The notes under the pieces: generated by a model
Seen by the model: the letters and a program-made list of their open reading frames with translations, nothing else
Databases searched by the model: none
Told to the model about the DNA's origin: nothing
Assembly (NCBI GenBank): GCA_913064775.1
Contig: CAJYAD010000022.1
Span: forward strand, 532-64,531
Direction: 5' to 3'
Origin: an uncultured Albidovulum sp.
GTDB lineage: Bacteria; Pseudomonadota; Alphaproteobacteria; Rhodobacterales; Rhodobacteraceae
Length of the DNA stretch: 64,000 nt
Translations under genes and position numbers: made by a program
Shown: piece by piece, positions 1-64,000 of the stretch
Layout: each line of letters opens with the position of its first letter
How positions within the stretch are numbered: the first letter of the stretch is position 1

Positions 1-938
1 GACTCGCGCCGGCAAGATCACCGGAGGGCAGCCGTTCAGCCGCGGGGCACTCTTCTATCTGCTGCGCAACCGAACATATCTCGGGAAAATCCCGCACCAC
101 GATATATCGCATCCAGGACTGCATTCGGCGATCGTCGACCCCGCCCTCTTCGCGACCGTACAGGACCAGATGGACACCAACGCCCGGCGGCGCGGCGCAA
201 CCCGAAGCAAGGTTGCGCAATCACCACTCACGGGCCGCCTGTTCGATGTCGATGGCCAGCCAGCCGATGTCGCCGACCTTTGCGTATGGCAAGGGTGGCA
301 AGCTCTATCGCTATTATGTCTCGGCCGCGCTTCAGCAGGGTCGACGGCGTGCCTCCGGGGGCATCACCCCGCGCCGAATCTCAGCCGCCATGCTTGAGAA
401 CACCCTGACTGCGGCCCTGGTCCGGCTGTTGCCCGAGGGCGGGGGTCACCCCCTTTCCCCGATCACCCGGGCTGAGATCCACGATGATGCCATCGACATG
501 CTTCTTCCCGTCGGCCACCTGCGGCGCATTCGCGCCAGGCTCAGGACCGGCGAAACCGCGGATGTCGATCCGGAGGACAGAACGCTGCTGCGGCTGTCGC
601 TTCCCGTCCGTCTCAAAGAGCGCGGCTATCGCCCCGTGATCGTCGCGGGAACAGAGGAGCAGCACAGGCGCCCCGACCCCACGCTCGTGCGCGCGCTGCG
701 CAATGCCCATGCCATGCTGTCGGCGAACCGCTCCGGAAACCCGCAGCTGGCCGAGGCGCCCACCACCTCCTATCGCCGCCGGCTTATCCGGCTGGCCTTT
801 CTTGCCCCTGATCTGCAGCGTGCAATTCTGGAAGGGCGGCAGCCATTCGGGCTCACAATGGCCGCTCTGATGGAAGGTGAGTTCCCGCTGTCCTGGGCGA
901 CTCAGCGCAAGAAATTCGGGACGCCACACCCTGAGTGA
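1..938 (+). pseudogene. C-terminal part of a large serine recombinase (recombinase plus zinc-ribbon-like region), frameshifted; 5' end outside window
   Basis: Frame starting at nt 2 reads TRAGKITGGQPFSRGALFYLLRNRTYLGKI...SPLTGRLFDVDGQP. It continues in another frame as PMSPTFAYGKGGKLYRYYVS...IRLAFLAPDLQRAILEGRQP...W..QR, a C-terminal pattern typical of alphaproteobacterial island serine recombinases. The junction has a tandem CCAG duplication at 256-263; removing 4 nt fuses the two frames. Confidence 0.8.
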
Positions 939-1350
939 AGGCTTTTGGGGCGCCCACACAGGAACATCCGGCCACCCTGTTATGGCGCGAGCGTGCCCTG
1001 TTGCCGCGCTTACGCGCCCAGTTACAGGCCTTAAATGCTCCTGTTATCGAGATTAACAGGAAAGCGGGAATGCCTCTGGCAACCCAATGGTTTTACGCCA
1101 TATTTTTAGCGGCCGGACTTCAGATCACCTTATAATACCTGTTATTTGGCCTGAATCGAACAAAAATCCCTGATAGTCGCGAAACTCCCCCTGCCATCGG
1201 GCATGCAGAGACCGACGAGACGAAGCCGCCGAAAGAGCCGCAAACGGGCCGCGGAATATCGCTACTGAAACCGGAAACGCGCGAAAAGACCGCCCTGTTA
1301 CGGGCGTTTACACAGCGTGGGATATTCAGAGATGAATTGCTGGGGGTGGG
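1..1350. mobile_element. Right end of an integrative element inserted at the 3' end of tRNA-Ser(GGA)
   Basis: Recombinase remnant, then a visibly AT-richer non-coding stretch (about 940-1350) that abuts the tRNA CCA end. The other boundary lies outside the window. Confidence 0.65.
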
Positions 1351-1440
1351 TGGCGGAGCGACAGGGATTCGAACCCTGGAGACGGTCTCCCGCCTACACA
1401 CTTTCCAGGCGTGCGCCTTCGACCACTCGGCCACCGCTCC
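1351..1440 (-). tRNA. tRNA-Ser (anticodon GGA)
   Basis: Reverse complement GGAGCGGTGGCCGAGTGGTCGAAGGCGCACGCCTGGAAAGTGTGTAGGCGGGAGACCGTCTCCAGGGTTCGAATCCCTGTCGCTCCGCCA; 90 nt, long variable arm, anticodon loop CTGGAAA, CCA end. Confidence 0.97.
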
Positions 1441-1543
1441 GTCGGCGTTTCCTTACAATCCCAAAGCCCCTGACCGCAAGCGCAAACCGCACCGCCCGCA
1501 CAGCTTACCCAAGGATAGCGCGATGCGGCCCGGCAGATCCCGA

Positions 1544-3646
1544 TCAGATCTGCGTGCGTGTGCCCAGCTCTACCACCAGGTTGCGCGGCAGGTGGTAGAA
1601 TTCGCTCGGGTCCGCCGAGAACCGCCCCAGCCCGACATAGAGCCGATCCAGCCAGCGGCGCAGACCATGCCCCTCGCCCGCCACCAGCTTGCGCCGGCCC
1701 AGAAAGAAGGTCGAGGCCATCACGTCGAACTTCAGCCCCGCCCGCCGCGCATGGATCAGCGCAAGGCCAAGGTTGGGCGTCTCCATGAAGCCGAAATTCA
1801 GCGTGAGCCGCGCGAAATGCGCGTCGATCGGGTCATAGCTGACACGCTCATCCGGGCGCGCCACCGGCACGCGCAGGGTCTCGACCGTCAGGATCACGTT
1901 CTGGTCGTGCAGCACCCGGTTGTGGCGCAGGTTGTTCAGCAGGGTGGCGGGCACGGCGGTGGGATCTCCGGTCAGGAAGAAGGCGGTGCCGGGCACGCGG
2001 GCCGCGCCGCTTTCGTCGGCCGAGCCGATGAAGGCCTGCAGATCGACCCGCTCGGCCCGTTCGCGGGCGCGCAGGCGCTGGGTGCCGCGCCACCAGGCCG
2101 CCATCGCCACGCCCAGCACCACTGCCAGCGTCACCGGCACATAGCCGCCGTCAGGTAGCTTCAGCAGGTTCGCGGCAAGAAAGGCCAGCTCCAGCGCCGC
2201 CAGCGGCAGCGCCAGCACCGCGACCAGGCCAAGGCTTTTGTGCCAGCCCCGGCGTGCCAGCACCACCGCCAGCGCGGTGGTCACGATCATCGTTCCGGTC
2301 ACCGCGATGCCGTAGGCCGAGGCCAGCGCGTTCGACGACCGGAACGCCAGCACCAGCCAGATCACCCCCACGAACAACAGCCAGTTCAGCGCCGGGATAT
2401 AGATCTGCCCGCTGTGCCGCCCCGAGGTATGGCGGATCGACAGCCGCGGCAGAAAGCCAAGCTGGATCGCCGCGCGGGTCATCGAAAAGGCGCCCGAAAT
2501 CACCGCCTGTGCGGCGATCACCGTGGCGCAGGTGGCCAGCCCCACCAGAAGCGGCAGCGCCCAGCCCGGCACCATCAGGAAGAACGGGTTCTTCAGCGCC
2601 GCCGGATCGCCGATCACCAGCGCGGTTTGGCCCAAGTAATTCAACACCAAGGCCGGAAACACCAGCCCGTACCAGGCCAGCCGGATCGGTGCCTTGCCGA
2701 AATGGCCCAGATCGGCATAGAGCGCCTCGGCCCCGGTCACCGCCAGAAAGACCGCCCCCAGCACCAGAAAACTGCGCGGCCCCGACACGGACAGGAAGGC
2801 CAGCGCATGGCGCGGATCAAACGCGGCCAGAACCGAAGGGTCGGCCAGCACATGCTGCGCCCCGGTCACACCCAGCACCAGAAACCACAAGGCGGTGATC
2901 GGGCCGAAGGCGACGGAAATCGCCTCGGTCCCGCGGCTTTGCACGGCGAATAGCGCGACCAGAATGCCCAGCGTCACCGGCAGCACGAAATCCGACAGGC
3001 CGGGCGCGATCAGTTCCATCCCCTCGACCGCCGACAGCACCGAGATCGCCGGCGTGATGATCGCATCGCCGAAGAACAGCGCGGCCCCGGCGATCGCCAG
3101 CGCCAGCAGCGCCAGCACCCGGCGTCCGAAGGCCAGCCGCGCAAGGGTGTAGAGCGCCAGCACCCCACCCTCGCCCCGGTTGTCGGCGCGCAGCAGGAAG
3201 GTGACGTATTTCAGCGTCACGATGATCACCAGAACCCAGATCAGCAGCGAGCAGACCCCAAGCGCCGCCGAGGGCGCCAGCCCGTGCTGCGCAACCGGAC
3301 GCAGGGCCTGGCGCAGGGCATAGATCGGCGAGGTGCCAATATCGCCGTACACCACCCCGACCGCCCCCAGCGCCAGCGCCGCCAGACCGCCCTGCCCCGG
3401 GCCTCGGCGCTCTTCCGCGCCATGGCCAGCCTCGACCAATTGCGCCAGATCGGCGTCTGGGTCGGGCGCCAGATCAGGGGGCAGATCGGCGTCGGCGTCG
3501 GCGTCGGGGGCCAGATCGGGGGCGGTATCGGGCGCGGTATCGGATGCCGAGGTCTGATCGGTGTTCTGCCCGGCGCTCTGACCGGTGCCCCCCCCGGCCT
3601 CGGCCTCTGGACCGGAACCGCCCTCATCCCCGGGCGCGCGGCTCAT
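1544..3646 (-). CDS. kup: KUP/HAK/KT potassium transporter
   Basis: Motifs [12 protein letters not shown](I)[24 protein letters not shown] and GQIYIP; multiple TM helices; acidic N-terminal extension. Confidence 0.95.
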
Positions 3647-4365
3647 TCGTCGAGGAAGATCGAGACACGCCGGTTCCGGCGCCCCTTCTTCTCGATCTTG
3701 CCAAGCGTGACCGCGCCGATTTCGCCGGTCCGCGCAACATGGGTGCCGCCACAGGGCTGCAGATCAACCTGATCGGCGCCGGACCCGATGCGGATCAGCC
3801 GGATCCGGCCCGCGCCGCGCGGCGGCGAGACCGACATCGTCTTCACCAGGCCCGGATTGGCGGCCAGCTCTTCCTCCGAGATCCATTCCACCCCGACCGG
3901 CAGATCGCGGTCGATCAGCGCGTTCAGCGCGGCCTCGACCTCGGCCGGGTCGCCGGGCGGCTCCGGCATGTCGAAATCCACCCGTCCCTTGTCGGCGCCG
4001 ATCTGGCCGCCGGTCACCGGCAGCGGGATCACCACCGACAGCAGATGCAGCGCGGTATGGATCCGCATGTGCCGATGGCGGCGGCGCCAGTCGAGATGCT
4101 GGGTGACGGGTGTTCCGACCTCGGGCAGGGTCGAAATCTCGGCTGGCACCAGCACGATCTGGCCCGCGTCGCCCTTCACCGCCGTGGCGATGGGCAGCCG
4201 GCCGCCGCCCCATTGCAGCCGCCCGCTGTCGCCCGGCTGGCCGCCGCCGGTCGGGTAGAAGACCGTGCGATCCAGCACCAGCCCGCCCTCGGGCGTATGC
4301 GCCACAACACTGGCCTCGGCCTCGGCCAGATAGGGATCGTCTCGAAACAGCATCTCGGTGCTCAT
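3643..4365 (-). CDS. alaX: Free-standing alanyl-tRNA editing protein (AlaX family)
   Basis: [16 protein letters not shown], zinc motifs HTALH and CGGTH. Start moved to ATG 4365, which overlaps the upstream stop (ATGA). Confidence 0.9.
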
Positions 4366-6908
4366 GACATGTCCTCTGCGTCGGGTTTGGCGGCGTCCGA
4401 CATATTCTCCTGGCCCTCGGTCGGCTTCTTGGCGCTGTCGGGATCGCCGGGCGCATGGACCTCGGCGGTGCGGTGCGCCCACAGGGTTTCGGGATTGCGC
4501 AGCCAGATGTCGCGCTGCGCGAAGGGGATCTCGATGCCTTCCTCGGCGAAGCGGCGGGCGATCTCGTGGTTCATGTCCGAGCGCACCTGCAGGATGAAGT
4601 TCACATCGCGCAGGATCACCCGGATCTCGAAGTTCAGGCTGTCGGCGCCGAAGTTCTGGAAGATCACCGCCGGGGCCGGGTTCACCGTGACCAGCGGTTG
4701 GGCCTGGGCGATCTCCAACAGGATCTTCTCGACGCGGCGGGTGTCAGAGCCATAAGCCACCCCCACCGGCAGGATCAGCCGGCCGTTCAGGTTGTACCGC
4801 GTCCAGTTGGTCACCACCCCGGTGATCAGGTCCGAGTTGGGCACGATCACATCGGTGCGGTCGAAGGTCTGGATCCGGGTCGAGCGCACCGAGATCGAGC
4901 GCACCGTGCCCATCGTGGTGCCGACCTCGATCCAGTCGCCCTCGCTGACCGGTCGCTCGATCAGCAGAATGATGCCAGAGACGAAGTTCGACACGATGTT
5001 CTGCAAGCCAAAGCCGATGCCGACCGACAGCGCCCCCGCGACGATCGCAAGGCTGGACAGATCGATCCCCGCCGAGGTAATCGCAACCACCCCGGCCAGG
5101 AAGATGCCCAGATAGCCGATCCCCGAGACCACGGCATTCTGGCCGCCCTGATCAAGCCGGGTCTTGGGCAGCACCGAAGAGCGCAACGCCCCCTGCACCA
5201 GCCGCGTCGCCATGTAGCACAGCGTGAAGATCACCGCGAAGATGATGAAATTCGACGGTGAGATCTTTGTCGATCCGATCGAGAAACCGGCCTGGGCACG
5301 GGTCCACATCTCGGCCAGATCCGACAGCCGCGCGCCCCAGATCAGCGCGAAGATCGGCAGCGACAGGATCACCAGCGCAAAGCCGATCAGCACCGGGATA
5401 AGCGCATCCGCGCCGCGTTCGTCCCCCGGCGCGATCATCGAATAGATATCGCCCACCAGCCCCTGCAGGATGATCAGCAGCGCCAGCAGCGCCAGCGACA
5501 CCGCCGCCGGGTAAAGCACCGCCGTCGCCGCCGGCACATAGCCGATCACCGCGAAGACCGGCGCGGCGGCGCCCAGCACCATGATCATCCGCCCGACCAG
5601 CCCGGTGACCCAGTCGCGATAGCTCTTGTCGTCCTCGCTGGCCTCGGCATTGGCGGCATGGCGGCGCAAAAGCTGGCCCAGCCGCACCAGCACCAGCCCG
5701 GTCAGCACCAGCAGCGGAAAGGCCAGCACCGCGTTGGCGGCATTGGCATCGGCCCCCGTCGGCGGCACCAGCACCAGCTTGCGCATGGTGTTCAGCCCCA
5801 GCAGCAGCCCCAGCGCCCAGACATGCACCCGCCCCTCGGCCCGGCGCTCGGGCACCAGGCGGAACGGCGGATCGGTCACGTCGCCCTTGGGAAAGATCCG
5901 TCCCCCCAGCCAGAGCGAGACGAACACCATGAAGCCCGCGACCAGCAGCGCCGACAGCAGCGCGCCGCCCACCGCGCCGACCATGCCGGTGGCGCGCACC
6001 GCCTCGGACAGCGCGACAAGGCCGATCATCGGCACCGCCACCACCCCCAGCGACAGCGCCAGCGCCCCGATCCGCCGCCCCCGCGCCGAGGCATTGCCCT
6101 GAAGGCGCTGGGTGATCTGCTCGAACCAGCGCCGCCCGCGGCTAAGCATCAACACCGCGAAGATCAGATAGCCGATGATCACCGGCAGGTTCGATCGCAT
6201 CTGCTCGCGCAGGCTGTTGCTGGCCCAGGCGTCCGACACCTCCAGCCATAGCTGCCCCAGCGTGTGGGAGACCGTGGTATAGGCCGCGGGCCAGTTCGAC
6301 GGGTTCGCCGGCGACGGCCACAGCTGCATCAGCGCGGCGGCCTGACGGTCGCGGATGATGCCGTCGATCTCGCGGATCAAGCCGTCGGCGCGGGCATAGG
6401 CCTGCTCGGCCTGCTGGCCCGGCGCCTTCAGCTCGGCCAGCTGAGCGTTCAGCTGGGCGCGCTTCTTGGCGACATCGGGGGCCTCGGTCTCGCCCTTCTT
6501 GGGCGCAGGCCCCAGCGCGTCGATCTGGGTCTGAAGCGTCTCGATCCGGGTCTTGTTGGTCGATTGCGCGGCCTGAAAGGCGCTGCGCCACACGACCAGC
6601 CGGGCGCGCAGCTGCTCTAGCGTCACATTGGTCGCGCGCGGGTAGTTGATCGTCGTCTCGGCCTCTTTCGCGACCTGTTCCCAGGTTTTGAAATCGGGGG
6701 CCTTCTGGGTCTTCTGCGCCGTGGTCGGGGCTTTTGAGCCGCCCTGCGTCTGGCCCGGCGCCAGCTGCGCCGGTGCCGCTGCCGTCTGCGCGGCCACGGG
6801 GGTCGCGACCTGCCCGAGGCTGGCAAGCATCAATCCCAGCAGCAGACCCAGCGCCGGCACCCGGCCAGCAGCCGGGACGCGCCACCCGCCGAGAGCCCGC
6901 CGCATCAT
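4362..6908 (-). CDS. Large MscS-family mechanosensitive channel with periplasmic coiled-coil N-terminus (DUF3772 type)
   Basis: Signal-peptide-like start, long helical region, many TM segments, and MscS core [37 protein letters not shown]...VGVAYGSD. Exact start uncertain. Confidence 0.9.
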
Positions 6909-7936
6909 CCCTCAAAGACCTGCGGCAGACCGGCCGGCGCGCGCGCCATCCAGGCCGGCACTGGCAGGCCCTTCTCGCGCAGGAAGGCGGGGTTGAACAG
7001 CTTCGACTGATAGCGGGTGCCGTAATCGCACAGCACCGTCACGATGGTGTGGCCCGGCCCCATTTCCTCGGCCATGCGGATCGCGCCGGCCACGTTGATG
7101 CCGGAAGACCCGCCCAGGCACAGCCCCTCGTCGGCCAGCAGATCGAAGACCACCGGCAGCGCCTCGGCATCGGGGATGTTATAGGCCATGTCGGGGGTAA
7201 AGCCCTCGAGGTTCGCGGTGATCCGCCCCTGCCCGATGCCCTCGGTGATCGAATTGCCCTCGGATTTGAACGCGCCGGTCGTGTAGAAGCTGTAAAGCGC
7301 GGCGCCGTCGGGATCGGCAAGGCCCACCTTCACGCCCTTGGGCTGCAGCGCCATCGCGGTGCCCACCAGCGTCCCGCCCGAGCCCACGGCGCAGATGAAG
7401 CCGTCGACCTTGCCACCGGTCTGCTCCCAGATCTCCGGCCCCGTCGTCTCGAGATGGGCCTGACGGTTGGCCACATTGTCGAACTGGTTGGCCCAGATCG
7501 CGCCCTTCGCCTCGGTCTTCGCCAGTTCCGCCGCCAGCCGGCCGGAGTATTTCACATAATTGTTGGGGTCGCGGTAGGGCTTCGCCGGCACCTCGACCAG
7601 CTCCGCCCCGGCAAGGCGCAGCATGTCCTTCTTTTCCTGGCTTTGCGTCTCGGGGATCACGATCACCGTGCGAAACCCCATCGAGGCGCCGACCAGCGCC
7701 AGCCCGATCCCGGTATTGCCCGCCGTGCCCTCGACGATGGTGCCGCCGGGCGCCAGCTCGCCGCGCGCCACCGCGTCGCGGATGATGTAAAGCGCGGCGC
7801 GGTCCTTGACCGACTGGCCGGGGTTCATGAACTCGGCCTTGCCCAGAATGGTGCAGCCGGTGCGCTCGGACGCGGCGCGCAGCTTGATGAGGGGGGTGTT
7901 GCCGATCGTCTCGGCCAGGTCGTTACAGATGCGCAT
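6905..7936 (-). CDS. cysK: Cysteine synthase (O-acetylserine sulfhydrylase, PLP-dependent)
   Basis: [12 protein letters not shown] lysine in [21 protein letters not shown]. Confidence 0.9.
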
Positions 7937-8028
7937 GCGGGCCTCCTGTTCTCGCTTTCCTTGATAGGGGCGCGAACTGCCGGGCGCAACTGCGCTCGCC
8001 GCCCCGACAGGCGCTCCGTAACGGACAA

Positions 8029-8048
8029 GGGCGGCCCGAAAGCCGCCC
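8029..8048. terminator. GC-rich hairpin, possible terminator downstream of the cyclophilin pair
   Basis: GGGCGGC-CCGAAA-GCCGCCC stem-loop; the U-tract on the minus strand is weak. Confidence 0.4.
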
Positions 8049-8049
8049 C

Positions 8050-8113
8050 CTTCTTTCTGGTGGAAATATCCCGGGGGGGGCCCGGACCTGTCCGGGGCGG
8101 GGGCAGAGCCCCC
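8050..8113 (-). repeat. REP-like element, long family, copy A
   Basis: Reverse complement GGGGCTCTGCCCC-CGCCCCGGACAGGTCCGGG-CCCCCCCCGG-GATATTTCCACCAGAAAGAAG; same architecture as the copies at 12520, 16510, 20176, 24574, 37564 and 45732. Confidence 0.8.
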
Positions 8114-8727
8114 TATTTCTCGACCGTCACCTTGGCCATGTAATCGGGATCGGTCACTTTCCCGTTCATCGCCGCATTGCCCTTCTTGATCTTGTCGACC
8201 ACATCCATCCCCGAGATCACCTTGCCGACCACGGTATATTGACCGTTCAGGTTGGAGGCCGGGGCAAACATGATGAAGAACTGGCTGTTGGCCGAGTTCG
8301 GATTCTGCGACCGCGCCATGCCGACGATACCGCGGGTAAAGGGCACGTCCGAGAATTCCGCCTGCAGGTCGGGCAGCTTCGATCCACCAATCCCCGCGCG
8401 GCTGAGATCGCCGCCGTGCTTGCCATATTCCACGTCGCCCGTCTGCGCCATGAAACCGCCGATCACCCGGTGGAAGACGACGCCGTCATAGGCGCCCTCA
8501 CCCGCCAGGGTTTCCAGCCGCTTGGCGGCCTTCGGCGCCACCTTCGGCATCAGCTGGATCACCACCTTGCCCTTCGGCGCGCCGCTGGCGCTGTCGACCT
8601 GGATCACCAGCTTCGGCGCGGTTTCGGCCCGGGCCGCCATCGGCAGCACAAACCCGCCCAGACCAAGCGCCCCGGCCAGCGCCAGCGCGCTGACGGCGCG
8701 GCGCGTGAAGATCCCGTGCTCAGACAT
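8113..8727 (-). CDS. Cyclophilin-type peptidyl-prolyl cis-trans isomerase, probably exported
   Basis: FHRVIGGFMAQTGD and NSANSQFFIM motifs; N-terminal TRR plus hydrophobic signal ending ARA. Confidence 0.92.
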   Translation of the reverse strand: MSEHGIFTRRAVSALALAGALGLGGFVLPMAARAETAPKLVIQVDSASGAPKGKVVIQLMPKVAPKAAKRLETLAGEGAYDGVVFHRVIGGFMAQTGDVEYGKHGGDLSRAGIGGSKLPDLQAEFSDVPFTRGIVGMARSQNPNSANSQFFIMFAPASNLNGQYTVVGKVISGMDVVDKIKKGNAAMNGKVTDPDYMAKVTVEK

Positions 8728-9226
8728 CGGCGGCCACCTTGACGCTGATCATCCGGTCCGGGCTTGCCGGCGGCTCGCCGCGCAGGATCTTGTCGACATG
8801 TTCCATGCCGTCGATCACCCGGCCGTAGACGGTGTACTGGCCGTTGAGGAAATGGTTGTCACTGAAGTTGAAGAAGAACTGGCTGTTGGCCGAGTTCGGG
8901 TTCTGCGACCGGGCGGCGCCCAGGGTGCCGCGGTCATGCGGGATGCGGCTGAATTCCGCCGGCAGATCAGGCAGGTCCGAGCCGCCGGTGCCGGCGCGGC
9001 GCAGGTTGAAATCCTTCTCGGCATTGCCGTTGGCCACATCGCCCGTCTGGGCCATGAAACCGTCGATCACCCGGTGGAAGACGACGTTGTCATAGGCGCC
9101 GGCGCGGGCCAGCTCCTTCATCCGGGCACTGTGCTGCGGCGCGATGTCGGCCAGCAGTTCGATCACCACCTGGCCGTCCTTCAGCTCCATGATGATGGTG
9201 TTCTCGGGGTCCTTGATCTCTGCCAT
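8720..9226 (-). CDS. Cyclophilin-type peptidyl-prolyl cis-trans isomerase, cytoplasmic
   Basis: FHRVIDGFMAQTGD, SANSQFF, YTVYGRVIDGM. Confidence 0.93.
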   Translation of the reverse strand: MAEIKDPENTIIMELKDGQVVIELLADIAPQHSARMKELARAGAYDNVVFHRVIDGFMAQTGDVANGNAEKDFNLRRAGTGGSDLPDLPAEFSRIPHDRGTLGAARSQNPNSANSQFFFNFSDNHFLNGQYTVYGRVIDGMEHVDKILRGEPPASPDRMISVKVAADV

Positions 9227-9415
9227 GTGGCGCTCCTCATTCTGGCGTCGGTCCTGGTTGGGGGTACCCTATCCAGCCTGAACGGCGAGCGAAAGGGGGC
9301 ACGGCGCGGGCACGGCGGAAGGCCTGCACCAAGCCCTCCGCCGCCCCCGATCACATCGCGCGCCCCGCAACCGGAACACCCGCCAGCAGATCGGGCGCGT
9401 CACCTGTCCGCCGGA

Positions 9416-9664
9416 TCAGGAGATCGCGCCGAAGGCCGCCTCCAGCCCTGCCTTCTGATCGGCGAAGGTGCCGTAAGTGGCCGCGCCGTCGATCACGGTG
9501 ATCGGCGCGACCCGCACGCCGTAGCGCGATTTGGCCTCTTCGGGCACGCCGGGCTGCGACAGGTCGCGCTCTTCAAAGGCGACCCCGCGCGCGGTCAGAA
9601 AGCGCTTCACCGCCGCGCAGTCGGGACAGCCCGGGCTGGTGTAGAGGATCACCTCGGTCATCAC
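9416..9664 (-). CDS. Glutaredoxin/NrdH-like protein
   Basis: LYTSPGCPDC CxxC motif and cis-Pro motif VAPIT; start overlaps the copZ stop. Confidence 0.85.
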   Translation of the reverse strand: MMTEVILYTSPGCPDCAAVKRFLTARGVAFEERDLSQPGVPEEAKSRYGVRVAPITVIDGAATYGTFADQKAGLEAAFGAIS

Positions 9665-9864
9665 GCGACCTCGGCCTCATAGCCCTCTTCCTGCACCGCC
9701 GCGATCAGCGCCGCCGGATCGGCCGCGCCGGTCACCACGGCAGCGCCCGGCTCCAGCGTCACCGCGACGCTCTCGACTCCGGCGACGCCTTCAAGCGCCT
9801 TGGTCGCCGCACGCTGGCAATGGCCGCAGGTCATGCCGGTGATCTTCAGTTTCGTCTCGCTCAT
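9661..9864 (-). CDS. copZ: Heavy-metal-associated (HMA) copper chaperone
   Basis: 67 aa with GMTCGHC motif; directly downstream of copA. Confidence 0.9.
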   Translation of the reverse strand: MSETKLKITGMTCGHCQRAATKALEGVAGVESVAVTLEPGAAVVTGAADPAALIAAVQEEGYEAEVA

Positions 9865-9912
9865 GGTCTTTCTCCTGTCAGGGGTTTCGGGATTGGTCGG
9901 GCCGACGCGGCA

Positions 9913-12408
<2,496 letters not shown>

Positions 12409-12464
12409 GGCGATGTCTCCAACTTTGCGGCGTGGGGAGGCGTGTCCCTGGCCATTGAAGACTG

Positions 12465-12495
12465 CAGATAGGGCTTCCTGTAACTGGAAGCTCAA
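12465..12495 (-). promoter_or_regulatory. CueR/MerR-type promoter and operator of the copA operon
   Basis: Minus strand TTGAGC-N19-TATCTG. The 19-bp spacer holds the dyad GCTTCC-N7-GGAAGC (12473-12491), matching the established CueR box (CCTTCC-N7-GGAAGG) and long-spacer geometry. Confidence 0.85.
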
Positions 12496-12519
12496 GGGGC
12501 AAGTGGGATTATTTTTCGC

Positions 12520-12567
12520 GGGGGCGCTGCCCCCTGCACCCCCGAGATATTTTCGCCAGAAAGAAAG
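12520..12567 (+). repeat. REP-like element, long family, copy B (no central payload)
   Basis: GGGGGCGCTGCCCCC-TGCACCCCCG-AGATATTTTCGCCAGAAAGAAAG. Confidence 0.8.
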
Positions 12568-12668
12568 CGATGAGTGCGGGGGGGGCAACGGGAGTCTTTT
12601 GAGACGCGATGGGCGGCTGCCGAAGCTACCGCCCATCTGCAATCTTGCGCCTTTTGGCGGCGTCGGGC

Positions 12669-13457
12669 CTAGGACGCGGCACTCACCGCGCGGCCGGTCA
12701 GCACCTTGACCAGACGCGCACGGTAGGCGCCCGAGCCGTGCAGATCCTCGATCATCCCGTCGGGATCGACCGACAGACCGGCGATCGCAGTGGCCGAGAA
12801 ATTGGCCGAGAGGGCTGCTTCGGCCTCGGTCCAGCGGAACACGCCGTCGCCCGAGGCGCCGGTTACCGCGACCCGCACGCCATCGGCGTATTTCGCCACG
12901 AACACCCCGGTGAGGGCGAAGCGCGAGGCCGGCTGCTCGAACTTCTGGTAATTCGCGGCCTGAGGGATCGGGAAGCGGACTTCGGTGATCAGTTCGCCCT
13001 CTTCCAGCGCGGTTTCGAACATGCCCTGGAAGAAGTCGTCGGCCGAGATTTCGCGCCCGTTGGTCACGATGGTCGCGCCGCAGGCCAGCACGGCCGACGG
13101 ATAGCAGGCCGAGGGGTCGTTGTTGGCGATGCTGCCGCCCGCCGTCCCCTTGTTGCGCACCGCTGGGTCGCCGATGTTGCCCGCCAGCCTGGCCAGCGCC
13201 GGGAAGCTTTTCGCGGCCTCGCGCGCCACCACCGCATGCGGGGTGCCGCCGCCGATGCGCAGCGTCCCGCCTTCGGCCTTGACGAACTTCAGCGCGTCGA
13301 TGCCTGCCAGGCTGACCAGTTTCGCCGGTGCCGCCAGCCGCTGCTTCAGCGTCGGGATCAGGGTCTGGCCACCGCCAAGCGCCAGCGAGTCTTCGGCCTT
13401 CAGCGCCGCGACTGCCGCTTCTACCGTCGAGGGCCGTTCGAATTCGAAATTGTACAT
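12669..13457 (-). CDS. coxM: FAD-binding (medium) subunit, xanthine dehydrogenase/CO dehydrogenase family
   Basis: [24 protein letters not shown]; adjacent to the L and S subunits. Confidence 0.9.
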
Positions 13458-13468
13458 AGCGCCTCTCC

Positions 13469-15832
13469 TTACTTCTGCATCGCAGCCCAGACCCGCGCGG
13501 GGCTGAGCGGCATGTCGATATGGGTCACGTCATGGCCGCCGCGCTGCAGCGCATCGACCACCGCGTTGACCACCGCCGGCGGCGAGCCGATGGCGCCGGC
13601 CTCGCCGCAGCCCTTCACCCCCAGCGGGTTGTGGGTGCAGGGCGTCTGGCAGGAATGATCCACCGTGTAGAACGGCACATCCGAAGCCCGCGGCATGGCG
13701 TAATCCATGAAGCTGGCCGACAGCAGTTGGCCGTTCTCGTCATAGACGGTGTTTTCCAGCAGCGCCTGCCCGATCCCCTGCCCGATGCCGCCATGGACCT
13801 GACCGTCGACGATCATCGGGTTGACGATATTGCCGAAATCATCCGCCGCGGCGAAGGAGCAGATCGTCACCTTGCCGGTATCGGGGTCGACCTCGACCTC
13901 GCAGGAATAGGCGCCCGAGGGGTAGGTGAAGTTCGACGGATCGTAGAAGGCGGTTTCTTCCAGCCCCGGCTCAAGGCTTTCCAGCGGGTAGTTGTGCGGA
14001 ACGTAAGCCGCCAGCGTCACCCCGGCCCAATCCACCGACTTGTCGGTGCCGGCGACGGTGAACTTGCCGTCCTTCAGCTCGATGTCGGCCTCCGACGCCT
14101 CCAGCAGATGCGCCGCGATCTTCTTGGCCTTGTCGATGATCTTGTTGGTCGCCCGCACGATGGCGGAGCCGCCGACAGCCAACGACCGCGACCCGTAGGT
14201 TCCCATCCCCATCGGCGAGTTCGCCGTGTCGCCATGCACGATCTCGATCTGGCCGGCGTCGATGCCGATCATGTCGGCCACGATCTGCGGAAAGGCGGTC
14301 TCATGCCCCTGCCCGTGGCTGTGCGAGCCGGTCATCACGGTCAGCGAGCCGGTGGCGTTCACCCGCACCGTCGCGCTTTCGTAAAGCCCCGCGCGGGCGC
14401 CAAGCTGGCCCACCAGATGCGAGGGCGCGATGCCGCAGGCCTCGATATAGCAGTTCACGCCCAGGCCGCGCAGCTTGCCGTTTTTCTTCGACTGCGCCGC
14501 GCGGGCCTCAAAGCCCTTGAGATCGGCGATCTCTTCGAGCTTGGCCATCGTGGCCTCATAATCGCCGGTGTCGTATTCTACGGCGACGGGGGTGGCATAG
14601 GGGAACTCGGTGATGAAGTTCTTGCGGCGCAGCGCGATCGGGTCGATGCCCATCTCGCGCGCGGCCTTGTCGATCACGCGCTCTAGCTGATAGGTGGCCT
14701 CGGGGCGACCGGCGCCGCGATAGGCGTCCACCGGCACGGTGTTGGTGAACACCGCCTTCACGTTCACATAGATCAGCGGCGTCTTGTAGTTCCCCGCCAT
14801 CAGCGTGCCGTGCAGCCAGGTCGGCACCGAGGGCGCGAAGGTGGAAAGATAGGCGCCCATATTGGCGAAAGTCTCGGTCCGGAGCGCCTGGAAATGGCCC
14901 TCTTTGTCGAGCGCGAGCTGGATCTTCGTCACATGGTCGCGGCCCTGCGCGTCGGAAAGGAACGCCTCGGAGCGGCTGGATGTCCATTTCACCGGGCGGT
15001 TGATCGCCTTGGCGGCGAAGGTGACGAAGGCCTCTTCGGCATAGTGGAAGATCTTCGAGCCGAAGCCGCCGCCGACATCGGGGGCGACGACGCGCAGCTT
15101 GTGCTCGGGGATGCCCAGCACGAAGGCGCCCATCAGCAGGCGGATCACATGCGGGTTCTGGCTGGTGGTATAGAGGGTGTGGTGCTCCGAGGAGGAATCG
15201 TAATCGCCCACCGCGACCCGCGGCTCCATCGGGTTGGCCGTCAGGCGCTGGTTCACCAGCTCCAGCGTGGTGACGTGGTCGGCGGTCTTGAAGGCGGCGT
15301 CGACCGCGGCCTTGTTCTCTTCGACAAAGCCCCAGTCGTAGCACAGGTTGGAGCCGATATCGTCATGCACCAGGGGCGCGCCATCCTTCACGGCGGCCTT
15401 CATGTCGATGACGGCGGGCAGTTCCTCGATCTCGAGCTCAATTGCCTCGACCGCGTCGCGGGCCTGGGATTCGGTCTCGGCCACCACCACGGCGATCGGA
15501 TCGCCGACATGGCGCACCTTGCCCTGTGCCAGCACCGGATGGCCCGGCTCCAGCATCGGCTGGCCGTGCTTGTCGGTGATTTGCCAGCCACAGGGCAGGC
15601 CGCCGATGCCCTCGAAATCCTTGCCGGTGAAGATGCGGATGACGCCGGGCATCGACTCGGCCGCGGCGGTGTCGAGGCTGCGGATCCGGCCATGGGCCAC
15701 ATTCGAGCGCAGGAATTGCGCATAGGCCTGACCGCGTACGTTGATGTCGTCGGTGTAGCGGCCCTTGCCGGTCAGGAACCGCAGATCCTCGCGCCGCTTG
15801 GTCGCGGGGCCGATATGTCCATCTTTCGGCAT
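13469..15832 (-). CDS. coxL: Molybdopterin-binding (large) subunit, form II CoxL-like molybdenum hydroxylase
   Basis: VGGGFGSK, active-site loop AYRGAGR (the form II signature, not AYXCSFR), [23 protein letters not shown]. Confidence 0.9.
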
Positions 15833-15896
15833 GATTTCCTCCCTTGAAGCCCTGCGTTAGGAACGCCTGGCAAAGTATTGACTGAAAACCCTTATC

Positions 15897-16382
<486 letters not shown>

Positions 16383-16509
16383 TCTCTCCTCCCTCAAGAA
16401 CTTCCTCTGAATCGGGGCGAGTAAAGCACGGGGGGGCGCAATCGCAAACAGTGAATTGCGACAGGCTGCCGCACGATGCCGGGAGGAGCGTCGGGCGGCG
16501 ACGCAAGAC

Positions 16510-16575
16510 GGGGGGCTGTCTGCCCCCCGCGCCCTGCGGGCTTCCCCCCCGAGGATATTTCCTCCAGAAAGAAAG
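16510..16575 (+). repeat. REP-like element, long family, copy C
   Basis: GGGGGGCTGTCTGCCCCCC-GCGCCCTGCGGGCT-TCCCCCCC-GAGGATATTTCCTCCAGAAAGAAAG. Confidence 0.8.
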
Positions 16576-16578
16576 GAC

Positions 16579-17577
16579 TTAGCCGTCGCGGGGTTGCGGG
16601 CGCTGGGGGATTTCCTTGAGCAGGCCGCCGACGCCCATGGCGGCGATTTCCTCAGAGGTCGGATCGAGGCCGCAGGCGGTGCGCTCAAGCACCCAATCGG
16701 CGCCGTTCAGCGCCGGCGAGCGCGCGCAGCCGGGCAGGCCGATGACCGGGCGGGTGCCGAGGCGGCCGGTGAACAGCAGGTTTCCGGGATCGACCGGCAT
16801 GCCGAAGCGGGTGAGCGTGCCGCCGGCGCGGATCAGCGCCTCGGGGCCGGTGTCCTGCGCGTCGGAGGTGGCCGATGCGGTGAGGATCAGCAGCATCTCG
16901 CCGCACAAGCTGGCAAGGGCTTCGGCCATCGCGCCGGCTTCATGCGGGGTGCTGCGGGTCTCGACCAGTTCGATGCCGAGCGCCCTGAGCCGCTGGTCGG
17001 TGACGCGGCGGGCCTTGGCCGAGATCTTCTCTGGCTGGTCGGGCAGTTCGCTGAGCAGAAGGCCGGCGGTGCGGCGGGTGACCGGGTGCAGCGACAGGGC
17101 CGCGCGGGCGGCCTGTTCGGCGCGGGAAATTATATCTTCAGCAATGGCATAGGAGATGATCTTCACAGTCGCCACCAGGGAGCCGGGGGCCACGCGGGTC
17201 AGCGGCGCGAGGGTGGCCAGCGTCAGCCCCGGATCGAGGAGGTTCAGCGCCTCGATCACTCTGCGGTCAAGCGCCACGAGGCCCGGGCGCGCGGCCTTGA
17301 CGTTGACCCGGCCGGTGAAGGCGGGCGACAGGGTCAGGCCGGCGGCTTCCGGATCGGGCACCAGCGCGGCGGCAAGGCGGGCGGCGGCGGCGTCTTCGGT
17401 CACGTCGCCGGGATCCAGCCGGGCGACGGTCAGCTCCGCGATCCCGGCGGCGCGGAAGCCGGCCAGATCGGCGGCGGTCAGCACCCGGCCCTTCTTCAGC
17501 TTGCGCCCGTCGAGGGTTTCGGAATGCGCCAGGATCGCGCCTTCCGCCTGATCGAGGGGTACGGGGCCGAAGCGCAT
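16579..17577 (-). CDS. Molybdopterin-binding (MoeA/MogA-like) accessory protein
   Basis: [19 protein letters not shown] start, [19 protein letters not shown] and [15 protein letters not shown] end; this family is usually found beside xdhC. Confidence 0.75.
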
Positions 17578-17582
17578 CGCAA

Positions 17583-18617
17583 TCAGCCTTTCCGCAGGGT
17601 TTCGGTGATCTGGGCAAGGATCGCCATGGCGATCTCGGCCGGGCTCTTGGCGCCGATGTCGAGGCCCACGGGGGCGTGGATGCGGGCGATCTGCGCCTCG
17701 GTCATCCCGGCCGCCTTCAGCCTGTCGAGCCGCTTGGCATGGGTGCGGGAGGAGCCGAGGCAGCCAAGGTAGAAGGCGTCGGAATTCAGCGCGGCAATGA
17801 TCGCGGGATCGTCGATCTTGGGATCGTGGCTGAGCGTCACCACGGCGGTACGGGCATCAAGGCCATAGGCCGCCAGCGCCGCGTCGGGCCAGTCGTTGCT
17901 GATCGTCTCGCCGGGGAAGCGGGCGGCGGCGCCGAAGGCTTCGCGCGGGTCGACGAGGAAGGGATCGTAGCCGGTCAGCCGGGCCATCTGCACCAGCGGC
18001 TGGGCGATATGGGCAGCGCCCACGATCACCATGCGCAGGGGCGGGTTCTGGATGCCGATGAACTGGCGCCCGTCCTCGGCGATCCCGGATTTGTCGCTGC
18101 GGTAGCGGCTGCGGATCGCGTCTTCCAGCGCATCGCCCGGCCCTTCGGTCACCCTTGTGTCCCAGCTTTGCAGATCGACGATCATGGCAACCGGCTTGCG
18201 GGCGGCGCGGGCCTTGGTGATCTGGGCCAGCTTTGCCTCGGTCAGCGTGCCGCCGACGGGCTGCACCAGCACCCGGATCGTGCCGCCGCAGGCCAAGCCC
18301 ACCGCGAAGGCCTCATCATCCGAGACGCCGAAAGTCAGCAGCCGCGGGACACCGTCATCGAGGGCTTCGAGCGCCTCGACCACCACTGCGCCTTCGACGC
18401 AGCCGCCCGAGACCGAGCCCATGATGTCGCTGGCGCCCGAGATCGCCAGTTGGCTGCCCACCGGGCGCGGCGCCGAGCCCCAGGTCTCGACCACGGTGGC
18501 AAGGGCGGCGCGGCGGCCGTCGCGGTGCCAGTCGAGCGCGATTTCGGGGATCTGGTCATGTGCGCGGGGTTGGGTGCCGGGTTGGGCCCCGGGGTGAGCG
18601 CTGGGTGCTTTGGTCAT
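17583..18617 (-). CDS. xdhC: XdhC/CoxI family molybdenum cofactor maturation chaperone
   Basis: TWGSAPRPVGSQL, GSVSGGCVE, GLACGG, IHAPVGLDIGAKSPAEIA. Confidence 0.92.
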   Translation of the reverse strand: MTKAPSAHPGAQPGTQPRAHDQIPEIALDWHRDGRRAALATVVETWGSAPRPVGSQLAISGASDIMGSVSGGCVEGAVVVEALEALDDGVPRLLTFGVSDDEAFAVGLACGGTIRVLVQPVGGTLTEAKLAQITKARAARKPVAMIVDLQSWDTRVTEGPGDALEDAIRSRYRSDKSGIAEDGRQFIGIQNPPLRMVIVGAAHIAQPLVQMARLTGYDPFLVDPREAFGAAARFPGETISNDWPDAALAAYGLDARTAVVTLSHDPKIDDPAIIAALNSDAFYLGCLGSSRTHAKRLDRLKAAGMTEAQIARIHAPVGLDIGAKSPAEIAMAILAQITETLRKG

Positions 18618-18740
18618 GGCGGCCTCCTCGGGTGGCGACTATGGGGCGGAATGCGCCCCGGCGCCAGTCTGAGATATGGCGTGCGGCGGGCTTGACCAGG
18701 GGCACGCGAGGCGCGGGTGGGCACGGTGCCCGGCGTCGAG

Positions 18741-18779
18741 GAAAAAAGAAGGCGCCGAGAGAGGGAGGTCTCTCGGCGC
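18741..18779 (-). terminator. Rho-independent terminator of the candidate sRNA
   Basis: GCGCCGAGAGA-CCTCCC-TCTCTCGGCGC-CTTCTTTTTTC on the minus strand. Confidence 0.85.
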
Positions 18780-18860
18780 ATCACAAGATCCGGTCAGGGA
18801 GGGATCGGATCTTGGAAAGTACAGGCTGAGCCGGTTGACTGGGGGCGGCACCGCCCGTGT
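18741..18860 (-). ncRNA. Candidate small regulatory RNA with two CCUCCC loops
   Basis: Intergenic. Perfect 9-bp stem (18784-18792/18806-18814) with loop AUCCCUCCCUGAC; perfect 11-bp stem (18752-18762/18769-18779) with loop CCUCCC followed by a U-rich tail. The 5' end is inferred from the FNR box centred 41.5 bp upstream. Confidence 0.7.
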
Positions 18861-18894
18861 GAGCGCTTTTTGACAGGGCTTCAGGGGGCCGACC

Positions 18895-18908
18895 TTGATC
18901 TGGATCAA
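18895..18908. promoter_or_regulatory. FNR/FnrL/FixK-type binding site
   Basis: TTGAT-CTGG-ATCAA is an exact match to the TTGAT-N4-ATCAA consensus; it overlaps the coxE stop codon. Confidence 0.8.
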
Positions 18909-20164
18909 TCGGCGCCGAGCATCGCCATCAGCCGGGCTTTTTCGCCCGCGTCGAAGGGGTCCGAGATCGCCCGCGCCAGCCCTTCGAGCGAGGCGATGTT
19001 GTGACCGGCGCGGAAGCTGTCGACATGGGGCAGCATGGTGCGGATGCCGCTGGCGCGCGGGGCGAAGCCGTCCCAGCGCAGCAGCGGGTTCAGCCAGATC
19101 AGGCGGCGGGCGGAGAGGTGCAGCCGCTCGATCTCGGGGCCGAGCGCCCCCTCTTCGTCGCGGTCGAGCCCGTCGGTGATCAGGATCACCACCGCATTCG
19201 CCATCACCCGGCGCGACCAGTCGCGGTTGAAGGCGCGCAGGCTGCTGGCGATGCGGGTGCCGCCTTCCCAGTCGCGCGCCTCGGCCCCCGCCGCCGCCAG
19301 TGCCGCGTCGACATCGCGGGCGCGCAGTTGGCGGGTGATGTTGGTCAGCCGCGTGCCGAAGGTGAAGGCATGGACCTGGGCCCAGCCCTGCCCCTTGGTG
19401 TTCGAGACCGCGTGCAGGAAATGCAGCACCGCGCGGCTATAGGCCGACATCGAGCCGGAGATGTCGCACAGCACCACCAGATTGGGCCAGCGGGTGCGGC
19501 GGGCGCGGCGGGCGAAATCGCGGATCTCGCCGCCTTGACGCAGGGCGGCGCGGAAGGTGGCGCGCCAATCGGGCTGCGCACCATGCGGGTCGCGGCGGGT
19601 GCGGCGCGAGGCGATCGGGCGCACCGGCAGCGACAGCCGGGCGAGGATGCGCTTGGCCTCGGCCATCTCGGCGGTCGACATCTGTTCGAAATCGAGGCCG
19701 CGCAGCCGTTCGCGGGAGGAGGCCGTGCGCGCCGCGTCGATCTCGATCTGCTCTTCCTCGGGCGTCTTGGGGGCGGCGTCGGGCAGATCGGGGCGGTTCA
19801 GGTCAAGCAAGGCTTCGGCGGCGCGTTTCTCGGCGGCGGCGGCGCGGCGTTCCTCTTGCGCGCCGTGCAGGGCGGGCAGCATCATCGCCATCATGTGCTC
19901 GATATAGCGCGGGTTGCGCCAGTAGAGCCGGAACACCTGGGCGAAGACCATGCGGTGTTCGGGGCGGCGCACGAAGCAGGCGTGCAGCGTCCAGTAGAAA
20001 TCCTCGCGCTCGGAGAAGCCCACCGCCTCGACCGCGCGGATCGCGTCGAGGACCGAGCCGGGGCCGATCGGCAGGCCCGCGCGGCGCAGGGCGCGGGCGA
20101 AATGGGTGATGTTGCCGGCAAGCTTGCCGTCTTCGGGGATCTCGAGCGCGGGGAGCTGGGCCAT
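18905..20164 (-). CDS. coxE: VWA-domain protein (CoxE family)
   Basis: MIDAS motif DISGSMS, FTFGTRLTNIT, DWEGGTRI, ITDGLDR, WLNPLL; follows a MoxR ATPase. Confidence 0.88.
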   Translation of the reverse strand: MAQLPALEIPEDGKLAGNITHFARALRRAGLPIGPGSVLDAIRAVEAVGFSEREDFYWTLHACFVRRPEHRMVFAQVFRLYWRNPRYIEHMMAMMLPALHGAQEERRAAAAEKRAAEALLDLNRPDLPDAAPKTPEEEQIEIDAARTASSRERLRGLDFEQMSTAEMAEAKRILARLSLPVRPIASRRTRRDPHGAQPDWRATFRAALRQGGEIRDFARRARRTRWPNLVVLCDISGSMSAYSRAVLHFLHAVSNTKGQGWAQVHAFTFGTRLTNITRQLRARDVDAALAAAGAEARDWEGGTRIASSLRAFNRDWSRRVMANAVVILITDGLDRDEEGALGPEIERLHLSARRLIWLNPLLRWDGFAPRASGIRTMLPHVDSFRAGHNIASLEGLARAISDPFDAGEKARLMAMLGAD

Positions 20165-20175
20165 GGGTCAGCGGC

Positions 20176-20228
20176 GGGGGGCTGTCTGCCCCCCGCACCC
20201 CCCGAGAGTATTTTCGCCAAGATGAAGG
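20176..20228 (+). repeat. REP-like element, long family, copy D (no central payload)
   Basis: GGGGGGCTGTCTGCCCCCC-GCACCCCCCG-AGAGTATTTTCGCCAAGATGAAGG; fills most of the coxD-coxE intergenic space. Confidence 0.8.
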
Positions 20229-20229
20229 A

Positions 20230-21153
20230 TCATTGGGCGGCGATGTCCTTTCTGACTTCGTCGAGCAGGCGCTTGGCCTCGGACCCCTGCAGGCGCTGGA
20301 TGTCGTCCTGGTATTTCAGGATCGCGCCGATCGTGTCGGAGATCACCTCGGGCGACAGTTCCAGCGCGTCGAGGGCGAGCAGGCATTTGGCCCAGTCGAT
20401 GGTTTCGGCGACGCCGGGGCGTTTGAACAGATCCTCGGTGCGCAGTTTCTGCACGAAGGCCACGATCTCTCGGCTGAGGGTTTCGGTGGCTTCGGGGGCG
20501 CGGGCGCGCAGGATCTCCATCTCGCGGTCGAAGACGGGGTAGTCGACCCAGTGGTAAAGGCAGCGACGTTTGAGCGCGTCATGGACCTCGCGCGTGCGGT
20601 TCGAGGTGAGGATGACGATCGGCGGTTCGGGCGCCTTGATGGTGCCGAGTTCGGGGATCGTCACCTGGAAATCCGAGAGTGCTTCGAGCAGGAAGGCCTC
20701 AAAGGGTTCGTCGGTGCGGTCGAGTTCGTCGATCAACAGGACCGGGGCGCCGCCGGATTGGGGGCGCATCGCCTGCAAGAGCGGGCGTTCGATCAGGTAG
20801 TCTTCGGTGAACAGTTCCGATTTCAGGGCGTCGCGATCGGCGCCGCCCCCCGCCCCGGCCCCGGCTTCGGCGGTGCGGATGGCGATCATCTGCGCGGCGA
20901 AGTTCCATTCATAGACCGCCGAGGCGGCATCGAGCCCCTCGTAGCATTGCAGCCGGATCAGGCGGCGGCCAAGGCCGGCGGCCAGCGCCTTGGCGATCTC
21001 GGTCTTGCCGACGCCGGCCTCGCCTTCCAGAAACAGCGGCTTGCCAAGGGTCAGGGCAAGAAAGGTGACCGTGGACAGCGCCCGGCCGCAGACATAGTTC
21101 TGCGCGGCCAGCATCTCGGTCACGGCATCGATCGATTTCGGTATGTCGGTCAA
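20230..21153 (-). CDS. coxD: MoxR-family AAA+ ATPase (CoxD family)
   Basis: Walker A GEAGVGKT, Walker B LLIDELDR, DALKRRC. Probable TTG start at 21153 with GGAGG RBS; the longer 625-aa ORF is an antisense extension across the LysR gene. Confidence 0.88.
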   Translation of the reverse strand: MTDIPKSIDAVTEMLAAQNYVCGRALSTVTFLALTLGKPLFLEGEAGVGKTEIAKALAAGLGRRLIRLQCYEGLDAASAVYEWNFAAQMIAIRTAEAGAGAGGGADRDALKSELFTEDYLIERPLLQAMRPQSGGAPVLLIDELDRTDEPFEAFLLEALSDFQVTIPELGTIKAPEPPIVILTSNRTREVHDALKRRCLYHWVDYPVFDREMEILRARAPEATETLSREIVAFVQKLRTEDLFKRPGVAETIDWAKCLLALDALELSPEVISDTIGAILKYQDDIQRLQGSEAKRLLDEVRKDIAAQ

Positions 21154-21197
21154 GGCGGATCCTCCCGCGTGCATGCTGCGGGGGGCGGGGCTGCGGG

Positions 21198-22091
21198 TCA
21201 AGGCGTGACACGCGCCTGTGTGCCGGCCCAGGCGCGGAAGCTGGCAAGCGGGCCGCGTTCGGGGCGCTCGCCCGGCCAGACGAGGTAGTAGGAGCCGAGC
21301 GCCTTTACCGGCGCGCCATAGGCGGGGATCAGGCGGCCCTCGGCCAGGTCGCGCTCGATCAGGAAGACCGGCAGCAGGGCGAGGCCAAGGCCGTGGATCG
21401 CCGCCTGGGTCATGGTGGCAAACTGGTCGAAGAGCATGCCGCCGGGGCGGTGGCCGGGCGCGCCGTGATGGGTCAGCCAGCGACCCCAGTCGCCGGTGCG
21501 GCTTTGCAATTGCAAGAGCGGCAGGCGCAGCACCTCTTCGGGGGCGGTCAGCGGCGCGGGCAGAAGCCCGGGGGCGCCGACGGCGAGGATTTCTTCCTCC
21601 ATCAGCTTCAGATGTTCGGCGCCGGGCCAGTCGCGGTGGCCGTAGTGGATTGCGGCGTCGAAGGGTTCGGTGGCGAAGTCGAACGGCCGCAGCCGGGTCG
21701 AGAGGTTGATCGAGACCTCGGGGTGGCGGGCGGCGAAATCGGCCAGCCTGGGCGCCAGCCAATGCATCCCGAAGGCCGGCAAGATCGCCAGGTTCAGGCT
21801 GCCGCCGCGCGGGTTGGTCTTCAGCGTCAGCGCCGCCGAGGACAGGATCCCCAGCGCCTTCCTCACCTCGGCCACATAATCCAGCGCCGCCGGGGTCAGG
21901 CGCAGCCGCTGGCGCTCGCGGATCATGAGGGGAACGCCCAGCTGATCCTCTAGCGCGCGCAGTTGTCGGCTGATCGCGCCCTGGGTCAGCGACAGCGCCT
22001 CGGCCGCCGCCGAGGCCGTGCCCAGGCGTTCCACCGCCTCCAGCGCGGTCAGGGCGGCGATCGACGGCAGGTAGCGGCGGGCAGTGGACAT
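21198..22091 (-). CDS. LysR-family regulator (GcvA subfamily), probable GcdR-like activator of the divergent acyl-CoA dehydrogenase
   Basis: HTH ALSLTQGAISRQLRALE, LPAFGMHWLAPRLADF; divergent from gcdH. Confidence 0.88.
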   Translation of the reverse strand: MSTARRYLPSIAALTALEAVERLGTASAAAEALSLTQGAISRQLRALEDQLGVPLMIRERQRLRLTPAALDYVAEVRKALGILSSAALTLKTNPRGGSLNLAILPAFGMHWLAPRLADFAARHPEVSINLSTRLRPFDFATEPFDAAIHYGHRDWPGAEHLKLMEEEILAVGAPGLLPAPLTAPEEVLRLPLLQLQSRTGDWGRWLTHHGAPGHRPGGMLFDQFATMTQAAIHGLGLALLPVFLIERDLAEGRLIPAYGAPVKALGSYYLVWPGERPERGPLASFRAWAGTQARVTP

Positions 22092-22092
22092 T

Positions 22093-22107
22093 ATGAGCTT
22101 TCCTCAT
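22093..22107. promoter_or_regulatory. LysR recognition box (T-N11-A dyad)
   Basis: ATGAG-CTTTC-CTCAT immediately upstream of the LysR start codon. Confidence 0.7.
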
Positions 22108-22184
22108 GATGTGGTGTTCGGGTTTCGTTAGACCCCGGGGGCCGATCGTGCAATACCCCGGGGCAGAACCACAGGAGTTGCGTC

Positions 22185-23405
22185 ATGACCGATCGCCCGA
22201 AACTGAAGGCCAAGGATGCCCCGGATCTGGGGCGATTCGACTGGGAGGACGCGCTGCGTCTGGACGCCCAGCTGACCGAGGATGAGCGCATGATGCGCGA
22301 CGCCGCCCGCGCCTATGCGCAGGAAAAGCTGCAGCCCCGGGTGATCGAGGCCTTCCGCGAGGAAAAGACCGATCCGGCGATCTTCGCCGAGATGGGCGCG
22401 ATGGGCCTGCTGGGCATCACCGTGCCCGAGGAATACGGCGGCATCGGCGCGGGCTATGTGGCCTATGGTCTGGTCGCGCGTGAAATCGAGCGGGTCGATT
22501 CCGGCTATCGCAGCATGATGTCGGTGCAGTCGAGCCTGGTGATGTATCCGATCTATGCCTATGGCTCCGAGCAACAGCGCCGGAAATATCTGCCGAAGCT
22601 GGCCAGTGGCGAATGGATCGGCTGTTTCGGGTTGACCGAGCCCGATGCCGGATCCGACCCTGCCGGCATGAAGACCCGCGCGGTGAAGACCGAGGGCGGC
22701 TATGTGCTGACCGGCGCGAAGATGTGGATTTCCAACGCGCCGATCGCCGATGTCTTCGTGGTCTGGGCGAAATCCGAGGCCCATGGCGGCAAGATCCGCG
22801 GCTTCGTGCTGGAAAAGGGCATGAAGGGGCTGAGCGCGCCGAAGATCGGCGGCAAGCTGAGCCTTCGCGCCTCGATCACCGGCGAGATCGTGATGGACGG
22901 CGTCGAGGTCGGCGAGGACGCGCTGCTGCCGCATGTCGAGGGGTTGAAGGGGCCGTTCGGCTGCCTCAACCGGGCGCGCTATGGCATCAGCTGGGGCGCG
23001 CTGGGGGCGGCCGAGTTCTGCTGGCATGCGGCGCGGCAATACGGGCTTGACCGCAAGCAGTTCGGCAAGCCGCTGGCGGCCACGCAGCTGTTCCAGAAGA
23101 AGCTGGCCGACATGATGACCGAGATCAGCCTTGGCCTGCAGGGCGCGCTTCAGGTAGGTCGGCTGATGGATGCCGCCGAAGCCGCGCCCGAGATGATTTC
23201 CCTCATCAAGCGCAACAATTGCGGCAAGGCGCTGGAGATCGCCCGGATGGCGCGCGACATGCATGGCGGCAACGGGATTTCCGAGGAATTCCAGGTGATG
23301 CGCCATATGGTCAACCTCGAGACGGTGAACACCTATGAGGGCGCGCATGATGTGCATGCGCTGATCCTGGGCCGGGCGCAGACGGGCATTCAGGCGTTTT
23401 TCTGA
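22185..23405 (+). CDS. gcdH: Glutaryl-CoA dehydrogenase-like acyl-CoA dehydrogenase
   Basis: [56 protein letters not shown] are characteristic of GCDH. Confidence 0.85.
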
Positions 23406-23734
23406 TGCAGGCGCTGCCGGTGGTCGCACGGTTGTTCCCGGCGATCCTGGCGGCCGAGAAGACCCACACGATCCGCTGGCGCGAGCCGCGGATCGTGCCG
23501 GGGCCGATGGAATATGTTTGCGAGGGCTCAGGGCTGCGCGCGGTGGTCAAGGTGACCCGGATCACCGATGTCGCCCTGCGCGATGCCGCCGCGCTGGTGG
23601 ACCTGGAAGCGGTCTGGCCGCCCGAGGTGATGTTGGCGGGCATGCGAGAGCATTATCCCCAGATCACATTGGACGATGTGGTGCAGGTGATAGAGCATCG
23701 GCCCTATCAGCCCGGCGACCCGTCCCCGGGCTGA
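23405..23734 (+). CDS. ASCH-domain-like protein
   Basis: 109 aa with KTHTIR, resembling the ASCH GxKxxTxR motif; TGATG overlap with gcdH. Confidence 0.6.
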   Translation: MQALPVVARLFPAILAAEKTHTIRWREPRIVPGPMEYVCEGSGLRAVVKVTRITDVALRDAAALVDLEAVWPPEVMLAGMREHYPQITLDDVVQVIEHRPYQPGDPSPG

Positions 23735-23828
23735 GCGGGGCGCGACAAGAAAACGTCGCTGTAACGCGCCTCTCTTGACAGCCGCTGCCCGGCATGGCTC
23801 CCTCAGCGCTGTCCATTCGGAGATCCCC

Positions 23829-24449
23829 ATGTCCTTCCAGCTTTGGCTCGCCTTCGTCGCCGCCGCCTCGGTTCTGTTGATGATCCCGGGGCCGACAATC
23901 CTGTTGGTCGTCTCCTATTCGCTGACCCAGGGCCGCCGCGTCGCGCTGGCGATGGCGCTGGGGGTGGCGTTGGGGGATTTTATCGCCATGACCACCTCGC
24001 TGCTGGGGCTGGGCGCGCTGGTGCTGGCCTCGGCGGAACTGTTTACCGTGCTGAAATGGATCGGCGCGGTCTATCTGGTCTGGCTGGGGGTGAAACTGCT
24101 GCGCGCCCGCCCGCAAAGCCTGGAGGTTGAAGACCCCGCGCCCAAGGAGGCCCGCGCGATCTTTGCTCATGCGGCGACGGTGACCGCGCTGAACCCGAAA
24201 TCCATCGCTTTCTTCATCGCTTTCGTGCCGCAGTTCATCCACCTCGGCCAGCCGCTGGCGCTGCAATTCGCCACGCTGATCGTCACCTTTGTCAGCCTCG
24301 CCACGCTGAATGCGCTGTTTTATGCGCTGCTTGCCGACCGGCTGCGCAGCCGCATCCGCAGCCCCCGCGTGCTGCGGGCGATGAACCGCACCGGCGGCGG
24401 TGCGCTGATCGGAATGGGGCTGATGACGGCGGCACTGTCGCGGAGCTGA
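23829..24449 (+). CDS. LysE/RhtB family exporter
   Basis: PGPT, LKWIGAVYLVWLG, NPKSIAFF motifs. Start moved to ATG 23829. Confidence 0.9.
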   Translation: MSFQLWLAFVAAASVLLMIPGPTILLVVSYSLTQGRRVALAMALGVALGDFIAMTTSLLGLGALVLASAELFTVLKWIGAVYLVWLGVKLLRARPQSLEVEDPAPKEARAIFAHAATVTALNPKSIAFFIAFVPQFIHLGQPLALQFATLIVTFVSLATLNALFYALLADRLRSRIRSPRVLRAMNRTGGGALIGMGLMTAALSRS

Positions 24450-24468
24450 GGCGCGGCGGGCAGGCGGG

Positions 24469-24570
24469 ACACCCCCGCACCCGCTGCATTCGCGGGGGTT
24501 TCACACCCCTGCAACCGCGACATCCGCCGGGATTTCACACCCCCGCACCCGCAACACTCGCGGGGGTTTC
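24469..24570 (+). repeat. Three tandem 34-bp hairpin repeats
   Basis: Units at 24469, 24503 and 24537: ACACCCCCGCACCCGCTGCATTCGCGGGGGTTTC / ACACCCCTGCAACCGCGACATCCGCCGGGATTTC / ACACCCCCGCACCCGCAACACTCGCGGGGGTTTC. Confidence 0.85.
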
Positions 24571-24573
24571 ACA

Positions 24574-24684
24574 CCCCGTCGCCATTGTCGCTCGGAGTTG
24601 CCATTGGTGCGCCATTGGTCCGAGCACCAATGGCGACGGCGCTCCAATGGCGACCCCCGTGGAGTATTTTCACCAAGATGAAGG
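24574..24684 (+). repeat. REP-like element, long family, copy E with 77-bp CCATTG payload
   Basis: Payload 24578-24654 bounded by GTCGCCATTG/CAATGGCGAC, then the tail GGAGTATTTTCACCAAGATGAAGG. Confidence 0.85.
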
Positions 24685-24712
24685 GCATTCGGGGGGCGAT
24701 ATTGGCCGTCGC

Positions 24713-25567
24713 CTAATCGTCGTTCTCGTCGGTCTCGCCCGGTTTTTGCGGGATCGGAGCGGCGAGCGGGTCGATGCCGTGCTTTTTCAGCAATTGCCCG
24801 ATCAGGCTGCGGGGCTTGGGCACGCCAGCCTGCACCGCATTGATCCGGGCGCGCATCCGGCGGCCGTAGAAATGGATCGAGACGGTCTCATCCGTCAGAT
24901 AGGCCGAGAGGTCGTAGCCGGGATAAAGCATCACCTGCCGCTCGCGGTAGGGGATCGGGTAGAGCGCGACCGGCGGCAGGGCGAATTTGTCCTCACCCGT
25001 CACATGCAGGAAATGGGTGATCGCATGCGGCCCCCAGACGCCCCAGGGCATCTCGCCGGCATGCAGCGGCGTGCCGGCGGATTTCCGGGCCTCCAGATCG
25101 GCGCGCTCGGTGTCGGAAAACCACGGCGGGATGGCGAATTCGTCGCGGGTGAAATCAAGCAGAAGGCCCAAGGCCTCGCTGTCGCTGGGAAGGCCCAGCA
25201 CGCCGCCGTTGATGTGGCGCGGGCTTTCCCAGCCGAAGAAATGGCCGCTGTCCGTAGTGAAGGGCTTCACGCAATAGGCGTCGGTATCGGCCCAGATCAT
25301 GCGGTCGTTCGCCGCCAGCAGGTGATAGCGGAACAGATCCGAATGCAGCGCGGGCGAATTGGTGCGGGCGTGGCGCAGGAAATTGTCCTGTGGCAGGATC
25401 TGGTTCGCATCGGCCATCTCGCAGCCCTCGGGCGCGTTGGTGATGCCGTGATAGGTGTAAAGCTTCACCTGATGGCCCGCGTCGAGAAAGGATTTCAGGC
25501 AGAGCTGTTCGAGAAAGCTCAGCTCTCCGCCGATCCACAAGGCCGCAATCTGGTAGTCCTGAGGCAT
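24713..25567 (-). CDS. Putative GT-A glycosyltransferase (DxD type, GT32-like)
   Basis: LWIGGELSFLEQLCLKSF, SDLFRY and WADTD motifs resemble GT32/alpha-1,4-glycosyltransferase-like proteins. Start moved to ATG 25567. Confidence 0.65.
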   Translation of the reverse strand: MPQDYQIAALWIGGELSFLEQLCLKSFLDAGHQVKLYTYHGITNAPEGCEMADANQILPQDNFLRHARTNSPALHSDLFRYHLLAANDRMIWADTDAYCVKPFTTDSGHFFGWESPRHINGGVLGLPSDSEALGLLLDFTRDEFAIPPWFSDTERADLEARKSAGTPLHAGEMPWGVWGPHAITHFLHVTGEDKFALPPVALYPIPYRERQVMLYPGYDLSAYLTDETVSIHFYGRRMRARINAVQAGVPKPRSLIGQLLKKHGIDPLAAPIPQKPGETDENDD

Positions 25568-25737
25568 GCGCCGCCCTTCCCCGCCCGTCCGCAAGCCCGC
25601 CGATCCCGGCCCCGGCCTGCCGCATTGATGGCACAGAATATGCGGCGAAGCCACTGATCCGCCCGCCCGCCGCCTTGCCCGGGCGACGCGCGTGTTTTCC
25701 GCGCCTCACGAGATATGCTAAGGATCGTGAAAGGTTC

Positions 25738-28077
25738 ATGGGGCAGGCACAGATGACAGGCAGCAAGGCACCCGAGATCCGGGGCCGTGACCTAGGCACC
25801 GGCACCGCCGCGGGGCTGACATGGCTTGATGCCGTGGTGTTCCACGACACGGCGGGTGCGGCGGGCGGATTTCGGGTGTTCTTCGCCGCGGGCACCCCGG
25901 CATCGGCCTTCGATCCCGCGCCGCGCCCCGGCTGCGACCGGATCGAGACCCTGCAGGAGCTGAACGGCGCATTGCTGATCTCGGGCGCGTGGGCGGCTGC
26001 GAGCGATGACATCGTGCTGGCGCTGGCGGGCGGCGGGGAGCTGGCGGTGCCGCCCTCGGCCGTTGAGACCGATTTTCTGGCCGGGCGCGATTGCCTGCTG
26101 GCGATGCGGATGGAGGAAAGCCCCGAGCTGCTGCGCGACTGGCTGGCCTATCACGCGCGCCTGCACGGGCTGCGCGGCGCGGTGATCGTCGACCGCGCGC
26201 CGCTGGGCAGCACGGCGCCGCGCGGCCCCGCGCTGGTCGCGGCGCTGCAAACCGCCTGTGCCGCGCGTGCGGAGGATCTTGCGGATCTGCGCGTCGTCGT
26301 GCTGGCCGCGGGGATTGCGCTGGGCAAGCCCGACACCGGCCCCGAAAGCCACCCCTATCTGGCCCCCGACGCGCCCGGCAAGGACCGCATGACGCCCCCT
26401 GCCCCCGATCGCTGGCGCGCGCCTTTGGCCGAGTTCCTGATCTATGAGGCCGCGCGCGCCCGTTTCCTCGAGCGGGCCGGGGCGGTGGCCAATCTTGATA
26501 TCAGCGACCTGCTGGCGCCGCTGGCGCCCGGGGCGCCGACCGCCTTTGCCGCGGCGCGGGCGCAGGCCGGGGGCGTGGTGCTGGTCGCCGGGCGGCGGAT
26601 CTATCCCTGGCGCCTGCGCGAGGGCACCGAGGCCGGCTTTGGCGATCACATCTGCGCCCCGTTCGATGCGACCCGCGGCATCGCGCGCTGGTGCGTGGCC
26701 CCCGCCGTGGCCGGCCCCGACACGCTGTGGCGCGCGATCCGCATTGGCGGCGCCAAGCCCGATCCCGCACAGATGGTGCCCTTCCTGCGCTGCATGGGCA
26801 TCCGCGCGCCGGGCCAGGCGCCCGCCACCCTGGCGCCGAAAACCAGCCTGGTCGAGGATCCGGGCCTTCTGCGTCTGGCGCAGCATTTCTTCGGCGCCGA
26901 TCCGGTGCGCCCGCCACGATCCGAGGTTGAGGCCGGCCCCGCGATGGCGGCAAGCGCCGGCCGCACCGCCATTGTGACCACGATGAAGAATGAGGGCCCC
27001 TTCATTCTGGAATGGCTGGCCTATCACCGCGCGATCGGGGTTGAGGATTTCCTGATCTACACCAACGATTGCTCCGACGGCACCGATACGATGCTGGAGC
27101 TGCTGCAGCGCAAGGGTCTGGTGCAGCACCGCGAGAACCCCTTTCGCACCATGCCCGGCATCAAGCCCCAGCACGCCGCCCTTGCCGCCGCCGAGGACGA
27201 GCCGGTGATCGCCTCCGCCGGCTGGACGATCTGCATGGATGTGGACGAATTCATCGACATCCGGATCGGCGACGGCACGCTGCCCGCGCTCTACCGCGCG
27301 ATGGGGGCGGCGAACATGATCTCGCTGACCTGGCGGCTGTTCGGCAATGCCGATGTGCACCAGTTCGAGGACCGCTTCGTGACCGAGCAATTCCCCCTTT
27401 GCGCGCCGGAACTGGTGCGCAAGCCGCATCAGGCCTGGGGGTTCAAGACGCTGTTTCGCAACATCGGGCTTTACAAGAAGCTGGGCGTGCACCGGCCCAA
27501 GGGGCTGAAGCCCGACCTCTGGCCGCAGGTGAACTGGCTGAACGGTTCGGGCCGGCCGATGCCGGTCGAGATGATCCGCAACGGCTGGCGCTCGACCGCG
27601 GCGACCTATGGCTATGATTGGGTCAGCCTGAACCATTACGCCGTGCGCTCGGCCGAGAGCTTTCTGGTGAAGCGCGACCGCGGCCGGGTGAACCACACCG
27701 ACCGCGATCAGGGGCTGGCCTATTGGTTTCGCATGAATCACAACGCGGTTGAGGAACGCTCGATCCAGCGCATGATCCCCGCCGCGCGGGAGGAATATGA
27801 GCGCCTGTTGGCCGACCCCGAGATCGCCGCCGCGCATGCCCATTCCGTCGCCTGCCACCGCGCCAAGATCGCCGAGCTGATGGCGCGGCCCGATCAGCGT
27901 GCCTTCTATGAGGAGCTGACCGGCGCGCGGATGGAGAAGCTGTCGCGCCTGTTGCATGTCTTTGGCGCCAATGTGTTCAATGCCGGGCCGCAGGTGATCC
28001 CGCCCGATCTGCATCTGCGCGACCTGCCGCAGGATTTCTTCTTCACCGTGCGCCATCAGGGTGAGGCGCAGCACTGA
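25738..28077 (+). CDS. Glycosyltransferase family 2-like protein with two GT-like domains
   Basis: C-terminal domain TTMKNEGPFILEWLAYHRAIG, NDCSDGT, DVDEF, LNHYAVRSAESF; N-terminal half carries a degenerate copy (DWLAYHARLHG, LDISD). Start moved to ATG 25738. Confidence 0.8.
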   Translation: MGQAQMTGSKAPEIRGRDLGTGTAAGLTWLDAVVFHDTAGAAGGFRVFFAAGTPASAFDPAPRPGCDRIETLQELNGALLISGAWAAASDDIVLALAGGGELAVPPSAVETDFLAGRDCLLAMRMEESPELLRDWLAYHARLHGLRGAVIVDRAPLGSTAPRGPALVAALQTACAARAEDLADLRVVVLAAGIALGKPDTGPESHPYLAPDAPGKDRMTPPAPDRWRAPLAEFLIYEAARARFLERAGAVANLDISDLLAPLAPGAPTAFAAARAQAGGVVLVAGRRIYPWRLREGTEAGFGDHICAPFDATRGIARWCVAPAVAGPDTLWRAIRIGGAKPDPAQMVPFLRCMGIRAPGQAPATLAPKTSLVEDPGLLRLAQHFFGADPVRPPRSEVEAGPAMAASAGRTAIVTTMKNEGPFILEWLAYHRAIGVEDFLIYTNDCSDGTDTMLELLQRKGLVQHRENPFRTMPGIKPQHAALAAAEDEPVIASAGWTICMDVDEFIDIRIGDGTLPALYRAMGAANMISLTWRLFGNADVHQFEDRFVTEQFPLCAPELVRKPHQAWGFKTLFRNIGLYKKLGVHRPKGLKPDLWPQVNWLNGSGRPMPVEMIRNGWRSTAATYGYDWVSLNHYAVRSAESFLVKRDRGRVNHTDRDQGLAYWFRMNHNAVEERSIQRMIPAAREEYERLLADPEIAAAHAHSVACHRAKIAELMARPDQRAFYEELTGARMEKLSRLLHVFGANVFNAGPQVIPPDLHLRDLPQDFFFTVRHQGEAQH

Positions 28078-28085
28078 CGGAAGGG

Positions 28086-28110
28086 GGCGTATTTGCGGAA
28101 CAATGAAAGG
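28086..28110 (+). repeat. 25-bp REP-like element, short family, copy F
   Basis: GGCGTATTTGCGGAACAATGAAAGG; one mismatch to the copy at 59551. Confidence 0.8.
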
Positions 28111-28121
28111 TTGAGGGGACG

Positions 28122-28193
28122 GACGGGGATGACGGGAAGGACGGGAAGGACGGGGATGAGCGGAAGGGCCGGGATGAGGGCAAGGGCCGGGCG
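28122..28193 (+). repeat. Eight degenerate 9-bp purine-rich tandem units
   Basis: GACGGGGAT GACGGGAAG GACGGGAAG GACGGGGAT GAGCGGAAG GGCCGGGAT GAGGGCAAG GGCCGGGCG, ending exactly at ATG 28194. Confidence 0.8.
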
Positions 28194-29243
28194 ATGCGTT
28201 TTCTGATCGTCACCGCGATGCGCAACGAGGGCGCCTATGTGCTGGAATGGCTGGCCCATCACCGTGCTGCGGGGGTGGAACATTTCCTTGTCTATTCCAA
28301 CGATTGCGACGACGGCACCGAGGCGATGCTGGACCGGCTGGCGGCGCTGGGGTGGCTGACCCATATGCGCAACCCCGGCCCCCACCCCAAGGGGCCGCAA
28401 TGGCAGGCGCTGATCGCCGCCGATCGCCACCCGCTGGTGGCGGGGGCCGAGTGGATCCTGGTCTCGGATGTCGATGAATTCGTCTGCGTCCAGACCGGCG
28501 ATCACACCCTTGGCGCGCTGCTGAAGGCCCGCCCCGAGGCCACGGCCTTCGCGCTGACCTGGCGGATGTTCGGCAATGCCGGGGTGGTCGATTTCACCGA
28601 TGCCCCGGTGACCGAGACCTTTCTGCACGCCGCGCCCTCGGTGCTGCCCTGGCCCTGGCGCGCGGCGATGTTCAAGACGCTTTTCCGCAATGACGGCACC
28701 TATGGGAAGCTGGGCGTCCACCGCCCGCGCGCACCCGACCGTGCCCGCCTGGGTGCGGCGCGCTGGGTCGATGGATCGGGGCGGCCCCTGGCGGGCGATT
28801 TCCTGACCAACCGGGTGTTTTCCGACTTTGGCCAGGACAATTTCGGCCTCGTGCAGCTCAACCATTACGCCTTGGGCAGCATGGAGAATTTCATCGTCAA
28901 GCGCGACCGGGGCCGGGCCAATCGCGGCGGCAGCTTCGATCTGGGCTATTGGGTCGAGCGCAACTTTTCCGCCGTCGAGGACAGATCCGCCGAGGCCCTC
29001 GGCCCCGCGCGCCGGGCGCTGCTGGCAGAGCTTCTGTCCGATCCCGAGCTTGGCCGCCTGCATGTCGCCGCGGTGGCCTGGCGGCAGCAGCGGTTTCGCG
29101 CGTTGATGGCCGAGGAGCCGATGCGCGCGCTGTTCGGGCAATTGCTGCTGACGCCGCCCACAAGGGTGCTGTCACCGGATGCGGCGGATCGTATGCTGAC
29201 CATTGCCCGAGAGGCGCGCGAAACAATGGCGCGCGATTGTTGA
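28194..29243 (+). CDS. Glycosyltransferase family 2-like protein
   Basis: TAMRNEGAYVLEWLAHH, NDCDDGT, DVDEF, LNHYALGS; paralogue of the upstream gene's C-terminal domain. Confidence 0.85.
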   Translation: MRFLIVTAMRNEGAYVLEWLAHHRAAGVEHFLVYSNDCDDGTEAMLDRLAALGWLTHMRNPGPHPKGPQWQALIAADRHPLVAGAEWILVSDVDEFVCVQTGDHTLGALLKARPEATAFALTWRMFGNAGVVDFTDAPVTETFLHAAPSVLPWPWRAAMFKTLFRNDGTYGKLGVHRPRAPDRARLGAARWVDGSGRPLAGDFLTNRVFSDFGQDNFGLVQLNHYALGSMENFIVKRDRGRANRGGSFDLGYWVERNFSAVEDRSAEALGPARRALLAELLSDPELGRLHVAAVAWRQQRFRALMAEEPMRALFGQLLLTPPTRVLSPDAADRMLTIAREARETMARDC

Positions 29244-29338
29244 GCTATCGCTTGCAAAGGCCTTACCCCCGCCTCAAAGCTTGCCCAATACTGCCGCGTG
29301 AAAATGTTGTATAAGGGGCGGCAGGTAACGAAGGCAGG

Positions 29339-30301
29339 TTGATGACGATGGAAGATGTCCGCGCCGTGGATGCGGCAAACGCCCAGACCAAGGCCGAATG
29401 GATTGCCCGGATCGACGAGATCGGTGAAGAGGCAGGGTATTTCGAGCGCCTCGGCGGGCGGCATTTCGCGTTTTTCACCGATGCCGCGCCGACGCTTCTG
29501 GTCAGTTTCGAAAGCCTCAGCATGGTGCGCTCGGCCGATCCCGGGCAGATGCCGCTGGGCCAGCAGATCGCGGCGCAGCACGGCTGGTCGCAGCTGTCGA
29601 TCATCGCCGATGGCGAGACCTGGTTTCGCGACCCGGCGGTCTATGGCTATTTCGACCGCCTCGTCGACGACGCCTTCTTCGAGGATTTCGACCGCGTCGT
29701 GTTCTTCGGCGCCGGGATGGGCGGCTATGGCGCCTGCGCCTATTCGGTGGCGGCCCCCGGGGCGACGGTGGTCGCGCTCAATCCGGTGGCAAGCGTCGAT
29801 CCAGCCGTCTGCGGCTGGGACGAACGCCTGGCGGAATACCGCAGGCTCGATTTCAATTCGCGCTACGGCTATGCGCCCGACATGATCGACGGCGCGGCGG
29901 CAGTGTATCTGGCCTATGACCCGCGCGAAACCCCGGACGCGATGCATGCCGCGCTGTTCCGGCGACCGCATGTGACGTCGCTGACCTGCCCCTATCTGGG
30001 CGCCGAGATCGCGCCCGCCTTCGCCCAGATGAACATCCTCTCGCCGCTGATCGAGGCCGCCTGCGAAGGCCGCCTGACCCGGACGCTGTTCAACAAATTC
30101 TACCGCGCGCGGCAAAATTACACCCCCTATCTGCGCACGCTTCTGGGGGTGCTGGAACGCGATGAACGCCCGCTTCTGGCGGCGCTCTTGTGCCGCGCCG
30201 TCAGCCGTGGCGGCGTCCGACCCCGGTTTCTGCAACGCCTGCAGGCACTGCAGGAACAGCTGGCCGAAGACGGCGTGACCCTGCCCCCCGACCGGGGGTA
30301 A
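29339..30301 (+). CDS. Conserved hypothetical protein, probable degenerate alpha/beta-hydrolase fold
   Basis: LLVSFE strand and FFGAGMGGYGA elbow-like motif lacking the nucleophilic Ser; normal codon usage. Confidence 0.65.
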   Translation: MMTMEDVRAVDAANAQTKAEWIARIDEIGEEAGYFERLGGRHFAFFTDAAPTLLVSFESLSMVRSADPGQMPLGQQIAAQHGWSQLSIIADGETWFRDPAVYGYFDRLVDDAFFEDFDRVVFFGAGMGGYGACAYSVAAPGATVVALNPVASVDPAVCGWDERLAEYRRLDFNSRYGYAPDMIDGAAAVYLAYDPRETPDAMHAALFRRPHVTSLTCPYLGAEIAPAFAQMNILSPLIEAACEGRLTRTLFNKFYRARQNYTPYLRTLLGVLERDERPLLAALLCRAVSRGGVRPRFLQRLQALQEQLAEDGVTLPPDRG

Positions 30302-30335
30302 GGCGGGGGGCGCAAGGCGGGGGGCCAAGCCGGGG

Positions 30336-30947
30336 CTACAGCCCGCCTTCGCGTTTCAGGAAGGCCACCACCTCGGCCACGCCCTCGCCCGCCTTCAGGC
30401 TGGCCATCACAAAGGGCCGCGCCCCGCGGGCGGCGCGGGTGTCGGATTCCAACAGCACCCGGTCGACGCCCACATAGGGTGCCAGATCGGTCTTGTTCAC
30501 CACCAGCAGGTCCGAGCGCGCCAGCCCCGGCCCCTTCTTGCGCGGAATATCCTGACCCGCCGCCGTGTCGATCACATAGATCGTCAGATCCGCCAGTTCC
30601 GGGCTGAAGGTGGCGGCCAGATTATCGCCGCCGCTCTCGATCAGCACGATGTCCAGATCCGGGATCGCCGCGTTCAGATCCGCCAGCGCGGCAAGGTTGA
30701 TCGAGGCATCCTCGCGGATCGCCGTATGCGGGCAGCCGCCGGTTTCCACGCCGCGAATGCGTTCCAGCGGCAGGGCCTGGGCGCGCATCAGGTAATCGGC
30801 ATCCTCGCGGGTGTAGATGTCGTTGGTCACGACAGCGATGGAATAGTCGTCGCGCAGCGCCCGGCACAGATGTTCGGTCAGCGTCGTCTTGCCCGCGCCC
30901 ACCGGGCCGCCGATGCCCACACGCAGCGGGCCGTTCAGGGATGTCAT
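30336..30947 (-). CDS. ureG: Urease accessory GTPase
   Basis: [28 protein letters not shown]. Confidence 0.97.
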
Positions 30948-31582
30948 GTGCGAAAGATCCTCGTCTCAAGGGTTTCATGGGCCATCGCGGCGATGTCCGA
31001 CCCGATCGCGGCACCCCCCAGCGCCTCCAGCGGGGCTGCGGCGGCCTCCTCGGCGATGGCCAGAATCGCGGGGTGCAACGCGGCCAGCGCCGCCTGCCCC
31101 TCGGTCTGGCCCAGCGGGATGAAGCGCACCCCGGCCATCACGATATTGCCGGCAAAGGCCTGCAGATACAGCGCGGTCACCTGAGCCGGCGGCAGATCCA
31201 GCCCCCGCGCCACCACCCCCAGCGCCACCGGCAGAGCCATCGGCGGATGCGCGGCACCGGTCAGCGCGTTGGTGGTGCGGATCAGGGCAGTACCCTGCTC
31301 GACCGTCTCGATCAGCCGCTCACGCGAGGCCGCCAGCGCCCGCGCCAGCGCGTCCAGCGTCCCCGGATCCGCCCCCGCCAGCGCCTGCGCCAGCAAGATC
31401 GCATCGGCCCGCCCCGCACCCTCGCGCAGCACATCGGCCACCCAGCGGCCCAGGCCCGCCGCATCCGTCACCGCGCCCGAGGTCACCGCGGCCTCCAGCC
31501 CGTGCGAATAGGCGAAACCGCCCAGCGGAAAGGCGGGCGACAGCCATTGCGTCAGCGTCAGAAGCCCCGCGTCACCCGCCAT
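30944..31582 (-). CDS. ureF: Urease accessory protein
   Basis: [18 protein letters not shown] start and R(I)FRT end. Confidence 0.93.
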
Positions 31583-31871
31583 TCAGGCGCTCCGCCACGG
31601 TCTGCTCCTTGCCGAGCGAGACCATGCGGATCTCTCGCGTCAACCGGATCGTCGGCTTCAGCCCGAAAAAGAGCGACCCGATGACGAACAGCCAGGTCGC
31701 GAAATAGGTCGTCGACGGCCAGAAGAACATGACCGAGCCCACGACGAACATCGCCGCGGCCGAGAAATCCACCGCCGTATAGGCGATCTCGTAGGCGGCC
31801 CAAAGCCTTGCGTGTTGGGCCGAGGCGTTGCGGTTGTCGGGGTGGAACAGGTGCATGGGCGAACCTTTCAA
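31572..31871 (-). CDS. YrhK-like small membrane protein inserted in the urease operon
   Basis: Two hydrophobic helices (FVVGSVMFF, WLFVIGSLFF) and KPTIRL.RE; overlaps both ureE stop and ureF start. Alternative start at 31856. Confidence 0.7.
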   Translation of the reverse strand: MKGSPMHLFHPDNRNASAQHARLWAAYEIAYTAVDFSAAAMFVVGSVMFFWPSTTYFATWLFVIGSLFFGLKPTIRLTREIRMVSLGKEQTVAERLNGG

Positions 31872-32335
31872 TGGTGATGATGCTCATGCCCATGATCATG
31901 GCCCATTGTGCGCCCGTGACCATAGGCCCCCCCCTCGGGCGTGAAGGCTGCGGTCACTTTCGTGATCGTGGCGCCCAGTCCCTGCAACATGTTCTCCAAC
32001 ACCGGATCGGCGCGGATCAGCAGCCGGTCGGGTTCAATCTGGCAGGGCGTGTGGCGGTTGCCGATATGCCAGGCCAGCCGCGGCAGATCGCCGGTGAGCG
32101 CGACCAGCGGCTCATCCGCCGCCCGCACGGCGATCAGCGTCCCGTCGCCCAGCTCGAAACAATCGCCATCATTCAGGCTGATTGTCTCGCTCAGATCGAC
32201 CAAAAACGCGCGCCCGCTGGCGGTCTGCAGCCGTTTGCGCCGCAAAAGCCGGCCGTCGTAATCAAGCGTGACATGGTCCTGGCCTTGGGCCGAGGCCGCG
32301 CGGCGGATGTGATGGGCAGTGGGCAGGTCGGTCAT
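31868..32335 (-). CDS. ureE: Urease accessory nickel chaperone
   Basis: RLAWHIGNRH motif and His-rich tail GHDHGHEHHHH. Start moved to ATG 32335. Confidence 0.93.
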   Translation of the reverse strand: MTDLPTAHHIRRAASAQGQDHVTLDYDGRLLRRKRLQTASGRAFLVDLSETISLNDGDCFELGDGTLIAVRAADEPLVALTGDLPRLAWHIGNRHTPCQIEPDRLLIRADPVLENMLQGLGATITKVTAAFTPEGGAYGHGRTMGHDHGHEHHHH

Positions 32336-32450
32336 GCGGCTCTCGTCCATTGGTCTTGTACAGGGGAGGCGTGGCGTGGAAGGCGCGGCGGTGTCGGGCC
32401 ATACACGGCCCTTCACACAAAGCATCAAGATCGCGTCACAACGCCATATT

Positions 32451-34160
<1,710 letters not shown>

Positions 34161-34169
34161 GGGCGTTCC

Positions 34170-34463
34170 TCAATGAGCGGTGGGGCCGGGGCGCGCGGAG
34201 GTTTTGCCGGCAGGTTTGCGCGGCGCCTTGGCGGCCGCCGGCTTCAGCACGGGGGCCGAGATGGCGTTCGGCGCGAAGGGCACGACGGAGGCCGCGCGAA
34301 GCGTCTCGACCGTGGCCGTCTGCACCGCCTTCTGCGCCGCGTGCTGGCTCTGCCCCAGGGCACAGATCCATTGGCTGGCAAATTCCAGCTGCACCTCAGC
34401 CGCGCGGGTCCAGAACACGAAGCCCGCGCGCCAGAATTCGATCGGTGTCATCCTCATCCGCAA
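34170..34463 (-). CDS. Hypothetical 97-aa protein between ureB and ureC
   Basis: ORF fills the ureB-ureC gap; amphipathic N-terminal helix and an Ala/Lys/Pro-rich tail. Start may be 34451. Confidence 0.6.
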   Translation of the reverse strand: MRMRMTPIEFWRAGFVFWTRAAEVQLEFASQWICALGQSQHAAQKAVQTATVETLRAASVVPFAPNAISAPVLKPAAAKAPRKPAGKTSARPGPTAH

Positions 34464-34491
34464 GTCCTCCGTCCAGAAATTCCCGCGGCGC

Positions 34492-34797
34492 CTAGAGCGC
34501 CCCCATCACCTGCTGGTTGAACCCATAGACCCGCCGCGCGCCGCCATAGGGCACCAGCCGCACCTCGCGCCGCTGCCCCGGCTCGAACCGCACCGCAGTG
34601 CCCGCGGCAATGTCCAGCCGCCGCCCCCGCGCCGCCGCACGGTCGAAATCAAGCCCCGCATTTGCCTCGGCAAAATGATAGTGAGAGCCCACCTGAACCG
34701 GCCGGTCGCCGGTATTGGCCACCATCAGCACCACCACATCGGCGCCGGCGTTCATCTCGATCTCGCCCTCGGCCACGAACAGCTCTCCCGGGATCAT
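34492..34797 (-). CDS. ureB: Urease beta subunit
   Basis: [29 protein letters not shown]. Confidence 0.97.
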
Positions 34798-34805
34798 CTT
34801 TAGGC

Positions 34806-34830
34806 CCTTTCATTGTTCCCCAAATACGCC
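34806..34830 (-). repeat. 25-bp REP-like element, short family, copy G, between ureA and ureB
   Basis: Reverse complement GGCGTATTTGGGGAACAATGAAAGG. Confidence 0.8.
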
Positions 34831-34849
34831 AGCGGCGCCGCCGCCCGCC

Positions 34850-35152
34850 CTAGCGGATCGGATGATGCACCGTCACCAGCTTGGTCCCGTCCGGGAATGT
34901 CGCCTCGACCTGCACCTCGTGGATCATCTCGGGCACGCCATCCATGCATAGCGCGACCGACACCACCCCCGCGGCGGCCGACATCAGATCGGCGACCGAG
35001 CGTCCGTCGCGGGCCCCCTCGACCACATAATCGGTGATCAGCGCGATCGCCTCGGGATGGTTCAGCTTCACCCCCCGCGCCAGCCGTCCGCGCGCCACCA
35101 TGGCGGCCAGACTGACCAACAGCTTGTCCTTCTCGCGTGGGCTCAGATTCAT
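34850..35152 (-). CDS. ureA: Urease gamma subunit
   Basis: [31 protein letters not shown]. Confidence 0.97.
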
Positions 35153-35161
35153 GGCCCCTCC

Positions 35162-36019
35162 CTAGATCTGCCAGACACGCGGCAGCGCCCTGCCCCGCAT
35201 CGCCTCCAGCACCGCCGCGACGGCCCGTTTCAGCGGCAGCGCATCGCCCGCCCGCAGCCGCGCCACGCATTTTCCATCCCAGCCCGAGGCCGCCGCCTCG
35301 ACACCGTCAATCGCGCCGAGCCCGCCACGCCCGCCGCCCGCGTCCAGCGCCGCACGCACCGGCCCAAGGGCGTCCTCGGCCCCCGGGGCGATCAGCGCAA
35401 CAGTGGCGAAAGCCCGCGCGCCACCGATCAGCGCCGGGCCGCCGGCCAGTGTTCCGGCCGCAAGGCGCAGGGGTTCGACCAGCACGGGCGCCCCGTCGCG
35501 GCGCACCTCGCGCCAATCGTGCAATTCCAGATCCGCCAGCACCTCGCCCATCGCGGCGCGGCCCAGCACGACCATCTCGCAGATCACCAGCCGCGCATCG
35601 CCCGCCAGATCCGCCATGGTCCGCCGCCGCAGCGCCGAGCGGTCGAACAGGATCGTCTCCTGCGGCAACCAATCCAGCGCGGCACCCGCGCCGACGTGCA
35701 ACCCCACCTCCAGCTCTGCCCAGCCACCGGCCGAGGCATAGGCGCGCTCGGCCGTCTGGGTGGTGGCGACGGCGCGCGCGCCGGGCCCCAAGGTGACGTG
35801 ATAGCTTAGCCTGTCGCCGCCGGTCAGCCCGCCGGCAGTGTTCAAGAAGACCGCCTCGGGCCAGGGCGCATGGCTGCGCGGCAGAAACACCTTCGCCGCG
35901 CCTTCCTGAGAAAGTTCGGTGATCCGACCGGCCAAGGCCCGTCCACCCGTGGCAAGCCCGATGCGGGCCCGGCCACGGGTACGCTGCAGCGCGGAAAGAG
36001 GGTGCGGCGCGTCGAACAT
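35162..36019 (-). CDS. ureD: Urease accessory protein
   Basis: NTAGGLTGGD, TTQTAERAY, WLPQETILF. Start moved to ATG 36019. Confidence 0.93.
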   Translation of the reverse strand: MFDAPHPLSALQRTRGRARIGLATGGRALAGRITELSQEGAAKVFLPRSHAPWPEAVFLNTAGGLTGGDRLSYHVTLGPGARAVATTQTAERAYASAGGWAELEVGLHVGAGAALDWLPQETILFDRSALRRRTMADLAGDARLVICEMVVLGRAAMGEVLADLELHDWREVRRDGAPVLVEPLRLAAGTLAGGPALIGGARAFATVALIAPGAEDALGPVRAALDAGGGRGGLGAIDGVEAAASGWDGKCVARLRAGDALPLKRAVAAVLEAMRGRALPRVWQI

Positions 36020-36121
36020 GTCTTTTCTTATCGCGCCGCCCGGGCCAGGCACGCCCCGATCACCCGCCCCGGATACCGCACCCCGATCTTCCCGCCAATT
36101 TGCCACTTTTCGCGCCGCTAC

Positions 36122-36138
36122 TGCCTGCCAATTGGGCA
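36122..36138. promoter_or_regulatory. Possible NtrC site upstream of ureD
   Basis: TGCC-TGCCAATTG-GGCA (GC-N11-GC dyad with AT-rich centre) about 100 bp upstream of ureD. Confidence 0.4.
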
Positions 36139-36351
36139 CCTTTCGAAAGCAAAGGCCAGGCGCGCGCCGATCCCTCGCCCCCCGCCAGCTTGCCAACGCG
36201 CGGCCCCGATCTTGCCGGCTAAGGCGGGTTGCAGGCACGTCCCCTGCCGATGCTTCTTCGACGCTAGACCTGCCGCGCGGATCGCGGTAGCGACGGGACA
36301 AGGGCGTGGCTGTGCCGCGTGCCGCATCAGTTCAAGACAGGGAGAGACGCC

Positions 36352-37479
<1,128 letters not shown>

Positions 37480-37563
37480 CCTCGGCGGCGGCCCCGAAAG
37501 GCGCCGCCGCCCACCATGCCCCAAGCGGCCCGAGCCGGGCGGCAAACGTCGGCGCTGCTCCGT

Positions 37564-37684
37564 CCTTCATCTTGGATGAAAATACTCCGGGGGTCGCCAT
37601 TGGAGCGCCGTCGCCATTGGTGCTCGGACCAATGGCGCACCAATGGCAACTCCGAGCGACAATGGCGACGGGGGCAGCGCCCCC
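37564..37684 (-). repeat. REP-like element, long family, copy H with the 77-bp payload
   Basis: 37588-37673 is the exact reverse complement of 24574-24659; outer hairpin GGGGCGCTGCCCC and tail GGAGTATTTTCATCCAAGATGAAGG. Confidence 0.87.
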
Positions 37685-37693
37685 GCCACGGCC

Positions 37694-38284
37694 TCAGCCC
37701 AGCATCACCGGCGTCCGGTCCCCGCCCGCGAAACGCCGCAGCACCGCCGGATAAAGCCGATGCTCCTGCACCAGCACCCGGGCGGCCAGGGTTTCAGGCG
37801 TGTCGCCGGGAAGGATCGGCACAAGCGCCTGGCCCAGGATCGGCCCGGCATCCAGTTCGGCGGTCACCTCATGCACGGTGCAGCCGGCCTCGGCATCGCC
37901 GGCCTCCAGCGCGCGGGCATGGGTGTGAAGCCCGGGATATTTCGGCAGCAGCGAGGGATGGATGTTCAGCATCCTGCCCTCGAACCGGCGCACGAAATCG
38001 GGCGTCAGCACCCGCATGAAACCGGCAAGACACAGGATGTCCAGCTCGGCCGCCAGTATCGGCTTCAGCAGTTCCGCCTCGAACGCCGCGCGGTCGCGAC
38101 CGAAGCCTCGGTGATCGACCGCCGCCGTCGGGATCCCCTGCGCGCGCGCCTTGGTCAGCCCCCCGGCGCCGGGGTCGTTCGAGGCCACCAGCACCGCGCG
38201 CGCCGGGTGATCCCCGGTCATCGCACGCAGCAGCGCCAGCATGTTCGACCCGCCGCCCGAGATCAGGATGGCAACGCGTTTCAC
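37694..38284 (-). CDS. purN: Phosphoribosylglycinamide formyltransferase
   Basis: [34 protein letters not shown]. Confidence 0.96.
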
Positions 38285-39327
38285 AGCAGGCGACCGCTGT
38301 AGCGCACCCCCTGCCCGGCCGTCACCCGGCCGATGCGGTGTACCGTCTCGCCCTCGGCCACCAGCAGATCGGACAGCGCCTCGGCCCGGTCGGGTGCCAC
38401 GACCACCACCATGCCGATGCCTGCGTTGAAGGTTTTCAAAAGCTCGGCCTGATCCAGCTGCGCGCCCTCGGCCAACCAGCGAAAGACGCCCGGCAGTTCC
38501 CAGGCGCCAAGGTCGATCTCGGCGCCCAGACCCTCGGGCAACACCCGCGGCAGGTTCTCGGTCAGCCCGCCGCCGGTGATATGGGCCAGCCCATGCACCC
38601 CGCCCGACCGCAGCGCCGCCAGCGCCGAGGTGACGTAGAGCTTCGTCGGCGTCAGCAGCGCGGCCCCCAGGGGGCCTTGCGCGAAGGGCGCCGGCGCGTC
38701 CCAGCCCAGCCCGGCGCGCTCAACCACCTTGCGCACCAGCGAAAAGCCGTTCGAATGCACCCCGGAGGAGGCCAGACCCAGCAGCACATCGCCCTCGGCC
38801 ACGCCGGCGGGCAGCGCGCCGCCACGTTCCATCGCGCCCACGGCAAAGCCCGCCAGATCGAAATCACCCGCGTGATACATGCCCGGCATCTCGGCGGTCT
38901 CGCCGCCGATCAGCGCGCAGCCCGAGGCCGCACAGCCCTCGGCAATGCCTTCGATGACGGCGGCGGCCTCTTCGACGTGCAGCTTGCCGGTGGCGAAATA
39001 ATCTAGGAAGAACAAGGGCTCGGCCCCCTGGCAGATCAGATCGTTCACGCACATCGCGACCAGATCGATGCCCACCTGGCCCACATGGCCGGTGTCGATG
39101 GCGATGCGCAGCTTGGTGCCCACCCCGTCGGTCGCCGCCACCAGCACCGGATCGTCATAGCCCGCGGCCTTCAGATCGAAAAGCGCACCGAAGCCGCCCA
39201 GCCCGGCCATCGTGCCGGGCCGCGCAGTGCGTTTGGCGGCGGGTTTGATCCGCTCGACCAGGGCGTTGCCCGCGTCGATATCCACCCCCGCCTGCGCATA
39301 GGTGAGCCCCTTGTTCGCGTCCGTCAT
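38281..39327 (-). CDS. purM: Phosphoribosylformylglycinamidine cyclo-ligase
   Basis: [37 protein letters not shown]. Confidence 0.97.
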
Positions 39328-39473
39328 GGCAGCCTCGCAAAAGTTTGGCCCCGCATAGACGAAAGCCGCGCCCCGCGCAACGCGGGCCTGCGCGGCAAGG
39401 ACGACGCAAACGCGCAGGCGATGCCGCGCCGGTGCTTGACCACGCGAGGACGATCTGACACCTAGAAGTCGCC

Positions 39474-39550
39474 GGGCCTGTAGCTCAATTGGTCAGAGCA
39501 GGGCGCTCATAACGCCTTGGTTGGGGGTTCAAGTCCCTCCGGGCCTACCA
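39474..39550 (+). tRNA. tRNA-Ile2 (CAT anticodon, lysidine type)
   Basis: GGGCCTGTAGCTCAATTGGTCAGAGCAGGGCGCTCATAACGCCTTGGTTGGGGGTTCAAGTCCCTCCGGGCCTACCA; C4:G69 and C5:G68 are the TilS determinants; no initiator features. Confidence 0.9.
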
Positions 39551-39723
39551 CGGCAAATCCATATACCTGAAAAAAAACGGATATTCCGCTTATCCCCCCG
39601 GCCAGACGGCTGTGGGAGGCCCTCGATCAAGCGCGCGCGCCACCGCGATCGCCTCGGCGCAGCCGCCACGGGCATCATTTCCACAGCAAGGCTGGGCGGG
39701 GTTCGTTTGAATGTCGGGAAAAA

Positions 39724-39800
39724 TGGTAGCGGAGGAGGGACTTGAACCCCCGACACGCGGATTATGATTCCGCTGCTCTAACCAACTGAGCTACTCCGCC
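39724..39800 (-). tRNA. tRNA-Met (elongator, CAT)
   Basis: Reverse complement GGCGGAGTAGCTCAGTTGGTTAGAGCAGCGGAATCATAATCCGCGTGTCGGGGGTTCAAGTCCCTCCTCCGCTACCA; G2:C71, C3:G70, A73. Confidence 0.93.
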
Positions 39801-39813
39801 ACTGGGTAGCGGC

Positions 39814-39842
39814 GGGATAATCAAGCGCCGCCGGGGCGTCAA
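39814..39842 (-). promoter_or_regulatory. Sigma70-type promoter of tRNA-Met
   Basis: TTGACG-N17-TATCCC ending 13 nt upstream of the tRNA. Confidence 0.6.
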
Positions 39843-39869
39843 GGGCAAAACGCCCCCGGCGGCGCCAAA

Positions 39870-40628
39870 TCAACCCGCCCGGGCAAGCGCCCGCGCAATC
39901 AGCGCCGGAACCCCGGGATGCGCCCCGATCGGCGCCAGCACCAGCCCGGTGAAACCCGCCTGAGACAGCGCGCGCGGCACGTCCTCGCGCACATGCGCCG
40001 CCGCCTGCGCGAACAGCGGCAGGCACAGCCCCGGCCCGCGCGCCGCCGCCGCCCGGGCAACGCTGGTCAGGAACGGCGCCTCCTCGATCATGCCGACCTC
40101 GACCCGGGCGAAGGGGCCGAGTGCCAGCGTCCGCGCCAATGCCGCCGCCGCCTGCGCCGAGGCCCGCGCCCCCGCGCCGGTCCCGCTGGAGCCATGCGCC
40201 GCCAGCAGCAAGGTCGATCGGGCTGGATCAAGCGCCGCCGCCTTGGCCCCGGCCTCGGCCGCGGCGCGGGCCAGGGCGGGAAGGCCCGGATCGGCGCCAA
40301 AGGGCGCCAGACTGCGCACGCCGCCCCGCCCGGCCAGAATCAGCCGGCGCGGCAACTCGGTCGTGGTGAACCAGCCCTCGGCCATGAAGAACGGATAGAT
40401 CAGCGGCGCCTCGAGGCCCATCAGCGCCGCCTCCAGCGCCCCCGGCGCGGCCAGCGTGGCGCCGCGCAGCGCCCAGGTCGGGAGCAGCGCCCCGACCCGG
40501 GCCGCCAGATCCGCCATCGCGCGCTCTTGCGGGGCCGGGTCGGACGGCGCGCCATGGGCGACCAGAATTGCCGAGCGGGTCTTGCCGCCCCCTGCATCAT
40601 GCGTCGGGGTCATTGGATTTCTCTGCAT
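39870..40628 (-). CDS. CbiX/SirB family chelatase-like protein
   Basis: Two repeats of the chelatase domain (LVAHG...YPFFMAEG; LAAHGS...PLFAQAAAHVREDVP). Start moved to ATG 40628, in a TGATG overlap with the monooxygenase. Confidence 0.8.
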   Translation of the reverse strand: MQRNPMTPTHDAGGGKTRSAILVAHGAPSDPAPQERAMADLAARVGALLPTWALRGATLAAPGALEAALMGLEAPLIYPFFMAEGWFTTTELPRRLILAGRGGVRSLAPFGADPGLPALARAAAEAGAKAAALDPARSTLLLAAHGSSGTGAGARASAQAAAALARTLALGPFARVEVGMIEEAPFLTSVARAAAARGPGLCLPLFAQAAAHVREDVPRALSQAGFTGLVLAPIGAHPGVPALIARALARAG

Positions 40629-41809
40629 CACCCGGCCTGCCGCTGGGTCACATCGTGGCCGTAGAGCCAGTCGAACCGCTTCAGCGGCGCCATCGGCATC
40701 AGCGCCCCGCCCAGCCGCAGCCCGGCATGGGCCACCATGCGCGGCAGGCCACGCAGGTGGTAGGCCCGGGCATTGGCATTCGCCGCCGCCACCGCCCGTT
40801 TCACCCGCCCCTCGCGCGCCATCTGATAGGCGGCAAAGCCCGCCTCGATGCTGTCGGCGCGGGCCAGCCGGTCGGCCAGCACCCAGGCGTCTTCGAGCGC
40901 CATATTGGCGCCCTGGGCCAGGAACGGCAGCGTCGGATGGGCCGCGTCGCCCAGAATCGCCGCGCCGTGACCATGCCAGCGCGGCGCCACCGGATGCCGG
41001 AAAAGCCCCCACAGATGCACCACTTCGACCTGATCCAGCCAGTTCCTCACCTCGGGGGCGAAATCCCCGAAACTGATGCGCGGCGCGACCGGGTCATCCT
41101 TTTGCGCCCAGCTTTCATCGGCCCAGCGGTGGCGTTCCTCGACCGCGACGATGTTGCGAAGGGTGCCGCCGCGCAGCGGATAGCTGACCAGATGTCGCCC
41201 GGCCCCCAGGAAGACCTGCGCCACCGGCGCGGCATCCGGCTCGGCCGGGATGATCGCCCGCCAGGCCACCTGATGGGTGAAGAAGGGCGTCACCTTGCCG
41301 TTCAGCGCCTGATGCACCCGCGAATGAAGCCCGTCGGCGCCCAGAAGCAGCGGCACCTCGACCGTCTCGCCGCGGGCCAGTGTCAGCCGGGGGGGATGAT
41401 CGCCCAGCTCAACCGCCGCGATCCGCGCGTCGAGCGTGACATGCACCCCCGCCGCGCGCGCCGCCGCCGCCAGCATGTCGATCAGATCGGCCCGGTGGAT
41501 GAAGTAATAGGGCTGCTCGGGGCGTAGCTGGCGCAGGTTCAGCCGCAGCACCGGTGCGCCGGACTGCCCGTTGCGCAGCACCACCCCGTCCGAGCGATCG
41601 CCAATCGCCGCAAGCTGCTGGGCCAGCCCCAGACCGCGCAGCACCGCGGCGCCGTTGGGGCTTATCTGGATGCCGGCGCCGACCTCACGGATCGCCTCGG
41701 CCTGCTCCAGCACAGTGACCTGGGCCCCCTGCCGCGCCAGCGCGATCGCGGCGGTAAGCCCCGCCACCCCCGCACCGACGATCGTGATCTTCGTTCCCGT
41801 GACTGACAT
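40628..41809 (-). CDS. Group A FAD-dependent monooxygenase (salicylate hydroxylase-like)
   Basis: GAGVAGL, EVGAGIQISPN, GADGLHS, GDAAHPTLPFLAQGANMALEDA. Confidence 0.9.
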   Translation of the reverse strand: MSVTGTKITIVGAGVAGLTAAIALARQGAQVTVLEQAEAIREVGAGIQISPNGAAVLRGLGLAQQLAAIGDRSDGVVLRNGQSGAPVLRLNLRQLRPEQPYYFIHRADLIDMLAAAARAAGVHVTLDARIAAVELGDHPPRLTLARGETVEVPLLLGADGLHSRVHQALNGKVTPFFTHQVAWRAIIPAEPDAAPVAQVFLGAGRHLVSYPLRGGTLRNIVAVEERHRWADESWAQKDDPVAPRISFGDFAPEVRNWLDQVEVVHLWGLFRHPVAPRWHGHGAAILGDAAHPTLPFLAQGANMALEDAWVLADRLARADSIEAGFAAYQMAREGRVKRAVAAANANARAYHLRGLPRMVAHAGLRLGGALMPMAPLKRFDWLYGHDVTQRQAG

Positions 41810-41865
41810 CCCGTTCCTCCGGCATCCGTGCGGCTTGCTTATGACACATCGGCGCGAGGTCGGGT

Positions 41866-41879
41866 TTGACAGGGATCAA
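41866..41879. promoter_or_regulatory. FNR/FnrL-type binding site
   Basis: TTGAC-AGGG-ATCAA, 57 bp upstream of the monooxygenase start. Confidence 0.7.
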
Positions 41880-42156
41880 GCCAAAGGCAAATAGCGGAGA
41901 GTCTAATTGCGCGATGCACGCTTCAGTTGTCGCACAAGCAAGACCGCACGGTCCCGTCGAGTGGCGCATCGCGGTGAGGGGGTATCATCCTTGAAGACGC
42001 CAAGGCCGCCCAAGCGGGAGCGCGGTCGACAGCCCCGAGGCGCCTACGCGCAGGGCCGCAGTCACGCCCGCGGGTAGACCGGCAGAGGCAAAGAGACGCG
42101 CCGCCTGCCCCCGCACGCCGAGCGGCAGGGGCCTTGGCGCAGCCCCGCCCATCCGG

Positions 42157-42579
42157 TCAATCGTCGCGGTGCACTTTCTCGCGGCGTTCGTGCTTTTCCT
42201 GCGCTTCCAGCGTCATCGTCGCGATCGGACGGGCATCCAGCCGCTTGAGGCTGATCTGCTCTCCGGTCACTTCGCAATAGCCGTATTCGCCATTCTGGAT
42301 CCGGCGCAGCGCCGCGTCGATCTTCGACACCAGCTTGCGCTGGCGGTCGCGGGTCCGCAGTTCCAGCGCGCGGTCGGTTTCCTCGCTGGCACGGTCGGCG
42401 ATGTCGGGGACGCTGCGGGCGCTGTCTTGCAGCCCCTCGATGGTCTCGGCCGAAAGATCGATGATCTCGGTCTTCCAGGCATTCAGCTTGCGGCGGAAGT
42501 ACTCTAGCTGCCGTTCGTTCATGAAAGGCTCATCCTCGGCCGGCCGGTAATCCTCGGGAAGAAAGATCTCGGGCTTCAT
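42157..42579 (-). CDS. dksA: RNA polymerase-binding protein DksA (Zn-free alphaproteobacterial type)
   Basis: DIADRASEETD coiled-coil tip (DxxDxA), RTRDRQRKL, YGYCEVTGE...LDARPIATMTLEAQE. Start 42579 has an AGGAGG RBS; 42648 is an alternative. Confidence 0.95.
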   Translation of the reverse strand: MKPEIFLPEDYRPAEDEPFMNERQLEYFRRKLNAWKTEIIDLSAETIEGLQDSARSVPDIADRASEETDRALELRTRDRQRKLVSKIDAALRRIQNGEYGYCEVTGEQISLKRLDARPIATMTLEAQEKHERREKVHRDD

Positions 42580-42778
42580 CTCTGCCTCCTCAATAGCGAC
42601 AGAGCCATCCAGCGTGTGATCAATTTGTGGATCTTCGGTTTTCGGCATCCGTCATCCCTTCGGGCGACCCTATATCCGCAGCGGCGCAGGTTGTCACTAG
42701 GGCACGACCCAGGTTGCGACAAAATTGGCGCGTGCTATGGTCCGTGCGAAACATCGCAGAGAAGTCTCGGGCAGCATT

Positions 42779-43618
42779 ATGAAATTTACGTCAACGGAAA
42801 GCTATGTCGCGACCGAGGATCTCAGCCTTGCCGTGGATGCCGCGGTCGCGCTGGAGCGCCCGCTGCTGGTGAAGGGCGAACCCGGCACCGGCAAGACCGA
42901 ACTGGCCCGTCAGGTGGCCGCCAGCCTGGGCCTGCCGCTGATCGAATGGCACATCAAATCCACCACCCGCGCCCAGCAGGGCCTTTACGAATACGACGCC
43001 GTCAGCCGGCTGCGCGACAGTCAACTGGGGGATGAGCGGGTCCACGACATCTCGAACTACATCAAGAAGGGCAAGCTCTGGCAGGCGTTCGAGGCCGAGG
43101 GCCGTGTGGTGTTGCTGATCGACGAGGTCGACAAGGCCGATATCGAGTTTCCCAACGACCTGCTGCAGGAACTCGACCGGATGGAGTTCTTCGTCTATGA
43201 GACCGGCCAGACGGTGCGCGCCCGCCAGCGCCCGGTCGTGATCATCACCTCGAACAATGAAAAAGAGCTGCCCGACGCTTTCCTCAGGCGCTGCTTCTTC
43301 CACTACATCCGCTTCCCCGACCCCGAGACCCTGCGCCGCATCGTCGAGGTCCACCATCCGGGCATCAAGGAGGCGCTGCTGACCGCCGCGCTGACCCGAT
43401 TCTACGAGATTCGCGAAACCCCGGGGGTGAAGAAAAAGCCTTCGACCTCGGAGGTGCTGGATTGGCTGAAGCTGCTTATGGCCGAGGATCTGGACCCCGC
43501 CGATCTGAAGGCCGAGGGCAAGAGCGCCCTGCCCCGCCTGCACGGCGCGCTGCTGAAGAACGAGCAGGACGTGCATCTGTTCGAACGCCTGGCCTTCATG
43601 GCGCGGGGACAGAGGTAG
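42779..43618 (+). CDS. MoxR-family AAA+ ATPase
   Basis: GEPGTGKT, LLIDEVDKADIEFPNDLL, ELPDAFLRRC. Start moved to ATG 42779. Confidence 0.92.
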   Translation: MKFTSTESYVATEDLSLAVDAAVALERPLLVKGEPGTGKTELARQVAASLGLPLIEWHIKSTTRAQQGLYEYDAVSRLRDSQLGDERVHDISNYIKKGKLWQAFEAEGRVVLLIDEVDKADIEFPNDLLQELDRMEFFVYETGQTVRARQRPVVIITSNNEKELPDAFLRRCFFHYIRFPDPETLRRIVEVHHPGIKEALLTAALTRFYEIRETPGVKKKPSTSEVLDWLKLLMAEDLDPADLKAEGKSALPRLHGALLKNEQDVHLFERLAFMARGQR

Positions 43619-43694
43619 GGCCGCGCGAGGCCGTCGGCCTGATCCCTGCCGCAGTTCAGCTGGGCCCTCTTGCCGCCCGGTACGCGCCGCAGGC

Positions 43695-43837
43695 GCAGGG
43701 CGAGCGCCTGCCCGCCCGGACGGGCTGGCGCTTTGGGAATCACGCGAGACCGCCCCAGTTCACGCAGTACTTTGCAGTCATTAATGGCGACGCCCTACCT
43801 TCAGGTGCGCCACCCCGCGGGCAGGCGCGCGCCCTGC
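43695..43837. repeat. REPIN/MITE-like inverted doublet
   Basis: 21-bp inverted repeats GCAGGGCG(A/C)GCGCCTGCCCGC at 43695-43715 and 43817-43837 (one mismatch) around a 101-bp core. Confidence 0.7.
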
Positions 43838-43860
43838 TCAAGCATTGACGTCGAGGCCCC

Positions 43861-45681
43861 TCACCCCGCCGCCTTCTCCTCCAGCGCCAGCCATTCCTCT
43901 TCAGCCTTGGCCAGCACCTTCTGACGCTCGGCCATCATCTCGGTGGCCTTCTTGAACTTCACCGGCTCACGGCTGAACATCTCCGGATCGGCCAGCAATT
44001 GCCCCAGCTTGCCGATCTCGGCCTCCAGCCGCTCGATCACGCCGGGCAATTCCTCCAGACGATGTTTCTCCGTGAAATTAATCCCTTGCGCGGCTTTCTT
44101 CAGCTGCTGGTCACGCTCCGACACAGGCTTGCCCCCGGACCTGGACGCAGGCGCCGCCTCGGGCGCCCCGGCCAAGCCCCGCTGCGTGCGGTAATCCGAA
44201 TAGCCGCCAGCATAGACCACCGCGTTACCATCCCCCTCCATCGCGATGGTGGTGGTCGCGACGCGGTCGATGAAATCCCGATCATGGCTGACCAACAGCA
44301 CCGTTCCGTCGTAATCGCCCAGGATTTCCTGAAGCAGATCAAGGGTTTCGACATCCAGATCGTTGGTCGGCTCGTCCAGCACCAGCAGATTCGATTCCTG
44401 CGCCATCAGCCGCGCCAGCAAAAGCCGCGCCTTCTCGCCGCCCGACAGCGCCCGCACCGGGGCGCGGGCCTGGGCCTCGTCGAACAGGAAGTCCTTCAGA
44501 TAGCCCACGACATGCTTCGGCACGCCGCGCACCATAATCTGATCCGAGCGCCCCGACACCCGCATCGTCGGGTCGTTGGTCAGGTTCTCCCACAGGCTCG
44601 CATTCGGGGCGAGCTGCGCGCGGGCCTGATCGAAGACCGCAAGCTGCAGATTGGTCCCCAGGCGCACCGAGCCCGCGTCCGGCTCGATCGCTCCGGTCAG
44701 CAGTTTCAGCAGCGTCGTCTTGCCCACGCCATTGGGGCCGACAAAGGCCACCCGATCGCCGCGCTGTACCTTGATCGAGAATGGCCGCAGGATCAGCTTC
44801 TCGCCGAAAGCCATTGAAATGTCTTTAACTTCGACAACAAGCTTGCCCGACTTCTGGCCCGAATCGAGCGCCATCGCCGCCGTCCCCTGGCGCCGGATCT
44901 GGGCCGAGCGTTCAGCCCGAAGATCCTGCAGCGCCCGCACCCGGCCCTGATTGCGCTTGCGCCGGGCGCTGATGCCTTCGACCGCCCAGCGACCCTCGGC
45001 CTTGATCTTGCGGTCCAGCTTGTGGCGCGCCTGATCCTCTTCGGCCCAGACGGTCTCGCGCCAGTCCTCGAAGCCCTCGAAGCCCTGATCGCGGCGGCGC
45101 AGCGCGCCCCGGTCCAGCCACAGCGTCGCGCGCGCCAGCGCCCGCAGGAAGGCGCGGTCGTGGCTGATCAGGATGAAGGCCGTGCGGGTCTCGGCCAACT
45201 GCGCCTCAAGCCAGCCGATCGCCTCGATGTCCAGATGGTTCGTCGGCTCGTCCAGCAGCATCAGTTCCGGCGCCCGCGCCATCAGCCGCGCCAGCGCCGC
45301 GCGCCGCCGCTCGCCGCCCGAGGCGGTCGCGACCGGGGTGGCGGGGTCGAATTTCAGCCCCTCCGCCGCCATCTCGACGCGGTATTCCTCGCCCGGCTCC
45401 AACCCCTCCGCGGCATACTCGCCCAGCGTGCGATAGGCCGACAGATCCGGATCCTGTTCCATATAGCCGACCGACACGCCCGGCGGCACCATCCGCGCGC
45501 CGGCATCGGCCTCGACCAGCCCGGCCATCAGCTTCATCAGCGTCGACTTGCCAGAGCCGTTGCGCCCGACCAGCGCCAGCCGGTCGCCCGGCTGCACGCT
45601 CAGATCGAGCCCGTCAAAGATGGGATCCCCGCCAAAGGTGAGCGAGATACCGGAGAGCTGAAGAAGGGGTGCGCGTGCCAT
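43861..45681 (-). CDS. uup: ABC-F family ATPase (Uup-like)
   Basis: Two ABC domains (GRNGSGKS, SGGE, LDEPTNHLD; GPNGVGKT, LSGGE, DEPTNDLD) and C-terminal coiled coil ending EEWLALE. Confidence 0.9.
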   Translation of the reverse strand: MARAPLLQLSGISLTFGGDPIFDGLDLSVQPGDRLALVGRNGSGKSTLMKLMAGLVEADAGARMVPPGVSVGYMEQDPDLSAYRTLGEYAAEGLEPGEEYRVEMAAEGLKFDPATPVATASGGERRRAALARLMARAPELMLLDEPTNHLDIEAIGWLEAQLAETRTAFILISHDRAFLRALARATLWLDRGALRRRDQGFEGFEDWRETVWAEEDQARHKLDRKIKAEGRWAVEGISARRKRNQGRVRALQDLRAERSAQIRRQGTAAMALDSGQKSGKLVVEVKDISMAFGEKLILRPFSIKVQRGDRVAFVGPNGVGKTTLLKLLTGAIEPDAGSVRLGTNLQLAVFDQARAQLAPNASLWENLTNDPTMRVSGRSDQIMVRGVPKHVVGYLKDFLFDEAQARAPVRALSGGEKARLLLARLMAQESNLLVLDEPTNDLDVETLDLLQEILGDYDGTVLLVSHDRDFIDRVATTTIAMEGDGNAVVYAGGYSDYRTQRGLAGAPEAAPASRSGGKPVSERDQQLKKAAQGINFTEKHRLEELPGVIERLEAEIGKLGQLLADPEMFSREPVKFKKATEMMAERQKVLAKAEEEWLALEEKAAG

Positions 45682-45731
45682 GGGGCGCAGCTAATCGTGC
45701 CCTGTGGCGGCGTCAACTCCCCTTCTTCCCC

Positions 45732-45819
45732 CCTTCATCTTGGCAAAAGTACTCTCGGGGGTCGCCATTGTTGCGCCATTGGTCCGAGCGACAATGGCGA
45801 CGAGGGGCAGACAGCCCCT
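45732..45819 (-). repeat. REP-like element, long family, copy I with 41-bp payload
   Basis: Payload 45761-45801 bounded by GTCGCCATTG/CAATGGCGAC; hairpin AGGGGCTGTCTGCCCCT and tail GAGAGTACTTTTGCCAAGATGAAGG. Confidence 0.85.
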
Positions 45820-45832
45820 CGCCCCCGGCCCC

Positions 45833-46573
45833 TCAGCCCGCGACGCCGCGCAGCAGCCGTGCGCGGGCGGGCGGAATGGCCCGGATCTCCAACCCCGTGA
45901 ACACATGCAAAGTGCCCATGTCGCGATCCACCACCGCGTGATCGGACACCCACCCCCCCATCACCAGATAGCTGCGCAGCAAGGGCGGCATCCCCAGCAT
46001 GGCGCGCCGCGCGTCGGGCTTGCGCCGCCGCAGCACCCGGGCAAAGCGGAACACCTCGGGCGCGCGCACCCGCGGCAGCCAGCGCCGCGGCGCGAGGTGG
46101 CGCTCCTTCAGCATCGCGAAGGCGTCCAGATAGGCGCCCGCCTCGATCCCCGCGAAGGACGAGCAGCCAAACAGCAGCTCTACCCCGTTGTCGTCGACAT
46201 AGCGGGTCATCGCGCCCCAGGCGACGCGCAGGATGTCGGGATCATGCCAGGAGGGGTGCAGGCAGAAGCGGCCCATCTCGACCATCTTGCCCTGGAAGCC
46301 GGCCAGGGCGGAGAGTTCGTAATATTGCGCGGCATAGCTTTGGCCGATTTCGGCGCCGCCTTGCAGCGGCAGGATGCGAAAACAGCACACCAGCGTGCCC
46401 AGGCGGGTTTCCTCGATCAGGACATGGGCGCAGCGGGGATCGAAAGCGTCGGCATCCAGCCCCTCTTCGGCACAGCCGCGAAAGGCCAGCCAGCGCAGAC
46501 GCTGCGCCGCGCGCAAATCCTTGGGGGTGGTGGCAAAGCGGGCCTGGTAGCGGCCCTTGCGGAATGCCGGCAT
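45833..46573 (-). CDS. GNAT-family N-acyltransferase, OlsB-like (ornithine lipid synthesis)
   Basis: AQRLRW, D.FDPRCAHVLI, EMGRFC, LFGCSSF, PPLLRSYLVMGGWVSDHAVVD. Confidence 0.8.
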   Translation of the reverse strand: MPAFRKGRYQARFATTPKDLRAAQRLRWLAFRGCAEEGLDADAFDPRCAHVLIEETRLGTLVCCFRILPLQGGAEIGQSYAAQYYELSALAGFQGKMVEMGRFCLHPSWHDPDILRVAWGAMTRYVDDNGVELLFGCSSFAGIEAGAYLDAFAMLKERHLAPRRWLPRVRAPEVFRFARVLRRRKPDARRAMLGMPPLLRSYLVMGGWVSDHAVVDRDMGTLHVFTGLEIRAIPPARARLLRGVAG

Positions 46574-46779
46574 GGCGCGATCTCCACCCCCGGCGCGTGT
46601 TGTCCGGGGCGGCGCCGGCGGGTGCGCTCAATCTATCACGAAAATTCTAACGCAACCACGTCAGACCGCGCCAAATGCAGTTCGCCCCCAGTTGGCCCGG
46701 GGTAGCCCCCACGTCAGGCCCCAGTCAGGACCAGCCGGCCCCCGAGGATCTTGCCCAGGGGGGCCGTCGGTGCGGCGCG

Positions 46780-47247
46780 TCAGCCGCCGCTCTTGTTGAG
46801 GAACTGGCTGGCGTTGAACTTGCCGATGCTGCCGAACAGCTGCTGCAGGAAGCCGATGCCACTGACCCTGGGCGTCGTCACCCGACGGCTCAGCGCGACA
46901 ACATGGCCCTGCTTCAGACCGAATCGTTCGACATTGGAAACCCGCCCGGCCTTGTCGAAGCTGATCGCCACGACTTCGCGCTTGGTTTCCCGGCTCGGCC
47001 CTGCGGCCACGGTCTTGAACCAGCTTTGCACATAGAACCATTCCGCCGGCTTCATCAGCCCGGCAGTGGTCGGATCACCGATCTTGGCGCGCACCGTGTC
47101 GCGGGTGTCCTTGTCCACTTGAATCTGGGAAAGTTCCTGCGCGTCAGGGACATAGCCATGATTGGAATAGATCGGACTGCAGGCGCCGAGCACCACGATC
47201 GCCAGGCCCAGCAACCCAACGCGCATCCGGGAAAGCGCCTGTCTCAT
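46780..47247 (-). CDS. bamE: Outer membrane protein assembly lipoprotein
   Basis: Lipobox LGAC, HGY, W.YV, FDKAGRV, FLQQLFGSIG. Start moved to ATG 47247. Confidence 0.88.
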   Translation of the reverse strand: MRQALSRMRVGLLGLAIVVLGACSPIYSNHGYVPDAQELSQIQVDKDTRDTVRAKIGDPTTAGLMKPAEWFYVQSWFKTVAAGPSRETKREVVAISFDKAGRVSNVERFGLKQGHVVALSRRVTTPRVSGIGFLQQLFGSIGKFNASQFLNKSGG

Positions 47248-47470
47248 CCCACCCTCTTGCCTTGCAGCCTCAAGCCTTTTATCCGGCTTACAGAAGGACG
47301 GGCGCGGGTTCAAGGAAGGAACGCGTGCCGGATTGCGCACCAGGCGGCGCCACACCGGACCCACGCCGGGCCCACACCGACCCGCCGGGTGCCGACACCG
47401 CCCGCGATCCGCCCGCAATTCGTGCACCATGCCGCCACACCGCGCGCCCCGCAACCAGGAGACCGCAGCC

Positions 47471-48073
47471 ATGACCGACCCCCTGCCCGTCTCGATGCCG
47501 CTGCGCGTCGCCGACCTGCCGGCGCGCAAACCCAAGCGCTTCGATCTGCGCCCCGCGCCCGAGGTCCTGCCGCTGGTCGCCGGGCTGATCGGCGCCGAGT
47601 CGGTCCGCAAGCTCAGCTTCAAGGGCGAGATCCGGCCCGCAGGCAAACACGATTTCGTGCTTGAAGGCGATCTGGGCGCCACCGTGGTGCAGGCCTGCGT
47701 GGTCACCCTGGCCCCCGTCACCACCCGGATCGAAGAGCATGTGACCCGCCGCTACCTGACCGAGATGCCCAGCCCGGCCGAGCATTCCGACCCCAGCGCC
47801 GAGGGCATAGAGATGCCCGAAGACGATACCGCCGAGCCGCTGCCAGAGGTGATCGACCCGGGCTCGGTGCTGCTCGAGGCGCTGGCGCTGGCGATGCCGC
47901 TTTATCCGCGTGCCGAGGATGCCGCGCTGGATCAGGCCGATTTTTCCCCGCCCGATGCCGCGCCGCTGACCGACGCGGCGCTGAAACCCTTTGCGGGGCT
48001 TGCGGCGCTGCGCGATAAGCTGGAAAATGGCGGCAACGACAGTGACGGAAGTGACGGCGGCACGCCGGCGTGA
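47471..48073 (+). CDS. YceD/DUF177 family protein
   Basis: VQACVVTLAPV, EALALAMPLYPR, PFAGLAALRDKL; upstream of rpmF. Start moved to ATG 47471. Confidence 0.88.
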   Translation: MTDPLPVSMPLRVADLPARKPKRFDLRPAPEVLPLVAGLIGAESVRKLSFKGEIRPAGKHDFVLEGDLGATVVQACVVTLAPVTTRIEEHVTRRYLTEMPSPAEHSDPSAEGIEMPEDDTAEPLPEVIDPGSVLLEALALAMPLYPRAEDAALDQADFSPPDAAPLTDAALKPFAGLAALRDKLENGGNDSDGSDGGTPA

Positions 48074-48135
48074 CCCAGGCCCCGGTTCGCCCTTCGGCGC
48101 CCGGCGGGGATGGCGGACAAAGGGGCAGAAAAGAC

Positions 48136-48163
48136 TTGCACCGGCTCAGAATCGCAGTATGTT
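48136..48163 (+). promoter_or_regulatory. Sigma70-type promoter upstream of rpmF
   Basis: TTGCAC-N16-TATGTT. Confidence 0.45.
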
Positions 48164-48275
48164 CCGCGCCTCGATCAGATCGCGGGAACGTGTGCAACGT
48201 GGCAGGGGCCGCGCCGCATTTTTTCGCAGGAAAAGACACCGGGGCACAGCCCCTCAAACGACCCGAGGATGACAC

Positions 48276-48482
48276 ATGGCTGTCCCGCAGAACCGCGTTA
48301 CCAAATCCCGCCGCAACATGCGCCGTGCGCATGATGCGCTGGTCGCCGCCAATCCGCACGAATGCCCGGAATGCGGCGAACTCAAGCGCCCGCACCATGT
48401 CTGCCCGTCCTGTGGCCATTATGACTCGCGTGAAGTCGTGGCCTCTGCGGTCGAGGTCGACCTGGACGACGACGCGGCGTAA
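48276..48482 (+). CDS. rpmF: 50S ribosomal protein L32
   Basis: [24 protein letters not shown]...HHVCPSCG. Confidence 0.97.
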
Positions 48483-48533
48483 GTTCTCCCTGATGTCACA
48501 GGGGCCGCGCGGTGCGGCTGGAGGGAGACCGGC

Positions 48534-49790
48534 ATGACCGGACCCGAAATCCAATCCGGCGCGGACACCGCGCCCGTCAGGGCGCCGGTTCCGGCGGCCC
48601 AGCCCGTCGGGGGACCCGTGGTGATTTCCGTCGATGCGATGGGCAGCGATCTGGGGCCTGCGGCGGTGGTCGCGGGGCTTGAGAAATTCGCCACCCGCGA
48701 TTCCGACACCCAATTCCTGCTGCATGGCGACGAGGCGATCCTGACAAGCCTGATCGCCAAGCGCCGCCATCTGGCCGGCCGGGTCACGATCCGCCATGCC
48801 GAGGGCGTCGTGACCATGGATGAAAAGCCCAGCCAGGTGGTGCGCAACGCCAAGGGCACGTCGATGTACGGCGCGATCGAGAGCGTACGCGACGGCGAGG
48901 CCGAGGTGGCCGTCTCTTGCGGCAATACCGGCGCGCTGATGGCGCTGTCGATGATCCGGCTGCGCAAGATTGAGGGCGTCAACCGCCCGGCGATCGCCTG
49001 CCTCTGGCCCTCGCGCAGTCCGACCGGCTTCAATCTGATGCTCGACGTCGGCGCCGACATCAAGGCCGACGCCCGCGACCTGCTGCAATATGCGATGATG
49101 GGCGCCTCTTACGCGCGCAACGGCATGGGCATCAAGCGGCCCCGGATCGGCCTGCTCAATGTCGGCACCGAAGAGCACAAGGGCCGGGCCGAGCTGAAGC
49201 AGGCCAATGAGATGATCGCCGCCGCCACCGAGGTGGGGGGGTTCGATTACATCGGCTTCATCGAGGGCGGCGATCTGCCGTCGAACAAGGTCGATGTGAT
49301 CGTCACCGACGGCTTCACCGGCAATGTCGCGCTGAAGACCGGCGAGGGCACCGCCAAGCTGATCGGGGATTTCCTGCGCGACGCCTTCAAGGCGACGCCG
49401 CTCAGCCGGATCGCGGCGCTGCTGGCGCTGGCCTCGCTGCGCCGCTTCCAGAAGCGGATCGACCCGCGCCGGGTGAATGGCGGGGTGTTTCTGGGCCTTA
49501 ACGGCACGGTGGTGAAATCGCATGGCGCGGCCGACGCGACCGGCGTGGCCGCCGCGCTGCAACTGGCCTCGCAGCTGGCGCGTTCCGGGTTTCAGGAACG
49601 GCTTGCGGCCCGGGTTGCATCCGCCCCTGCCCCGTTGCAGGATGACGGCGCCGAGGGCACAGGACAGCAGACGGGGCCAGAAACAGGGCCCGAAACTGGG
49701 CCAGAAGCGGGCCCACAGCAAACGGGATCCGACGGAAAGGATCCGGATGCCGACCCTCAGGGGGATGGCAGCGAAAGTAGGGCCGAATGA
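48534..49790 (+). CDS. plsX: Phosphate acyltransferase
   Basis: DAMGSD, GNTGALM, LLNVGTEEHKG, VTDGFTGN, VVKSHG; low-complexity extensions at both ends. Confidence 0.95.
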   Translation: MTGPEIQSGADTAPVRAPVPAAQPVGGPVVISVDAMGSDLGPAAVVAGLEKFATRDSDTQFLLHGDEAILTSLIAKRRHLAGRVTIRHAEGVVTMDEKPSQVVRNAKGTSMYGAIESVRDGEAEVAVSCGNTGALMALSMIRLRKIEGVNRPAIACLWPSRSPTGFNLMLDVGADIKADARDLLQYAMMGASYARNGMGIKRPRIGLLNVGTEEHKGRAELKQANEMIAAATEVGGFDYIGFIEGGDLPSNKVDVIVTDGFTGNVALKTGEGTAKLIGDFLRDAFKATPLSRIAALLALASLRRFQKRIDPRRVNGGVFLGLNGTVVKSHGAADATGVAAALQLASQLARSGFQERLAARVASAPAPLQDDGAEGTGQQTGPETGPETGPEAGPQQTGSDGKDPDADPQGDGSESRAE

Positions 49791-50761
49791 CAACACGCGC
49801 CGTGGTTGAGGGCGTCGGGCATTACCTGCCCGAACGCGTCGTGCCGAACAGTGAATTCGAAGCGACGCTGGACACATCCGACGAATGGATCCGGGCGCGT
49901 TCCGGCATCGAGCGGCGCCATTTCGCGGCCGAGGGCGAAACCACCTCGGATCTCGCCGCCGCCGCCGCGCGGGCCGCGCTGCAGGATGCCGGGCTGGCCG
50001 CCAGCGATCTGGACGCGATCATCGTCGCCACCTCGACCCCGGACCTCACCTTCCCCTCGGTCGCGACCATGGTGCAGGAACAGCTGGGCATGACCCAGGG
50101 TTTTGCCTTCGATATTCAGGCAGTCTGCGCGGGCTTCGTCTATGCGCTGGCCAATGCCAATGCGCTGATCGTTTCGGGTCAGGCGCGGCGGGTGATGGTG
50201 ATCGGCGCCGAAACCTTCAGCCGGATCATGGATTGGACCGACCGCTCGACCTGCGTGCTGTTCGGCGATGGCGCCGGCGCGCTGATCCTGAACGCGGCGG
50301 AAGGCGACGGCAGCGGCGCCGACCGGGGCATCCTGTCCACCGATCTGCATTCCGACGGCCGGTTTCGGGATCTTCTTTACGTCGACGGCGGGGTGTCGAA
50401 AACCGGCACCACCGGCCATCTGCGGATGATGGGCAAGGAAGTCTTCCGCCATGCGGTGGAAAAGCTGGCCGAAACCGCCCATACGGCCCTGGAAAAAGCC
50501 GGGCTTAGCGGTGCCGATGTCGACTGGATCGTGCCGCATCAGGCCAATATCCGCATCATCACCGCCACCGCCAAGAAGATGGGCCTGCCGATGGACCGCG
50601 TGGTGCTGACGGTGGCCGATCACGGCAATACCTCGGCCGCGTCGATTCCCCTGGCGCTGTCGGTGGGATGCCAGCGCGGGCAGATCAAGACCGGCCAATT
50701 GGTCGTGATCGAGGCGATTGGCGGCGGTCTGGCCTGGGGTTCGGTGGTTTTGCGCTGGTAA
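49787..50761 (+). CDS. fabH: Beta-ketoacyl-ACP synthase III
   Basis: AVCAGF, PHQAN, GNTSAASIP catalytic triad; GGGLAWG. Confidence 0.96.
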   Translation: MTTRAVVEGVGHYLPERVVPNSEFEATLDTSDEWIRARSGIERRHFAAEGETTSDLAAAAARAALQDAGLAASDLDAIIVATSTPDLTFPSVATMVQEQLGMTQGFAFDIQAVCAGFVYALANANALIVSGQARRVMVIGAETFSRIMDWTDRSTCVLFGDGAGALILNAAEGDGSGADRGILSTDLHSDGRFRDLLYVDGGVSKTGTTGHLRMMGKEVFRHAVEKLAETAHTALEKAGLSGADVDWIVPHQANIRIITATAKKMGLPMDRVVLTVADHGNTSAASIPLALSVGCQRGQIKTGQLVVIEAIGGGLAWGSVVLRW

Positions 50762-50851
50762 ACCCATCTTAACGCCCGCTTTTAAGCCGTTGACATTGAC
50801 TCGGAAAATCAACTCGCCCATCCTTCGCGCAATCAACCCCAGGGGGACGCG

Positions 50852-51154
50852 ATGAGTGAGAAGACCTTGACCCGCATGGATCTGAGCGAAGCGGTGTTTC
50901 GTGAGGTGGGGCTATCGCGGAACGAATCCGCGCAGCTTGTTGAAAGCGTATTGCAGCATATGTCCGATGCGCTGGCCTCGGGCGAGACGGTGAAGATCTC
51001 GTCCTTCGGCACGTTTTCGGTGCGCGACAAGGCGGCCCGCGTCGGCCGCAACCCCAAGACCGGGGAAGAAGTGCCGATCCACCCCCGCCGTGTGCTGACC
51101 TTCCGCCCTTCGCATCTAATGAAGGACCGGGTCGCCGCCGGCAACCGGGGCTGA
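50852..51154 (+). CDS. ihfA: Integration host factor alpha subunit
   Basis: [21 protein letters not shown]; conserved fabH-ihfA-merR order. Confidence 0.95.
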
Positions 51155-51166
51155 GGCCCCGCGCGG

Positions 51167-52096
51167 ATGGAGAAGTCTCCCGACGCCTTCCGCACCATCA
51201 GCGAAGTGGCCGACGTGTTGGACACGCCCGCCCATGTGCTGCGGTTCTGGGAAAGCCGGTTCACGCAGGTCAAGCCGGTGAAACGCGCCGGCGGCCGGCG
51301 CTATTACCGGCCGTCCGATGTGGCGCTGCTGGGCGGTATCAAACATCTTCTGCATGATGAGGGCATGACGATCCGCGGCGTCCAGAAGATGCTGCGCGAG
51401 CAGGGCATCCGCCATGTCGCGGCCCTGGGCGGCGACGATGCGCCCGGCGAGACGATCGACGCCCCGCCGCCGCTTGCCACCTCGGCGCCCGCGCCCGCGC
51501 CGCTGGACAATATCGTCGCCATGCCTGCGAGCCGCCCCGCGCCTGAGCCGGAGCCGGACGTGGCGCTTGAAGTTGAGCCCGAAACCGCGCCGGAACAGGC
51601 CCAAGCCCCGAAGCCGGAGGCGGCACCCGAAGTGTTGCCGGAGGCGGAGCCCTCCTCGATGCCTGCGGCGGAGTCCTTGCCGCAAGACCCGATGCCCGAA
51701 TTCTCCTTCGGGGCACCGACCGAGGCCGAGTTGGAGCAGGCAACGTCCCCCGAACGCGAACCCGAGCCTGCGCCTGAACCCGAACCCGAGTCGCCCCCGG
51801 AAACGGCGCCCAAGCCGGAAGTCGCGGCCGCCGATCAGGCACCGGAACCGCCGGGCCCGCCGCTCTGGGACGCCGCGCCCGCGCCGCCGCTCACCGACGC
51901 CTCGGCGCCCGCGCTGCCCGACCTGCCGCCCGAGCCCGACTTTTCCGACGCTCCCGGCCCGACGCTCGCCGCGCGACTGCGTGCGCTGCCGCCCGCCGCC
52001 CCCGGCCCCGATCTGGAGCCCCTCGCGGCGCTGGCCGACCGGCTGAAAGCACTGCGTCACAAGATGGCCGGCCATGCCCGGCGCGGTCACGGATAA
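51167..52096 (+). CDS. MerR-family transcriptional regulator with long Pro/Glu-rich tail
   Basis: FRTISEVA...HVLRFWES.F...[11 protein letters not shown]; usual gene downstream of ihfA; no cysteines. Confidence 0.9.
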
Positions 52097-52161
52097 GCGG
52101 CGCAAATTCATGCGCATTGGCTCTTGCCCCCGCCGTGAAATCCGTTATGTGTCCTCCCCGT

Positions 52162-52239
52162 CGGGCCGTGGCGCAGCCTGGTTAGCGCGTCCGTCTGGGG
52201 GACGGAAGGTCGCGAGTTCGAATCTCGCCGGCCCGACCA
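52162..52239 (+). tRNA. tRNA-Pro (anticodon GGG)
   Basis: CGGGCCGTGGCGCAGCCTGGTTAGCGCGTCCGTCTGGGGGACGGAAGGTCGCGAGTTCGAATCTCGCCGGCCCGACCA. Confidence 0.95.
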
Positions 52240-52242
52240 ACA

Positions 52243-52281
52243 AAGAACCGCCCGTATCCCTTTGGGGTACGGGCGTTCTTC
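52243..52281 (+). terminator. Hairpin after tRNA-Pro
   Basis: AAGAACCGCCCGTATCCC-TTT-GGGGTACGGGCGTTCTT, followed by CTAT. Confidence 0.55.
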
Positions 52282-52297
52282 TATCCGGAGGGTCCGA

Positions 52298-53377
52298 ATG
52301 ACGACCGGCGTGCTGCCCGTGCAGGAACTGAATGCGATGATCGACGCGGGCGCGATCGCGGCCGATCTGCCGTTTGCGACGGGTCAGGTCCAACCCGCCA
52401 GCCTTGATCTGCGGCTGGGCACGCGCGCTTACCGCGTGCGGGCCTCGTTCCTGGCCGGCAAGCACCGCCAGGTCGCCGACCGGATCGCCGAATTCCAGAT
52501 GCATGAGGTCGATCTGACCGGCGGCGCGGTGCTGGAAAAGGGCTGCGTCTATGTCGTGCCGCTGATGGAACGCCTGACCCTGCCCGACGGCATCCAGGCG
52601 GTGGCCAACGCCAAAAGCTCAACCGGGCGGCTGGATCTTCTGACCCGCACGATCACCGATGGCGGCACCGAATTCGACCGCATCCCGCCGGGCTATTCCG
52701 GCCCGCTCTACGCCGAGATATGCCCGCGCTCTTTCTCGGTTCTGGTGCGGCCCGGGATGCGGCTGAACCAGATCCGCTTTCGCCGTGGACAGGCGGTGCT
52801 GTCGGATGCGGAACTGGCCGATCTGCACGCAAGTGTGGGCCTTGTCAGCGGCACGGCGGTGATCTCGGACGGGTTGGGGTTTTCGGTCGATCTGCAGCCC
52901 GCGTCGGGCAGTCTGGTCGGCTACCGCGCCAAGCCCCACACCGGGGTGATCGACCTCGACCGCATCGACGCCTATGACCCGGCCGAGTTCTGGGAGGAGG
53001 TCCACAGCCGCGATGGCCGCATCATCCTCGATCCCGGCGCCTTCTACATTCTGGTCAGCCGCGAGGCGGTGACCATCCCGCCCGACCACGCCGCCGAGAT
53101 GGCCCCCTATCTGGCCATGGTGGGCGAATTCCGGGTGCATTACGCGGGCTTCTTCGATCCGGGCTTTGGCTGGGCCGAGGCCGGCGGCGCCGGATCGCGC
53201 GGTGTGCTGGAGGTGCGCTGCCACGAGGCGCCCTTCGTGCTGGAACATGGGCAGGTCGTCGGCCGTCTGGTCTATGAGCGCATGGCGGCACGGCCCGAAA
53301 CGCTTTATGGTACGGGGATCGCCTCGAACTATCAGGGTCAGGGGCTGAAACTGTCGAAACATTTCCGCGCGCCCTGA
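52298..53377 (+). CDS. dcd: dCTP deaminase (long alphaproteobacterial type)
   Basis: QPASLDLRLG, ANAKSSTGRLD, HYAGFFDPGFG, VLEVR, YQGQ. Start moved to ATG 52298. Confidence 0.92.
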   Translation: MTTGVLPVQELNAMIDAGAIAADLPFATGQVQPASLDLRLGTRAYRVRASFLAGKHRQVADRIAEFQMHEVDLTGGAVLEKGCVYVVPLMERLTLPDGIQAVANAKSSTGRLDLLTRTITDGGTEFDRIPPGYSGPLYAEICPRSFSVLVRPGMRLNQIRFRRGQAVLSDAELADLHASVGLVSGTAVISDGLGFSVDLQPASGSLVGYRAKPHTGVIDLDRIDAYDPAEFWEEVHSRDGRIILDPGAFYILVSREAVTIPPDHAAEMAPYLAMVGEFRVHYAGFFDPGFGWAEAGGAGSRGVLEVRCHEAPFVLEHGQVVGRLVYERMAARPETLYGTGIASNYQGQGLKLSKHFRAP

Positions 53378-53404
53378 CCGGGCCGCGCGCAGCGGAGCCT
53401 GCCC

Positions 53405-53863
53405 ATGCGTCCTGCCATCCGTCCCGCCTTTACCGCCGCCGCGGCGCTGCTGCTGGCGCTTGCCCTGCCCGCCGTCGCGCGCGCCGGCACCGCGCTGACC
53501 TTCGGCATCTATCTGTGGACGAGCCACGGAGAATCGCCGACCCGGGCGCAGTACCTCTCGATCGCCGACGGCAAGACCGAGCTGGAGACCGACGGCACCG
53601 CGGGCTACAAGAGCACGACCCATGCCACGACCGAGGCCGAGACCAAGCTGGTCGAGGCCGCGATCGAGAGCCGGATGAAGGCGCTGACCCTGCACCCAGG
53701 CGCCGCGCCCGCCACGCCCTATGTCGTGGTCGAATGGAATTTCGCCGCCGATCAGACCTATAGCGAGGGTCGCGGCGCCTATCCGCTGAAGGACGTGCCG
53801 CCCAGCGTGCTGGCGCTGCAAAAGCAGATTTTCGGCGCGACTTACGACGCCAAGGGGAAGTGA
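53405..53863 (+). CDS. Hypothetical exported protein
   Basis: Signal peptide ending AVARA; host-like codon usage; no motif recognised. Confidence 0.7.
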   Translation: MRPAIRPAFTAAAALLLALALPAVARAGTALTFGIYLWTSHGESPTRAQYLSIADGKTELETDGTAGYKSTTHATTEAETKLVEAAIESRMKALTLHPGAAPATPYVVVEWNFAADQTYSEGRGAYPLKDVPPSVLALQKQIFGATYDAKGK

Positions 53864-53923
53864 CCGCACGGTCTGCGCCCGAAAGCGGCCAATGGCCCCG
53901 CCGTGCCCTTCAGAACCGGCCCC

Positions 53924-54169
53924 TCAGAACCGCCCGAAGCGGCGCATCAGGCGCAGCGCCTGTTGGGCGCGGCGGGTGGTGTCGCGCGATTGCCCCGCCT
54001 GACCCGGCGGCGCCGCAGGCCCCGCGCCCCCACTCTGGCCCCCGCGCTGGCCCCCGCGCTGGCCCCGACCCCGGCCCGAGGCCAGATCGATGCCCTTGCT
54101 TACGCCCTTGTTCATCAGCCGCCGCATCACCATGCGCAGCACCATGTTGAGAAGTCTCGTCGGATCCAT
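53924..54169 (-). CDS. Small hypothetical protein
   Basis: MDPTRLLNMVLRMVMRRLMNKGVSKGIDLA..., Gly/Gln linker, QALRLMRRFGRF end; directly after scpB. Start moved to ATG 54169. Confidence 0.65.
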   Translation of the reverse strand: MDPTRLLNMVLRMVMRRLMNKGVSKGIDLASGRGRGQRGGQRGGQSGGAGPAAPPGQAGQSRDTTRRAQQALRLMRRFGRF

Positions 54170-54247
54170 CCCGGCGCTCCCGTTCCTGCCCACTCCTGCC
54201 CGCGGCCACCAGACTAGCCGCCCGGAATGGCGAAAGCATGGCGCGGA

Positions 54248-54925
54248 TCAGTCCTCGAACAGCTCGCTCTGGCCGCCGCCCTGATCCTCTTCCTCGGGCT
54301 CTGCCTCCATACTGCCGCCCATGCCGGAGGGCAGCGCGCGGTTGTCCAGCAGCCCCGCCGCGCGCAGCTCTTTCAGCCCCGGCAGGTCGCGCGCGCTTTC
54401 CAGCCCGAAATGATCGAGGAAATTCTCCGTCACCACGAAGGTCACCGGCCGCCCCGGCGTCATCCGGCGGCGGCCAAAGCGGATCCACTCCAGCTCGATC
54501 AACTGATCGACCGTGCCACGGCTGACGGCGACGCCACGGATCTCTTCGATCTCGGCGCGGGTGCAGGGCTGGTGATAGGCGATGATCGCCAGCGTCTCGA
54601 TCGCGGCGCGGCTAAGCTTGCGGGTCTCGACGGTTTCCTTGTGCAGCAGATGGCCAAGGTCGGGCGCGGTGCGAAAGGCCCAGGCATCGCCCACCTTCAC
54701 CAGCCGCACGCCGCGCCCCTCATAGCGGCGGCGCAACAGCACCAGCGCCTCGGCGGGGTCGGCGCCATGCGGCAGCCGTGCGTCCAGCTCGCGCAGCGTC
54801 ACCGGCTCGGCCGAGGCGAACAGGATCGCCTCGATCATCCGCTCCTGCTCGGCCAGCGGCGGGGCTGCGAACAGGCTTTGCTCGGCCTCTAGGGGCGCCT
54901 CGGTCGGGGTCGCGTCGTTCGTCAC
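54248..54925 (-). CDS. scpB: SMC-Scp complex subunit ScpB
   Basis: IEAILFAS, LSRAAIETLAIIAYHQPCTRAEIEEIRGV, FLDHFGL...DLP. Confidence 0.96.
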   Translation of the reverse strand: MTNDATPTEAPLEAEQSLFAAPPLAEQERMIEAILFASAEPVTLRELDARLPHGADPAEALVLLRRRYEGRGVRLVKVGDAWAFRTAPDLGHLLHKETVETRKLSRAAIETLAIIAYHQPCTRAEIEEIRGVAVSRGTVDQLIELEWIRFGRRRMTPGRPVTFVVTENFLDHFGLESARDLPGLKELRAAGLLDNRALPSGMGGSMEAEPEEEDQGGGQSELFED

Positions 54926-55716
54926 TCGGGCTTCTTCCGTATCTGGATCGGGGCGAAGGTATCACCCTGTCTTACCTCGATCCGGCCCTGCTTGGCGAGT
55001 TCCAGGATCGCGGCGAAATGCGCCGCCGTAGCGGACCGGCGGCGGGTGGGATCGACTTCCCAGCCCTCGGGCAGGTAGCTGATCAGATCGGTCCAGTCGC
55101 CGGCATAGCCGATTAGGCCGCGCATCCGGTCAAGCGCCTGTTCCATGGTGAAGACATGGTCGCGGTCCATCACGAAGGGGCGGAAATCGTCTCGGGTGCG
55201 GATCCTTGCATAGCCCTGCATCAGATCCAGCAGCGTGGCGGTATAGCGCACCACCCGGATGCGCTGAACGTCTTCGGTCAGGCCGCGGGCGAAGAAATCG
55301 CGGCCCTTCTGGTCGCGCGCCATCAGCTGCGCCGCGGCCTCGCGCATGGCTTGCAGACGCTCCAGCTGGAACGCCAGATGGGCGGCCAGATCCTCGGCCG
55401 AGGGGCCGTCGTCTTGCGGATCGGGGGGCAGCAGCAGGCGCGATTTCAGATAGGCAAGCCAGGCCGCCATCACCAGATAATCCGCTGCAAGTTCGATCCG
55501 CAACACCTTGGCCTTGTTCACGAAAACAAGGTATTGCTCGGCCAGTTGCAGAACCGAGATCTTGCGCAGATCCACCTTCTGCGTGCGCGACAGCGTCAGC
55601 AAAAGGTCCAAGGGCCCCTCGAACCCGTCGACATCGACGATCAGCGCCTCGGCGGCCAGCCGGGCGGCGACGCTGTTGTCATCGGTCTCGCTGTCGCTCC
55701 AGTCGCTGTCAGACAT
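54922..55716 (-). CDS. scpA: SMC-Scp complex subunit ScpA
   Basis: FEGPLDLLLTL, AADYLVMAAWLAYLKSRLLLP, F.A.LELAKQG. Confidence 0.96.
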   Translation of the reverse strand: MSDSDWSDSETDDNSVAARLAAEALIVDVDGFEGPLDLLLTLSRTQKVDLRKISVLQLAEQYLVFVNKAKVLRIELAADYLVMAAWLAYLKSRLLLPPDPQDDGPSAEDLAAHLAFQLERLQAMREAAAQLMARDQKGRDFFARGLTEDVQRIRVVRYTATLLDLMQGYARIRTRDDFRPFVMDRDHVFTMEQALDRMRGLIGYAGDWTDLISYLPEGWEVDPTRRRSATAAHFAAILELAKQGRIEVRQGDTFAPIQIRKKPE

Positions 55717-56722
55717 GCTCCGGCCCGCTCAGAAGGGCCTCAAGTTCGGCTTCCAGCGCGCCAATGTCAATCGGATCGGGCAGATGGCGGCGAGAGAGCG
55801 CTGCGGCCGCGCGGTCTGCGGCCGCAGCGGTCATCGGCCCGAGCGCGGCGGCCACGGCCTGCATCTCATCAAGCTTGCCGTTGCAATGCAGCGCGATATC
55901 GCAACCCGCCGCGACCGCGCAGGTGGCGCGATGGGCGATGTCGCCCGAAAGCGCCTCCATCGACAGATCGTCGCTGAGCAGCAGCCCGTGAAAGCCGATC
56001 TCTTGCCGGATCGCGTCGATCACGGCGGCGGATTGGGTGGCGGGCGACACCGGGTCGTAGGCGGCAAAGATCACATGGGCGCTCATCCCCATCGGCAGGT
56101 CGGCAAGCGCTCGGAACGGGGCAAAGTCGGTTTGGCGCAGGGTCTCGGCATCCGCGCCGACCACCGGCAGGTTCAGATGGGTGTCGGCATTGCCGCGCCC
56201 ATGGCCGGGCAGATGTTTCATCACCGGCAGCACACCGCCGTCAAGGCAGCCCTCGGCCACCGCGCGGGCGATGGCGACGACACGCGCCACCTGTGAGCCG
56301 TAGCAGCGATAGTCGAGGAACGGATGGGTCTGATCGCCGGCCAGATCGGCGACCGGGGCGCAATTGGTGTCGATGCCGACGGCGCGCATCTCATGCGCCA
56401 TCAGCCGGTGGCGCAGATACATCGAACGCGCGGCCCGGGCGGGTCCGGCGCGGGTGATCTGGTCGCGCGCATCGTCCCAGCGGCGCCAATGCGGCGGGCG
56501 CAGGCGCTGAACGCGGCCGCCTTCCTGATCGATCATCACCGGCGCGTCGCGGCTGAGGCTGTCGCGCAGATCGGCGGTCAGCCGGCGCAGCTGCGCGGGA
56601 TCCTCGATATTGCGGGCGAAGAGGATGAAGCCCCAGGGGTCGGCGTCGCGAAAGAAGGCGCGTTCGCGCGCCGAGAGGACCGGCCCCTCGCAGCCCAGCA
56701 CATAGGCTCCTGCGGCGGCCAT
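55709..56722 (-). CDS. nagZ: Beta-N-acetylhexosaminidase (GH3)
   Basis: IDQEGGRVQR, KHLPGHG...DTH, SDDLSM. Confidence 0.94.
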   Translation of the reverse strand: MAAAGAYVLGCEGPVLSARERAFFRDADPWGFILFARNIEDPAQLRRLTADLRDSLSRDAPVMIDQEGGRVQRLRPPHWRRWDDARDQITRAGPARAARSMYLRHRLMAHEMRAVGIDTNCAPVADLAGDQTHPFLDYRCYGSQVARVVAIARAVAEGCLDGGVLPVMKHLPGHGRGNADTHLNLPVVGADAETLRQTDFAPFRALADLPMGMSAHVIFAAYDPVSPATQSAAVIDAIRQEIGFHGLLLSDDLSMEALSGDIAHRATCAVAAGCDIALHCNGKLDEMQAVAAALGPMTAAAADRAAAALSRRHLPDPIDIGALEAELEALLSGPEHV

Positions 56723-57660
56723 CAGCGGATCGTGACCGGAATGCAGCCGGCGTTCTGGGACTGCAACGCGGCGCAGAAGGCGCGGGCATCGGATTCGGCA
56801 TCAAAGCCCGCCGCGCGCAGCCGGTAGAACACCCGCCCGCCGCTTTCGGCCTTCTGGATCACCTGGCCGTGCTTGTCCATCAGCGGGCCGAACTGGGTCA
56901 CGATCCCGTCCCAGGCCTGCTGGGCCGAGGCCACGCTGGGATAGGCGCCAAGCTGCACCAGCCGCATGCCCGGGCGCAGGCTGGCGGGGTCGATCGACAC
57001 CGTCTTGGGCTGCGCCGGGGGCTGGTCGATCGGCATGGTCACGCCCGAGGGCCGCAACATAGGCCGGATCGAGCTGCGCACCGCCTGAGCCGTGCCGCCG
57101 GTGACCGACTGGGGGCCTTCGCCGGTGACCGCCTCGGTCGCGGCGCGGGCGGCGGCGAGGGCCACCTCGACCGGGTCCATGGGGGCAGCATCGGCCGTGG
57201 GGGCGGTTGCGGCATCGGCGCCCGAAGCCTGCGTTCCGGCATCCGGCGCCGGGTTCGGGTTCAGGTTCGGGCTCGGCACATCGGCTGCAGCGTGGCTGGC
57301 GGTGACGGCCTCAGGTGCGGCGTCATGGGGTGACAGCTGCACCGGGCTGGGCGCCAGCACCACGCGGTCCGGCGGTGGCGGCAGCGGCTCATCCGCGGCG
57401 ACGGCATTGACGGCCAGACCCACATTGCGGGCGATCTGCCCACCGGGATCCTCGGGCGCCACCCGCATCGGGCCCTTCAGCGCCTTGATCACCGGCACGC
57501 CGGCGGCGTCGCGGCGCACCAGATGGTAGCCCCAGACCCCGACGCCGATGATCAGCGCCAGCGACGTGACCGCACCGGCGATGTTGATATAGCCCTGCAG
57601 CGGGCTCGGCTGCACGCCGGAGTCCGCCCGTCCTTGTCGACCGAATTCGATCTCCGCCAT
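56722..57660 (-). CDS. SPOR-domain membrane protein
   Basis: N-terminal TM helix, PVIKA..GPMRVAPEDPGG, C-terminal VQLGAY...YRLRAAGF...C...C SPOR domain. Confidence 0.88.
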   Translation of the reverse strand: MAEIEFGRQGRADSGVQPSPLQGYINIAGAVTSLALIIGVGVWGYHLVRRDAAGVPVIKALKGPMRVAPEDPGGQIARNVGLAVNAVAADEPLPPPPDRVVLAPSPVQLSPHDAAPEAVTASHAAADVPSPNLNPNPAPDAGTQASGADAATAPTADAAPMDPVEVALAAARAATEAVTGEGPQSVTGGTAQAVRSSIRPMLRPSGVTMPIDQPPAQPKTVSIDPASLRPGMRLVQLGAYPSVASAQQAWDGIVTQFGPLMDKHGQVIQKAESGGRVFYRLRAAGFDAESDARAFCAALQSQNAGCIPVTIR

Positions 57661-57733
57661 GCTCTGCTCTGCCTCATGGCACCGCTTTCACGGGGCCGTC
57701 TTGCCTGCGTCGCACCGGCGGAGCGCCTGTTTT

Positions 57734-59479
57734 TCAGCGCATTTCCTCGACCGGCGTAACCCCAAGGATAGCAAGACCGGCGGAAATGACAACCGCGACC
57801 GCCCGGGCAAGGGCGATTTTCGCCTGTGTCGCGGCAACATCGCCCTCCTGGACGAAGCGCAAAGCGGTTTCGTCGTTGCCCTTGGTCCAGTGGCTGTGCA
57901 GGTCCGAGGCCAGATCATACAGGTAGAAAGCCACGCGGTGGGGTTCGTGCCCGCGCGCGGCGATCTCGACCAGCCGGGGCCATTCGGCGACCTTGCGCGC
58001 CAGTTCCAGCTCAGCCGGATGGGTCAGCGTGTCGATCCCCGCCCCCGCCAGCGCCGCGTCGGAGGTGTCGACCCCCATCTCGGCCGCGCGGCGCAGCACC
58101 GAACAGATCCGGGCATGGGCGTATTGGACGTAGAAGACCGGGTTGTCCTTCGACTGCTCCAGCACGCGCGCGAAATCGAAATCCAGCGGCGCGTCGTTCT
58201 TGCGGGTCAGCATGACGAAGCGGGTGACATCGGCGCCGGCCTGTTCGACCACGTCGCGCAGCGTGACGAAGGTGCCCGCGCGCTTCGACATCTTGAAAGG
58301 CTCGCCGTTCTTGTAAAGCTTCACCAGCTGGATCAGCTTGATGTCCAGCGGAACGCGGCCCTCGGACAGCGCCGACACCGCCGCCTTCATCCGCTTCACA
58401 TAGCCGCCGTGATCGGCGCCGAAGATGTCGATGAGCTGGTCAAAGCCGCGCTCCACCTTGTCGTAATGGTAGGCGATGTCGGGGGCGAAATAGGTCCAGG
58501 CGCCATCGGATTTCTTGATCGGGCGGTCGACATCGTCGCCATGCGCGGTGGACCGGAACAGGGTTTGTTCGCGCGGCTCCCAATCCTCGGGAGTCTTGCC
58601 CTTGGGGGGTTCCAGCGTGCCGCGGTAGATCAGGCCCTTTGCCTCGAGGCTGGCAATCGCCTTCTCGATCAGCCCGGTGCCATACAGGGATTTCTCCGAG
58701 AAATAGACATCCATCTTGACGCCCAGCATCGCCAGATCGTCGCGGATCATCGCCATCATCGCCTGGGTCGAGAATTCGCGCAGATCCTCCAGCCAATCGG
58801 CCTCGGGGCGGTTCAGCAGGCTCTCGCCGTATTTCTCCTTCAGCGCCTGACCCACCGGGATCAAGTAATCGCCGGGATACAGGCCCTCGGCGATCTCGGG
58901 GCTCAGCCCGCAGGCCTCGCGGTAGCGTTCATAGGCCGAGCGCGCCAGCACATCAACCTGACCGCCGCCGTCGTTGATGTAATATTCGCGCGTGACCTGA
59001 TAGCCCGCCACATCCAGAAGCCGCGCCAGCGCATCGCCGAAGACCGCGCCCCGGGTATGGCCGACATGCATCGGCCCGGTGGGGTTGGCCGAGACGAATT
59101 CCACATTCACCTTCGCCCCCTGCCCCAGGGTCGAGCGGCCATAACCCGCCCCCTGGGTCAGCACGGCGCGGATCACATCATGCCACGCCGCCGCCGCCAG
59201 CCGCAGGTTCAAAAAGCCCGGACCCGCGACCTCGGCGCTCTCGATCCGGGGATCGGCGGCCAGCTTGGCGGCCAGCGCCTCGGCGATGTCGCGCGGCTTC
59301 ATCCCGGCGGGCTTGGCCAGCACCATCGCGGCATTGGTCGCCATGTCGCCATGGGCGGGGTCGCGGGGCGGCTCGGCGGTGACGTTGGCGGTGTCGAGGC
59401 CGGCGGGCAACGCGCCCTCGGCCACCATCGCGTCGAGCGCGGCGATCACCTGGTCGCGGATCTGGGAAAAGAGGTTCAT
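57734..59479 (-). CDS. argS: Arginine--tRNA ligase
   Basis: [46 protein letters not shown]. Confidence 0.98.
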
Positions 59480-59503
59480 CAGTTCATCCTTGCGTTGGCC
59501 CGG

Positions 59504-59531
59504 GGTTTACCACGCGCAAGGGCCGCGTCAA
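59504..59531 (-). promoter_or_regulatory. Sigma70-type promoter of argS
   Basis: TTGACG-N16-TAAACC, 24 nt upstream of the ATG. Confidence 0.5.
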
Positions 59532-59550
59532 TGCGGCGCGCCCCCCGGCG

Positions 59551-59678
59551 GGCGTATTTGAGGAACAATGAAAGGCGTTTTGCGGCCCCCCAAGGTCCGG
59601 CCACGGGTGCCGGACGGCAGCCACATCGCCCCGAGCACCCGGTGCCCACCTGCCCTTTCATTGTTCCTCAAATACGCC
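59551..59678. repeat. Inverted doublet of the 25-bp short REP (copies J and K)
   Basis: GGCGTATTTGAGGAACAATGAAAGG at 59551-59575 and its perfect reverse complement at 59654-59678, with a 78-bp spacer. Confidence 0.87.
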
Positions 59679-59700
59679 GGCGGCGCGCGCCAGATGCGCC

Positions 59701-61536
59701 TTAACCCGGCAGCGACGCGCCCTCCCCGGCGGGGGGCGCGGTTGGCCCTTCGGGTGGCAGCATCGCGATCAGGCGGGTGCCGGGGGCGGATTTCACCTCG
59801 GCGTCGGAGGCCACGAAACGCAGCCGCCCGCCCGGCCCGATCCAGCCCAGAAGCACCGCGTCGGGGCGTTTCTCGCGCCAGTCGGGATAGCCGAATTCCT
59901 CGGTCAGGCGGGTGGCGCCGATGGTCCAGCCGTCGATCATGCGCTGCTCCAGCGCCTCGGCGGTCTCGGAGGGTCCGAAGCCGCGCCCGCCCAGGGTCGA
60001 GGGCAGTGCGTGGCGGGCGTTGTCCTCGCGCTCGCGCGCGGTCTGGTAGACGTTGTCGCGGCCGAATTCGGGGCCGAGGTCGGTGGCGACGAGGGTGTTG
60101 TAGGCGTCGTTGTCGGTGGCGGCGATGGCGGTGCCAAAGGCCACCAGTTCGACCGAATGCTCGGCCGCCTCGGACAGGATATCGCCCATGAACACCGCAA
60201 GGCCGGCGCGGCGGGCACGGCGCAGGCGCATGTGGTTGGGATCGGCCACCAGCACCGGAAGTTCCAGCTTTGCCAGCGCCTCGGCCAGCGCCACGCCCCA
60301 GCGCGAGGCGCCGATCACCAGCACCCCGGGCATGCCGCCGCCCAGCCCCAGCACCTGTGCCAGCGGCTTGAGCGCAAAGCCGTGCAACACCACCGTCACC
60401 GCCACCAGCACGAAGGCCAGCGGCCCCAGCAGCGTCCCGTCATCCACCCCCAGCGCATCCAACCGCGCGCCGAACAGCGCCGCCACCGCGACCAGCACGA
60501 TGCCGCGCGGCGCGGTCAGCGCGATCAGCGCGCGCTCCCGCCAGGGCACGGGGCTGCCGGCCAGGGCGACGCTAACGCTCAGCGGCCGCACCACTAGGAT
60601 CACCACCGCCACGAAGGCCCAGGCGCGCCAGTCCAGCGCCGCGATCCGCCCCAGATCCAGCGAGGCCGCCATCAGGATGAACACCCCCGACACCAGCAGC
60701 ACCGTCGCATGTTCCTTGAAGCGGCGCAGCTCGTCATAAGACGGCAGCCCCGCATTGGCGATCCACACGCCCATCACCGTGACCGCCAGCAGCCCGCTTT
60801 CATGCAGCACCGCATCCGAGGCCGCGAACACCACCAGCAGCACCGCAAACAGCACCGGCACCTTCATGTATTCGGGCACCCTGCCCGCCTGGAAGCCGCG
60901 CGCCAGCGCCCAGCCCGCCGCCGCGCCCAGCAAACCGGCCACCGCGATGCCCAGGGCGAAATCGCCGACCGCCGCCAGCGGCGAGGTGGCGGTGGCGGCG
61001 ACCAGCACCACCTCGAAGGCCAGCACGGCGGCCAGCGCGCCCAGCGGGTCGCCGACGATCGCCTCCCATTGCAAAAGCGCCGCGGGCCGGCGCGGCAGCC
61101 GCGCCTGGCGCAGCAGCGGCGCGATCACCGTGGGGCCGGTGACGATCATGATGCCGCCGAACACCGAAGCGCTGGCCCAGCCAAGCCCGGCGACGAAATG
61201 CAGCGCCAGCGCCGACAGCAGCCAGCCCACCGGCGCGCCCAGATAGATCAGCCGCCGCACCCCCACGCGCGCATCGCCCAGCTTGGCGAAATCGAGGCTC
61301 AGCCCGCCCTCGAACAGGATCACCGCGACGGCCAGCTGAATCATCGGCCCCATCAGGTCGCCGAACACATGGGCGGGATCGAACAGGCCCGCGACCGGAC
61401 CCACAAGCACCCCGGCGGCCAGCATCAGCACGATCGCCGGCATATGCAGCCGCCAGGCCAGCCATTGCGCGCCGACCCCCAGCGCGCCGACCAGCGCAAA
61501 AGCCCCGACCGGACCCAGCGCGCCAGCCTCGGCCAT
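59701..61536 (-). CDS. CPA1/NhaP-type sodium:proton antiporter with C-terminal Rossmann-like domain
   Basis: ILFEGGL, TGPTVI, EAIVGDP, ESGLLAVTVMG, PRGIV and cytoplasmic VIGAS...GDIL. Start moved to ATG 61536. Confidence 0.9.
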   Translation of the reverse strand: MAEAGALGPVGAFALVGALGVGAQWLAWRLHMPAIVLMLAAGVLVGPVAGLFDPAHVFGDLMGPMIQLAVAVILFEGGLSLDFAKLGDARVGVRRLIYLGAPVGWLLSALALHFVAGLGWASASVFGGIMIVTGPTVIAPLLRQARLPRRPAALLQWEAIVGDPLGALAAVLAFEVVLVAATATSPLAAVGDFALGIAVAGLLGAAAGWALARGFQAGRVPEYMKVPVLFAVLLVVFAASDAVLHESGLLAVTVMGVWIANAGLPSYDELRRFKEHATVLLVSGVFILMAASLDLGRIAALDWRAWAFVAVVILVVRPLSVSVALAGSPVPWRERALIALTAPRGIVLVAVAALFGARLDALGVDDGTLLGPLAFVLVAVTVVLHGFALKPLAQVLGLGGGMPGVLVIGASRWGVALAEALAKLELPVLVADPNHMRLRRARRAGLAVFMGDILSEAAEHSVELVAFGTAIAATDNDAYNTLVATDLGPEFGRDNVYQTAREREDNARHALPSTLGGRGFGPSETAEALEQRMIDGWTIGATRLTEEFGYPDWREKRPDAVLLGWIGPGGRLRFVASDAEVKSAPGTRLIAMLPPEGPTAPPAGEGASLPG

Positions 61537-61541
61537 GACGC

Positions 61542-62687
61542 TCAATCGGTTGCCCCGGTCAGCCGGGCATGTTCGGCCAGCGCGAAGCGGTCGGTCATGC
61601 CCGAGACGTAATCCAGCACGATCCGCGCCAGCGCGGTCTCGTCCCGCGCCTCGGCCACGTCCTGGCGCCATTCGGCCGGTAGAAGTGCCGGATCTGACAT
61701 GTAAAGCGGAAAAAGGTCATTGATCACAGCCGTTACGCGGCGACGTTCTTTTACCACAGAAGGGGCGCGGTACATCCGCTTGAAAAGGAAAGATTTCACC
61801 GCCTTGAGGTCCTGATAGAGCGGCTTCGAGAAGCGGATCACCGAGGTCCCCATGTCGCGGATCTCGGCCACGCTTTGGGGTTGCGCCGCCTCCAGCCGCT
61901 GGCGCGCCACCTGGATCACGTCCTCGACCATCACCCCGAAGACCCGGCGCAGCGCCTCGTGGCGGCGGCGCATCGGCTCCAGCCCCGGGTAAAGCGCGTC
62001 GACCGCCTCGAAGGCCGGGCGGGTCACCGGCAGCTCCATCAGGTCGTCCTCGGTGAACAGGCCCGAGCGCAGGCCATCATGCAGATCATGGTGGTTGTAG
62101 GCCACGTCATCGGCCACCGCAGCCACCTGGGCCTCGGCGCTGGCATGGGTGGCCAGTTCCAGATCATACTCGCGGTTCACTGCCTCCAGCGCGTAGGGAT
62201 AGGGCGGCAGCACCGGGCCGTTGTGTTTGGCGATGCCTTCCAGCGTCTCCCATGTCAGGTTCAGCCCGTCGAAATCAGCATAGTGCTTTTCCAGCCGGGT
62301 GACGATGCGCAAGGCCTGGGCATTGTGATCGAAGCCGCCAAAGGGCGCCATCAGCAGCGCCAGCGCGTCCTCTCCGGTATGGCCGAAGGGCGGGTGGCCC
62401 AGATCATGGGCCAGCGCCACGGCCTCGGCCAGATCGGTGTTCAGGCCCAGCGTGCCGGCGATGGTGCGCGCGACTTGCGCCACCTCGATCGTGTGGGTCA
62501 GCCGGGTGCGATAGTAATCACCCTCATGTTCCACGAAGACCTGGGTCTTGTGCTTCAGCCGCCGGAAGGCCGAGGAATGGATAATCCGGTCGCGGTCGCG
62601 CTGGAACGCGGTGCGAAAGGTCGAATAGCTTTCGGGGAAGCGACGCCCCCGGAAGTCTTCGGGGTGGCACGCATAAGGCGCGAGCAT
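61542..62687 (-). CDS. dgt: Deoxyguanosinetriphosphate triphosphohydrolase (HD domain)
   Basis: FQRDRDRIIHS.AFRRLKHKTQVF, RLTHT, HDLGHPPFGHTGE, DYVSGMTDRFA. Start moved to ATG 62687. Confidence 0.95.
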   Translation of the reverse strand: MLAPYACHPEDFRGRRFPESYSTFRTAFQRDRDRIIHSSAFRRLKHKTQVFVEHEGDYYRTRLTHTIEVAQVARTIAGTLGLNTDLAEAVALAHDLGHPPFGHTGEDALALLMAPFGGFDHNAQALRIVTRLEKHYADFDGLNLTWETLEGIAKHNGPVLPPYPYALEAVNREYDLELATHASAEAQVAAVADDVAYNHHDLHDGLRSGLFTEDDLMELPVTRPAFEAVDALYPGLEPMRRRHEALRRVFGVMVEDVIQVARQRLEAAQPQSVAEIRDMGTSVIRFSKPLYQDLKAVKSFLFKRMYRAPSVVKERRRVTAVINDLFPLYMSDPALLPAEWRQDVAEARDETALARIVLDYVSGMTDRFALAEHARLTGATD

Positions 62688-62762
62688 ATTCCTGCCTGTT
62701 CTTGTCGGGTCCATGCCGGACCTCTATATGTGATGGGTGACCAGAATGAAACGGTTCTTGAA

Positions 62763-63104
62763 ATGAGTCTGAATTTGCCCCCCCAAGTGACCGACCGTGC
62801 CTTTGCGCGGCTGGCCGAGATTGCCGCCGAAGCCACTGAAGCCAACGGCCCCAAGGCGCTGCGCGTTGCGGTGGAGGGCGGCGGTTGTTCGGGGTTCCAG
62901 TACGATATTCGCCTGGATGAGCCCGCCGAGGACGATCTGGTGCTGGAGAAGAACGGCAGCAAGGTGCTGGTCGACGCCGTGTCGCTGCCCTTTCTTTCGA
63001 ATGCGGTGATCGATTTTTCCGACGATCTGATCGGCGCGCGATTCGTGGTGGAAAACCCCAACGCGACCTCGTCCTGCGGCTGCGGCACCTCGTTTTCGAT
63101 GTGA
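62763..63104 (+). CDS. erpA: A-type Fe-S cluster carrier (HesB/IscA/ErpA family)
   Basis: VEGGGCSGFQY and NPNATSSCGCGTSF; divergent from dgt. Start moved to ATG 62763. Confidence 0.9.
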   Translation: MSLNLPPQVTDRAFARLAEIAAEATEANGPKALRVAVEGGGCSGFQYDIRLDEPAEDDLVLEKNGSKVLVDAVSLPFLSNAVIDFSDDLIGARFVVENPNATSSCGCGTSFSM

Positions 63105-63172
63105 GCGGCATCCGGATCGTGACGGCCAGACACCCCCCTGCCCGGGGCCCGGTCGTTGCGCATGCGTGCCCG

Positions 63173-64000
63173 TCACAGCCGTGGCGGCGCGGCTGCGCTT
63201 GAGCGCAACCCCACGGGACGCAGCGCCGCGCCACCCTCCGACCTCGGCGTCGAAGTCGCCGCGGTGGCGAGGCGCAGCTGCTCGGCCCGCTGACCGCCGA
63301 AGGTGACGTAGAATCCCGCCACCGTCACGATCGCCGCGCCGATATAGATGCCATGGTCAGGCATGTCGCCGAAGACGACGTATCCCAGCCCCAGAAGCGC
63401 GAAGAATTGCAGGTTCACCACCGGCGTCACCACCATCGCCGGCGCCCGCGAAAACGCCGCCGCCAGCGCCATCTTGCCCAGCAGGAACCCCAGCCCGAAG
63501 GTGATGGTCAGCGCGATCTGCGACAGGCTCATCGGCACCAACTGCCCCGGCAGCGCCAGCCCCATGATCAGCGCCAGCGCCAGCTGCGGATAGAAGACCA
63601 GCGCCGCGGCATTGCGCTCATGCCGGCCGATCAGCCGCGCCATCGTCAGCGACAGCGCGCCGAACAGGCTGCCCGCCAGCGCGAAGCCGCCCCACAGCAA
63701 GTGCCCGCTGCCCGGCATCGGCATCGCCAGCGCAACCCCCAGCGTCGAGGCCGCCAGCGCCAGCCAATGCCGCGGCGCCACCGGTTCCCCCAGCAGCGGA
63801 CCCGACATCAGCCCGGCAAAAATCGGCAGGGTCGAGGCGAAGACGAACACCTCGGTCAGTTGCAGGTTCTTGTAGGCCAGGAAGAAGCAGACCGCCGCCG
63901 CCACAGCGCTAAGCGCGCGCAGCGCCATCGGGCCCGGAAAGGCGGTGCGCAGCCCGCCCCCGCCGAACCGGCCACCACGGCTAAGCGCCCAGGCCCCGAC
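63173..64000 (-). CDS. DMT/EamA family transporter, 5' end outside window
   Basis: Multiple TM helices, LGEPV, YVVFGDMPD; frame stays open to the window edge. Confidence 0.85.
   Translation of the reverse strand, partial: VGAWALSRGGRFGGGGLRTAFPGPMALRALSAVAAAVCFFLAYKNLQLTEVFVFASTLPIFAGLMSGPLLGEPVAPRHWLALAASTLGVALAMPMPGSGHLLWGGFALAGSLFGALSLTMARLIGRHERNAAALVFYPQLALALIMGLALPGQLVPMSLSQIALTITFGLGFLLGKMALAAAFSRAPAMVVTPVVNLQFFALLGLGYVVFGDMPDHGIYIGAAIVTVAGFYVTFGGQRAEQLRLATAATSTPRSEGGAALRPVGLRSSAAAPPRL

Follow-up and report, generated by a model that had tools for sequence, protein, structure and literature searches.

A predicted FNR-activated small RNA gene with anti-Shine-Dalgarno loops between coxE and xdhC in an uncultured Albidovulum, and its relatives

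The alphaproteobacterial cuckoo RNAs (alpha-r14, CcsR1-4; Rfam RF02344 for ar14 and RF02791 for CcsR1) carry adjacent hairpins with C-rich, anti-Shine-Dalgarno (anti-SD) loops, and the family is defined by the motif CCUCCUCCC in each hairpin loop (PMC4615179). The canonical cuckoo loop, CUCUCCUCCUCCCUG, ends in a CCUCCCUG core. AbcR (alpha-r15), Xanthomonas sX13 (RF02232), actinobacterial 6C, and Scr3202 (RF02833) likewise present C-rich loops to G-rich sites at or near the SD. A further theme is the small RNA (sRNA) that is driven by an FNR-family regulator and represses mRNAs unneeded without oxygen, as described for FnrS of E. coli, AniS of Neisseria, RSs0019, RSs2461, and PcrZ (PMC8139620; PMC4263372). 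RSs0019 and RSs2461 are FnrL-bound sRNAs of R. sphaeroides (PMC4263372). PcrZ, the closest case, is a low-oxygen sRNA dependent on PrrA and FnrL, is reported only from R. sphaeroides, and lies between rhlE2 and RSP_6134 (PMC3672276). Neither Rfam 15 nor the literature searched describes a widely conserved FNR-activated equivalent for the Rhodobacterales.

The locus described here belongs to an uncultured Albidovulum with a genome of 4.38 Mb and 66% GC. It was found in a stretch of 64,000 nucleotides, referred to as the window (G000:C22:532-64531). Feature coordinates are window positions and refer to the minus strand. The locus sits between coxE and xdhC, accessory genes of a CO-dehydrogenase-like cluster of form II, as indicated by the coxL-like active-site motif AYRGAGR. 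Its parts and flanking genes are as follows.

18905-20164, minus strand: upstream gene for a CoxE-type VWA protein of 419 aa (Pfam VWA_CoxE, 1.1e-62)
18895-18908, minus strand: perfect FNR/FnrL-type box TTGAT-CCAG-ATCAA (TTGATCCAGATCAA, a palindrome), read directly in the sequence
18867-18872, minus strand: predicted -10 hexamer CAAAAA, degenerate, 22 nt past the box, positioned as in other members of the family
18742-18860, minus strand: predicted sRNA of ~119 nt, with +1 at A18860 placed by class II geometry and the 3' end placed in the U-tract
18816-18860, minus strand: 5' domain, poorly conserved (67% identity to Allgaiera indica) and without a C-rich motif in this genome
18784-18814, minus strand: hairpin 1, a perfect 9-bp stem (CAAGAUCCG/CGGAUCUUG) with a 13-nt loop, AUCCCUCCCUGAC, at 18793-18805
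18742-18779, minus strand: intrinsic terminator from the terminator scan, with its hairpin at 18779-18752 (perfect 11-bp stem GCGCCGAGAGA/UCUCUCGGCGC)
17583-18617, minus strand: downstream gene for an XdhC/CoxI-family maturation factor (Pfam XdhC_C and XdhC_CoxI; NCBIfam XdhC_rel_AOR)

These features are best explained, with a probability of roughly 0.72, as a stand-alone gene for a trans-acting sRNA of ~119 nt (about 18860-18742, minus strand) that would be driven by FNR and would expose anti-SD loops. The initial annotation, made from the window alone, had proposed an FNR-activated sRNA of this design, and comparative genomics supports that interpretation. From the promoter geometry, an FNR-family activator would bind the box at low oxygen, centred at -41.5, and recruit RNA polymerase by class II activation. 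Transcription would end at the intrinsic terminator. The loops AUCCCUCCCUGAC and CCUCCC, predicted to be exposed, are perfect complements of SD sequences of the AGGGAGG class. By analogy and complementarity, pairing between loop and SD would block ribosome binding, destabilise the target mRNAs, or both. The best-matching candidate targets are two CO-dehydrogenase-type operons. Expression, the dependence on oxygen and FnrL, the RNA ends, the involvement of Hfq, and the targets are all features that we infer from DNA sequence. Sequencing runs listed for this DNA were DNA metagenomes (mine drainage, salt marsh, mangrove), with no RNA run among them.

Both hairpins read by the initial annotation, a perfect 9-bp hairpin and a perfect 11-bp stem with a CCUCCC loop and a U-tract, are exact in the sequence (18814-18784 and 18779-18752). 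The loop of hairpin 1 holds the CCUCCCUG seed. The terminator loop CCUCCC occupies 18763-18768, and the U-tract tail, CUUCUUUUUU, runs to 18742. The terminator scan reports exactly the 18779-18752 site, with one terminator found against 0.2 expected. The 128-nt RNA folds at -52.2 kcal/mol, compared with -32.6 +/- 3.4 kcal/mol for shuffled sequences (z = -5.8), and 0 of 200 shuffles are as good. The small 5' hairpin that had also been proposed exists as a GGGCGG/CCGCCC pairing, but the minimum free energy fold prefers a longer closing stem, ACGGGC/GCCUGU, whose counterpart in A. indica is ACGGGC/GCCCGU. In most other genera the 5' domain carries an extra UCUCCCUG motif. With regard to a trans-acting sRNA gene, the Rho-independent terminator is thus confirmed by the scan, and a promoter of its own is suggested by conservation.

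Relatives were sought with a covariance model (R1, then R2) built from the two 3' hairpins alone, leaving out promoter and box sequence. The model was run on 150 and then 80 genus representatives of the bacterial family (230 other genera). The resulting sRNA family has 16 members in at least 13 genera of the Rhodobacteraceae/Paracoccaceae, related genera of marine and soil origin. The members come from 10 of the 230 other genera sampled, three congeners, two MAGs, and G402, the one extra genus returned when a 20-nt terminator pattern was searched in 400 genera. A BLAST search with the locus in 40 relatives gave matches in two congeners only, and a typical member had no BLAST match among the PLSDB plasmids. 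Among the coxE-downstream regions of 80 relatives, most are without the element, which is present in Acidimangrovimonas pyrenivorans (type strain KCTC 62192) and two Paracoccaceae MAGs.

Although the model holds no promoter sequence, an FNR-type box lies upstream of all 16 members, against a background of 0.056 boxes per 400 nt. In 13 members the box is 77-127 nt upstream of the model start, and in 13 of the 16 a TA-initiated hexamer stands exactly 22 nt past it. The nine best-scoring loci with C-rich loops (G135, G022, G049, G047, G059, G078, G162, G014, and G178) all have a box of the form TTGAY-N4-RTCAA 80-104 nt upstream of the model start and a TA hexamer at 22 nt. The box is missing from all lower-scoring model hits, which are either canonical CcsR copies or ordinary terminators. 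Sequence conservation among members begins 6-7 nt past the -10 hexamer, an onset that fits a transcription start 6-7 nt past the hexamer.

The stems of the family covary. The alignments used to count pairs (a 15-sequence and a 7-sequence set) had been fitted to the model. With 15 sequences, 92.9% of cells are paired, and sliding the partners gives 52.5% at most. Compensatory, both-side changes occur in 14 of the 20 stem pairs, and none of 500 shuffles reaches the observed covariation score. For hairpin 1, all nine pairs show compensatory changes among the 15 members, and the CUCCCU core of the loop is conserved. For the terminator, 98.7% of cells are paired in the 15 members and five of the 11 pairs show compensatory changes, with a conserved loop of (C/U)CUCCCU. 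The loop cores are kept while the stems vary. Members carry two to five hairpins across the family, and two adjacent ones are present in this genome. The initial annotation had suggested covariation analysis and had made its sRNA depend on conserved hairpins. The 14 covarying pairs of the model-fitted alignment answer the first point, and on the second the hairpins are conserved with their loops in 16 loci from at least 13 genera. At the sequence level, the CUCCCU loop cores supply the conserved seed of a base-pairing sRNA, and ribosome-binding-site (RBS) 10-mers, described below, supply the mRNA complements.

This pattern also bears on a coding explanation. A frame of 89 codons starts from the TTG of the box (18908-18639) and could encode a small protein, and it is open both here and in A. 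indica (121 codons). At 66% GC, long open frames often arise by chance. This one has no RBS, its start being inside the end of coxE. Between the two species only the hairpin nucleotides are similar, with no bias towards synonymous changes; the 5' part differs, and the stems covary as RNA. The small-protein reading was rejected on the missing RBS, the missing synonymous bias, and the limitation of similarity to the hairpins, and is very improbable.

The FNR box is exact in the sequence at 18895-18908 on the minus strand, where the initial annotation had placed it. Base composition predicts 0.31 perfect TTGAT-N4-ATCAA boxes for this genome of 4.38 Mb, and 10 are present, an excess of ~30-fold. 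Eight of the 10 are in a promoter-like intergenic position. These include the boxes upstream of the gene for 5-aminolevulinate synthase (hemA; TIGR01821, 667 bits) and upstream of ccoN (TIGR00780, 806 bits), both classical members of the FnrL regulon (PMC2908626). Among the regulators encoded is an FnrL-like protein whose N-terminus carries a cysteine cluster and whose recognition helix reads ETVSR, besides a second, partial copy of it and a further regulator with an E--SR helix. With at least two regulators carrying an E--SR helix, sequence does not decide which Crp/Fnr paralogue would bind the box. Many family members have boxes of the form TTGAC-N4-GTCAA, which Dnr/Nnr-type regulators also recognise.

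A class II FNR promoter has a TTGAT-N4-ATCAA site near -41.5 that replaces the -35 element. Here the box is perfect, and +1 is predicted from this geometry: the box centre, 18901.5, is 41.5 nt from A18860, which is seven nt after the hexamer. The spacing between box and hexamer (22 nt) equals that in the 13 of 16 members with a TA-initiated hexamer. The proposed class II geometry, with a predicted +1 near 18860, is thus matched by a spacing conserved across the family. The initial annotation was also right to call the predicted -10, CAAAAA, weak: it lacks the TA of the TANNNN hexamers of 13 of the 16 members, and the strict sigma-70 scan of the locus found no consensus promoter. Position 1 of the hexamer is C here and T in other members, which have TATCAA, TATCTC, TAGTTT, TAAAAG, TAGACA, TAGAAC, TAGAAA, TAGGAC, TATCTT, TAGAAG, or TACATC at the same position. 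The hexamer of A. indica is AACAGA, and the weak -10 is a degeneracy specific to the lineage of this genome and A. indica.

In 11 of the 16 members, the 70 nt ahead of the FNR-type box hold a further element, TGTCGCA or its complement, against 0.009 expected per 70 nt (loci L099-L104, L109, L127, L003, L007, L058, and L103). The distance from its end to the box is exactly 18 nt in seven members, where the consensus is AWWTGTCGCAG. It is absent from window positions 18909-18980 and from A. indica. The element could be the site of a second regulator, as its GTCGC resembles a PrrA/RegA half-site.

Promoter strength in this genome is uncertain, because here and in A. indica the -10 has lost its TA, TGTCGCA is absent, and the box overlaps the stop of coxE. 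The TGA stop codon of coxE (18907-18905) lies within the box, and coding constraint from this overlap could account for part of the conservation of the box. The FNR-driven sRNA is therefore supported with high confidence at the level of the family but with only moderate confidence for this genome, where the -10 is degenerate.

The same weaknesses are the basis of the most serious alternative, in which the locus amounts to no more than the 3' UTR and terminator of coxDE mRNA. The hairpins would then stabilise and end that mRNA, and the box at the end of coxE would be a relic, a roadblock, or a repressor site, with no independent FNR-driven RNA in this genome. The overlap of box and stop codon, the degenerate -10 hexamers (CAAAAA; AACAGA in A. 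indica), the empty search for a sigma-70-like promoter, and the lack of the TGTCGCA of 11 of the 16 members all agree with it, and the terminator is placed to end coxDE transcription. However, comparison with the congener A. indica DSM 24802 speaks against it. The coxE-box-RNA-xdhC arrangement is the same there, at 78% identity, and the box is identical at 14 of 14 positions while the next 34 nt, the promoter spacer, are 53% identical. Perfect boxes, ~30-fold over-represented, otherwise stand at promoters. A plain terminator needs no second conserved hairpin with a conserved C-rich loop. Additionally, in the other 14 members the class II promoter is well formed and the upstream neighbours differ, with an SDR or OmpA-family gene in some of them. 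The 3' UTR reading is thus unlikely, and part of the RNA may also arise here as the 3' end of the coxDE transcript.

Conservation past the promoter spacer follows the RNA. Relative to A. indica, hairpin 1 is 88% identical (29/33), and the terminator is near-identical, its segment scoring 74% (40/54) owing to a terminal gap. DNA past the terminator is 46% identical with large indels, and a separately conserved block then precedes the xdhC ATG. This block of ~60 nt directly 5' of the xdhC start (18618-18679, minus strand) is near-identical in A. indica, and the DNA before it is unalignable. It contains CCATATCT and a hairpin, GGGGCG-CAUUC-CGCCCC, followed by a GAGGAGG ribosome-binding site, and is probably the promoter and leader of xdhC itself.

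These data also concern a cis-acting alternative, in which FNR starts a leader or attenuator of the xdhC operon and the hairpins and terminator set read-through into xdhC and the molybdenum-cofactor genes. The gene xdhC starts 125 nt past the sRNA terminator in the same orientation, and the order sRNA-xdhC-MoCF recurs in A. indica, G402, and G162. A leader of this kind is nevertheless improbable. The DNA between terminator and xdhC is unconserved and is followed by the gene's own conserved block, no alternative anti-terminator pairing is apparent, and the terminator is a perfect 11-bp stem with a U-tract. In three to four other members the next gene is convergent; it is infC in two genera, encodes a YkuD protein in another, and encodes a thiolase in Acidimangrovimonas sediminis (type strain MS2-2). 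In A. sediminis, 2.3 kb separate the module from coxE; an OmpA-family gene comes in between, and the thiolase gene faces the module. The box (TTGATGCAGATCAA) is followed after a 22-nt spacer by the hexamer CTATAT, and the module further comprises three CCUCCC motifs and the same terminator. Location inside the cox cluster, as claimed by the initial annotation, is therefore true for this genome but is no family trait. The differing flanking genes and the convergent downstream genes argue that the sRNA is a stand-alone gene rather than a cox leader or a mere coxE terminator as its general function.

At L099 and L102, in two genera, the sRNA gene is tail-to-tail with infC, which encodes translation initiation factor IF-3. 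At L055 and L035, in two relatives, an FNR-type box just past coxE is followed by a membrane-protein gene (N-terminus MTLNWK...) instead of the sRNA, so FNR sites recur past coxE with different cargo.

Candidate targets of the predicted stand-alone sRNA were assessed by complementarity to its loops. Two lie in the form II cluster of the window.

16388-16395, minus strand: candidate target GAGGGAGG, RBS of the form II coxS-like gene (ATG 16382), complementary to CCUCCCUC of the terminator loop and stem
15838-15844, minus strand: candidate target AGGGAGG, RBS of the form II coxL-like gene (ATG 15832), proposed from complementarity

Longer complements point to a second operon. The 10-nt complement of loop 1, GUCAGGGAGG, is in the RBS of form I coxM on contig C6, the only gene in the genome with such an RBS. 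The 10-nt complement of loop 2 plus stem, GAGAGGGAGG, is in the RBS of three genes in the genome, one of which is form I coxS on the same contig. The form I CoxL is authentic (AYRCSFR motif; TIGR02416, 1405 bits). In its aerobic CO dehydrogenase operon, which lies outside the window (G000:C6:78194-81970; L124), a gene for a MoxR-type ATPase comes after coxM-coxS-coxL, and seven molybdenum-hydroxylase clusters were counted in the genome. AGGGAGG stands at the RBS position of 76 genes in the genome, but all 14 subunit genes in the other molybdenum-hydroxylase clusters lack it. The genome-wide TIR ranking used a crude ORF set of 6633 frames and is indicative only.

The relatives limit what these matches can say. 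No orthologue of form I coxM turned up in the closest relatives that carry the sRNA (G001-G003 and G402), and in A. indica, G402, and G162 the sRNA does not neighbour form II coxS and coxL. The unusual SD variant (C)AGGGAGG is kept at form II coxS and coxL across many genera of the bacterial family, with or without the sRNA (L140-L156). It is also present in one genome of a neighbouring family and is complementary to the canonical CcsR loop as well. Co-evolution of the cox ribosome-binding sites with the sRNA was rejected, since AGGGAGG is equally conserved in relatives without it and the complementarity accordingly shows no sign of co-evolution. Complementarity thus points only weakly to these genes as targets. 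A separate stretch 5' of form II coxS, ATTC(A/C)CTGTTTGCGA..GCG...GTGCTTTACTCGCCC (window 16396-16470; L133-L135), is kept in four of four species of the genus and is likely a promoter or operator of the coxSLM genes.

If correct, the stand-alone sRNA reading would mean that roseobacters and paracocci have a conserved sRNA behind an FNR box, with anti-SD loops, which may silence genes at low oxygen. Oxygen sensing would then be linked to how a defined class of mRNAs with strong SDs is translated, and mRNAs for aerobic CO oxidation may be among them. Regulators of the FNR family act as activators, yet the expression of many genes falls while these regulators are active. In Dinoroseobacter shibae, Fnr/Dnr regulators 'repress' CO dehydrogenase genes (PMC5398030). 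A more speculative view, which we hold only tentatively and consider doubtful as a whole, is that the family is a sibling of the CcsR/cuckoo RNAs wired to hypoxia rather than to stress, with the CCUCCCUG seed, an Fnr/Dnr-type drive, and possibly a second factor at TGTCGCA. Such a sibling would put an 'AGGGAGG-SD regulon', including both aerobic CO-dehydrogenase operons, under negative oxygen control. If true, it would account for the 'repression' of CO dehydrogenase genes in roseobacters by regulators of activator type (PMC5398030) and would show a cuckoo-like seed re-used under a different signal.

With respect to catalogued families, Rfam 15 assigns no family at gathering score to the sRNA locus or to 15 related loci. 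The CcsR1 and ar14 models give no match on the locus at E<=10, and the locus is not among their own-genome hits at E<=1. On relatives, the ar14 and CcsR1 models score 26-32 bits (CcsR1 31), compared with gathering scores of 58.8 (RF02344) and 65.3 (RF02791). Other sub-threshold scores are those for Scr3202 (35.3 bits; gathering score 52), anti-hemB (37), and sX13 (32.3; gathering score 50), and suhB and mmgR also appear at this level. The initial annotation did not recognise the sequence, and the Infernal search of Rfam, with sub-threshold scores only, agrees. In the same window, the Rfam 5_ureB_sRNA model matches 33720-34007 (plus strand) over its full length with 114.8 bits. This model usually matches the 5' part of ureB itself, and the match probably just marks a urease gene.

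The same genome carries a canonical CcsR1-4 cluster (G000:C1:25091-25517, minus strand) directly downstream of a DUF1127 (CcaF1-like) gene. The cluster consists of four tandem two-hairpin RNAs with CUCUCCUCCUCCCUG loops, and one copy exceeds the Rfam gathering score. The R1 model picks up CcsR copies weakly. The claim that C-rich loops serve here as in AbcR and CcsR holds for the design, which is cuckoo/CcsR-like and includes the CCUCCCUG core. It does not extend to the motif that defines the cuckoo family. Two adjacent hairpins are present, within the two to four of cuckoo RNAs, and the loop of hairpin 1 shares the CCUCCCUG core of the canonical loop. However, CCUCCUCCC is in neither loop (AUCCCUCCCUGAC and CCUCCC), and CCTCCTCCC is counted 0 times in the eight top family hits versus 4-7 times in true CcsR loci. 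The neighbourhood also differs, being coxE/xdhC with an FNR-type box rather than DUF1127 (CIN1) with an RpoHI/RpoHII promoter. Unlike the tandem CcsR cluster, the gene is single-copy, and its last C-rich loop is the terminator loop. By the CCUCCCUG core that it has in common with cuckoo loops, the RNA would work like a cuckoo RNA, yet it fails the defining motif of that family.

The comparison with FNR-driven sRNAs is one of logic. No similarity in sequence or structure to FnrS (RF01796-type) and no Rfam match was found, and, in contrast to FnrS-type sRNAs, the predicted seeds lie in C-rich hairpin loops and would target the SD itself. The likeness to RSs0019 and RSs2461 is drawn by description alone. 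Identity with PcrZ was rejected on its published restriction to one species and its different locus (PMC3672276), a separation made by description and not by sequence; the present family spans at least 13 genera. AbcR, sX13, 6C, and Scr3202 differ from it in phylum, sequence, and regulator, with all scores below the gathering thresholds, and their resemblance to it is one of convergent architecture. Taken with these systems, the sRNA family is apparently uncatalogued but of a known kind, predicted to be FNR-activated and to act through anti-SD loops.
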